Origin: Eledone cirrhosa
Lineage: Eukaryota
Length of the DNA stretch: 64,000 bases
NCBI GenBank assembly: GCA_964016885.1
Contig: OZ024751.1
Coordinates: forward strand, 16,926,001-16,990,000
Reading direction: 5' to 3'
Under the pieces are notes generated by a model. It worked only from the letters and a program-made list of their open reading frames with translations, was not told the origin of the DNA and searched no databases. A program made the translations under genes and the position numbers. Below, one piece after another: positions 1 through 64,000 of the stretch. Positions within the stretch are counted from its first letter, which is position 1. The number at the start of each line of letters is the position of its first letter.

Positions 1-283
1 TATATTATATATATATTTATATATTATATATTATATAATATATATATATATATATATATTATATAATATATATATATATATATTATAATATATATTATAT
101 ATATATATATATATATTATATATTATATATATATATATATTATATAATATATATATCGAATTCTATAATATATATATATATATTATATAATATATATATA
201 TATATTATATATATATTTATATATTATATATTATATAATATATATATATATATATATATTATATAATATATATATATATATAT

Positions 284-322
<39 letters not shown>

Positions 323-617
323 ATTCTATTTTTCCATCAACTGAGCGTTCGACTCGTAAATTATCGTATAGGCTGGTAATTATTCCCACAGATAAATGTA
401 CTTCGCAGACAGAACCGACGCGACTAATCAGGTGACGACAGTCGATCCATGAGTTGCACACGTATCTAATCTGTTGGGTTTCCAACCCGAAAACCGAATT
501 GAACAGAGCAAGTTTGTGTTTTACGCCTATATCCCTTCTTCTGATTACTGAATACCAACACTTACCTATACTCATGAATGCTGGGTAATGACCGAAAGAA
601 TACGTTCGCGAATACAA

Positions 618-990
618 ATGTGATTACTCAGAAGGGTCATTGTAGTAACGTTACTCGATAAAGTGCGTAGCTCGGAGACTAGATATTCACCCCAGGTAGA
701 GCTGCTGCTATTTCTCCAAATTGAAAGATCATAGCTCCGATACTATGGGAATGTCTCCAACACATGGGAATGTCTCAGGAAAGAATCGCTGGACAGATTT
801 TACTGGGAAAAACCAACAGGAAGGAGACCCAGGAGTAGACCTCGAGCAAGATGGTTGGATAACATCCATGAGCTTAGTGGTGTCGCTTGGGGACCTAATG
901 GAACCAGGCGGAGACTGTTGCTTCTGACAGGACCCATTGGATTGAGTGTTTGAGGACTCTACCCTCATGACGATCTCAGGGTTAAGTGGG
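618..990 (+). mobile_element. Degenerate RTE-clade LINE, ORF C-terminus and 3' end
   Basis: Translation across stops/frameshifts gives LLRRVIVVTLLDKVRSSETR..VELLLFLQIERS*LRYYGNVS..MSQERIAGQILLGK.PTGRRPRSRPRARWLDNI, matching the RTE C-terminal pattern 'IERSQLRWFGHV.RM...R.P..GRRPRGRPR.RW.D'. Confidence 0.8.
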
Positions 991-1835
991 TGAAGAAAAG
1001 GAAGGTTCTCCAGTGCAAATTCTGTTACTGCAATTTTACTCAGACTGTATGCGTAGACCCTCGGTTATATTTAAGACACTTGCACAAGATGCCAGCAGAT
1101 AGGATAGAATCCGTTATCCCATAATTACAAAACCAACTTTTTAAACTTCCAGACATATTGTCGTCCAATCATACCAAAATGCGAAAAGAAAAACATACAT
1201 ATTGATTCCTTCTGACCGAATTATTGCCTGTAAAGAAGTGGAAACCTTATCAACGTAGAACATCGAAAAAGATGAGAACTATGCAAGCCATGCGTTATGA
1301 GAGTAAAGGTGATACCAATAATATGTTTTATTGGATGTGATAAAATAAAAATAGGATGAGCTTGACATAACGAAAAATAAACATCGTGCGATAAATTAGT
1401 CCTACTTGGCAGAGAATCATACGTCCGTACGAGCTACAAGACAATCAATACATCTCACGCACAGCACACTCTATGAAATCACCTACCAATACTGTGACCG
1501 CTTTCGAATTGAAAAAAGAAAAAAAAATGTTAAAGCGAAACAAAACAACACAACACAATACAAAGTTATATAGGAAATCAGACCGCACAGTTGAGTAAGC
1601 TAAATAAAACAGAAGCAGGCGTTACCTCGTGATTTAGAATTTAACATCATAATCGCGTGGTTCTGGAAATTCACACACGTACACACATACACAAATCGTT
1701 GATCTAGTAACTCCAGATAAAGTCGTAGGGTAGCCGTAATCAAGTACAGCGTTTCTTGGGCATTTTAAGCCTGGTTGAACCCAACCCTCTCCAGGCCTGA
1801 GTACAGTAGATTTCTTCCAGTGAGAGAGAGGAAAT

Positions 1836-2016
1836 GAGACAGTGATATAGAGGAATAATCGATTCCAGTACTAGACTGGTACGTTTTTTTATCGAACTGG
1901 AAATGATGAAAGACAAAGTTGACCTTGGCGAGATTTGAACTCAAAGAGCAGAGAATCGGAACGAATAGCATAAAGCATTCTGTCCGACGTTCTAACGACT
2001 CTGCCAATTCACCGCC
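1836..2016 (-). mobile_element. tRNA-derived SINE (family A), diverged
   Basis: Reverse strand reads ggcggtgaattggcagagtcgttaga...gagttcaaatctcgccaaggtcaactttgtctttcatc, the same head and body as 5367-5557. Confidence 0.8.
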
Positions 2017-2199
2017 ATACCTACACATATACATTTATGCTTGAAACATGTATTTATGCTTTCAGGCCGACATGATACAATGATAGCCACTAACATTATA
2101 TATATCTATCTATCTATCTAAGGCGGGTAAAATTCCCGAGATCCATGGACGAGTTCTCTCCAGCGGTCTCTGTCCCTCATTATCGCTGCCATATCCTGC

Positions 2200-2446
2200 A
2201 TCTCCAACAGATGGTGGATGGGTGCTACACGAGAATGCTGAGGATGGCTCTGAACATTAATCAGTATACACTGAGGATGAAAAACTCAGAGCTGTATTGG
2301 AGCATCCCAAAAGTCAGCTCAAAAGTGACACAGAGGAGACTGAGGTTGGCTGGACATGCTCACCGACATCCAGAGTTGACATTGCACTCAGTGCTCCTTT
2401 GGGAGCCCCTACATGGACACACTAGAAGAGGAAGACCAAGGTTAAC

Positions 2447-2448
<2 letters not shown>
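2200..2448 (+). mobile_element. RTE/RTEX-like LINE ORF C-terminal fragment
   Basis: ORF 2145-2474 contains DGCYTRMLRMALN...NSELY..PKVSSKVTQRRLRLAGH..RHPE....LLWEP.HG..RRGRP, a typical post-RT region of RTE-like LINEs. It ends in (TA)n. Confidence 0.8.
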
Positions 2449-2478
<30 letters not shown>

Positions 2479-2505
2479 GTATATATATATGTATATATAT
2501 ATATA

Positions 2506-2879
2506 TAGAAGTGGTTACACAACAGTTAGTTAACCATATAGTGAACAATTGTTTCACCTTAGCGGATCCTCAGCTCGTAATGGACATAGTTATACGGAAC
2601 AGGAAGGACAACCGTACGAACGCGCAGTTATCTCCCTTACACCTCCCGCACGCTTTTTTGTATTGCCTGTGTGAAGTGACGGTTACTGCGCATGCACGTT
2701 CGTACGGTTGTCCTTCCTGTTCCGTATAACCATGTCCATTACGAGCTGAGGATCCGCTAAGGTGAAACAATTGTTCTCGGTATGGTGAACTAACTGGTGT
2801 GTAACCACTTCTACCTAACACGTCCCTTGGACTGAGTGCCCTGCCACTACGGATATTACCTTCCAGTGTTCTACCACTA
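2506..2879 (+). mobile_element. Fold-back PLE-like terminus (family H1) in (TA)n
   Basis: Inverted arms at ~2506-2612 and ~2698-2813, with a ~65 nt tail only on the + copy. Flanked by TA tracts. Relatives at 34345-34420, 34705-34870 and 51525-51560. Confidence 0.7.
2742..2779 (+). ncRNA. Minimal type I hammerhead ribozyme motif
   Basis: CGAG-CTGAGGA-TCC GCTAA GGT-GAAA-CAATTG-T-T-CTCG: helix I CGAG/CTCG, helix II CC/GG, palindromic helix III ACAATTGT, GUU triplet. Confidence 0.75.
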
Positions 2880-2908
2880 TATATATATATATATGTGTGC
2901 GTGTGTAT

Positions 2909-3249
2909 AAAGGTAAAGATCCCCTTCGGTCACGAATGACCATGGGATTTGCACCGATAAATTTTCCCTCCGAGGCACAAGTCCGGGCAAGGTTGTTTGT
3001 GGAAGACCACCATTTGCCCATGTATAGCAACCTCCCCTCTCCACACCACCGATGATGTCCAAGAGAAAGGCAATGGCCGACATAGCTTGATACCAATGAC
3101 GTCGCAACTCATTTCTACAGCTGAGTAAACTGGAGCAACGCGAACTAAAGTGTCTTGCTCAAGGACACAATGTATCATCCGGTCCAAGAATCGAACTCAC
3201 AACTTTCCAATTGCAAGCCCAATGCTCTAACCACCAAACCCATGCGCCT
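2909..3249 (-). mobile_element. tRNA-derived SINE (family B, CORE-like central domain)
   Basis: Reverse strand has an A box (ggtttggtggttagagc), a B box (gagttcgattc), the CORE-like tgtgtccttgagcaagacactt, and a 3' end gatctttaccttt. Confidence 0.8.
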
Positions 3250-4657
3250 TTTATATATATATGTATCTATATATGTATGTACGTGTCTATAAACATACAC
3301 ATTAATAGAAATTTGTTTCCTCGTTTATCATTGACGTTTTTCTAAATAAATAACAGAATGGCGGGTGTACATAGAATCATGTACAATATTTAATATATGA
3401 ATTACTTTCTTTATGAAGCAGCAGGTAATGTTTTTCTAAAGATATTCATCATTGTACGTGAAACTGTATTTTAATGAAAACCGACCATATTTTGCTTAGA
3501 ATATGCTCATCCCATGTACACAAATACTACGATATCCTTCATTCCTCAAGAGGTTATTATAATATCAACAGTGGATTTGTGACTTAACGTTGACTGCAAT
3601 TCATAGAATTGTTTTGTAGCTTCACAAAAATTCATATTAAAAAATGGTATATTAAACAATGCCGATGCAACAAGGAACTGAACCAAGGTGACATAGTAAA
3701 TAATAAGGCTGCGATTTCGAATAACAAGCGCAACTTATCCGATGGGCATCTATAGAGTTTGCATTTACCCAAACTCACTTACTACGCATGTGTCAGCTAA
3801 TACTATGATAAAGAATATTTCTCAAAATCTTTCGAAGTTGAACCTAAGACGAGATCTCTTGCTGGGAAATGGGAACATTCTAGAATGTGTAGTCTCTAAA
3901 AAAGAAACGGTTAAGACTTCTTTAACTCTGGGAATTTTCCGTCCGTCATAATGCTCTTCAGACGTAAAGCTCAGGTAGCTTTATTTTTGTGACATAAAAC
4001 ATCGAGTAGGGCAGGTAGGTTTTTCTGAAGCTTTGTTAATGAGAATTAATTCGTATTTAGTAAAGAAAAGACCAGGTTTATTTATTTAAACGTTTTCTTT
4101 CTGCTAAAACACGTTGACGGTGTTTTGTGTCATAGCAACATAGCAAGCTTTGGAAAGACTCATTTTATTTCTATCCTCCACAAACTTACACTAGTAGACA
4201 TAAAATATTGTGTGGCATATTTATATATGCAGGTATATCTTTCTCTCTTTATTTCTATATACGTTACACACACACATATACACACACAAACACACATATA
4301 TATATATAACCACACATACACATGTATATATAACCACACATACACACATATATATATAACCACACATACACACAGATATATATAACCACACATACACAAA
4401 CACACACATACACATATATATATGACCACACATACACATACATATATAACCACACACATATATCTATATCTCTCTCTCTCTATATATATATATATAACCA
4501 CACATACACATATATACATGTGTTGTGTGGTTGCTTATATAAGTAGTTAAAATTTATAATAAATAATAATCATATATATATATAACTAAGGAGGTGTGGT
4601 AAGGAACCAGATGGACCATGACGCACCAGAGTACTCAATATTTAGGGTAGTAGAATT

Positions 4658-4697
<40 letters not shown>

Positions 4698-4791
4698 GAA
4701 ATACTGTTGGCTTCACGTTCACAATAATTTCTATACTTATATATATATATATATATATATTAATAAATATAGACATTCATGTGATCAAATA

Positions 4792-4859
4792 TATTTTATT
4801 ATACAAATATTTCAGAGATACTGAGCTATTTCAACAGTACGTCCTCATCAGATAAAATA
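4792..4859 (-). ncRNA. Type I hammerhead ribozyme motif
   Basis: Reverse strand: TATTTTAT-CTGATGA-GGACGTACTG..CAGTATCTCT-GAAA-TA TTTG TA-T-A-ATAAAATA. Perfect 8 bp helix I, ~9 bp helix II, 3 bp helix III, intact core, AUA triplet. Confidence 0.75.
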
Positions 4860-5081
4860 AGTTGATGACTGACATACCTTAACTATGTTGATGGTTATAA
4901 TTTAGTCATGGCAGAGATTAGTTATGACAAAACTCGATATTTATATACTTTAAGTTGAAACATGAAAAACTACATATAATACAGAGGGTGCGTATGAGAA
5001 TGAATGCGTAAAAAGATATATAAATAATTAATAATATATAATACATAAACTTATATAACTGTTAAAAATTTAAATAATTTC

Positions 5082-5114
<33 letters not shown>

Positions 5115-5121
<7 letters not shown>

Positions 5122-5250
5122 TAAAATAACAGTTTAAAGTTTAAGCAAAAAATCGCTGCTTTCACCCTTAACGGTTCTTATATTTGATATATATTGATCC
5201 TTATCGAGCCCTCTTTGGATTTTAGTCTTCAAATTTATTATTATTACTAT
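5115..5250. mobile_element. Short inverted/truncated copy of PLE-like family H2
   Basis: 5115-5174 is the reverse complement of 15781-15842. It is joined at 'acgg' to the same tail as 15849-15927. Confidence 0.7.
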
Positions 5251-5366
5251 ATATATATATGCATGTGTGTGCGCATGTGCGTCTGTAGTTGTGCGTGCTG
5301 GGGAGTTGTAATCTTCGTTCAATAAAATAGAACATTTATCAGTATGTATAAATAAAACATTATATA

Positions 5367-6241
5367 GGGCGGTGGATTGGCAGTATCGGTAGAGGGTCGG
5401 ACGCCATGCTTTCCAGCATAGTTACGTCCCTTTACGATCTGAGTTCAAATCCCGCCGAGGTTGACTTTGCCTTTCATCCTTACGGGGTCGATAAAATAAA
5501 GTACCAGTAATGAACTGGGTAATTGCTGGCCTTGTGCCTAAAAGTAGAAACAATTATATAGATACAGATAAATACAAGCATACCTGCACTTACACGTACA
5601 TATACACAAACGTGGGCGTACGCAAACCGCTTTGTTTGTGTGTGTGTGGATTGGCAGTATCGTTAGAGGGTCGGACGCCATGCTTTGAAGCATGGAGTTA
5701 CGGGCCTTTACGATCTGAGTTCAAACCCCATCAAGGTTAACTTTACTTTTCATCCTTACGGAGTGGATTAAATAAAGTACCAGTAATGCAGTAGGGTAAA
5801 CTGCTGGCCTTGTTTCCAAAAGTAGAAACAATTATTACAACGTTGGCTTCAGTGCATAATCACGTGACTGCTCTCTCTGATTTCAAATCTGGGCGAAGAC
5901 AAATTTACGAACGACATTACAGGTTTCTTTGTCTGTTTGAAAGAGCTTTACAAAAACATCTCTTCGTAAAACAAACATTGGCTTATTAAACAATGCCAAC
6001 CTCCACTGATATCACTTTTTTTTTTATCGAATATATCATTACTGTATTTTCTTCATTATTGGCAGTATCGGTAGAGGGTTGAACGCCATGCTTTGCAGCA
6101 AAGAGTTACAGCCCTTTATGGTCTAAGTTCAAATCCCGCCGAGGTTAACTTTGCCTTTCATCCTTACGGGGTCGATAAAATAAAGTACCAGTAATGTTCT
6201 GGGTAATTGCTGGCCTTGTGCCAAAAGTAGAAACAATTATT
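5367..6241 (+). mobile_element. Three same-orientation copies of tRNA-derived SINE family A (5367-5557, 5646-5836, 6058-6241)
   Basis: Each has an A-box-like ggattggcagtatcggtaga, B box gagttcaaatccc, central gcctttcatccttacggggtcgataaaataaagtaccag and tail gtagaaacaattat. Confidence 0.85.
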
Positions 6242-6289
6242 CATTTAAAATATATACATATATATGAAACGGTTTGCTAGAAACACATC

Positions 6290-7775
6290 CACACAACCAT
6301 ACAACAGACTAACAGACTAATACAATCACACATCGATAAATCCATACAGTCAGGCAACGAGACCTCCATACAACTTTACCACACAACCTCACAGCCATAC
6401 AGTCACCCAACCACACCTACATACATCCATACAACTTTACAACACTACCTCACAACCATAGTCACACAAGCACTCCTCCATACATCCATACAACTTTACC
6501 ACACAACCTCACAACCATACAGTCACACAAACACACCTACATACAACCATACAACTATACCACACAACATCCCATCCTTACAGCCACACAACGGCACCTC
6601 CCCACAACTATACAACTATATCAAAGAACCTCACATCCTTACAACCACCCATCCATACAACCATACAGCTATACCACTCAATCTCACACCCATACAGGCA
6701 CACAACCACACCTCCATACAACCATACAACGACACCGCCATACAACTATACGCCACAACCTCACAACCATACGAGACATCTATACAGACATACAACCACA
6801 CAACGACATCGTCATACAACTATACGCCACAACCTCACAACCCTACAAGACATCTATACAGACATACAACCATACAACGACACCGCCATACAACTATACG
6901 CCACAACCATACGAGACATCTCTACAGACATACAACCACACAACGACACCGTCATACAACTATACGCCACAACCTCACAACCATACAACGAGACATCTAT
7001 ACAGGCATACAACCACACAACGAAACCGTCATACAACTATAACGCCACAACCTCACAACCATACAACGAGACATCTATACAGACATACAACCACACAACG
7101 ACACCGTCATACAACTATACGCCACAACCTCACAACCATACGAGACATCTATACAGGTATACATACAACCATACAACGACACCGCCATACATCTATACGC
7201 CACAACCTCACAACCTCACAACCATACAACGAGACATCTATACAGGCATACAACCACACAACGAAACCGCCATACAACTATACGCCACAACCTCACAACC
7301 ATACAACGAGACATCTATACAGGCATACAACCATACAACGACACCGCTATACAACTATACGCCACAACCTCACAACCATACAACGAGACATCTATACAGG
7401 CATACAACCATACAACGACACCGTCATACAACTATACGCCACAACCTCACAACCATACAACGAGACATCTATACAGACATACAATCATACAATGACACCG
7501 CCATACATCTATACGCCACAACCTCACAACTTCACAGCCATACAACGAGACATCTATACAGGCATACAACCATACAACGACACCGCCATACAACTATACG
7601 CCACAACCATACAACGAGACATCTATACAGGTATATAACCATACAACGACACCGCCATACAACTATACGCCACAACCATAACAACGAGACATCTATACAG
7701 GTATATAACCATACAACGACACCGCCATACAACTATACGCCACAACCATAACAACGAGACATCTATACAGGTATA
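6290..7775. repeat. CAACCATA-derived minisatellite with ~77 bp higher-order unit
   Basis: Unit caacctcacaaccatacaacgagacatctatacaggcatacaaccatacaacgacaccgccatacaactatacgcca recurs (e.g. starts at 7288 and 7365) and is more degenerate at the left end. Confidence 0.9.
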
Positions 7776-8080
7776 CATAGGAAACAATGCTGCAATAGAA
7801 ACATTCCAATCATTGTAAATCTGTTATTAAAGTGCTATGACTTACTAATTCAGCTGTTCAGCGATCGGAAGTATTGGTTATCAGTTATTCGCCATCTAAT
7901 ATGCAATCTACATCGATCTTCACGGAACCCTTCCATTCAAAAGTAGCTTGTAACGTCATTTTCAATTCAGCCTTTACGTGTTATTATCTACGAATCTAAT
8001 TATTCATTTGTCTGACTATCGGCTCTTTGTTCACCTAACAATTTCTTTCTCTTCTCTGTCGGCCATAGTATTGTGTTACG

Positions 8081-8144
<64 letters not shown>

Positions 8145-8816
8145 GTATGTGTTTTTGTTGGAGGTGAGTTGTTGATCTTGTTTTTCCTCTCTTCGTCTTT
8201 GATTAATGTTAACTCACCCCTTAACTATCTATCCGTCCGGCCATCTATCCATCCATCCGTTTGTCTGTCTATCTGTCTATATATCTATATGTCTATCTGT
8301 CTATTTATCAATCTGTATATTTATCTATCTGTCTATCTATGTATCTGTCTATCTATCTGTCTATATATCTATATGTCTATCTGTCTATTTATCAATTTGT
8401 CTATTTATCAATCTGTCTATTTATCAATCTGTATATTTATCTATCTGTCTATCTATGTATCTGTCTATCTATATATCGATTTATCTAACTATATGTATTT
8501 GTCTATCACCTCTCTCTTTCTCTCCCTTTCTATTTATCCATGGATGTATCTATCCATCTATCTGTCTATCTATCTATTTATCCATGGATTTATCTATCCA
8601 TCTATCTGTCTATCTATCTATTTATCAACAGACCAATATAATCATCTGTTCTGTGGGTATATAAGTATAGATATGTGTATCAATTCTCTATATTTTACTC
8701 CCATCACATAGCTATGCAAAGATATCTGCATAACCAGTCTGTTTTTATAAATACTAACGCGAAAGTATGTCTGTTCAAAATATATGCTATTTCCAACATA
8801 ACATGTTCATGGCAGC

Positions 8817-8851
<35 letters not shown>

Positions 8852-8913
8852 GTGTGTGTACATATAGATACATGGCACACACACATATATAAATGTATAT
8901 ATATATATATGTC

Positions 8914-8954
<41 letters not shown>

Positions 8955-8970
8955 CATGACATATATATAC

Positions 8971-9008
<38 letters not shown>

Positions 9009-9029
9009 GAATGTATATATGTATATATA

Positions 9030-9614
9030 TATACATCCCTGAGGATGTCTGTCTGTGTGTGTGTGTGTCTGTGAGTTTGACTCCCTAAAACTCGAGAAGT
9101 ACCCAACCGATATTTTTCAAACTTTACAGGTGTATTACTATGTTTCAGGGAGTGTTATGCAAATAAAATTCAACTTTTTTATCTCCTAGGGCTCGCATTA
9201 GGTGAACAACTGCGTTTTTTCAGCTTTTTATGGTTTTTTTGAGGCGTTATCTCTGACCGATTTCCTTGAAAATGTAACTATGTATTAGTCAGTCTCTACT
9301 TCATACCGTGAGCAAAGAAAATCCAACTTTTTTATGGCCCAACTTTTTTAGGGCTTTTTTCGTCTAGCCGATTTTCCTGAAATTTCAAGACATATTATGC
9401 ACATAAATAAAATTTATTTTCTTGATCCTCTAGGGTGAAATCCTGCATTTTTCTTGCTTCATCGAGGAAAATCTTAAAGATTATCCAGCCATCAGTGTAT
9501 TGAGTTTATTTTCTTTACATATTTTCCAGGCATGCAGTATTTCCACGATTAGGTCTATTGGCGGCCCGCGTTCCAAAATATCTTATCCCGTGCAACGCCG
9601 GGTACCACTGCTAG
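9030..9614 (+). mobile_element. Non-autonomous Helitron-like element
   Basis: 5' gtctgtctgtgtgt microsatellite head. 3' hairpin cccgtgcaacgccggg followed by ...gCTAG|T. Confidence 0.7.
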
Positions 9615-11059
9615 TATATATATATAAATATATATAATGGACTCTCCCGTCAATCTCGATGTAAAAGTGTCCTGCAACTTTAGCTTTGTCAGTTGAGGAT
9701 ATCCATCCTTGGCGTGGCAGTTAAATACTCTTAAATACAGCCACATACAGAGCAGGAACCTATGTTACAAGACAACATAGCCGGTACTAAAGAGATGCTT
9801 TTGTCTTCATTCATGTCTTCCTTAGCTGTTAGAGATGGTGAGGTTCTGTAGTTTTAACAGCCCTATAACACATCACTCACTAATTCTTTCGATCCTGAGA
9901 CACATGCTCAAACATCTTAAAAATATGCCATTTCAAGATTACTCTTCAGCTCGTCTCTATACCTAAGCCTCGGCCTTCCTACATTCTTTTTATCACTTTG
10001 AAGCTGACCGAACATGAAAACATTATGTATTCAATTGTCACCCAGTCTGATAACATGACTAGATGCTCGTAATTGGGATTGACAGAGGAAAGTTTTCGTG
10101 TCTTCAATTTTGAATTTCGTGAAAACATCAGCATTTCATGTTGATGATGATGATACCATTAACCGCGTCTTAAATAGGGTGTCCCATACGTGATCAATCC
10201 GGCTTTTAGATATAGCAACCCAATGACTACTAAGTCAACTCTATTGTCTGATAAATATATACAAAAATATTATGCCACGAATAATGTCACTCATAGATAC
10301 ACACCATGCCTGAATATATGACAGGAATTATGGCTGATATGCCTTTGATCTTTATAGTTCAGATATTTGATCAATCATGGCTGACCCGGGTGAAGGTGAG
10401 GGGTAAGAGGGTGTGGTTAAACAGCAACAACAAAACCACAATTTTACATAATCAATATAATCAATATAGAATTCTTAACAATATTCTTTGTGAAGAACCT
10501 TCTGTAACATTTTGCTTTTGTTTATTCGAAAAATAAAGAACGTGAAGAGAAACATAGCCAGACAGCTATGGCGCATACAGTGAAGGAACACATACACGCA
10601 ATCACAAAAGCACACAAACAGACATAATTACATACATATGTTTGTATGTATATGCTCATGTATGTGTGTATATATGTATGTGTATATATGTATGCATGTG
10701 TGTATGTTTGTAGGTGTGTGTGTCTATGTATGTGTTTATATATGTATGTGTTTATATATGTATGTGTGTATATGTATGTATATATGTATGTATGTATGTA
10801 TATAACTATGAATGTGAGGTGTTACTTTTTAATTTTCCTCAATAGAAAGACGGTTTCTAACACAGAAACGTGACTCTTTTATTGGAAGTTTGACATTACC
10901 TATGAAATTGGATACGTGTCTCTGTATGTGTTGGTAAGAATGTTATTCCATGCTTAGCGATGTATGTTTAGTTATTTATGTTTTGGGGTTATATATGCAC
11001 ACATATATACATATATGTTTTTATACCTATACGTTTGAATATATAGCCATTACATAATA

Positions 11060-11800
11060 AATACTGGAATGTGTTACATAGATTTATAGGTTCGTTAATG
11101 GATTGTACTTGAAGTTTCCTAACTAGTCGTATTTTTTATGGTTCTGTGAAGACCAGCTTTTCAAGATTTGTACAGTTAGTAACATATCTCGGAGCCCCAA
11201 TAATCACAGGTATAAATATGAAGATATAGTCACCGTGGAGTATCTTCAGATTCGTCATTAGTTCCGCATAGATGTTCTCCATTTCGCTAATCTTTAATAT
11301 GCTGGCCAGTTGATTTCCACGACTGTGCATGTATTCTTTCTCCTGTCCCATATCACTATATCTGGTCTGTTATACTTGCATTTTATTAAGGTATTTACTG
11401 GAATATATGTATATATCTTCCACATTGTTGTAAATGTTAATGTTTATTGTCATGGCCATCTTTTCTGCGAATTGCATCGTATAGTGTTTTCGTAACTACA
11501 TCATGCCTCATAGGTACATAGTACCGTGATGACATCTTTGGGAAGCTGCTTATGACATGTGTGTCATCCTCGGTCTTCTTTCTGCAGAATCTGCATTTGT
11601 TGTCAAATCTCGGTGTTTTGCCTGCATCCCTATCTCATTTGTGAATCAGATACTTTGTATTGATTTCCTGTTCTTGGATTGCAAAAGAATATCCTCCAAA
11701 GTGGGAGCCACTATAGCAATTGTTGGTCCAATATATACTTTGGAACCTCCCATGCATAATGTTTGGCTGATAAGTCCGGTGAATGTATTGCAATTTTAAT
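11060..11800 (-). mobile_element. Degenerate RLE-type LINE (R4/Dong-like): CCHC knuckle plus PD-(D/E)xK endonuclease
   Basis: Reverse translation gives SHFGGYSFAIQEQEINTKYL...KCRFCRKKTEDDTHVISSFPKMSSRYYVPMRHDVV...CKYNRPDIVIWDRRKNTCTVVEI...IPVIIGA, with frameshifts. Confidence 0.85.
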
Positions 11801-11935
11801 TAAATAATTCCGCCTCTTCATTAAGTCTGCCATGTTTGTTATTTCAGAGATTTACATGGCTAAAGAATTCTAAATTTAATTCATGAGATCTATGTTCAGT
11901 TGAACGATGGACTGTATCTACAGTGTATAAATGTA

Positions 11936-12120
11936 TGGTCAGTAGAGCGTCGGACAACATGCTTAGTGACACCGAGTTACGGCCCTTTACGTTATGAGTT
12001 TAAATCCCGCCAAGGTTAGCTTTGACTTTCATCCTCACGGGGTCGATAAAATAAAGTACCAGTAATGCACTTTGGTCGAGTTAATCGAATTTCCCTGTGC
12101 CTAAACCAGAAACCATTAAT
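11936..12120 (+). mobile_element. SINE family A, diverged
   Basis: gagtttaaatcccgccaagg...actttcatcctcacggggtcgataaaataaagtaccag. Confidence 0.8.
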
Positions 12121-12597
12121 TTCTCATGAAATTAACGAAATTAATTATAAGACGCAATGTGTATTTGTTTATTTAATTAGACATCCGTTTGAAATGCTTC
12201 ACCATTTACATGGGAAAAACATACGCGCACACATAAACATTGTAATTTCTACCGTAGTGATGTCGTTGAAATAAGAAAATCTCTTTTCAGTAATGAAGTC
12301 CTTGAACATATATGAAAATCATAAATAAATTACTAAAATATCATTCTCATCAAACAATTTACGAAGCCGAATTCTCGATACAAAAGTGCTGAGAACACAG
12401 GACGCAATCTTAAAAAAATTATATTATATTCACGCTTGGAGGAAGTGGTATATATATATATATATATATATATACAATAGAGAGACAGAGAGAGATATGT
12501 AAAATCCCGACAGCGGTGCCAAGCTGTTTCAGTTCAGGAAAAAGAGCCAGGAGCCCGACGGCTGAACTCCGACCGTTTCGATAGCTAGGTCTGAACT

Positions 12598-12629
<32 letters not shown>

Positions 12630-12632
12630 TAT

Positions 12633-12760
12633 GTAAAAGGTAAGGTAGAAATAACAACACAATCGGTACAGTATATGGAAAGGATATATTAGGTTAACGC
12701 TTGATATAGCAGAAAGAGGGTCTTAACGTTTCGGACGCTAGTCCTTCATCAGAAAAAATG
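12633..12760 (-). ncRNA. PLE-like 3' terminus (family H3) with minimal hammerhead at 12721-12756
   Basis: Reverse strand: TTTT-CTGATGA-A GGAC TAGC GTCC-GAAA-CG-T-T-AAGA. The downstream tail (tcaagcgttaacc...tgtaccgattgtgttg...ttttac) is shared with 62535-62657 and 45123-45196. Confidence 0.7.
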
Positions 12761-13144
12761 ACAAATAAGATACATTGAGGGGACGGGCGGGTTTTAATAG
12801 GAAAAAATGTCTTTAGATAAAAATAACAGTTCTATTCATGTTGACATCTCTTTCAAAACTGTTGATGCTGCCGTTTTGTGTATGATTTGTTTTTTAGAAA
12901 AGTGGACGATCAAGCGCGTCTATCTGAAATGGAAAACAAAAAAAAATACACGTTTAGTTAAAAGAACTATATAAGCATAAGTGATCATAAAAGAAGTTGA
13001 CTTCCGAGCAGCCGTTGGCAACCTCGTTTTACATGTTTTAAGGGTTTTCACCCTATTGTATAAGCTATTTTCATAGCATCTCTGAAGTTGAGCATATCAT
13101 TATATATAAATATGCTTGGTCCGTCAACCCTTATCATATATATA

Positions 13145-13722
13145 TATAAGACGTAAAATAAAAAAATTATAGTAATTAACTCATTTACTTAAATTTCACT
13201 CCAACTAATTAGTTTCTGAAAGGGGATATACATAATTTCCAAATGGTGACCATGGAGAATCGTTTCTTCATCGGGGAGTCATTCTCGGCTAATATTCCTG
13301 GCGATTCGCAGACACAGGGATCGAATACAAAAATAATTCAGTGGATGGAAGAAAGCTAGCGTGGACTAAATCCCAAGCCATTGAAAATTTCACCGCCTTC
13401 CTGGTCAGTGGTAAATTCAAAAGAATCAATCACGTGACATCGAGGTTAATCAGTGAGGAGTGGGGTGTTAAAAAGACAGTAGCCAGGCTTAATACTATGA
13501 ACCATAGCAGTAATTTAGGCAAATTTTGCTCAACAAAATAATTTGGAGTTAATTATAAAAAATTAGTATATTTACCAACATATTTATACATATGTATATT
13601 TACGCTAGCAAAGATATAGGTTTCGTCTTAGTAACTTTGTGGTTCCATACAAAGAGATGTAGAACAATTATATAAAAGACGTAAAATAAGAAAATTATAG
13701 TAATTAACTCATTTACTTAAAT
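13145..13722. repeat. ~50 bp direct repeats bracketing ~480 bp of unique sequence in TA context
   Basis: aagacgtaaaataa(a/g)aaaattatagtaattaactcatttacttaaat occurs at ~13148 and ~13676. Confidence 0.75.
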
Positions 13723-14212
13723 ATATATATATATATATATTTATCCTTATCGAGCCCTCGTAAATTTCAGTCTTCAAATTTATTATTATTACTATATATA
13801 TATATAGATCATTCTTATCTTTGGACATTTGTCCGTTACTGTTATCAACTCAAACTATAAGGCTTCTCCTACGGAAACCATTAATGTATTAAAATAAAAA
13901 AAAAATAAAAAAACAGAAAAAATGGCACTTTATATATGTGTTTATATGTGTGGTAATCTTGGTGTATATGGTATATCTGTTTTGGAATCCAATTTAAGTT
14001 TAATGATATACACTGTCATAGTTAACAACACTGTCCTCTATTAAAATATTTAAAAAACCAATATATATATCAGAAACAAAGACAAAGATACAGAAGGCCA
14101 GTAAAAAATGTAAAACTATTCATTAGATCTCATGAAACTTGTTATCATAACTCAATTAAAAGTGTCTCGACTACTTCACAAATATCATATATAATTCATT
14201 CAATGACTCTCA

Positions 14213-14278
14213 TCGCCAGCTATACCTTGAGTAGCCATTATATATATATATAATGGCTACTCAAGGTATAGCTGGCGA
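14213..14278. repeat. Perfect 66 bp palindrome centred on (TA)n
   Basis: tcgccagctataccttgagtagccatta-(ta)5-taatggctactcaaggtatagctggcga. Confidence 0.95.
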
Positions 14279-14722
14279 ATACGTTCGTATGTGTGCGGGT
14301 ACAGGCGTTGCGTGGGTTCTGTATGTGCGTGCGTGTTTTAGTGTACGTGCTTGTATTTGTATACCCATGGCGGGTGTTTTCGCGTATGCATGTGTATGTA
14401 CGTATATGGATGCGATCATGTATATATTTAATTTTTGTTGATTTCAATTACCTCTGTAATTTATTTGCATTATTCTTAACTCTGAAGCCGAGAATCATTC
14501 GGTTTCCTAATTAGAGTTTTAGTCTACGACTTCAGTTATACCATGAACGTGGTCTTGTCTTGCGTGTAATTGTTCTCATCGTTCCAAATAATGACGTATT
14601 ATCTTCGTTTTTTTCCCGTTATTTGCCAGGGAACGTTTCCACGAACCAAAGTATCGTCTTCCTGTCATCCTTCGGTTGTAAAGTTTTTCGAAATATTTAC
14701 TTCTACTAACTGTTGTGTAACC

Positions 14723-14817
<95 letters not shown>

Positions 14818-14820
14818 CGA

Positions 14821-15005
14821 TATTAAATAAATGGAAACTATATTTATAAAACCATATTTATTTCATTATATATATTTCAGGGATATCATATTAACAATAT
14901 GTTATGCCTTCTTCAGACAAATATACTCCAAATACTTGTTGAGTGCTTTTATATCAGTTATAAATATTTACTAGTTGTAACCCAACAATTTAAATATAAC
15001 TTTCC
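14821..15005. mobile_element. Internally inverted copy of PLE-like family H4
   Basis: 14821-14920 matches 25901-26001 on the same strand, while 14918-15005 is the reverse complement of 25810-25897. The junction has 'caaa' microhomology. Confidence 0.75.
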
Positions 15006-15022
15006 ATATATATATATTTATA

Positions 15023-15927
15023 TATTTATTAAAATAACAGATTAAAGTTTAAGCAAAGAATCGCTGCTTTCACCCTTAACGGGATCTTCTGAAACTAACA
15101 AAGTCAATCTGTAAACGCAGAACTGGATATTTCAAAAAACGTTGCAACCGGAGGAAGACAGGAAGACGATACTTTGGTTCGTGGTAACGTTCGCTGGCAA
15201 AGAACGGGAAAAAACGAATAATACGTCATTAATAGGAGCGGTGAAAAACAATTACGCGCAAAGACAAAACCACGTATATGGTAAGGTTTTGCGTATGCTT
15301 GTGTATGTACGTATCTGTTTGCGTGTATGTATTTATTTGTTTCTATTTCTTCTGTATTGTATTTATTTACTTTGTTCTTAACTCTGTAGCGGAGATTAAT
15401 TTGGTCTCCTAGTTAGAATCTTAGTCTACGACTTCTGCTATACCATTTACGTGGTTTTGTCTTTGCGTGCTTTTGTTCTCCACGCTCCACATATGACTTA
15501 TTATCTTCGTTTTTTCGTTCATTGCAAGAGAACGTCGCTAAAAACCACCTAAGAGAACATTAGTCTACGACCTCTTTTATACCATATACGTGGTTTTATC
15601 TTTGCGCGTAATTGTTTTTCACGGCTCCTATTAATGACGTATTATTCGTTTTTTCCCGTTCTTTGCCAGCGAACGTTACCACGAACCAAAGTATCGTCTT
15701 CGTGTCTTCCTCCGGTTGCAACGTTTTTTGAAATATCCAGTTCTGCGTTTACAGATTGACTTTGTTAGTTTCAGAAGATCCCGTTAAGGGTGAAAGCAGC
15801 GTTTCTTTGCTTAAACTTTAATCTGTTATTTTAATAAATATTTACTCTACGGTTCTTATATATTTGATATATATTTTCCTTATCGAGCCCTCTTTGGATT
15901 TTAGTCTTCAATTATATTATTATTACT
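15023..15927 (+). mobile_element. Fold-back PLE-like terminus (family H2) with ~260 bp arms
   Basis: 15023-15283 is the reverse complement of ~15580-15842, with an ~85 nt tail on the + copy. Hammerhead-like motif at 15767-15817: AGTTT-CAGAAGA-TCCC GTTAA GGGT-GAAAGCA..TGCT-T-AAACT. An older internal copy lies at ~14330-14700. Confidence 0.75.
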
Positions 15928-15930
15928 ATA

Positions 15931-16005
<75 letters not shown>

Positions 16006-16008
<3 letters not shown>

Positions 16009-16116
16009 AAAAAGTATGACCCCGACGGCAGAGCTCAACCCGTTTCGACGGCTACTTCTGGACTCAGAAATAGCCGTCGAAACAGCATGAGCTCTGCCGT
16101 CGAAGTCATACTTTTA
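16006..16116. mobile_element. Short fold-back of PLE-like family H5
   Basis: aaaagtatgaccccgacggcagagctc...gagctctgccgtcgaagtcatactttt, the same family as 44514-45083. Confidence 0.7.
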
Positions 16117-16671
16117 TATAAGTATATATTTATATATATATATTTATATATGTTTATATATTTATATATGTTTATATATTTATATATGTTTATATATTTA
16201 TATATGTTTATATATTTATATATGTTTATATATTTATATATGTATATATATTTATATATGTATATATATTTATATATGTTTATATATTTATATATGTATA
16301 TATTTATATATGTATATATATATGTATATATTTATATATATATATATTTATATATATATATATTTATATATATTTATATATATATATATTTATATATATT
16401 TATATATATATATATTTATATATATATATATTTATATATATTTATATATATATATATTTATATATATATATATTTATATATATGTAGATAAATCTACCAA
16501 GAGTTTACGGTAGTGTCCAATCCGTATGAAGAACTCAATGTATTCCGGATATCATGGAAAGAAGAGATGTAATGAAAAATCACTTTCGGTGAAAGATAAA
16601 CGGTATACAGAGTCAAGATAAAATATTAAACAAATAATGAATAAACAATTCCTTATATTAAACAAAAAAAG

Positions 16672-16825
16672 TTCATTATTTAACGATCGTTTCTAGGATA
16701 TATATGTGTTAGAATTGGCATGCATATTCAACAGATCTATGTACAAAATTATACAAAATTATACAAACTATCAAGGTTAAATATACTTACCAACACATAT
16801 ATACGCCGTCTTCAGAAATAATGAA
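16672..16825 (-). ncRNA. Type I hammerhead with extended helix II (element sense copy)
   Basis: Reverse complement of 24150-24303; see that feature. Confidence 0.75.
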
Positions 16826-17450
16826 GTATATTTATTGATAATAACAACAATTCAAAATTTCAGGTCCGTTTGGGAACAAAATTGACCAATGAAAACACAA
16901 AGGGTTAAATGCAGTTCGGTGTGTGTATATACATGTAAAACCCTTACACATATTTTACAAAAATGTATGTATAATTTGTATACGCATACTAAAAGGATGG
17001 ATGCAAATACAAAATTTCAAGGTTAATGTCTCTGTAAGTTTATAATGCACAGATAAGATGCGTATTGACACACAAATATGAAAATATATTTTTTCATACT
17101 CACACATATCCGTACAATCACACATACACGCGCGTATATGCATAAATATACACATAACCACGAACATACAAACACACACACACCCCCACTCACATTTATA
17201 TATGTGGATATAAAATCATAAGCACATGGATATTAATTCACTCACATAAACACTGGCACACACACTTAGATCAAGATACAGAAATTAGGTGGGAGGGGGG
17301 GAGAGGTCAGTATTCAACGGTCTGAGCAGACTGCCTAATATAGATGTATCTATAAACTAAGAAAATAAAAAATAATAAATAATAAATAAACATTAAAGAG
17401 GAAAGAATAGAAAGAAAAAAGAAAAAAGAAAAAAGAAATATATCAAGAAA

Positions 17451-17491
<41 letters not shown>

Positions 17492-17704
17492 TACATATAT
17501 ATATATATATATATACACACACATATACATATAATATACATATATATACACATAGACACACACACACACATACATATATATATACACACATATACAAACA
17601 CATACATACATATACACACATCCACACTAAAAACATACATACACACACATATATAAACATATACATATACACACATACATACATATACACATATACATAC
17701 AAAT

Positions 17705-17753
<49 letters not shown>

Positions 17754-18064
17754 TATGTATATACACGTACATATATACACACATATACATATAATCACAC
17801 ATACTATATAGACACACATATATATATAACCACACACATACATGCACATATACAACACTTACATACTAATATACATACAGATATACACATACATAGCTAT
17901 ATATACACACAAATATATACAGACTTACATATATACATACAGACAAATACTTACGCATCTATATATCGGTATATACATACAAACACCACTACACTATCAC
18001 ACAACTTAGACATACAAAGAGAAAGGTATATACCTATACACACATACATATACAAATAGAAAAC

Positions 18065-18153
<89 letters not shown>

Positions 18154-18391
18154 CATACATATACACATACACACACATACACATACACACACATACATAC
18201 ATGTACACACACATAGAAATATATACGCATACACACATACACACATACATATAAAGTCATACATACACATACACCTACACGAACATACACATACACATAT
18301 ATAAAGATATATATACACACACACACACACACAACACATACACACACACACATATATATAAAAAAAATAAATAATAAAGATATATACATAT

Positions 18392-18469
<78 letters not shown>

Positions 18470-18817
18470 ACATACACACACATACATACACACATACATA
18501 GACATACATGTACATACATACACGTACATCGATATACATACATATATATATACACACATAGACATATACATACATACACACACAACTTACATACACACAT
18601 ATATATACACATGTATATTCATACATAGAATTAGATATATAATCATACATATATAAGCACTTACTTATACTCATATATACAAATACATACGCATCCATAT
18701 ATGCGTATATACATAGAAACACCACTACAACCTCACCCAACTCAGACATACAAATAAAAATAAAAATAAAAAGGCATATGTATATACATATATACACGCA
18801 TTAATAGAGATATATAT

Positions 18818-18888
<71 letters not shown>

Positions 18889-19122
18889 TTCATATATATA
18901 TATATAGATACCCACACACACATACCACCATAAATACACATACAAACACCCACATATACATATATATACACACGTATATATATATATATATATATACACA
19001 CACATAAAAAACAGACATGCACATATATATATATATTTTTTTACACTTATATATACACATATTATATACACATACACAACCTCACATATACACACATACA
19101 CATAAGTTATATTATAATAATA

Positions 19123-19167
<45 letters not shown>

Positions 19168-19252
19168 CACATATATATATATATATACATTTAAACATAT
19201 ACATACATATATACACACATACGAATATAGACATATATTCACACATAGACAC

Positions 19253-19289
<37 letters not shown>

Positions 19290-19575
19290 TACATATACAC
19301 AGACACATATACACACTCACATATATATATGTATATATATGTGTGTGCACACACACACATATACACACATACACACACATACACATAAACACATATATGT
19401 GCATACATGCACACACACACACATATATATCCACATAGATACGAAGATAGACATATAAATAGAGAGACATACACATATATATACACAACACACATACACA
19501 CACATACATACACACACATATACATATACATATATATACACATATATATATTTTTTTATATATACATATATACAC

Positions 19576-19606
<31 letters not shown>

Positions 19607-20964
19607 CATACACATACACATACACACATTCACATACACATACATATATACATGCATATATACACATATATATACATACATACACACACTCATATATAGA
19701 CACACAATCTTACATTCATATTTGCATGCGCATATATGTATTTTTATATTCAGATATAAATACCCAAACCTATATAGACACCTACCTACATATATATTCA
19801 TACATACACGCTTACAAATACAGATGATAATAGTATGGGGGAAAGGGGGGGTTTGGAGAAGGGGATCATAGTAAATATATGTTTCAAGAAACATAGAATG
19901 TTTTCCGTATCTTGATCCAATGTATGTTTTTACATAGTTTCAGTGTTAGGAAATACAATAAACAAGAACTAAGGCAAAATCTATGCATCTCAAAATAAAC
20001 AAGTATACCATTAATTATATGTTAACTAAACCAAAGATAGTTAACATATTGATTTCTAAGGTGTAAATTAGTTAGGTTTATAATATTTGAAGCAGAATTT
20101 TGAAGTTAAATAGTAGTAGAATATTAATTATAGTATAACTAAATTAAAGTTAATAACGTTATGGTATCAATATTAGGAAATGAATTTAGTAATAGGGAAA
20201 AAACAAATAAAGTATTACATCAGTAGTAGAATATAAATTATAGGTTAACTAAATTAAAAATTATATATTTATTTCTATAGTATATGTTAATTAGGTATAT
20301 AATACATAAAACAGATATTGTATTTTATCAATAGCAGAATATAATTATATGCAAATAGAAATCAAAATTAATACATATACATATACATATACATACACAT
20401 ACATATATACATATATATACACATATATATATACATATATACACATATACATACACGCACACATACACATACTCATATACATATACATATTTTTTCAAAA
20501 AAAAAAAAAAAAAAAAATTGCATAGAATATATTAACTAGGTATATATCCAAAACACATCCCATTCTATGATTACATGACATTCTGCAATTCGTCTGTATA
20601 AGGATACTAATTTTAAGCAAATTAAATTAAATTTTTAGGTTGATTAAAATTAAAACCAAATCATAAATATATTTCTAAAATGTATATTAATTAGGTCTAT
20701 AATACTAAAAATTATTTCTCTGTCATTGGATACACGATATTATTTTGTTATATTTTATCTGTAAAAAAATTATAATAAAAGGTTTAAATAAATTAAAATT
20801 AATCTATAAATTAAATTACTAAGTATATATTAGTAATATTTAAAGGTTTTTCACAATTTATGATTACATAATATTTTATATTCTCATCTGTAATAAAATT
20901 TTAATTAAATTAAATTTATAGGTTAACTAACATTTAAATTAAATTAATTTCTAAAATAATGTTA

Positions 20965-21340
20965 TTAATTAGGTTTATAATATTTAAATGTTTTTTTTAG
21001 TTTATGATTACACGATATAATTAATTCCTGTCGTTTATTTAATAAGATATCCTTAGACTTCATTATTTCAAATAGTTCTTGGGAACATAATCTACATTCA
21101 TTTCTATTATTTTGATAAGGGGTGGCTCTTTTGAGCACACTCCAGGTCAAATCATATTCTATATTCTTATTTTTATAACTATTGATTTTTTCTGCTAGAG
21201 ATGTTGTATTAGCCAGTGCGGCATTTTTAAAACTATGCTTGTGGGTATTAAACCTTGTCTTAAAATTGTTAGAGGTAGCTCCTATATATGAGCAAATAGA
21301 ATCTTTAGTTTTAACATTACATTTATAGACTATGTTGTGC
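20965..21340 (-). pseudogene. GIY-YIG endonuclease domain of a Penelope-like retroelement (probably Naiad-like), 5'-truncated but open
   Basis: [29 protein letters not shown]...T.L...W.VLKRA.PY....CRLCSQE...I....LLNKRQELIISCNH. It has GIY/YIG motifs, the catalytic R, E and N, and C-x2-C...C-x-H. The ATG at 21354 comes from microsatellite beyond the inversion junction. Confidence 0.85.
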
Positions 21341-21393
21341 ACACACATATACATATATATATGTGAGTGTGTATATGTGTCTGTGTATATGTA

Positions 21394-21430
<37 letters not shown>

Positions 21431-21515
21431 GTGTCTATGTGTGAATATATGTCTATATTCGTATGTGTGTATATATGTATGTATATGTTTAAATGTATAT
21501 ATATATATATATGTG

Positions 21516-21554
<39 letters not shown>

Positions 21555-21709
21555 TATTATTATAATATAACTTATGTGTATGTGTGTATATGTGAGGTTG
21601 TGTATGTGTATATAGAATCATTAGTTTTAACATTACATTTATAGACTATGTTGTGCACACACATATACATATATATATGTGAGTGTGTATATGTGTCTGT
21701 GTATATGTA

Positions 21710-21746
<37 letters not shown>

Positions 21747-21829
21747 GTGTCTATGTGTGAATATATGTCTATATTCGTATGTGTGCATATATGTATGTAT
21801 ATGTTTAAATGTATATATATATATATGTG

Positions 21830-21864
<35 letters not shown>

Positions 21865-22106
21865 TATTATTATAATATAACTTATGTGTATGTGTGTATA
21901 TGTGAGGTTGTGTATGTGTATATAATATGTGTATATATAAGTGTAAAAAAATATATATATATATGTGCATGTCTGTTTTTTATGTGTGTGTATATATATA
22001 TATATATATATACGTGTGTATATATATGTATATGTGGGTGTTTGTATGTGTATTTATGGTGGTATGTGTGTGTGGGTATCTATATATATATATATGAATG
22101 TGTGTG

Positions 22107-22159
<53 letters not shown>

Positions 22160-22504
22160 ATATATATCTCTATTAATGCGTGTATATATGTATATACATA
22201 TGCCTTTTTATTTTTATTTTTATTTGTATGTCTGAGTTGGGTGAGGTTGTAGTGGTGTTTCTATGTATATACGCATATATGGATGCGTATGTATTTGTAT
22301 ATATGAGTATAAGTAAGTGCTTATATATGTATGATTATATATCTAATTCTATGTATGAATATACATGTGTATATATATGTGTATGTAAGTTGTGTGTGTA
22401 TGTATGTATATGTCTATGTGTGTATATATATATGTATGTATATCGATGTACGTGTATGTATGTACATGTATGTCTATGTATGTGTGTATGTATGTGTGTG
22501 TATG

Positions 22505-22575
<71 letters not shown>

Positions 22576-22807
22576 ATATGTATATATCTTTATTATTTAT
22601 TTTTTTAATATATATGTGTGTGTGTGTATGTGTTGTGTGTGTGTGTGTGTGTATATATATCTTTATATATGTGTATGTTCGTGTAGGTGTATGTGTGTGT
22701 ATGACTTTATATGTATGTGTGTATGTGTGTATGCGTATATATTTCTATGTGTGTGTACATGTATGTATGTGTGTGTATGTGTATGTGTGTGTATGTGTAT
22801 ATGTATG

Positions 22808-22896
<89 letters not shown>

Positions 22897-23214
22897 CTAT
22901 ATGTTTTTCTATTTGTATATGTATGTGTGTATAGGTATATACCTTTCTCTTTGTATGTCTAAGTTGTGTGATAGTGTAGTGGTGTTTGTATGTATATACC
23001 GATATATAGATGCGTAAGTATTTGTCTGTATGTATATATGTAAGTCTGTATATATTTGTGTGTATATATAGCTATGTATGTGTATATCTGTATGTATATT
23101 AGTATGTAAGTGTTGTATATGTGCATGTATGTGTGTGGTTATATATATATGTGTGTCTATATAGTATGTGTGATTATATGTATATGTGTGTATATATGTA
23201 CGTGTATATACATA

Positions 23215-23257
<43 letters not shown>

Positions 23258-23470
23258 ATTTGTATGTATATGTGTATATGTATGTATGTGTGTATATGTA
23301 TATGTTTATATATGTGTGTGTGTGTATGTTTTTAGTGTGGATGTGTGTATATGTATGTATGTGTTTGTATATGTGTGTATATATATATGTATGTGTGTGT
23401 GTGTGTCTATGTGTATATATATGTATATTATATGTATATGTGTGTGTATATATATATATATATATATGTA

Positions 23471-23518
<48 letters not shown>

Positions 23519-24149
23519 CTTGATATATTTCTTTTTTCTTTTTTCTTTTTTCTTTTTTCTTTCTATTCTTTCCTCTTTAATGTTTATTTATTATTTATTA
23601 TTTTTTATTTTCTTAGTTTATAGATACATCTATATTAGGCAGTCTGCTCAGACCGTTGAATACTGACCTCTCCCCCCCCCTCCCACCTAATTTCTGTATC
23701 TTGATCTAAGTGTGTGTGCCAGTGTTTATGTGAGTGAATTAATATCCATGTGCTTATGATTTTATATCCACATATATAAATGTGAGTGGGGGTGTGTGTG
23801 TGTTTGTATGTTCGTGGTTATGTGTATATTTATGCATATACGCGCGTGTATGTGTGATTGTACGGATATGTGTGAGTATGAAAAAATATATTTTCATATT
23901 TGTGTGTCAATACGCATCTTATCTGTGCATTATAAACTTACAGAGACATTAACCTTGAAATTTTGTATTTGCATCCATCCTTTTAGTATGCGTATACAAA
24001 TTATACATACATTTTTGTAAAATATGTGTAAGGGTTTTACATGTATATACACACACCGAACTGCATTTAACCCTTTGTGTTTTCATTGGTCAATTTTGTT
24101 CCCAAACGGACCTGAAATTTTGAATTGTTGTTATTATCAATAAATATAC

Positions 24150-24303
24150 TTCATTATTTCTGAAGACGGCGTATATATGTGTTGGTATGTATATTTAACC
24201 TTGATAGTTTGTATAATTTTGTATAATTTTGTACATAGATCTGTTGAATATGCATGCCAATTCTAACACATATATATCCTAGAAACGATCGTTAAATAAT
24301 GAA
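24150..24303 (+). ncRNA. Type I hammerhead with ~115 nt helix II insertion
   Basis: TTCATTATTT-CTGAAGA-CGGCG TATATATGTGTTGG...CTAACACATATATA TCCTA-GAAA-CGATCG-T-T-AAATAATGAA. 10 bp helix I, palindromic helix III ACGATCGT. Confidence 0.75.
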
Positions 24304-24374
24304 CTTTTTTTGTTTAATATAAGGAATTGTTTATTCATTATTTGTTTAATATTTTATATTTATATATATATATT

Positions 24375-24405
<31 letters not shown>

Positions 24406-24872
24406 ATTTATATATATATATATTTATATATATTTATATATATATATATTTATATATATTTATTTATATATATATTTATATATGTATATATTTATATATG
24501 TATATATTTATATATGTATATATTTATATATGTATATATTTATATTTATATATGTATATATTTATATATGTATATATTTATATTTATATATGTATATATT
24601 TATATATGTATATATTTATATATGTATATATTTATATATATATATATTTATATATGTATATATTTAAATATGTATATATTTATATATGTATATATTTATA
24701 TATGTATATATTTATATATGTATATATTTATATATGTATATATTTATATATGTATATATTTATATATGTATATATTTATATATGTATATATATTTATATA
24801 TGTATATATATTTATATGTATATATATTCATATATGTATATATATTTATATATGTATATACGTATATATATT

Positions 24873-24903
<31 letters not shown>

Positions 24904-24938
24904 ATTTATATATATATATATTTATATATATATATATT

Positions 24939-24969
<31 letters not shown>

Positions 24970-25024
24970 ATTTATATATATATATATATTTATATATATT
25001 TATATATTTATATATATATATATT

Positions 25025-25109
<85 letters not shown>

Positions 25110-25112
25110 ATT

Positions 25113-25161
<49 letters not shown>

Positions 25162-25188
25162 ATTTATATATATATTTATATATATATT

Positions 25189-25219
<31 letters not shown>

Positions 25220-25238
25220 ATTTATATATATATATATT

Positions 25239-25295
<57 letters not shown>

Positions 25296-25363
25296 ATATA
25301 TATATTTTATATATATATTTTTATATATATATATATATATTTATATATATTTATATATATATA

Positions 25364-25424
<61 letters not shown>

Positions 25425-25641
25425 TTTTATATATATATATATATTTATATATATTTATATATATATATATTTATTTATATATATTTATATATATATATAT
25501 TTATTTATATATATATATATTTATATATATATTTATATATATATATATTTATTTATATATATATATATATTTATATATATATTTATATATATATTGATAT
25601 ATATATATATATATTTATATATATATTTATATATATATTTA

Positions 25642-25700
<59 letters not shown>

Positions 25701-25769
25701 TTATATATATATATATATTTATATATATATTTATATATATATTTATATATATATATATATTTATATATA

Positions 25770-25808
<39 letters not shown>

Positions 25809-26095
25809 GTAAAGTTATATTTAAAATTGTTGGGTTACAACTAGTAAATATTTATAACTGATATAAAAGCACTCGACAAATATTTGGAGTATATTTGCAA
25901 TATTAAATAAATGGAAAACTATATTTATAAAACCATATTTATTTCATTATATATATTTCGGGGATATCATATTAACAATATGCTATGCCTTCATCAGACA
26001 AAATACAATATAAACAGTTTTATAGATAAATATATTCGACATACCGTAATAAACTTCAACTTCATTTGAAGAGGTTTACGCTAGCAGTCATATAT
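25809..26095 (-). mobile_element. PLE-like terminus (family H4) with hammerhead at 25941-26004
   Basis: Reverse strand: ATTTTGT-CTGATGA-AGGCATAG CATATT GTT AATATG ATATCCCC-GAAA-TATATA-T-A-ATGAAAT. Helix I pairs with G:U wobbles. Confidence 0.7.
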
Positions 26096-26111
26096 GGTAT
26101 ATATTTATATT

Positions 26112-26151
<40 letters not shown>

Positions 26152-26179
26152 TATATATATATATTTATATATATATATT

Positions 26180-26211
<32 letters not shown>

Positions 26212-26221
26212 TATATATATA

Positions 26222-26270
<49 letters not shown>

Positions 26271-26295
26271 TTATATATATATATTTATATATATA

Positions 26296-26342
<47 letters not shown>

Positions 26343-26389
26343 GTATTTATATATATGTATTTATATATATATATTTATATATATATATT

Positions 26390-26422
<33 letters not shown>

Positions 26423-26466
26423 GTATTTATATATATATATTTATATATATATATATATATATATAT

Positions 26467-26714
26467 GATTATTTCTGAAGACGGCGTATATATGTGTTGG
26501 TATGTATATTTAATCTTGATAGTTTGTATAATTTTGTATAATTTTGTACATAGATCTGTTGAATATGCATGCCAATTCTAACACATATATATCCTAGAAA
26601 CGATCGTTAAATAATGAACTTTTTTTGTTTAATATAAGGAACTGTTTTCATTGTTTATTCATTATTTGTTTAATATTTTATATATATATACATATATATG
26701 TATTTATATATATA

Positions 26715-26761
<47 letters not shown>

Positions 26762-26986
26762 TTATATATATATATATATATTTATATATATGTATTTATA
26801 TATATGTATTTATATATATATATTTATATACATATATATATATATTTATATATATATATTTATATATATATATTTATATATATATATTTATATATATATA
26901 TTTATATATATATTTATATATATATATATTTATATATATATATTTATATATATATATTTATATATATATTTATATATATATATATT

Positions 26987-27036
<50 letters not shown>

Positions 27037-28156
27037 TATTTATATATATATATTTATATATATATATATTTATATATATATATATTTATATATATATATA
27101 TTTATATATATATATTTATATATATATATTTATATATATATATATTTATATATATATATATTTATATATATATATATTTATATATATATATATTTATATA
27201 TATATATATTTATATATATATATATTTATATATATATATATTTATATATATATATATTTATATATATATATTTATATATATATATTTATATATATATATT
27301 TATATATATATATTTATATATATATATTTATATATATATATTTATATATATATATATTTATATATATATATATTTATATATATATATATTTATATATATA
27401 TATATTTATATATATATATATTTATATATATATATATTTATATATATATATTTATATATATATATATTTATATATATATATATTTATATATATATATATT
27501 TATATATATATATTTATATATATATATATTTATATATATATATTTATAAATATATTTATATATATATATTTATATATATATATTTATATATATATTTATA
27601 TATATATATTTATATATATATATTTATATATATATATTTATATATATATATTTATATATATATATTTATATATATATATTTATATATATATATTTATATA
27701 TATATTTATATATATATATTTATATATATATTTATATATATATATATTTATATATATATTTATATATATATTTATATATATATATTTATATATATATTTA
27801 TATATTTATATATATTGAAGACGGCATATATATGTGTTTGGTATGTATATTTACTTTTGATAGTTTGTATAATTTTGTATAATTTTGTACATAGATCTGT
27901 TGAATATGCATGCCAATTCTAACACATATATATCCTAGAAACGATCGTTAAATAATGAACGTTTTTTGTTTAATATAAGGAACTGTTTCATTGTTTTATT
28001 CATTATTTTTTTAATATTTTATCTTGACTCTGTATTCCGTTTATCTTTCACCGAAAGTGATTTTTCATTGCATCTCTTCTTTCCATGATATCCGGATTAC
28101 ATTGAGTTCTTCATACGGATTGGACACTACCGTAAACTCTTGGTAGATTTATCTAC
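26467..28156 (+). mobile_element. Partial-tandem pair of hammerhead-containing termini, sister subfamily of the 16484-24358 PLE
   Basis: Copies at 26467-26681 (tail-less) and 27816-28156 (with tail). Both carry an 8-9 nt insertion after 'aaggaa' that is absent from 16650/24325. Confidence 0.75.
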
Positions 28157-28245
28157 ATATATTTATATATATATATTTATATTTATATATTTATATATTT
28201 ATATTTATATATTTATATATATATATATATTTATATATTTATATT

Positions 28246-28276
<31 letters not shown>

Positions 28277-28307
28277 ATATATATTTATATTTATATATAT
28301 ATATATT

Positions 28308-28362
<55 letters not shown>

Positions 28363-28425
28363 ATTTATATTTATATATTTATATTTATATATATATATAT
28401 TTATATTTATATATATATTTATATT

Positions 28426-28456
<31 letters not shown>

Positions 28457-28570
28457 ATATATATTTATATTTATATATTTATATATATATTTATATATAC
28501 ATATTTATATATATATATTTATATAGGACAGAACAAAGGAGAGGCACAAAAACAAAGAAAAGAATCCCCA

Positions 28571-28613
28571 GTCATTGAAGAGGTCACAGAATGTGTGACG
28601 AAATAACTTTGAC
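28571..28613 (+). ncRNA. Degenerate hammerhead motif
   Basis: GTCA-TTGAAGA-G GTCACA GAATG TGTGAC-GAAA-TAAC-T-T-TGAC. C3 is mutated and helix III is poor. Confidence 0.45.
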
Positions 28614-28894
28614 AATATATAAACAACTATCTGGTTGTGGAACAAACCAACTAACCAGAAATTTATAATAAATTGAAGTGAAACATCTGGTGCGTGTGTT
28701 TCTCATTGGCAACATGACCCTCCCAAAGTATAACAATATCGGTTTCAACACACGATTTCAGATAAAGAATCTTGCTAAACAAATTCAGAAACGAAATATA
28801 TATATATATTTATATTTATATATATATTTATACATATATTTATATATATATATATATATTTATATATATTTATATATATATTTATATATATATT

Positions 28895-28927
<33 letters not shown>

Positions 28928-28954
28928 TTATATATATATATTTATATATATATT

Positions 28955-28991
<37 letters not shown>

Positions 28992-29386
28992 TTATATACA
29001 TATTTATATATACATATTTATATATACATATTTATATATACATATTTATATATACATATTTATATATACATATTTATATATATATATTTATATATATATA
29101 TTTATATATATATTTATATATATATTTATATACATATTTATATACATATTTATATACATATTTATATACATATTTATATATATATTTATATACATATTTT
29201 TATATACATATTTATATATACATATTTTTGTATACATATTTATGTATATATATATTTATATATATATATTTATATATATATATTTATATATACATATTTA
29301 TATATACATATTTATATATACATATTTATATATACATATTTATATATACATATTTATATATATATATATTTATATATATATATATT

Positions 29387-29439
<53 letters not shown>

Positions 29440-29442
29440 ATT

Positions 29443-29479
<37 letters not shown>

Positions 29480-29486
29480 TTATATT

Positions 29487-29517
<31 letters not shown>

Positions 29518-30437
29518 ATATTTATATTTATATATATAGATATATATTTATATATATATACTCAATTAGAGTAAAATAGAGAAATAATGGAAGTAAGGGA
29601 GAGGCAGTTGAATAGTGAAACAGTGAGAGAAAGTTTGTGTATAACTATTAATTTTTCCATTTCCGTAGAAAATTACATTCAACGATATGATGAACATAAT
29701 ACATACCACACGAATGTAATTAACCACAAATAAAACAAAATATTCCTAGTCCTACGCACATGCAACTAAATACCACTTAGGCACGCATATATGCCATTAC
29801 CTTCCTCCCCTCCCTTCGTAAGTATTCCTACAACACACTTACGAACAGATATTTCAGTTTGTATTTACACAGCTAGAATCATGTTCAGTATATTTAATAG
29901 TTTAAAACCATTTTACGGTCAGTGTCTTTTTATTTATTTTTTTATTTTTTTTTTAATCTTTTTCTGTTTTGGGAGTTCATCTTTGTTTGCATGCAACTTC
30001 GTATTTCTGTCAAAAAGGCTGTGATCTTTTGTAAACCTGATTGGCTGCACAATCCTACAAGTATTGACTGATTAAATGAACTAACATTTTAGAGCTACTA
30101 CATCTAATCATTTCTTTTCAATCAAGATCGACGTTCTTTTGTTAACGAACAAAGACTCCTGACGAATCACCATTTTGTGGCCCATTCACTAGAACGAAAT
30201 TTGACATTTGAACGAACCAGGGGTTCGTGTGCGATTTGGGGATATACTGAACGTGTATTTCCACTCTACATAAGCATACATACACTACATATATATATAT
30301 ATACATGTATACACACACTGACAGATATACTGATATGGATCGGCACACACACACATATGTGTATACATATTCATATATACAAACATAGGCGCATACACAC
30401 ACCCACACATATATATATACACGCACACCACACACAC

Positions 30438-30672
<235 letters not shown>

Positions 30673-30683
30673 CATATATATAC

Positions 30684-30716
<33 letters not shown>

Positions 30717-30735
30717 CATATATATACATATATAT

Positions 30736-30768
<33 letters not shown>

Positions 30769-30797
30769 TATATATATACATATATATACATATATAT

Positions 30798-30856
<59 letters not shown>

Positions 30857-30883
30857 CATATATATACATATATATATACATAG

Positions 30884-31000
<117 letters not shown>

Positions 31001-31007
31001 CATATAC

Positions 31008-31038
<31 letters not shown>

Positions 31039-31039
31039 C

Positions 31040-31118
<79 letters not shown>

Positions 31119-31125
31119 CATATAC

Positions 31126-31193
<68 letters not shown>

Positions 31194-31214
31194 ATATATA
31201 TACATACATATACA

Positions 31215-31269
<55 letters not shown>

Positions 31270-31419
31270 ATATATATATACATACAGACACACACATATA
31301 TATGTAAATTGAATGGAAAATAGTTGTCGTCTGCGTGACTGTCAATCGATTAACTAGTAGAATGTGTATAATACGTATACCTTTTATATGCATACGTATT
31401 CAGTAGTCAAAATAATGGC

Positions 31420-31516
31420 CCTCGAGCAGGTACATATGTATGTGTATATATATATTTATATATACAGTATATGAATACAAAATACAACAAACGACAACGC
31501 ATATATATATATACAC

Positions 31517-31550
<34 letters not shown>

Positions 31551-31558
31551 CTTATATA

Positions 31559-31621
<63 letters not shown>

Positions 31622-31653
31622 CGTTGTCGTTTGTTGTTTTTTGTATTCATATA

Positions 31654-31693
<40 letters not shown>

Positions 31694-31791
31694 TATATAT
31701 ATATATATGCGTTGTCGTTTGTTGTTTTTTGTATTCATATGCTGTATATATAAATATATATATATACACATACATATGTACCTGCTCGAGG
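31420..31791. repeat. Inverted repeat around a TA tract, with an extra partial arm
   Basis: cctcgagcaggtacatatgt...gaatacaaaatacaacaaacgacaacgc (31420-31500) is mirrored at 31709-31791, and the inner part is repeated at 31621-31660. Confidence 0.85.
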
Positions 31792-32356
31792 AGAGGTATG
31801 ACACACAGATTGAGATAAATAGTTAGCTAGATATGTATATATAACTTTAGAGAAAGCGAATATAGTGATAAATGCCAATTCACTCATTCCAAGATTGTAA
31901 TGGTCTCAACGAGAGTGCCTACAGCTATTTTCCTTTTCCTATATACTTAAATGATAAAGTAAAAACTAGAAATTACAAGAAAGGGTCAATAGCGAGGACG
32001 CCGATTCTGACATGCGTTATTCTCTTCAGGGAGTTTCTAAATGTTTTAAATTATAATGTGCATCATTCATGTCTAAATATTATGGCCGACAACTTTCACT
32101 CCTCTTAGAAATTTACAATATCCACGGCGTCCATTTTGTTAACGTTTTTTTCTGTTTGAATTATGTGAATTATTTTTTTTTTTTATCATTTATCATTCTT
32201 TTCTTTTGCGATTTTTGCAAAAAGCTTTCTATTAAAAGCCACTTGGGAAAAAATCTAGAGTTCGTCTTTAATCCATTCGTGTTCCTGTGAGAACTTGTGT
32301 GAAATTATGTATGTGCGTGTGTTTGTGTGGGCGAGTATATGTAAACATACATACAC

Positions 32357-32396
<40 letters not shown>

Positions 32397-32401
<5 letters not shown>

Positions 32402-32582
32402 TGAGATTCTACAGAACTAGAACTGTTTCATTCTTTAGAAATCATCAGAGATTCCTGATGATTTCTAAAAAATGAAGCAGTTCTAGTCCTGTAGAATCTC
32501 ATCTATATTAAAACTGTTATACTCTGCAATGTATTGAGTACCTTACTTACTGTGGTTACCTCCGATTCGACCCGGAATAACG
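32397..32582 (+). mobile_element. Fold-back PLE-like terminus (family H6) with hammerhead at 32448-32500
   Basis: GAGATTC-CTGATGA-TTTC TAAA (G/A)AAT-GAA(A/G)CAG..CTGT-A-GAATCTC. The inverted arm has canonical GAAAC. The tail is ~75 nt. Confidence 0.7.
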
Positions 32583-32605
32583 TATATATATATATATATA
32601 TATAT

Positions 32606-32772
32606 ATCAGAGAGGGTGTGGTAAGATACCAGGTGGACCATAACGCAATAGAGTACTCAATACTTGGTAGTAGAGTGGGTAATATGAAAAGATTCAGGAT
32701 CCCGACGGCTGAGCTCCGGCCGTTTCGGCAGCTAGATCCGAACTGTTCGGATCTAGCTGTCGAATCTTTTCA
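32606..32772 (-). mobile_element. PLE-like terminus related to family H5, with 5' hairpin
   Basis: Reverse strand GAAACGGC..GCCGTC GGGATC plus a tail homologous to 45006-45083 and 4583-4653. Perfect hairpin cagctagatccgaac-t-gttcggatctagctg. Confidence 0.65.
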
Positions 32773-32789
32773 TATATATATATATATAT

Positions 32790-32885
32790 GAAAAAGAACA
32801 CAAGAGCGTCTACAACATCAAAATATTTTTATTGGCTTACAATGTTTCTTCCTTACGTAACCGTAGGATTCGTCAGAGCTATAAA
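32790..32885 (-). ncRNA. Hammerhead motif (32835-32879) followed by AATAAA and (TA)n
   Basis: Reverse strand: GCT-CTGACGA-ATCCTACG GTTA CGTAAGGAA-GAAA-C ATT G-T-A-AGC-CAATAAA, GUA triplet. Confidence 0.65.
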
Positions 32886-34418
32886 AGGGGTTTGATTGGT
32901 GTTATGGACTCTACCAACCAAACATTCAAGAACAAAGAGTAAAGAGAGTAAAGAGCAAAAGTAGGGGCGATAAGTCTAATTTTGGTGCGGGAGGGTGGGG
33001 TGTGGGTCCTTGTTTACTAGCTGCGGTCATATTCATTCCCGGGAGTCAGGTGGTTAGCTGAACCATAGATGGGGTGGCATCGATAGTATGGTGCAGAGGG
33101 TGCGCAGAGGCTACACAAACGCAAAGGGCGTACAATATATATATATATATAGCGGAGGAGAAAGTACATGAGGTAATTAGAAATGGAAAAAGAGTAATAA
33201 TAATAATCTATAATTAATAGTGTATAATAAGGCATGGGGAAGATTACACTATAATAAGGTATAAAAGTAAGAATAAGGTAAACTATAAAGGAGGATAAGA
33301 GTGGAAATAATAAAGATGAAAAAATAAAGATAAAAAAATATATAGAGAATACATAAAGAAATATAAGCGAATATTTGGAGGGGAAAACACAATGTAAAAA
33401 AAACCGATTTTTTCAAATAATAATAAAAATATAATAATTATGGGGGGAGAAAACGGGATAGAGAAATATGATCAAGTGTGATTAGTTGAGAGAATATAAG
33501 ATGATAATAGTTATGTCAAGTTTATACATCTTAATAATAAATAATCTGTGTATCAGAGTTGCAGAACCTTCAATTCACTTACGGGTTCAAGCCACGTGGC
33601 ATGGTCCATTGTTTATTTGTGTGGTCATGTGCGTTTGTTTTTGACACCACAGCAGATGCACAAGTTCGTAAATTCCAATGCAGATAGAAATCTATTTTTG
33701 CTCACCCGGACATTGACGGAGGTTCCAATATTCCTAGTTCAATATGTGTTTGGTGTTATTTTGGTCGCACAAATCAATATATATATATATATATATATAT
33801 AGCCATATATATATAGACATATATATATATATATAGCCAAATAAATTAACTATGGCGATATAAAAGATACAGAAGTGAAAAGCAACTAAACAGTGAGTGC
33901 GTTCTGTTATTATTTCTGGCAATATTAAAATAATATGACCCTACTCAAGTATAATATATCTATCTATCTATATATATATATTATTTGCGTTCCAGACGCG
34001 GGACAGAGGCCATGCTGGGGCATTGCCACAGATGCTAGACTTTCTATAGCCAGCCTTCCCTGGTTGACCATTGATGTAAAAGGGAATTTGTTACTGCTGC
34101 TCTAATTTATGTTTCGCCTCGTATTGTGGGTTCATCGGGGATCGTGATCAGAAAAATGTTGTGATGTCTCTTGAAAACATCTACGTGTACACTACGTAGA
34201 ACTCTCATATTTTTGGCAGCATATTAGAATACTAGGGTCCCTTGAACCCCAGACTATTGCAGTATGTGGTCCTTATTCTCTTGTTAACACTATGTGAGAG
34301 ATATAGATAAGGAGAAAGATATCAACGTAGTAGTCACTATAGAAGAAGTATATATATGAAGATCCGTATAAGGTGATACAATTGCACTCGGTATCGTGAA
34401 CTAACTGTTGTGTTACTA

Positions 34419-34536
<118 letters not shown>

Positions 34537-34654
34537 AAGGTGAGTAATATTGTAGAACAATAAATCTATGCATATATGAGATAAGTAGGACTCAACTGTT
34601 GGTAGAACTGGAGTATATATAATAAAGAAGAAATTAACCATCTTTTAATTTCTT

Positions 34655-34704
<50 letters not shown>

Positions 34705-34709
<5 letters not shown>

Positions 34710-34870
34710 AGTAACACAACAGTTAGTTCACCATAACGAGTGCAATTGTTTCACCTTATACGTATCTTCATAAGGTCAAATTGTTATCGGTATGGTGAAC
34801 TAACTGTTGTGTTACTACTTCTACCAAACTCGTCCCATAGACTGAGTGATCTATTCCAATGTTCTACCTT
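34705..34870 (+). mobile_element. Fold-back copy of family H1 (partial copy also at 34345-34420)
   Basis: Arms and tail are homologous to 2506-2570 and 2758-2879. Confidence 0.7.
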
Positions 34871-34894
34871 TATATATATATATATATAACTCTG

Positions 34895-35828
34895 TATACA
34901 ACTCTGTATATATATAAAATTAAGTATGTGTGTGTGGGCACACACACACACACACACATGTATTTTACCTATAGAGGCCTACATCTTACGACCGATTTTC
35001 ATGAATCTTTACAGGCTCATAGATTAGTCATCGGGGAGTGTTTTCTATATATCAGCGTATCGTTTTTTTTTTATTCCGGGGTCATTCTGCAGATAAAAAT
35101 CAATAGGGGGGAGGGAGGGCACCTTTTTTTTAGGTATCGAAAAATAAGATTTTTGGCTCTACCTCCAACATTTTGCCACCGATTTGGTTCAAATTTTAAA
35201 ACAAAATAGAATTTACCATTGCACATCCTGTAATGGCTTTATATTTTGCATTTGTTGTTCAGGGACAGCGTGGCAGCCGCTTAAATATTCAAAAATACAT
35301 ATTTTAGACTCAAATTTTCACCTTTTCGGGTCTAGCTCTCACATTAATCAACCTACTTTGTTCAAATTTTACACTACGCTAGATCTGATTATTTCACGTC
35401 TTAAAGTTGCTGTACATTTTGGATTTTTTGTTCAGGAACGGCGTGGCAACTGCTTAAATATGCGAAAATACCACCTTTTCGGCTCTAGCTCCCACATTTT
35501 TCAACCGATTTCGTTCAAATTCAAAACTTCGGCTCCACCTCACACATAAATCAATTTATTTTGTTCAACTTTTATACTACGATAGAACCTATCATTGCAC
35601 ATCTTATAGTAGCTTTACACTTTGCATTTTTTGTTCAGGGACGGCGTGGCAGCCGTTTAACTCTTCAAAATACGATTTTTTCCACCGCCCAAATATTCCA
35701 TACGATTTCACTCAACATTTCGCCATTTGCTACACCTTACTACCGATTTTCAAGAAACTCGCAGTTGCTAAGATCAACAACTTTTCATCAAAGCAGATAT
35801 TATTTTACCTACCCAGGCAACGCTGCTA

Positions 35829-35830
<2 letters not shown>
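34895..35830 (+). mobile_element. Non-autonomous Helitron-like element with internal ~190-240 bp degenerate repeats
   Basis: Head tatataaaattaagtatgtgtgtgt. Repeated accttttcggctctagctc and ttttgttcagg(g/a)acggcgtggca blocks. 3' end acccaggcaacgctgCTAG|T. Confidence 0.65.
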
Positions 35831-35879
<49 letters not shown>

Positions 35880-36204
35880 TATATATATATATGCATGCAT
35901 GCATATGTGTGCGTGTGTGTATTTGTATATATATGCATATATGTGCGTGTGTACATTTATATATATGCGTATGTGTGCTTGTGTATATTCATATATATAT
36001 ATTTTTTTAAATTTGTTTGACCCGAATTACTTGGTCGTTTCTATGGCTCTGCGGATGACGGTTTAACCATCGTCTCAGTGTGTTTGTTCTTTAACGTATG
36101 TTGTAGCTCTGGTTCGTCAGAATTATTGAGCGCTTGCCACACATCTTGGAAGTTTTTTTTCGCTAAACCAAAGCTGAAATACGATTCTCGCTAATTTATA
36201 TTTG

Positions 36205-36249
<45 letters not shown>

Positions 36250-36493
36250 CAATATTTAATGTATAATAAACAATACAATATAATTACCTCATTACCAAAG
36301 GTTTCCCGAATAAGACGAATACAAGAAACGCCCGCATTCGTTCGTCAGACAAGGCTCGTCTTATTCGGAAAACCTCTGGTAATGAGGTAATTATATTGTA
36401 TTGTTTATTATACATTAAATATTTAGCTATGTCACTTACATAGAGCACTCTTCATTCCTCTGACTTTTTCAATTTCCAACGGAAACTTCAATA

Positions 36494-36496
<3 letters not shown>
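36250..36496 (+). mobile_element. Fold-back PLE-like terminus (family H7) with complete hammerhead on the minus strand at 36287-36354
   Basis: Arms at 36250-36318 and 36357-36424, ~72 nt tail. Reverse strand: CCTTGT-CTGACGA-ACGAAT..ATTCGG-GAAA-CC TTT GG-T-A-ATGAGG. Confidence 0.7.
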
Positions 36497-36541
<45 letters not shown>

Positions 36542-36799
36542 TAATTGTTGTGTGAATGATACACTGTGGAAATCAAGTTAAATAAGCTTATAACATAGAT
36601 AAAAATGGAAATCAAAGGCATGTCACGATGTTTGCCATCAAATTGTTTCATGTCTCTTTTCAATATATTTAGAACTGATCTATTGGGAATACAGACAAAA
36701 CACCATACGTATAATTATCGACCACACCCCCCTGTCTCCTACCAACATTTCTATCACGATTAAGATAAATATTAGCATGATCAACAGCTCGGACAGCGC

Positions 36800-38290
36800 T
36801 ATTGTAATAGCAGTATTAGTAGCCGTGGTAGTATAATTGGTAGTTGCAGTAGTGGTAGTAATCTTAGTTGTGGTTGTAATAAAAACAAAGAGTACTAATA
36901 GTAGTAGTATTAGTAGCCGTGGTAGTATAATTGGTAGTTGCAGTAGTGGTAGAAATCTTAGTTGTGGTCGTAATAAAAACCAAGAGTACTAATAGTAGCC
37001 GTGGTAGTATAATTGGTAGTTGCAGTAGTGGTAGTAATCTTAGTTGTGGTCGTAATAAAAACCAAGAGTACTAATAGTAGTAGTATTAGTAGCCGTGGTA
37101 GTATAATTGGTAGTTGCAGTAGTGGTAGTAATCTTAGTTGTGGTCGTAATAAAAACCAAGAGTACTAATAGTAGTAGTATTAGTAGCCGTGGTAGTATAA
37201 TTGGTAGTTGCAGTAGTGGTAGTAATCTTAGTTGTGGTCGTATAAAAACAAAGAGTACTAATAGTAGCAGTATTAGTAGCCGTGGTAGTATAATTGGTAG
37301 TTGCAGTAGTGGTAGTAATCTTAGTTGTGGTCGTATAAAAACAAAGAGTACTAATAGTAGCAGTATTAGTAGCCGTGGTAGTATAATTGGTAGTTGCAGT
37401 AGTGGTAGTAATCTTAGTTGTGGTCGTAATAAAAACCAAGAGTACTAATAGTAGTAGTAGTAGTAGCTGTGGTAATAGAAGTGGCGGTTGCAGTAGTAGC
37501 AGTAGTGGTAGTATTAGTCGTAAGAACAATGAGTACTAATAGTAGTAGTAGTAGTAGTAGCAGTATTAATAGCTCTGATGATAGAATTGGTAGTTGCAGT
37601 GGTAGCAGTAGTGGTAGTAGTAGAGTTAGTTGTGGTCGTAATAAAAACAAAGAGTAGTAGTAGTGTTAGTAGAATTGGTAGCTGTAGTGGTAGTAATAGT
37701 GTTAGTTGTAGCCGTAATAAGAACAAAGAGTAGTAGTAGAATTGGTAGTTGCATTAGTAGTAGTGGTAGTATTAGTTGTAGTAAGAATAAAGACTACTAA
37801 TAGTAGTAGTAGCAGTATTAGTAGCTGTGGTGTAGAATTGGTAGTTGCAGTGGTAGTAGTAGTGTTAGTTATGGTCGTAATAAAAACAAAGAATAATAAT
37901 AGTATTAGTAGAATTGGTAGCTGTAGTGGTAGTAATAGTGTTAGTTGTAGCCGTAATAAGAACAAAGAGTAGTAGTAGAATTGGTAGTTGCATTAGTAGT
38001 AGTGGTAGTATTAGTTGTAGTAAGAACAAAGAGTAGTAGTAGTAGCAGTATTAGTAGCTGTGGTGTAGAATTGGTAGTAGTAGTGTTAGTTATGGTCGTA
38101 ATAAAAACAAAGAATAATAATAGTAGTAGTATTAGTAGCTGTGGTAGTAATAGTGATAGTTGTAGTCGTAATAAAAACAAAGAGTACTAATAGTAGTAGT
38201 AGCAGTATTAGTAGCTGTGGTAGTAGAATAGGTAGTGATAGTAGCAGTAGTCGTGTTAGTTGTAGTAATAGTAATAAGAAGAGTAATAAT
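36800..38290. repeat. (AGT)n-derived minisatellite, ~93 bp unit decaying rightwards
   Basis: The unit translates as a repeated 31-aa block IKTKSTNSSSISSRGSIIGSCSSGSNLSCGR. About 7 near-identical copies run to ~37450, then they degenerate. Confidence 0.9.
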
Positions 38291-39600
38291 AATTGTTTCT
38301 ATTTTTGGCACAAGGCCAACAATTATCTCATTGTATTACTGGTACTTTATTTTATCGACTGCCGTAAGGATGAAAGGCAAAGTTAACCTCGGCAGGATTT
38401 GAACTCAGACCATAAAGGACCGTAACTCTTTGCAGCAAAGCATGGCGTCCAACCCTATACCGATACTGCCAATCCGCCAATAATGTTTCTACATTAGGCA
38501 CAAGGCCAGCAATTTCTGGGGGGAGGGGAAATTCAATTAAATCTACCCCAGTGTATTACTGGTACTTTATTTTATCGACCTCGTAAGGATGGAAGGCAAA
38601 GCTAACTTCAGCGGGATTTGAACTCAGAATGTAACGGGCCGTGACTCTGTGCTGCGAAGCATGTTTTCCGACGCTCTACCGATTCTGCCAATCCAATATT
38701 AATAATAGTATTAGTAGTCATTGTATTGGTAATATCATTTGTAGTAGTAATTGTAGTAGTAGTTTTAGTAGTAAAGGCGGAGAATTGGCAGAGTCGTTAA
38801 GACGGAGGATATAATGCTTTACGGTATTTGTCTCACCTCATTGCGCGCTCTGAGTTCAAATCCCGCCAAGGTCAACTTTGCCTTTCATCCTTTCGAGGTC
38901 GATAAATAAAGTACCAGTCCAGTACTGAGTTCAATTATTTTTCTATAGAAAATATCGGCTGTGTTCAAACCTGGAGTGGGGTGGGCTCCACCGGGTTTAA
39001 AAGTGCCCTAGACTCGCCGTTTGACGGTGCCTGTACGACACCACAAGGAGTTAAGGGATCTTTATCCTTCATTAGTAGTACTAGTAGTAGTAGCTGCAGT
39101 AGTAACCAGCCGGAGAAGAAGAAAGGGTAGTAGTAGTTGTAGCAGTTTCGTTGCCGGAATTGTGTCAATAATAATAGAAATAATTGTTTCTACTTTTGGC
39201 ACAAGGCCAGCAATTATCCCAGTGTATTACTGGTACTTTATTTTATCGACCCCGTAAGGATGAAAGGCAAAGTTATCTTCGGCGGGATTTGAACTCAGAA
39301 TGGCAAGGGCCGTAACTCTATGCGTCAAAGCATGGCGTCCGACCCTCTACAGCTACTGCCAACCCACGAATGTTTATTTGGTCTTTCATCCTTCCAAGAT
39401 TACCAGTTAAGTAATGGGGGTTGATATAATCGACTTTCCTCTCCTCCGAATTACTGGCCCTGTGCTAATATTAGAAAAGATGATTATTTTGTCTTTCACG
39501 TGAGATCGATAACATACAGTCTTATTTAACTACTGGCGTAGACATAATCGACTTTCCCGTTCTCCCATAATTGCTGACCTTGAACATGAATTAGAAATCA
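38288..39600. mobile_element. Cluster of SINE family A copies (38288-38478 -, 38482-38695 -, 38775-38930 +, 39180-39366 -, plus fragments)
   Basis: Same A/B boxes and gcctttcatcct..gtcgataaa..gtaccag core on the indicated strands. Confidence 0.85.
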
Positions 39601-40024
39601 TTAATATTTGTTATGAAAGTTCCCCTCGTTGACTTGGCTCCGGTGCCAATTAGGTCCACCCAAAATTCAAAATGGTCAAATTATTATGTTTTTTTTTTTA
39701 TTAGACTAAAATCAATTAGATAAACATCGCCGGTCGTGTAAAACAGGTTTAATCGACACATCCAATTACAGAAAGACTCTTAAAGTCTAACGATGCCAAG
39801 TAAAAGAAGAATAAATCCATAAATATCTTCAATAAAATATATTTTTCGTTTTTTTTTTATTCATTTGGAAACTGGACCTAGAATAAAGCTATTAATGAAA
39901 TATACTTTATTTCTCTATTTGCCATGTGAACAAAGCTTACGAGACATGGCATACAAATAATACTTCCTAATACTCGAACTAGGAACGCAATTTGGGCAAA
40001 GTGTAAAGTCCATTATATCTACCC

Positions 40025-40124
40025 CGGGTCTCCCAAACTTTTTCTAACGCGGAATCCTTTTTTGGTTCAAAAACTTTTGGGAACCGCAGACAATCCTTTG
40101 CTGAACCCGCTTTGGGAACCACTG
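40025..40124. mobile_element. hAT-type MITE nested in a diverged SINE
   Basis: Ends cgggtctcccaaac and tttgggaaccactg. Perfect 8 bp TSD atctaccc at 40017-40024 and 40125-40132. Confidence 0.75.
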
Positions 40125-40516
40125 ATCTACCCTAATATCTAACATTAACTGATACTTTATTTTATCGTCCCTAGCAGAATGAAAGGCCAAATTTGATGTC
40201 AGTGCGATTTGTAATCAAAACGTAGAAAGTCGTAAATGCTGTAAAGCATTTTATTCGACGCTAAAATAAATCAATACTGCTAATCCACCACCCTCATGAC
40301 AGGTAAAAATAATATTAAAACGATCATGTGATTATAGAGAGATGCGGCTGCGTATTCAAGCAGGTCGAACAATCACTACATAAAAATAATTACTACGTAA
40401 AAATAATCTTTTTACAAAGTCTAATTTTCTTTTTTATTATACAGTTTTGAAGGCTGTTTTCATGTTTATATTTTGATAATCGGAAAATTCAGATCTGCAA
40501 TAACAAATCTGTAATT

Positions 40517-40581
<65 letters not shown>

Positions 40582-41543
40582 AACAGTTTTTTTTTTAGCA
40601 TTAGTAAGTGAATTAGGTTAGACAATTTAGAGCTGCAGTTGCCTTATCTAAATAAGTTTCTTTACCATTTAAATTATATAAATACAGCATTAATTGTTTA
40701 CATGGCCAAGCATTAGTTGTTCCACTTTCAGAAAATATATGTTGACGTTTCAATGTATCAAGTATTAAATGATAAATACGGATTAAATTACACATTTTAA
40801 CGCTTCAAATCTAACGGAGTGTATTGTTGGATCTCCGACGGTCACAGCCATAAATGTTCCAGTACTTTAACATCGAAACAGCCAGCATTAGGGAAATTAG
40901 CATGCGAGTCGCTGAGTATTCCACGAGCTGGTGCAACCTTAATATAGTTCTCATAGTCACAAGGCTTGCACGTTGAATTAGAAGTACAGCTTAAGTTTAC
41001 AACTCATGGCTGCCATGGGGAGCTCAGAACAATGATAAAAAAAGAACTACCATGTGTTGGTAACACAAAGTGGTGGGAAGGGGATTTTGCTTTTTTACTG
41101 TTCAGTCAGAGAGAGAGAGAGGGAGGGAAGGGCAGGAGAGAGAAGGAAGGACAGTGTTCGTGACATTTTTCGGAGCTTCCGAGTCTTGTAGGAACAAGGA
41201 AGGGTAGAGCTGTCCTCGAATCAAAAGCCTAGCCGGGGTTGTGATGGTGGGCACTAACGGCAGGTTAGATTTAAATAGTGAAAGCGGTCGATTATGTCTA
41301 CCGCCCAAACATTCAACTGATACAAATTCACTAATTATTATCTTCTCACGAGAGGTGAAATTTAGGTTTTGTATCAGAAAAAAGTCTGGCCCCACTATAC
41401 AAATGCAAAGAAATAGATGTCATATACATAAATGGCTGATGTGATAGATGGAGCACTGTAGTGACATTAATCTTGAAAGGATAACAGGTAAAGTTTCCCA
41501 CGGTGGGATTTGAAATCAGAGAGCCAGAACAGATACTGTAAAG

Positions 41544-41673
41544 TAGTGATTCCCAAAGTGGTTTCCGCGGATCCCAAGGGTTCCGCAAAGGAGTCTCTGG
41601 TATTCCAGGACAAAAGTAGAGGAGTATATTTATATTACGACTATATAACAGCATTAGACTTTGGAAAACCCAG
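41544..41673. mobile_element. hAT-type MITE
   Basis: Ends tagtgattcccaaag and ctttggaaaacccag. 8 bp TSD ctgtaaag/ctgtaaat. Confidence 0.6.
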
Positions 41674-41908
41674 CTGTAAATCATTCTCTCCTACAGTTCT
41701 GACGACAACTAATTCACCACCTATATATAACTTAGTTGGGTATAATCTTTCTGATCGGTCTAGCTTTTTCAGAGTAACATATTGTCTTCAATATATTATG
41801 TTTCGACAAACCTCTGCTCCGCTAAATCCAGATTCCTTCTGAAAGAAACAATTGTCAGCAAATAAATGTTCTAAACTAAAATTTGATCGTTTTACCATTT
41901 TGTCATTT

Positions 41909-41936
<28 letters not shown>

Positions 41937-41943
<7 letters not shown>

Positions 41944-43037
41944 AAGTTTGTCCTCATCAGTGGCCATCCAACCGTCGTAGGCATTACGTCGCATTAAAGG
42001 CCATATACCTCAGGTTGGTGCGAGCAACGGCTAAACAAAAGTCGTTGGGACACGTAAATAAAGGGGACGCTAGGGTAAACAAACAAAATGGTTTAAGCAG
42101 CAGAAAGTGATGAAGAAGGAAACAAGTCCCAGATTTCTATGAATATAAATTCGGTGGAATTGTGAACGAGAGAATAAAGACCATCAAACCTGGTTGAAAT
42201 GTGAGCAAGGAAGGAATTTCGCACAGGTCTAACGGGAGGAAGAAGGGGTCTGGTCTGCGAATTCGGTAAACATAAGTTCTGTGAAGTCGCAGACGAGAGA
42301 GAGAGAAAAAAATTCATACCGGCTTGGCCAGGTGCCCGCGAGAAAAGGATTACAGACAGGTCAAACGGGAAGAAAGGGGAGGAGGAGAGGTAGTGACAGA
42401 GAGTGAGTGAGTGAAAGGTGAGGAAGAGGCTAACAGAGAGAGAGACTGCTAGAAAGGGTAAAGACACAAAGAAACCCTTTATAGCAGTCTCTCTCTCTGT
42501 TAGCCTCTTCCTCACCTTTCACTCACTCACTCTCTGTCACTACCTCTCCTCCTCCCTTTCTTCCCGTTTGACCTGTCAGTAATCCTTTTCTCGCGGGCAC
42601 ATGGCCAAGCCGGTATGAATTTTTTTCTCTCTCTCTCGTCTACGACTTCACAGAACTTATGTTTACCGAATTCGCAGACCAGACCCCTTCTTCCTCCCGT
42701 TAGACCTGTGCGAAATTCCTTCCTTGCTCACATTTCAACCAGGTTTGATGGTCTTTATTCTCTCGTTCACGATTCCACCGAATTTATATTCACAGAAATC
42801 TGGGACTTGTTTCCTTCTTCATCACTTTCTGCTGCTTAAACGATTTTGTTTGTTTACCTTAGCGTGCCCTTTATTTACGTGTCCCAACGACTTTTTTTTA
42901 GCCGTTTCTCGCACCAACCTGAGGTATATGGCCTTTAATGCGACGAAATGCCTACGACGGTTGGATGGCCACTGATGAGGACAAACTTTTTCATATGTAA
43001 CCCATTTGCAGCGCCGCAGCTCCATTATTATCATATT

Positions 43038-43040
<3 letters not shown>
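41937..43040 (+). mobile_element. Fold-back element with ~510 bp arms in (TA)n
   Basis: 41937-42449 is the reverse complement of ~42484-42995, with a ~35 nt spacer. A ~45 nt tail follows only the + arm. ORFs 42093-42515(-) and 42615-42839(+) are mirror translations. Confidence 0.8.
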
Positions 43041-43080
<40 letters not shown>

Positions 43081-44233
43081 ATAACGTGTGTGTACCAAAG
43101 TGGGCATAGGAAATCACCGCTACTTAAAACGTGGTCAGGGAAATAGAGGCTTCGATTTAAGCAGCGTTTGGATGTCGTATCATATACCCTCAATATAATT
43201 TATAATTCACCAAACATAGAAGCCTGTCCATAACACAAATCTGTTTGTATACGACAGATAATATTAGAAGGGTTGGGAAGAAGCGTCTCGAGAAATATTC
43301 TATGAATGATGACCAAAATACCACACAGAGAAAAGTTCAACAGCAGTAACGCAACTAATTATTGAATGTAAAGCTGTATACTTTTCAGCAAAATTCATAC
43401 ACGTAAATGTTATAAAACTTTAAAATAAGTGTAATATAGGAAACCAAACGTGTTTAACTTTGACAAACAAACTATATATTAGCTATTACGTTGTAGATTG
43501 ATATACTTTTGAAGTACAATGAGGGAAAATACCTGATTAACAAAACTGTGGTCTCTGTACTACATATACATGTGGTACAGACACCACAGTTGTGGCAACA
43601 GATGCAGGTTCCGTGGAATAAACATTGAGGCTATTACACAGAACATTAACAGTATAGTATATTTTGTATAACACACACACACACACACACACCTACACAC
43701 ACACTACACACATAATAAGCAAAACTACTGATGGTTCCTGTCGAAATTCTAATATGTTAACATAACAGGAAATTCATTTGTGTACGTTATATGAAGCCTC
43801 TCTTCGTACTTGAGAATATTCTACGATCGTTTTCCATTTTCATATTTCGTTTATCTTAACTGAAGTCAATGAGTTTTACTTCTACTGACTTTCTATCAAG
43901 GATGACAGTGTTAATGGATTTTCTACTTATCCCCCCTCTCTCTCTTCCTCTCTCTATCTACCTCCCCCCTCTCTCCCTCTCTCTCTCCCTTCCCCCTCTC
44001 TCTCCCCACTCTCTCTCCCCTTTTCTTTCTCTCTTCCTTTGTAAACACACACATACACACATCTGTATGTTTGTATTCATGTATATATATGTATGTGTAT
44101 ATATATATATGTGTGTGTGTCCGTGTATGCCTGTATATATGTGAATAAGTATATATGTATATATATATAGATAAGTATATATGTATATATATATATATAG
44201 AGAGAGAGAGATATGTATATATATAGATAAGTA

Positions 44234-44265
<32 letters not shown>

Positions 44266-44465
44266 GATACGTATATATATATGTATATATATATATATAT
44301 ATATAGATACGTATATATATATATATAGAGATACGTATATATATATAGAGAGAGAGATACGTATATATATATATATATATATATATAGATACGTATATAT
44401 ATGTATATATATAGATAAGTATATATGTATATATATAGAGATACGTATAAATATATAGATAAGTA

Positions 44466-44513
<48 letters not shown>

Positions 44514-44518
<5 letters not shown>

Positions 44519-45082
44519 AAAAGTATGACCCCGACGGCAGAGCTCAAACCGTTTCGACGTCTATTCCTGAGTTGCCTTATCCTAGAAGAATGCCCTGACA
44601 AAGGCTAGGGGTCCTTCACTCCCAGTAGTTTAACCGTGTGATCGGGTATCCAGCCCGATTATTTTATGTCCCCACGCATATACATACACACGCATACATG
44701 CATATACATATATACATATGTATTTACATATTTACACATACATACATGATGGCTGCAACTTGATTTCGAGTAATGAATGACATTGGCGGGGACGACGCAC
44801 GTGGTGGTGGAATGTTGGGGTGGGGACGACGGAAGGGTGAGGGAGATGAGGAGTAAGGAAGTATTATTAAGGTGTATGAAGGAGATTGACACAAACTTGC
44901 AGGTAGGGCCCTAAGTGTTGCTCTACTTCTTCACTTACCACCTTGAGTCCAGAAATAGCCGTCGAAAGGGCTTGAGCTCTGCCGTCGGGGTCATACTTTT
45001 TCCTATTTCCCACTCTACTACCCTAAGTATTGAGTACTCTGGTTCGTTATGGTCCATCTGATTCCTTACCACAATTCCTTTG

Positions 45083-45083
<1 letters not shown>
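44514..45083 (+). mobile_element. Fold-back PLE-like terminus (family H5) with heterologous filler
   Basis: Arms at 44514-44565 and 44954-45005, ~78 nt tail, TA flanks. Contains the 3' half of a hammerhead (GAAA.GGC..GCCGTC). Confidence 0.7.
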
Positions 45084-45125
<42 letters not shown>

Positions 45126-45294
45126 AAAGATAAACAGAAATATCAACACAATCGGTACAGTCTATGGAAGGTATATATTAATTTAACGCTTGATATATAT
45201 GTATATATATAAGTATATACTATACCTAATGTACATATATAATGTATATGTATATATATGTCTGTGTACGCATCTATATATATGTGTGTATATA

Positions 45295-46550
45295 GCGTCC
45301 GTCACTTACTACCGCCTGACTGTCGTGCCTTGCCCTAAGGAAACACTCACCACCATGGAACGCATGCTCTTCCAATTTCTTTGGAAGAAGCGTCCTCCTA
45401 TGGTGAGAAGATCCATCTGCTGCCAACAACCTTCGAAAGGAGGGCTGGGGATGCCGTGGTTGATGATGCGTAGGCACGCATTAAGGCTACGGCACCTACA
45501 GGTATTCCTCACTGGTCAACCGGTGTGGGCTCCGTTCGTGAAACGAGCCTTTCCGAGACTCGTCTCACTCACCGAGCTACAGTCCTGGGTCAAGCAAAGA
45601 TCCGGAAAACTGGGAGACTGGCACACTGAGTGTGCTCAGGCGCTCAGGGCTCTCTGGCAAGCGGGCCGGGCCATCGGTGGAGAATCCACCTCATCATTCT
45701 ATAGAGGGCTGGTGGCTAGCAGGGGCGATGACACCCTTGGAGAGTCGCTGGACATGGAAGAAGACGAACTGGCCAGCCTGTTCGGTAGGACTTTCGGCCC
45801 AAGACCAATGGACAACTTCCAGAAGTCACTGGCCTGGCAGTGCTACCGAGGGGCTCTACCCGTTCGAGAGAGGCTCTACAGACACGGGCGCCCGGGCAGG
45901 GATCCCTCAAAAAAGATTTGCCCTAGATGCGTGCGTCACGAAGAAACCGTGGCGCACGCATTGGTGCAATGTCCGGGCGTGGCTGATCTGTGGGGCTACG
46001 CCGAACAACTGCTGTCGCGGGTGGCGCCGATTAAATTGACAGCCGAGTCCGTGATGACAATCAAACCGCCTCCCCTCTTCACAAAGGAAGCAAAGGCGGT
46101 TTTTCTGTGCGTAATAGCCATGTTGAAAGAGGTTGTTTGGTGGACACGATTGAAAGGTCTGAGGTCAGGCAACTTCCTCTCTGGCCATAGTCTGGTCTAC
46201 TTCTTCCGATATCACTTCGGAAGAAGGATAAGAATGGAGAGAGAGGTGCTTGGCCACAGGCAGTTTTATGAAAGGTGGGTGATAGTGGCGAGAATGGCTC
46301 GTGTAAATGGGCCTTCTCTGTATACCATCCTGTAGGTAAAGAAGTAAAGGAGAGGGGAGCACCTTCTCCATGTGCTCCCCGGGCAAAGGATTGCACACTT
46401 TTTCGGGGGTGTGTGCAACCCCCATCACGTCCCCTCCCTTTTGAGGTTATTTTCGATTATTTTCATGTTACACCCTTTTTACTCGATTATATGTAAACTC
46501 CCCCTTTGTATTTGTCCCTTCTTTTTATGCCTTTATGGTAAATAAAGAAA
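45295..46550 (+). mobile_element. 5'-truncated L1/Tx1-clade LINE: ORF2 C-terminus with zf-RVT-like domain (open to 46335) and 3' UTR
   Basis: FQFLWKKRPPMVRRSICCQQPSKGGLGMP, then AWQCYRGALPVRERL and CPRCVRHEETVAHALVQC (C-x2-C-x7-H-x4-C). GC-rich island with AATAAA at ~46541, followed by TA-rich sequence. Confidence 0.9.
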
Positions 46551-47555
46551 TCTATATATATGTGTGTATAAGTATATACATATGTGTTAAGTATATATGT
46601 ATATTTATGTATATAATGTATATGTATATATAATGTATTTATATATATGTGTGTGTGTGTGTTTGTATGTATCTGTCTACGTGCGTGTCTGTGTGTCTGT
46701 GTGTGTGTTTGTATGTATCTGTCTGCGTGCGTGTATGTGTGTCTGTGTGTATAATTCCATTCATGTAATCATTCAGACCTTCTCTGATTGTAATATGTGG
46801 TATGTACCTCTATATATACATATTCACACACATATATACATACATACTTACGCACAAAGTAATAGGTAAATAATATATACATACATACATAGACACATAT
46901 CTATCTGTCTATTTATGGATACATATACATATTTACACACATATATACATACTTAGGTAGATACATACTTACGTACATACATACTTACGGGTACTTACGT
47001 ACATATATACACACAAAATAATAGGTAAATAATGCAGTTGACATTCTTCTACTTCAAATACCATTCTTGTATTCGTTTTGCATTTTTCCATTGTTCGCTA
47101 TAAATGTCTTTAACACTGCCTGTACATACATTTCTATAGAAATAATGATTTTCGACACTACATAGTGGCTTGCAGGCTTCTTGCCCAAAACAGAAATACA
47201 AGAGAGGTCATATAACAAAGGAACTTAATTTGGTTGTATTAATGGAGTCAGTTCTAGAGATTATTCAACGATCTTTTTTCGTTTGCAATTATTTTAACGA
47301 ATGTCAAGGATCTTAGGTCACTTTGACATTTTTTGGATGAAAGTACTCACGGACTTTATATCTCTCTCCCCTTTCTCTTTATGTAATCTGTTTATATATA
47401 TATATATATTTATATAAACACACACATACACACATATATGTGTATCCCTCGCCCTCGCCCTCGCTCCCTCTCCCCCTCCCCCTCTCTATATCTCCCTCTC
47501 TCTCCTTCTACCCCCTCCCCATCTCACCCACCCTCCCCACCCTCAACCCCCCCTA

Positions 47556-47608
<53 letters not shown>

Positions 47609-47947
47609 AGCATGAGTTTCAGAGCTAGTACCAGTTACATCTCAGGGTACTCGATAGGTAATGTTATGAAACATCCCAGAGTAGACACATAGTTATTCGC
47701 TTCAATACAACACACGTAAATGGGTACCTCCAATTTATACCCGTACTCGAGTTTCGGCCACACTTAATGCACCAATCGAGTGCACAGCATCCTCTGCCTT
47801 CATTTATTATGCAACAATGCACAATCGGCGCATGTTACTTCATCAGTGGGTTTCGCTTAACCAATAACCAATCGATAGACAGACGGTCGACACAGTAATA
47901 CATTAGCAACTAGAATATACATACATATTCATATATAAATATTAAAT

Positions 47948-48047
47948 ATAGAAATCGCTTCTACAGGATTAGATCTGTTTAATTCTGGAGAAATCATCAG
48001 GAAGCCTGATCATTTCTTCCGATCATTTCATTAGTCCTGTAGAAGCC

Positions 48048-48052
<5 letters not shown>
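47948..48052 (-). ncRNA. Degenerate hammerhead fold-back related to family H6
   Basis: Reverse strand: GCTTC-CTGATGA-TTTCT CC AGAAT-TAAA-CAG..CTG-T-A-GAAGC. G12 is mutated. Confidence 0.6.
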
Positions 48053-48104
<52 letters not shown>

Positions 48105-48440
48105 TGTATGTATAGTATATTTTGCAATATACCGTATGTTTAATTAAAAACATTTAGAAGACCATACGCTGTCGGTTTTAAAGTACTGACTGTCACTTAC
48201 TTGTTTTCGGCGAAAGAAGGGAGAGATGATAACAGTATGTTTCACGCTGGTTGGCGATCATCAGAGCCACGCACCCCCTGCTTCCACCGAAAATTATAGA
48301 AGTTGAATTCTTATAGAATTCCAGTAATAATCAGGAGCTGATTGTACAGAGCGATTGCAGGTCCAGCAAAAATTAGGTATTAGGATTGGTGCTCTGAAAT
48401 AGCGATGAATACATGAATGTATGTATAGTATATTTGGTAA

Positions 48441-48488
<48 letters not shown>

Positions 48489-48891
48489 GCATAGAACGTA
48501 CTCGAATACATACACACACACACACACATATATTGATATGTATATATGACATGAAGCAAAATTAAAATGTCTCGATTTCTTTGTTCTGAAAAAGCTCAAT
48601 GGAAGTAAACTCCTGACCTCAATTATACATGAATATTAAGGAAATCAAATCAAATCATATAACGTAATACTTATAACAGGTGCAACAGTATTTAGAATAT
48701 AAAACATAATTCTTACATAACTTATTATATCCCACCTATTCCTATACAGCTGTTTCAAATCTCAAAGAAAAATTACCGAAATACCTTGCTTAAAATAAAG
48801 GCAAAACAAAAGGAATTTAAGAGATTTACTACTATAAACTATAGTTTATATATTTTTTTTTAGATAAAAACTGTATAAATATGATATTATT

Positions 48892-49288
48892 TGGGCGGTG
48901 GATTGGCAGTATCGGTGGAGGGGAGGACGCCTTGCTTTGCAGCATAGAGTTACGGCCCTTTATATTCTGAGTTCAAATCCCACCGAGGTTAACTTTGCCT
49001 TTCAACCTTACGGAGTCGATAAAATAGAGTACCAGTAATACACTGGATTAATTGCTGGCCTTGTGCCAAAAGTAGAAACAATTATTTACAGTAACAATAA
49101 TTATAATAATTGTTTCTACTTTTGGCTCAAGGCCAGCAATTACCAAGTACATTACTGCTACTTTATTTTATCGACCCCTGGAAGGATGAAAGGCAAAGTT
49201 AACCTCGGCGAGATTTGAACTCAGACCGTTAAGGACCGTAACTCTGTGCTGGAAAGCATGGGTTCCAACTCTCTACCGATACTGCCAA
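48892..49288. mobile_element. Tail-to-tail pair of SINE family A (48892-49086 +, 49107-49288 -)
   Basis: Two near-full-length copies in inverted orientation, ~20 bp apart. Confidence 0.85.
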
Positions 49289-49495
49289 ATGACAACTATA
49301 ATGATGGCAATAATAGAAAAAAGGGAAACAAATGGAAAGAAAGAATCGGGAAATATAGAGAAAAGGAGAGAAAGATCGAAGGGGAGGGGATGGCCAGAGC
49401 TCTAGTGTCGCAGAAGACGGAGGAGGTGTGAAGGGGAAAGGTTATTGGGCTTTGGGCCTAGTGTAAGACGGCAGATAAAGTCCTTTATTGATAAG

Positions 49496-49570
49496 GTTGT
49501 GATACATATTTCATTAACAACAGTGGCCATGTGATTACGTGCAACGAGTGTCATGAACTCATCAGACAGC
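49496..49570 (-). ncRNA. Hammerhead motif followed by AATAAA
   Basis: Reverse strand: GCTGT-CTGATGA-GTTCATGACA...TGTTGTTAAT-GAAA-TA TG TA-T-C-ACAAC, AUC triplet. Confidence 0.55.
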
Positions 49571-50639
49571 TTCATTACATAATAACCTTACGTTCTCGAG
49601 ACAATCCAAACTAAACGAGAAGAGAACGGACAAAGATGATGATTGAAAAGCCTTCGCCCGTTCCCTTGTGTTTATATATATATATATATATATACACAAG
49701 GGAACGGGCGAAGAGTGCGCTATGTATAAAACAGTGCTATTTAATTCGAAAGTGAACAATACGTTGTTCAATTTTTATATATATATATTCATACACATAT
49801 ACAAGGTATAAGACATAGTGTCAACATTGAGTCATTCCTGTGCTAAAATGAATAAGGGTTATACTATTCTTAGACTAATAACAACTTATCCATATTTATC
49901 AAGCTGCATCGAAAGAAACTCCTTCGATATGTATTTCTGCCCCTGTTGCAACTTCTACCTAAGTATATCTACTAATATTGACTGATTAGTACAGCCTCAT
50001 GCACTATGCCTTATTTGATATTCTTGTCGTAGTTCGGTATTCTCAAATATTGATGAACAATTTGATTTTTCAGTCCAACTATGTTTTTATTAGTTTGCTT
50101 TCTTCATTTCTGTTATGTTGTATTTCAACTTTTCAACCATCATTCTTTTTTATATGATATTGAATAACATGTCTTTTATTTCTGTGGTTGAATGCAAAGC
50201 AGTTTTTTCATATATATTATCTAAAAAAAAATATATTATGTATATATACACAAGACAGTATGTAATTCTACGTAAGATTTTCCCAGGAAACGTCTCAGTT
50301 TGTATGGAATAATGTACCTTTGTGAAAGCATTCGATCCATTTATTCTATACTTTGTAAAGATCCCCACAGCGCATTATTTCAAAGCTGGGTCCATTCATT
50401 GGCAATATATTATATAATCTATTTTACGTTTTCCAATTAAACATATTCTAATATACACATCATTTCCAAAGATTTGAATGTCACAAATTCCAATTTCCAC
50501 TCTGTTACAAATATCGAATGAACAGTTTAGGGAATTTAGATCTATTTTACGGAGACATATTCTCAGTTTCACTTCGAAATAAAATTATTCTTGGCGAATT
50601 TGCAACTAATTAAATGGTTAAACAGAACCACGACTATAT

Positions 50640-50748
50640 GCGTCCTGGAAGCCGAAGGCTGGTTGTTTATTATTTTTCAAAGTTTTGGTTGAAAAAATTA
50701 GGGTGCGCCCTCGACGACGAAGCATCTTCGTCCTCAGGAAATACAGTA
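50640..50748. mobile_element. Possible Tc1/pogo-type MITE end
   Basis: aaaaaattagggtgcg...cttcgtcctcaggaaatacagTA resembles pogo/Tigger-type termini. The partner end was not found. Confidence 0.35.
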
Positions 50749-51565
50749 ATCAAATCCATATCACAGAATTAACTGTTCTCCTATTCATTTTGATTTTAAT
50801 AATTACATGTTCCTACGTTTAGTTCCGGGTAAGGTACTATCTAGGATAATTTCCATACAATATTAGGTTCAACAGTTTTCTTTATACCACAAATGAAGTG
50901 TCCCATTTTATATCCGAAGGGGGAACGAATGGAAAATCGTTTCAGAAATGCGGGTCTAAAATTTCCCATTCTGTTAGTTGTGCATTGGTGAAGGCATACA
51001 CCAGTATTACAATCACAGAAAGAATTTAAGAGAATTATGTAGAAAAGGATCGAAAATAGTGTTGCGGTAGATATATCAGCCTGTTTCACTCGGTTTTCAA
51101 GTCAGATTATAGATGATAATTTAGCATTGAAATTTTCAATTTGTTTTTTCTCATCACAGTGATTTTGCTGGCCTGTTACTTAGTTGTATTTTATATGAGG
51201 TTCTTCAGATATTTTAATGATTGGAGCTTCGGTTCTATAGTGAAAGAAAACATGAAATGAAGCATCTTGCCGAAGAAAAAAACGGGCTACTCGATCCAGA
51301 ATCAAAGTGACAAGTTTCTGATTTTAAGTCCAACGCCGTTACCTATTTGGCCAGGAGCATTCAAAGTTTTGAGTAGGCATCAAATCTTTCTGAATATATA
51401 ATTCAGTACCTTCGTCTTAAATGTGTCAAAGCCCTTTGTAAGTTCAGTAATCACCATGGCTGCTTCACTAAGTCTGTATATAGTCAAATAGACTGAGGGA
51501 TATATATATATATATATATATATATGAAGATCCGCATAAGGTGAAACAATTTTCTCGGTATATAT

Positions 51566-51893
51566 ATATCAATGATATTAATAAATGGAAACTATATTTA
51601 TAAAACCATATTTATTCTATTATATATAAGTCAAGGGTACCAAACGAGATCTTAACGTTCCTGGATATGCCAATATTTATAAAACAAACTTTGTATTTTA
51701 TCTGATGAGGGGGTACCAAAGTTTTGGTACCCTTGATATATATATATATATGATAGAATAAATATGGTTTTATAAATATAGTTTCCATTTATTAATATCA
51801 TTGATATTATACACCACAAAACTTGTCGAGTGCTTCGAATCAGTTATAAATATATATATTTGTTGAATTACCAACAAATTAAATATCCCTTTG

Positions 51894-51896
<3 letters not shown>
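51566..51896 (+). mobile_element. Fold-back PLE-like terminus related to family H4, degenerate hammerhead at 51694-51760
   Basis: TATTTTAT-CTGATGA-GGGGGTACCAAA GT TTTGGTACCCTT-GATA(TA)n-ATAGAATA. Inverted arm at 51566-51644; the tail is homologous to 14918-15005. Confidence 0.7.
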
Positions 51897-51926
<30 letters not shown>

Positions 51927-52205
51927 TACAAACCACTCTCTCCCATTTCTCCAACCCCTGCATATCTCTCTCTCTCTCTCTCCCTCTCCCCTTCTTTCTC
52001 TCTTCCTTTTCTACTCTATCTTCCCCAATAACCTCACTTAAGGGTATTTACATTTTACATTTTAACCATTCTACTCTGATGATACAGTGGTCACAGCATT
52101 TGATAATTGAGTTTTGCAAATAGTTATAAATTTGCACATAGCATAACTAGGCTGTATAACCACCTTGGAAACATTTGTAATGATGTCTACCTGTTATTAT
52201 TCATT

Positions 52206-52276
<71 letters not shown>

Positions 52277-52433
52277 GAGAGATGTATATATGTATAGATA
52301 AATTAATAGAGAGAGAGCAACCTTGAATAATCAAGAATTATACAAAAATAAAAAAAGTTACCTTCTGTCGTGTAGTGAGGGAACGAGCTGGAAATATCGT
52401 CCCCGTTAAGATATAAGAAAGAGAGAACAAAAA

Positions 52434-52552
52434 TAATCGTTTCTACATAAGGCACAAGGCCAGCAATTAACCCAGTGTATTACTCGTACTTTATTTTATC
52501 GACCCCGTAAGGATGAAAGGTAAAGTCAACCTCGGCGGGATTTGAACTCAGA
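52434..52552 (-). mobile_element. 5'-truncated SINE family A
   Basis: B box to tail only. Confidence 0.8.
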
Positions 52553-52800
52553 TTGTATTATATATGTAATATTTATATATCAAAAGAGGAAACTACAAAT
52601 TCAACTTTCTTTGCTCCAGTCTACAATTTACATATGATATACATTTTTTTCTATGCTGTAGTAAATGAAAAATAAGTTCATTTGTCAATATCTTTACTTA
52701 TCTCTGAAGGTACCTAAATAGTTTCAGGAAAAGGAAAATATGCATGTATGCGTATACGTTCATATATCATATCTTTTAATATGTAAGACATTTTACATAA

Positions 52801-53245
52801 TAGACCTGAAAAATGCGCAAGCTCAAAAGAGCCACATAATGTTATAATAAACCTTCAAAAGTATGGGACTAGAGTTGTTGCTAAAAAATATTGTAATCAT
52901 TATCTATCGTACATTCTGTGGCATCATTTTATAAAAAAGAGACTCATAACGAACTCAAGACGACACGATAATTATTTAAGCTAATGTTCAATATCTCATA
53001 TTAGATATTTAGTAATGATTAATACGGAATGCACTTAAACCGAATTCTATATTATAAATTCACTTAAATAATTATCGCGTCCTTTTGAGTTCGTTATGAG
53101 TCTCGTTTTTTCTATAAAAGGATGCCACGGAGTGTACGATAGATAATGATTACAATACTTTTGAGCAACAACTCTACTCCCACACTTTTGAAGGTTTATT
53201 ATAATATGCTGTGGCTCTTTTGAGCTTGCGCATTTTTCAGGTCTA
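52801..53245. mobile_element. MITE-like fold-back with ~180 bp diverged arms
   Basis: tagacctgaaaaatgcgcaagctcaaaagagccac...ttatttaag (52801-52980) is mirrored at 53063-53245, with an ~80 bp spacer. Confidence 0.75.
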
Positions 53246-54478
53246 GTTTAATATTTTTTAAGGCAAAGCTTGTAATAACTCTAGTTAAACATGATATATA
53301 TTAATAATAAATTATCGTTGTAATGTAATTAGATTATACAATTGTTATCGCTGTAACGTAATTAGATTATATAATTGTTATTTTATAAATGATCTTATAA
53401 ATATTATTGTAAGATGTATAAACATATTTTCAGACTTTTAATATAAACAACTACAAAAAACAATGAATATTAAATAAATATATTTGTACATAATAATTGT
53501 TATAGTTGAATTAATAAAAATTAAATATTACATACAAATAATCTAACATAATAATAAAAACATAATCTAACATAATAATATTAAAATAATCTAACATAAA
53601 ACGAACAATAATATGGACAAATATACAAGTAAATATGATACAATCAAATATTATAAGCATGTTATAACGAACTGAAAAAAAATAGTTAATATAAATTTAA
53701 AAAATCATATATAAATTAACAATATAACTTACCTAAACAAGAACAATATTTTGATGATAAACGACGAAATACTAGAAGATTCGAAGCGAAACGATAAATA
53801 AACGTGCAAACAAAATGGTCGATGCTTTTGAGCAACAATTACTCTCGTTGGTTGATTAGTCAATAAGACGATGAAATTAGCCAATAAGACGATACATTAC
53901 AAAATATGTTTGGCAGGGATCACCACAGCCAGCGATGCCCCTTGAATTTTTTTATTCACAAGCTATGCATGTATGTCAACAAGACACGCTGACTTAAAAC
54001 ATTCTGTTGTTAGTCACTGCGTATCTAACAGATGCTTACACAGTTATACTTGTACATATATAGCAACAATTGACGTAATACACTTAAACTGTGTCGTCAA
54101 GTGGAGGTTTTTCTTTTCTTTTAGATTAAATATATATCTTCTTGTTCGGGGTAAGGGTGTGGACATGTATCTATATCTTTCGATGATTTTGCTCTTTACA
54201 TTTCCAGTTCATTTCCCACCGAGGTGAACTTTGCTTTCATCCTTACACAGCACCTTTTTGATTTCCATGTGTCTAACACACGTGGGCATGCTTACAAATT
54301 CAGAAAATAGGACAGCTCCCATGACTTTCGGAAACATTTTTTGCAGTAAAACGTCCTAATATAACTGCTTCCAACGCTCATACACACGCACACACACACA
54401 CAAACACGCACACACACACGCACACACACGCAGAAACACGCACACACACAAACACACACACACACAAACAAACACAAT

Positions 54479-54514
<36 letters not shown>

Positions 54515-54517
<3 letters not shown>

Positions 54518-54643
54518 AGGTAAACCAGAAAACAAAAAGAATAACGAAGAGTAAAGTACAAAATGTTAGTATTAGGTTCACGCTTGAGAGTGGGGGACGA
54601 CGTTTCGGGCATAAGCCCATCATCAGGAGAAAAGGGGGAAGGA

Positions 54644-54648
<5 letters not shown>
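54515..54648 (-). ncRNA. PLE-like terminus (H3-related) with minimal hammerhead core
   Basis: Reverse strand CTGATGA-T GGGC TTAT GCCC-GAAACGTC, then tcaagcgtgaacctaata as in H3. Helix I is imperfect. Confidence 0.65.
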
Positions 54649-54674
<26 letters not shown>

Positions 54675-55334
54675 CGTGTGTGTGATATGTCAATTCTGTA
54701 GAATCATTTATAACTCTATTACAGCTGAACCGCACAATTTCTTCTCTCTTACAATAGCATGTAATTCTCATTCCCAAACCTTAATTTATTTATTTATGTA
54801 CACAAGAGAAAGTTTAACTTGAAAACCTACGTCCACCAATGAATATCATTTAATTCTATGCCACCTGCAGTAACATACAACGGCATTCATTCAAATATTA
54901 CACGGAAAATTAGTATTTAATTATTATTATATTTATTATTTTTATTCTAATCGCCAAAAACAATTACCCATCTTTGTGTAGCATAACGATATTTTAAGCG
55001 ACACCCAAACATTCACTTACTTTCACAAACTGAAATAAATATTTTCAAATAATTCTACCTACATTTGGCGGAAGTCCAGAGATTTGATCGACCCCACTGC
55101 GTTACTGGTACTGTATTTCGTCGACCGTGTAAAGATAAAAAAGGCAAAGCTAACATCTGCGTGACATGGACTCAGGAGGTAAAAGACCGTAACCCTATAC
55201 CGCAATATATGTTATCCGATGATCTACCGATACTGTTTGGTTAAAGCTGAATACGCTGTTAGTAAAGATTTATATCAATATTTATTTTTGTATGAATTGA
55301 TATAAATGTATCGGAATAAGTGTGGTGTGGAGGT

Positions 55335-55858
55335 TGTGGTGTATGCGGCGCACTATTTCATTATGTGGTGTATGCAGAGCACTATTTCATTATGTGGTGT
55401 ATGCAGCGCACTATTTCATTATGTGGTGTATGCAGCGCACTATTTCATTATGTGGTGTATGCAGAGCACTATTTCATTATGTGGTGTATGCAGCGCACTA
55501 TTTCATTATGTGGTGTATGCATAGCACTATTTCATTATGTGGTGTATGCAGCGCACTATTTCATTATGTGGTGTATGCAGAGCACTATTTCATTATGTGG
55601 TGTTTGCAGCGCACTATTTCATTATGTGGTGTTTGCAGAGCACTATTTCATTATGTGGTGTATGCAGAGCACTATTTCATTATGTGGTGTATGCAGAGCA
55701 CTATTTCATTATGTGGTGTATGCAGAGCACTATTTCATTATGTGGTGTATGCAGAGCACTATTTCATTATGTGGTGTATGCAGAGCACTATTTCATTATG
55801 TGGTGTATGCAGAGCACTATTTCATTATGTGGTGTATGCAGAGCACTATTTCATTATG
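55335..55858. repeat. 29 bp minisatellite, ~18 copies
   Basis: Unit tatgtggtgtatgcag(a/c)gcactatttcat, nearly homogeneous. Confidence 0.95.
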
Positions 55859-56236
55859 AAGCTCATACGAATATATAAATATTTATAGTGTGGTACAAAC
55901 TATAACTTCTGTATATGCATGTGTTTGCCTACACATTTTTATACATATATGCATTCTCATACACACACGCACACGCGGACACATACACACACACGCACAC
56001 GCACACACACACGTGTGTGTGTAACCACAGAAATAAGGTATTCAATACGTAGGAGAGAATATGCAATGTTTAATATAGAAATGGCTTCTACTAAACTAGA
56101 ACTGTTTTATTTGAAGGAGAAGTGTGTGTGTGTATATATGTATACACATATGATTATATATATATTTATATACACGTGTATACATATATATCACTGTATT
56201 TGTATATATATCTATATATGTATATATATATATATG

Positions 56237-56267
<31 letters not shown>

Positions 56268-56498
56268 ATATATATAAAAATATATATATATATATACGTA
56301 TATATATATGTGACTGAATATGTACTTGTATATTTGTGTATATAAGTTTATATATACACAAATATATGTATATACATATATACAAATACAGATACAGCCA
56401 TAAATATATGTCTATATATGTGTGTATGTATGTATATATATATAAATATATATATACATAATAAATATGTATATATATATAATATATATGTATATATA

Positions 56499-56531
<33 letters not shown>

Positions 56532-56601
56532 CGTGTATATATATGACTGTATTTGTACATATGTGTATATTTATATATATATATATATATACGTGTATAT
56601 G

Positions 56602-56657
<56 letters not shown>

Positions 56658-57361
56658 TGATTTATGTATGCGTGCGCGTGCACTTGTATATGATGGTACG
56701 TAGGAGTTAAAGTTCAGTCGCTATTTTTTTTAGCCCCTTGTGTTTATGAAAACAAATAGACAATTCCTCATGAAAGATGAGATATTGCGAACAAGGAAGC
56801 AAAACGACGACCACAACGACAACAACGCGACAACAACAAAATATGTACAAAATATAAAATTAAAACGACAAATTGGATGGCTCCATGTTTGTTTGATTTT
56901 TTTTAAACAAATCTTCTGTAATATACTGTAAAAAACTGCTGTAAAATATCGATTATTGTTGTAATAAATCACTATTTTATATTTAAAAAAATACTACGTT
57001 AAGAGTAGCAATGATAATATTTTCTTGTATTTTGCTAGCAATGCTAATTCATATGGTGAACAATGTAACATATATACAGATGTCTACGATCATATAAAGT
57101 AATACTGAGAGAGAGAAATGGAGATGGAGAGCGCGAGGGCGTGGGAGAGTGATGGAAAGGTGATGAGAGAGAGAGAGACGAGGGAGGGAGATGGAGTGAG
57201 AGAGGTGGAGAGAGACGAGATGGGGAGAGAGAGAGGAGGGAGGGAGAGGTGGGGAGAGATATGGGGAGAGGGAGAGGCCAAAATACGTTATACAATATGT
57301 TGAGATGTTTTATAATTGATACAAACAGAGGCATATATGTATATATAAATATATATATATG

Positions 57362-57406
<45 letters not shown>

Positions 57407-57872
57407 ATGTATGTATATATATGTATGTGTATGTATATGTATGTATGTGTATGTATATGTATGTATATGTATGTGTATGTATATATGTATGTATATGTAT
57501 GTGTATGTATATATATATGTATATATATGTATGTATATATATATGTATATATATGTATGTATATATATATGTATATATATATGTATATATGTATATATAT
57601 ATGTATATATATGTATGTATATATATATGTATATATATGTATGTGTATATATATGTATGTGTATATATATGTATGTGTATATATATGTATGTATATGTAT
57701 GTGTATGTATATGTATGTACATATATGTATGTATATATAGGTATGTATATATATGTATGATTATATGGAGATATGTGTGTATATATATATATGTGTATAT
57801 ATACCTGCGTGTATATATATGTATATATACCTGTGAATATATATGTATATAGACATGTGTGTATATATATAA

Positions 57873-58001
57873 TTCAGGCTGTCAGTTTGTTTACAAACGG
57901 ACAAAGCGGGCGTTATAATAAACGTCCGCTAAACTGATACGTACATATATGTATGTGTACCTGTATGTATATATGTGTATATATATGTATGTATATATGT
58001 G

Positions 58002-58091
<90 letters not shown>

Positions 58092-58530
58092 TGCTACTTT
58101 ACGTCTGTATACATATATGTATGTACGTATACATGCATACTTACATTTCAGTAAGTGCTGTACTAAGAGTGAGAAATGAAATTTAGTTTATATTTTATTA
58201 CAACTTATCGTTTTCGGTGTGCCTGGCCGACTGAACTCACTCGATATTCAAATAAGGCTGCTCAGCCGTTAATTTTCATAAGTAAGTATATACTTTCGAA
58301 AGTTCAACCATCTGGCAGAAGGGTATACGGTGCTGATGATAGCTAACAAGCTTGAAACTATTACATCATTCCTGTGTCAGTGTTGAACAAAAAAGGTGAC
58401 TTGGTTGCCTTAACACCGTACGGCATAAATCCAGGCTGTCAGTTTGTTTACAAACGGACAAGGCGAGCGTTATAATAAACGTCCGCTAAACTGATACGTA
58501 CATATATGTATTTGTACCTGTATGTATATA
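57873..58530 (+). mobile_element. ~100 bp direct repeats (57873-57972, 58431-58530) with a hammerhead-like motif at 58329-58367
   Basis: caggctgtcagtttgtttacaaacggacaa...ctgatacgtacatat occurs twice. Motif GGTG-CTGATGA-TAGC TAACAA GCTT-GAAA-CTAT-T-A-CATC. Confidence 0.6.
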
Positions 58531-59028
58531 TGTATGTATATATATTTATATATATTTATGTATATATATTTATATATATTTATGTATATATATTTATATA
58601 TATTTATGTATATATATTTATATATATTTATGTATATATATTTATATATATTTATGTATATATATTTATATATATTTATGTATATATATTTATATTTATA
58701 TATGTATATATATTTATATTTATATATGTATATATATATATTTATGTATATATGTATATATATATATTTATGTATATATGTATATATATATATATTTATG
58801 TATATATGTATATATATATATTTATGTGTATATATATATTTATGTATATATGTATATATATATATTTATGTATATATGTATATATATATATATATTTATG
58901 TATATATGTATATATATATATATTTATGTATATATGTATATATATATATATTTATGTATATATGTATATATATATATTTATGTATATATATATATATATA
59001 TGTGTATATATGTATATATATATATATG

Positions 59029-59097
<69 letters not shown>

Positions 59098-59098
59098 G

Positions 59099-59129
<31 letters not shown>

Positions 59130-59130
59130 G

Positions 59131-59161
<31 letters not shown>

Positions 59162-59218
59162 GCATATATATGTATATATATATATATATATATGTATATA
59201 TGCATATATATATGTATG

Positions 59219-59249
<31 letters not shown>

Positions 59250-59256
59250 GCATATA

Positions 59257-59301
<45 letters not shown>

Positions 59302-59308
59302 GCATATA

Positions 59309-59341
<33 letters not shown>

Positions 59342-59348
59342 GCATATA

Positions 59349-59390
<42 letters not shown>

Positions 59391-59406
59391 TATATATATG
59401 CATATA

Positions 59407-59448
<42 letters not shown>

Positions 59449-59452
59449 TATA

Positions 59453-59499
<47 letters not shown>

Positions 59500-59505
59500 G
59501 CTATA

Positions 59506-59550
<45 letters not shown>

Positions 59551-59608
59551 GCATATATATATGCATATATATATATATATATATGCATATATATATATAT
59601 ATATATGC

Positions 59609-59645
<37 letters not shown>

Positions 59646-59658
59646 TATGTATATATGC

Positions 59659-59718
<60 letters not shown>

Positions 59719-59814
59719 GCATATATATATGCATATATATATATATATATGTATATATGCATATATATATGCATATATATATATATATATGCATATATAT
59801 ATATATATATATGC

Positions 59815-59853
<39 letters not shown>

Positions 59854-59866
59854 TATGTATATATGC

Positions 59867-59919
<53 letters not shown>

Positions 59920-59989
59920 TATATGCATATATATATATTTCTGTGTATTTATGTATATATGTATATCTATTTAGGTTTATATATATCTT

Positions 59990-60023
<34 letters not shown>

Positions 60024-60060
60024 TGTCTATATGTATACATGTATATATATATATATATAG
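58530..60060. repeat. Long compound (TA)n/(TATG)/(TGCA) microsatellite
   Basis: Directly visible. Confidence 0.95.
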
Positions 60061-60392
60061 TACATTATGAATAGAGAAGAAACATTAGATATAATTAGTA
60101 ATAAGATATATCATACCTAGCTGGTTCTTCAGTCCCCGACTACGTAGTTTTGTGGCATATTATGCAAAAACACTAGATCATAGAGATATAGAGTTTTTGT
60201 GAGGTTCTGCCGACTTATCAAGGGGATACCTCATTAAGGATTTCAAAACACGTCTGCAATGCGCGAGATAGAATCTCGAAAAGGCGGAGGGAGAGCCAAT
60301 CACGCGATACAGCGGTCAAGAAACAGAGCTAAGCCCCTTTTAACCCTGAAAAAAATACCACGGAGGCGGAGGGGGTTTCATAATAAAGCCGT

Positions 60393-60747
60393 AGAAGAGG
60401 TGGTTTGAGGAGGCGAGAAGTATGAGTAATGGTAGCTATCCAGCAGTCACTACACTTCAAAGGTTACTCGACCAAAGGGAGTTATAACCAATATATATAG
60501 AGAAACACACAGATACATGCGGACACATATATATACATGAATAGTGACTGCTGGATAGCTACCATTACTCATACTTCTCGCCTCCTCAAACCACCTCTTC
60601 TGAGTTCAAATCCCGCCGATGTTAACTTTGCCTTTCATCCTTACGGGGTCGATAAAATAAAGTACCAGTCACGCAGTGGCATCGATTTAATCGACTTATC
60701 CCTCCCCCCAAATTGCTGGCCTTGTGCCAAAAGTAGTAACAATTATT
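60393..60747. mobile_element. Perfect ~60 bp inverted duplication fused to a 5'-truncated SINE family A
   Basis: 60393-60452 is the reverse complement of 60542-60601, which runs directly into (t)gagttcaaatcccgcc... Confidence 0.85.
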
Positions 60748-61553
60748 GTTTCTAAAGCATCACCAATATTTTAATCTCGAACATTTGTGTAAACATAAAT
60801 ATCAGTTTATAGATTACAGAATCAACGATGACTAATCTATTGATTTTAAATCCCTAACTCGACCTTCATGGAACTTTCAATCGGTTTTTATCTCATTCTT
60901 TCTCTATCATTTTCCAATGTCTGCTTCAAGCTGCTGTCTTTTTCTTCTTCTCCTTCTTCTTTTTCTACTTCTCCTTCTTCTTTTTCTACTTCTTCTTTTC
61001 CTTTTTCTTTTTTTTTCTTTTTATTTTTCATCTATTTCTTAATTCTTCTTTCTTCTTTTTCTTTTTCTCTCTTCCTCTCTCTTCTTCTTCTTCTTCTTCT
61101 TCTTTCTTTGCTCTTCTTTTTCATCTTCCGTTTCTTCTTCTTCTTCTTCTTTCTTTCCTCTTCTTTTTCATCTTCCTTTTCTTCTTCTTCTTTCAGGATT
61201 GTAAATTATATTTAGGGAACTGTACACGAGTAAACACGTGTGAATACGTTTGTATGCTTAAAGATCCCTCATTATTTCATTATGTTTAATTTCAGATTAT
61301 GAGCTTAATACACAGTGACTTTCCGTTAGTGTACACGTCGGCTGCACTTGCTAACATTACTATAGTAATATAGAATTAAGGTGTAGCTAGTCAACATATT
61401 GTACAGTTAACGCTAGAGTATGTCAAATATATGTCTTGTATGAAAGTAATAAATATGTATTGGTTTACAAGATAGGTTGTCCCTAGAACTCCAATATAGG
61501 TGACACATCAAGACATCATAAATACCACGATAAATAAATAAAAACCTGACCAA

Positions 61554-61599
<46 letters not shown>

Positions 61600-62095
61600 A
61601 TAAATTAACGGAGCCATAGGCCCTCGCTATTTCCTGTAAATAATGTGCTCAAAGGAGAAGAAATCCTGAGCTCTTTAAAATACAATATGTTGGAAAGGTA
61701 ACACACCAGAGAGAGATATACAGTGCGCTATCAATAAAACATGGAAAAAAAAACCACCAGTGCATGGAATCTATAACCTATGAAAGGCAGACTATAGACA
61801 CGATAATTAAAAATATAAATTAAAGCGTAAATAAATAACTTTATAACTATATAACACACGTACAAATCCAAAGATACCAATCCTAAGATATGTTTCACCA
61901 GTAATTTGTTGATATATATATATATATGTGTGTATATATATATATATATATTGAGTAGTAAAAGGGTACAGTCGAATAACATCGAGTAATGGATCGTTTT
62001 GTCATATCATACTTAAGTTGTTCCCATCTAACTTTCTCTCTGCTTGTCTCTCTAACTCTCTCTGTCCCCCCATCCCTCTCTCTCTCTCTGTCCCC

Positions 62096-62143
<48 letters not shown>

Positions 62144-62144
62144 A

Positions 62145-62187
<43 letters not shown>

Positions 62188-62534
62188 ATATATATCACAT
62201 AATATAGCTGTTTTGATATTCCAAATGTGAGAAAACGAGCTTTGCTACCATCAATTTTTTTCTTATACGCATATATATATAATTTCCTTCCCACGCACGC
62301 GCGCACATGTATATGTACACACACATGTACATGTACATGTGTATGTATAGGTTATATACAGAATATTAATAACAATGTTTGATTCGTTTGTAAACAAACA
62401 CCCCCATCTGAAGCTGTGCCCTGCCGGTGACCGATCACCACCTGCTTATTCAACACTACTTTGAGGAACTATCAACATGTTTCTGTGCTAAGGCTAGAAA
62501 TAAAATTCTAATTTTATCTTATTTCCCATTCTTT

Positions 62535-62657
62535 CTCCTGATGAATGACCACCGCCCGAAACATTAAGACCCTTTTCTTGCTATTTCAAGCGTTAACCTT
62601 ATATATTCTTTTCATTTACTGTACCGATTGTGTTGTTATTTCTGTTTACCTTTTACA
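62535..62657 (+). mobile_element. Diverged family H3 terminus with decayed hammerhead
   Basis: CTGATGA..GAAACATTAAGAC...tcaagcgttaacc...gtaccgattgtgttgttatttc, homologous to the reverse of 12633-12756. Confidence 0.65.
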
Positions 62658-63054
62658 TATATATGCCATTTGGAAATAGCTGAATTATGGCAATTTAACT
62701 AATGTGTTTGTATCACAAGATATTATATATAACTGTCAAGAAATATGGTCGATGCAATCGACATTCCTCTCAGAACAATTTCTTAAATCTACTGACCTTG
62801 TGCTTAAATTAGATACGATTATTTGTTATTTTAAGATTGCTTTCGTCTAAGGAGGAAGAGGATAGAGAAATTAAAAAAAATAAGATAATATAGCACGTCT
62901 CATGACAGATGTTCAAATAAAGTGATATTGGATAACGGAAAAAAACAACTTGTGTTTAACAATTTCAACTGTTTGAAGAGCAGACAAAAAATATTTATTT
63001 AAGTTATAAGAGGGACAGTTGCTTAGATACTAACTATATATCTGTGCGCATATA

Positions 63055-63099
<45 letters not shown>

Positions 63100-63150
63100 T
63101 ATAAACCTATGCATTTGCATACACATACGTGTATGCATGAATTTTCGTAT

Positions 63151-63211
<61 letters not shown>

Positions 63212-63288
63212 ATATATATATGTGTGTATATATATGTGTGTGTGTATGTGTGTGTGTGTGTATATATATGTGTGTGTGTATATATATA

Positions 63289-63319
<31 letters not shown>

Positions 63320-64000
63320 GTGCGTGTGTGTGTATATATGTATGTGTGTGCATGTATGTATATGTGTGTGTGTATATATGTATGTGTGTGCGTGTATATA
63401 TAACAGTAAAACATTAAATCAATGAATACGTACGTGTATGTCTGTCTGAATATGTGTAAAGATATGTGCCTATACATTCATGTATATGTGAGCAAAGAGG
63501 GTACCCGATTGGGACCCATGCATGTGATTTATGAGTTGTTTATAGGTAAGTTTGAGTTATGTGTGCATTTGCCCAGATTAGTTTGCAAGTTAGTATTTGT
63601 CCTCTCTGAAAAATCGATCCGAAACCATCATAGCTGAGAGAAGACCAACATGATGAGAAATGATTGATGTGGTTATCACTGGCTGCTCCTTGTGTCGATG
63701 CTTACCCCATCTCGTCCACAGAGTGCATCTCATTGTTACCATCTAGTCAACTGTGTAATATACAGGGTGAGCCAGAATTCACGATTCACTTGGTTATTTA
63801 TAGATCTATTAACACTAAATGTTATAAAACAAGTGAAGGAATATAATACCATATACAAGCACTGGGAGTGAAAAACCCCTAGCTTTTGTCAGGGCATTCT
63901 TCTAGGAGAAGGCAACTCAGGAAACTGGGATAACTCCGAGATAAAACCTGAGATTTAGTAGTTACCGATGATGTTGATCTTTTCTTCGCGTCGAGTTATG

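Follow-up and report, generated by a model that had tools for sequence, protein, structure and literature searches.

A head-to-head insertion of a Hydra-type Penelope-like element in Eledone cirrhosa, with a long TA/TG-rich 3' UTR that has probably been edited

The window analysed here, a stretch of 64,000 nucleotides of the Eledone cirrhosa genome (contig OZ024751.1), contains a structure of about 7.9 kb in which a short GIY-YIG frame lies between two inverted arms loaded with microsatellite, raising the question of what leaves such a structure behind and how kilobases of simple repeat come to belong to it. The original prediction was of a recent, 5'-inverted insertion of a Penelope-like element (PLE). 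The structure proves to be a head-to-head insertion of the ordinary kind, left by a young Hydra-type PLE of high copy number; it consists of two 5'-truncated copies of this active element, which face each other within a (TA)n array. We regard as probable the explanation as a whole, namely a head-to-head Hydra-type PLE whose UTR has grown to 4 kb and in which ADAR-type editing turns TA into TG.

The locus and its element

The features of the locus are as follows.

16124-16484, no strand: left target flank, an interrupted (TA)n array
16481-16617, minus: tail of 137 nt that separates end A (16618) from end B (16481), on this arm only
16672-16825, minus: type I hammerhead of the first copy, predicted cut after GUU at 16682
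16826-17450, minus: distal 3' UTR, TA/TG sequence partly decayed
17451-19700, minus: principal block of TA/TG microsatellite in the 3' UTR (base counts on the sense strand T 1095, A 642, G 441, C 72)
19701-20964, minus: proximal 3' UTR, degenerate ~110-bp AT repeats about 70% alike, interrupted by tract 1 (about 20371-20520)
20965-21338, minus: ORF end, the last ~125 codons of the 813-aa ORF, GIY-YIG endonuclease (EN) with CxxC and CxH, 5'-truncated
21336-21338, no strand: TGT microhomology at the head-to-head junction
21296-21924, plus: 316-bp tandem duplication over the junction, 45 bp of EN and ~270 bp of arm
21652-24357, plus: second copy (the inverted arm), shorter, 5'-truncated, ending at end A
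24150-24303, plus: hammerhead of the second copy
24349-25810, no strand: right target flank, an interrupted (TA)n array

The arms of ~2.7 kb are near-identical, as had been predicted, 16618-19351 and the reverse complement of 21652-24357 differing by 7 substitutions (2 A/G and 2 T/C among them, showing no bias) and 14 indels confined to repeat units or homopolymers. The ORF had been thought to break at a GTGCAC shared by the two copies, but this hexamer merely opens the inverted arm, and what EN and arm share as microhomology is the TGT at the junction. The proposed minus-strand order of endonuclease, AT repeats, microsatellite, hammerhead, tail and (TA)n stands, except that the block is TA/TG on the RNA strand and not TA/CA. 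What had been missed was the duplication (21296-21611 and 21612-21924, with ATA microhomology), the clade, the series of UTR lengths and the strand-specific A-to-G signal. Two additional short copies of the family lie in the window at 26460-26681 and 27816-28156.

The open GIY-YIG frame has a weak Pfam match (E 0.0066, below cut-off) and matches, at 99% identity, the C-terminal part of open frames of 830 codons elsewhere in the genome; the EN segment as sole query found no longer homologues. The reverse transcriptase (RT) looked for upstream is present in full copies, which carry a single 813-aa ORF with RT, YRDD motif and C-terminal GIY-YIG (118 homologues), followed by a long UTR with a predicted hammerhead, and whose 3' ends lie at two fixed positions separated by 137 nt; Pfam gave no RT match to this ORF. 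The unit is 6.65-7.06 kb long (the tandem period, given also as 6.7-7 kb), or about 3.9 kb in a short subfamily. Exact endonuclease-word matches number 1,857, intact young copies being marked by 307 tandem junction words and many 830-codon open frames, and the insertion is recent, as proposed, with 0 private substitutions in 354 ORF bases.

Judged by motifs and features described for the clade, the family is an EN+ PLE of Hydra type. The ORF has RVRWR (RWR, where relatives have RWK or RWR), SDKTG (DKG changed to DKT), the linker CNCRNKANC (CxCX5C), CRLC (CxxC) and CNH (CxH). Insertion is into (TA)n, with TA following 159 of 162 ends, and there are the tandem and inverted copies, pLTR and tail at one end of an EN+ PLE; the endonuclease is C-terminal and not N-terminal as in Naiad and Chlamys. 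Our trees were built with homologues, the published Hydra sequences being known from the text of the paper. In the available part of that paper (Craig et al. 2021, PMC8557442) the Hydra clade comprises EN+ PLEs with C-terminal EN, including Hydra-1_Obim, which share with the present family the single RT-EN ORF, RW(K/R), DKT, the CxCX5C linker, CxxC and CxH, (TA)n insertion, tandem and inverted copies and a one-end tail, as well as a 3' hammerhead that is predicted in the present family. However, the clade is described there as generally under 3 kb, its 27 listed families having units of 1.08-3.05 kb as against 6.7-7 kb here; the UTR is 4.1 kb here and roughly 0.13 kb (by eye) in Hydra-1_Obim, the tail 137 nt against 30-40 nt, stem II of the hammerhead 115 nt against the short hairpins of File S2, and about 100 extra low-complexity residues lie between RT and EN. 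A search of the open-access literature returned nothing on multi-kilobase Hydra UTRs, and the word "Hydra" is absent from the available part of an O. vulgaris repeat paper (PMC13282606).

A hammerhead had been predicted at the end of the element and a full core is found there (16825-16672), laid out as a 10-bp stem I, CUGAAGA core, 115-nt stem II, GAA and palindromic stem III. Its fold has a z of -5.76, with 0 of 200 shuffles as stable, the predicted hammerhead fold being 3 kcal/mol above the minimum. Rfam reported no hammerhead at gathering or E-value thresholds, which we ascribe to the length of stem II; earlier candidate readings of a broken half-hammerhead, or of a 12-bp deletion, were wrong, as GAA and stems III and I sit 115 nt downstream. 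The core is kept in 214 of 218 cores (in a search that tolerated mismatches) and stem covariation is weak, 2 of 47 pairs being altered on both sides. Minimal type I PLE hammerheads, in the part of Cervera and de la Pena 2014 (PMC4209133) available, share the core, the extra base after A9 and a short palindromic helix III suited to dimers, whereas their helix II is 6-8 bp and that of the 115-nt arm about 35 bp. Hammerhead words number 6,745 against the 1,857 EN words, indicating thousands of short hammerhead-only derivatives, as in the available account that derives non-LTR retrozymes from PLEs (Li et al. 2026, 10.64898/2026.07.22.740005); the derivatives here are mostly inverted or single ends of 210-350 bp, unlike the tandem arrays of retrozymes.

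Strand bias of the TA/TG tracts

On the RNA strand TG exceeds CA in 36 of 36 tracts. In tract 1, over 83 copies, there are 1,790 TG and 3 CA (24 and 0 at the window locus): seven mid-length copies are pure TA, and the other 76 are TG mosaics, four intermediates with 6-9 TG and the rest with 13-37. Isolated interruptions in pure TA number 281 TG and 14 CA in 91 UTRs (minority interruptions 30 and 0), as against 68 TG and 113 CA in the 3' flanks, which thus lean the opposite way. The same sense-strand bias is seen in three other Hydra-type families, a fourth (L174, L177) having little. No A>G excess was found in the ORF or in non-repeat UTR, which argues against a general polymerase bias; the strand-specific A-to-G excess is confined to self-complementary sequence.

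Self-paired (UA)n RNA would be likely to undergo A-to-I editing of the ADAR type, fixed by reverse transcription as TA to TG, and genes with adenosine-deaminase domains are present in the genome. On this sequence evidence such editing is the probable cause of the TG bias, with slippage as a confound. A captured insertion shows a similar pattern: one lineage took up a foreign hairpin in its UTR and then amplified it, the hairpin being present in all 40 of the 40 candidates scored, and among 29 changes 25 are A>G and 1 T>C, on the host strand and in both arms. A 5' G precedes 0 of 25 edited sites as against 10 of 94, a sample too small alone, and in 12 copies about 15 of 26 variable columns, counted by eye, are further A/G changes. 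The hairpin has the ADAR hyper-editing pattern of one-strand A-to-G, paired RNA and disfavoured 5' G; in the TA tracts the strand bias fits that pattern with the direction blurred. Work on the retroviruses RAV-1 and avian leukosis virus, as reviewed in PMC8586724, likewise describes ADAR hypermutation as clustered A-to-G with 5' G disfavoured and captured by reverse transcription, but here the copies are endogenous and inherited, changes accumulate over rounds and the microsatellite motif itself appears changed. Our open-access search found nothing on TA tracts turned to TG by editing in the UTR of a retroelement.

It may instead be that, with the same element and insertion route, rare substitutions were amplified by slippage, or the polymerase errs specifically in repeats, editing then explaining the captured hairpin alone. 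In repeat blocks of close subfamilies G>A and A>G are almost equally frequent per base (184 and 197 per 10^4), as expected if slippage and misalignment blur direction there, tract length varies several-fold among copies, and TG units are passed down lineages; since such units both multiply by slippage and are inherited, TG counts cannot be read as numbers of independent events. Slippage favours neither strand, yet a pure tract 1 has gained TG almost to the exclusion of CA, at sites that differ among the intermediates, four families agree in strand, and the target flanks show no such pattern, so that we consider this account unlikely.

Probable growth of the 3' UTR

The microsatellite-rich region of 4.1 kb recurs in 37 of the 40 closest copies and is thus the element's own 3' UTR, as the original prediction had supposed. 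Subfamilies fall into UTR length classes of about 1, 2.5 and 3-4.6 kb, 53 copies dividing into 15 of 1.0-1.8 kb, 7 of 1.9-2.7 kb and 31 of 3.1-4.3 kb, SINE insertions inflating some lengths in the short group. Private substitutions per kb over the length series are 8.6, 9.7, 2.7 and 1.8 (Spearman -0.54, p 3e-5), and the best tree runs from short through mid to long with support of 99/98 and 98/98. The long-UTR subfamilies look youngest, although the rooting does not prove direction, and some nested copies of the long group have UTRs of 3.1-3.2 kb, so any growth was not monotonic. The 4-kb UTR would probably have grown by duplication, slippage and the capture of later insertions.

Less likely again is that long UTRs came first and that deletions gave rise to the short subfamilies, a reading compatible with editing. 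The AU test does not reject another root (p 0.42), long branches converge at the root, residue polarity against outgroups splits 17 to 19, two other families in the genome have UTRs of 2.0-2.3 kb, and single-copy deletions do happen (L050). Against this, private substitutions are about five times more numerous in short and mid copies, which also have more stops; the short form has a single AT unit, and one copy shows it freshly triplicated; mid-length copies have a short tract 1 of pure TA; and none of the 27 published Hydra entries exceeds 3.05 kb.

It had been proposed that the element spreads microsatellite and creates new targets. UTR tracts have indeed been hit later, by other elements and once by the same family, and one such composite was re-mobilised, but the family contributes little of the microsatellite in the genome, an estimated 2 Mb or 0.07% of the genome. 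One candidate insertion (L169), which seemed to be nested in the UTR of another family, sits in the 3' flank of that family.

Insertion ends and the possible consequences of editing

The inverted arrangement is the normal footprint of the family, 57 of 57 inverted insertions having one short end (A) and one tailed end (B), and differs from the L1-style inversion of a single cDNA, because both arms copy the same 3' sequence. An assembly artefact or later segmental inversion-duplication is very improbable, given the differences between the arms, the family's two fixed ends at the locus and the microhomology at the junction.

In the available part of Craig et al. (PMC8557442, section 6) tandem and inverted copies are described for PLEs, and that of Frangieh et al. 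2024 (PMC11167929) reports for the PAc Poseidon element in vitro that RT starts at two internal sites, which delimit the tail, that both strands are cut and extended, and that hammerhead cleavage is unnecessary for insertion. By analogy, the protein would nick both strands of AT-rich DNA and start a cDNA at each of two sites within the RNA, the two strands using different start sites and so giving one A and one B end, and the truncated cDNAs would be joined through 3-nt microhomology. Priming is not by repeat homology, because of 60 copies 53 extend as far as the hammerhead although ~14 (TA)n tracts lie within the element. PAc belongs to another clade and its start sites lie inside its ORF, whereas here they lie upstream of the ORF, and strict pairing of A with B is without report in the portion of that paper available. 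The cut site was rejected as the main 5' end, since none of 63 ends fell there in a sample biased against such ends, and a count by eye gave about 3 of 33 arms among 20 loci picked for lacking the hammerhead word; this scarcity matches PAc insertion without cleavage. A hot spot in stem I likewise found no support as the start of the full-length RNA, as none of the 10 upstream ends that could be defined in full-ORF copies lies in it.

Annotation would under-call elements of this kind, as repeat masking splits the UTR and the hammerhead escapes both Rfam and short-stem descriptors, and the intact young copies are usable for open questions of PLE transposition such as the one short and one tailed end and the role of the hammerhead. 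We lean towards seeing the UTR as a ratchet, in which (TA)n is gained or expands, folds on itself in RNA, is edited by ADAR and is written back as TG each cycle; host editing would thus make germ-line TA/TG microsatellite, wear down the element's own target sites and rewrite the passengers of the UTR, with dated subfamilies recording the steps. If true, this would be a concrete route from RNA editing to inherited sequence, altering a simple-repeat motif.

The 7.9-kb locus and the long 3' UTR

The locus (window 16484..24358) consists of two 5'-truncated copies, head to head, of a Hydra-type Penelope-like element (PLE) with one RT and GIY-YIG endonuclease (EN) ORF. The inverted structure of the original prediction was recovered, with near-identical arms set apart by 7 substitutions and 14 indels of repeat units, but the junction microhomology is TGT and not the GTGCAC that had been proposed, and a 316-bp duplication spans the head-to-head junction. 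On its own this locus is a routine insertion of its family. The features of the window are:

16618-19351 and 21652-24357: the two inverted arms
20965 (-): end of the GIY-YIG domain, ~125 codons
21336-21338: junction microhomology, TGT
12752 (-), 54626 (-), 62538 (+): short-stem hammerhead motifs belonging to other families
16005-16123, 44514-44572, 44944-45005: palindromic MITE-like element, roughly 120 bp long and next to TA arrays
25810-26085 (-): 3' end of another hammerhead family, the one captured, and probably edited, in the lineage of copy L185; the 7.9-kb insertion sits in the adjoining TA array
26460-26681 and 27816-28156 (+): a pair of short copies of the element family in the same direction, each beginning close to stem I of the hammerhead; one ends at site A, the other at site B (the element's two fixed 3' ends), and 1.1 kb of TA-rich repeat separates them
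45187-46335 (+): 382-codon open frame whose translation gives the impression of a 3' portion of LINE ORF2

The microsatellite-rich 3' region was anticipated to be common to other copies, and this holds true, with the hammerhead core 2.4-4.6 kb past the stop in 37 of 40 close copies (median 3.8 kb; 4.1 kb in the window copy); the three exceptions are one pattern failure, one copy with a 2.4-kb insertion and one stopping at about 2.4 kb. The long UTR belongs to the element. A second set comprised 60 of the 100 listed chromosome-1 matches to an EN word, taken roughly in order, with already-fetched copies and some partner arms skipped and some entries being two arms of one insertion. The hammerhead was reached in 53 of these, with UTRs of 1.0-1.8 kb in 15, 1.9-2.7 kb in 7, 3.1-3.2 kb in 5 and 3.5-4.3 kb in 26; we refer to short, mid and long subfamilies (about 1, 2.5 and 3-4.6 kb). 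Other families in the same genome have UTRs of 2.0-2.3 kb (two) and about 1.1 kb (one), and the 27 published Hydra entries have total lengths of 1.08-3.05 kb (PMC8557442).

The element family and its predicted hammerhead

PLE architecture, target and clade have already been published, and the element protein has the motifs that PMC8557442 lists for the Hydra clade. Of the matches to an EN query in the 3.0-Gb genome, all 150 that were scored are 99-100% identical, many of them within 830-codon open frames; full copies encode 813 aa counted from the first Met and form tandem arrays whose period is near 6.7-7 kb. Counts of exact words set lower bounds of 6,745 occurrences for the hammerhead, 1,857 for EN, 790 for the mid-UTR (where the word sits in a variable region), 5,058 for end B and 307 for read-through into a following unit. 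One tandem (G000:C1:183733001-183763000) has four full units and one inverted arm, its 3'-most unit being without ~0.9 kb of UTR common to the other three.

Every part of a predicted hammerhead ribozyme was found: stem I of 10 bp, CUGAAGA, stem II of 115 nt, GAA, a stem III that is palindromic, and the triplet GUU. In a mismatch-tolerant search, 214 of the 218 copies recovered retain the core. The triplet is GUU in 190 copies and GUA in 20, and the NUH rule allows either. Over 31 variants 96.8% of stem cells pair, against 24-57% when the alignment is slid, and covariation is weak. No report of a stem II this long in Hydra elements, or of multi-kilobase Hydra UTRs, was found in an incomplete coverage of the open-access literature. 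In another Hydra-type family, with an 808-codon frame, a hammerhead-like motif combines a long stem II with a variant core (L171:3632-3750), and the minimum-energy fold of this motif lacks the hammerhead shape. In three short-subfamily copies (L109, L110, L111) a SINE-like element occupies the same stem I position, which contains ATTATT, and in L044 a SINE-like element lies at a similar motif.

Ends, proposed insertion route and UTR tracts as targets

All 57 distinct inverted insertions have one end at site A and the other at site B, 137 nt beyond, and TA adjoins 159 of 162 element ends. In PAc two internal reverse-transcription start sites define the tail and both strands are extended (PMC11167929). 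Here two cDNAs, one per nicked strand, would each begin at a different site, and their truncated ends would then join. Of 63 short-copy ends, from a sample in which short inverted pairs are over-represented, 45 map to the 5' strand of stem I, and ends at the hammerhead cut site are rare; the stem I ends could reflect the RNA 5' end, endonuclease trimming or an RT stop. Many perfect inverted insertions of 500-600 bp (L083-L097, L208, L216, L228) have both arms ending within a few bases of stem I.

The proposal that UTR repeats create new targets stands qualitatively, but its scale is modest. Foreign inserts lie within or beside UTR TA or TA/TG tracts in 6 of 100 copies examined, and in L184 a long-type copy is inserted into the TA tract of a mid-type UTR that continues beyond the fetched stretch. 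One lineage took up two inverted copies belonging to another hammerhead family and then spread this pair; of 1,464 candidates, the 40 that were scored all match at 94-100%, the pair being flanked by element UTR in 12 of 12 loci examined. Element microsatellite is estimated at 1,857 x 53/60 x 1,237 bp, about 2 Mb or 0.07% of the genome, and such sequence makes up 18-25% of the sampled, non-random regions.

Probable UTR growth and likely editing of UTR repeats

It is likely, if not proven, that the UTR has grown over time. Private substitutions per kb of ORF are 8.6 in short and 9.7 in mid copies and 2.7 and 1.8 in long copies, UTR length and private substitutions are negatively correlated (Spearman -0.54, n=53), and the best tree gives the order short, mid, long. 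However, an alternative root is not rejected by the AU test (p 0.42), the polarity of residues is split between directions, and the tree nests some of the shorter UTRs within the long group. The visible means of growth are tandem duplication of an AT unit, tract-length change and nested insertions.

Compared with two free copies of its family, the captured pair, a hairpin, shows 29 changes; read on the strand of the host element in each arm, 25 are A>G and one is T>C, and none of the changed A residues is preceded by G. This pattern fits ADAR preferences (PMC8586724), and the hairpin still folds in full. On the same strand, TG exceeds CA in 36 of 36 UTR repeat tracts in the window and also in three other families; in flanks the split is 14 to 20. 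Tract 1, a proximal TA-repeat tract (about window 20371-20520), consists wholly of TA in 7 mid-length copies; TG units number 6-9 in 4 intermediate copies and 13-37 in the others, for a total of 1,790 TG and 3 CA over 83 copies. Isolated interruptions number 281 TG against 14 CA in UTRs; in the target TA arrays of 3' flanks they lean the opposite way on the element's strand, with 68 TG and 113 CA. The A>G excess is absent from the ORF and non-repeat UTR, the repeat block folds strongly (-276 kcal/mol over 700 nt) and genes with an A-deaminase domain were found in the genome. Against editing, per-base G>A nearly equals A>G inside repeat blocks, the TG counts also take in units that were inherited or slipped, the two arms in the window have no A>G bias and one further family is nearly without TG bias. 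From sequence patterns the UTR repeats have likely undergone ADAR-type editing; no report of editing-driven TA-to-TG change was found in the open-access literature, incompletely covered. What is worth following is the family-level record of UTR growth together with the likely editing of UTR repeats, rather than the locus itself.
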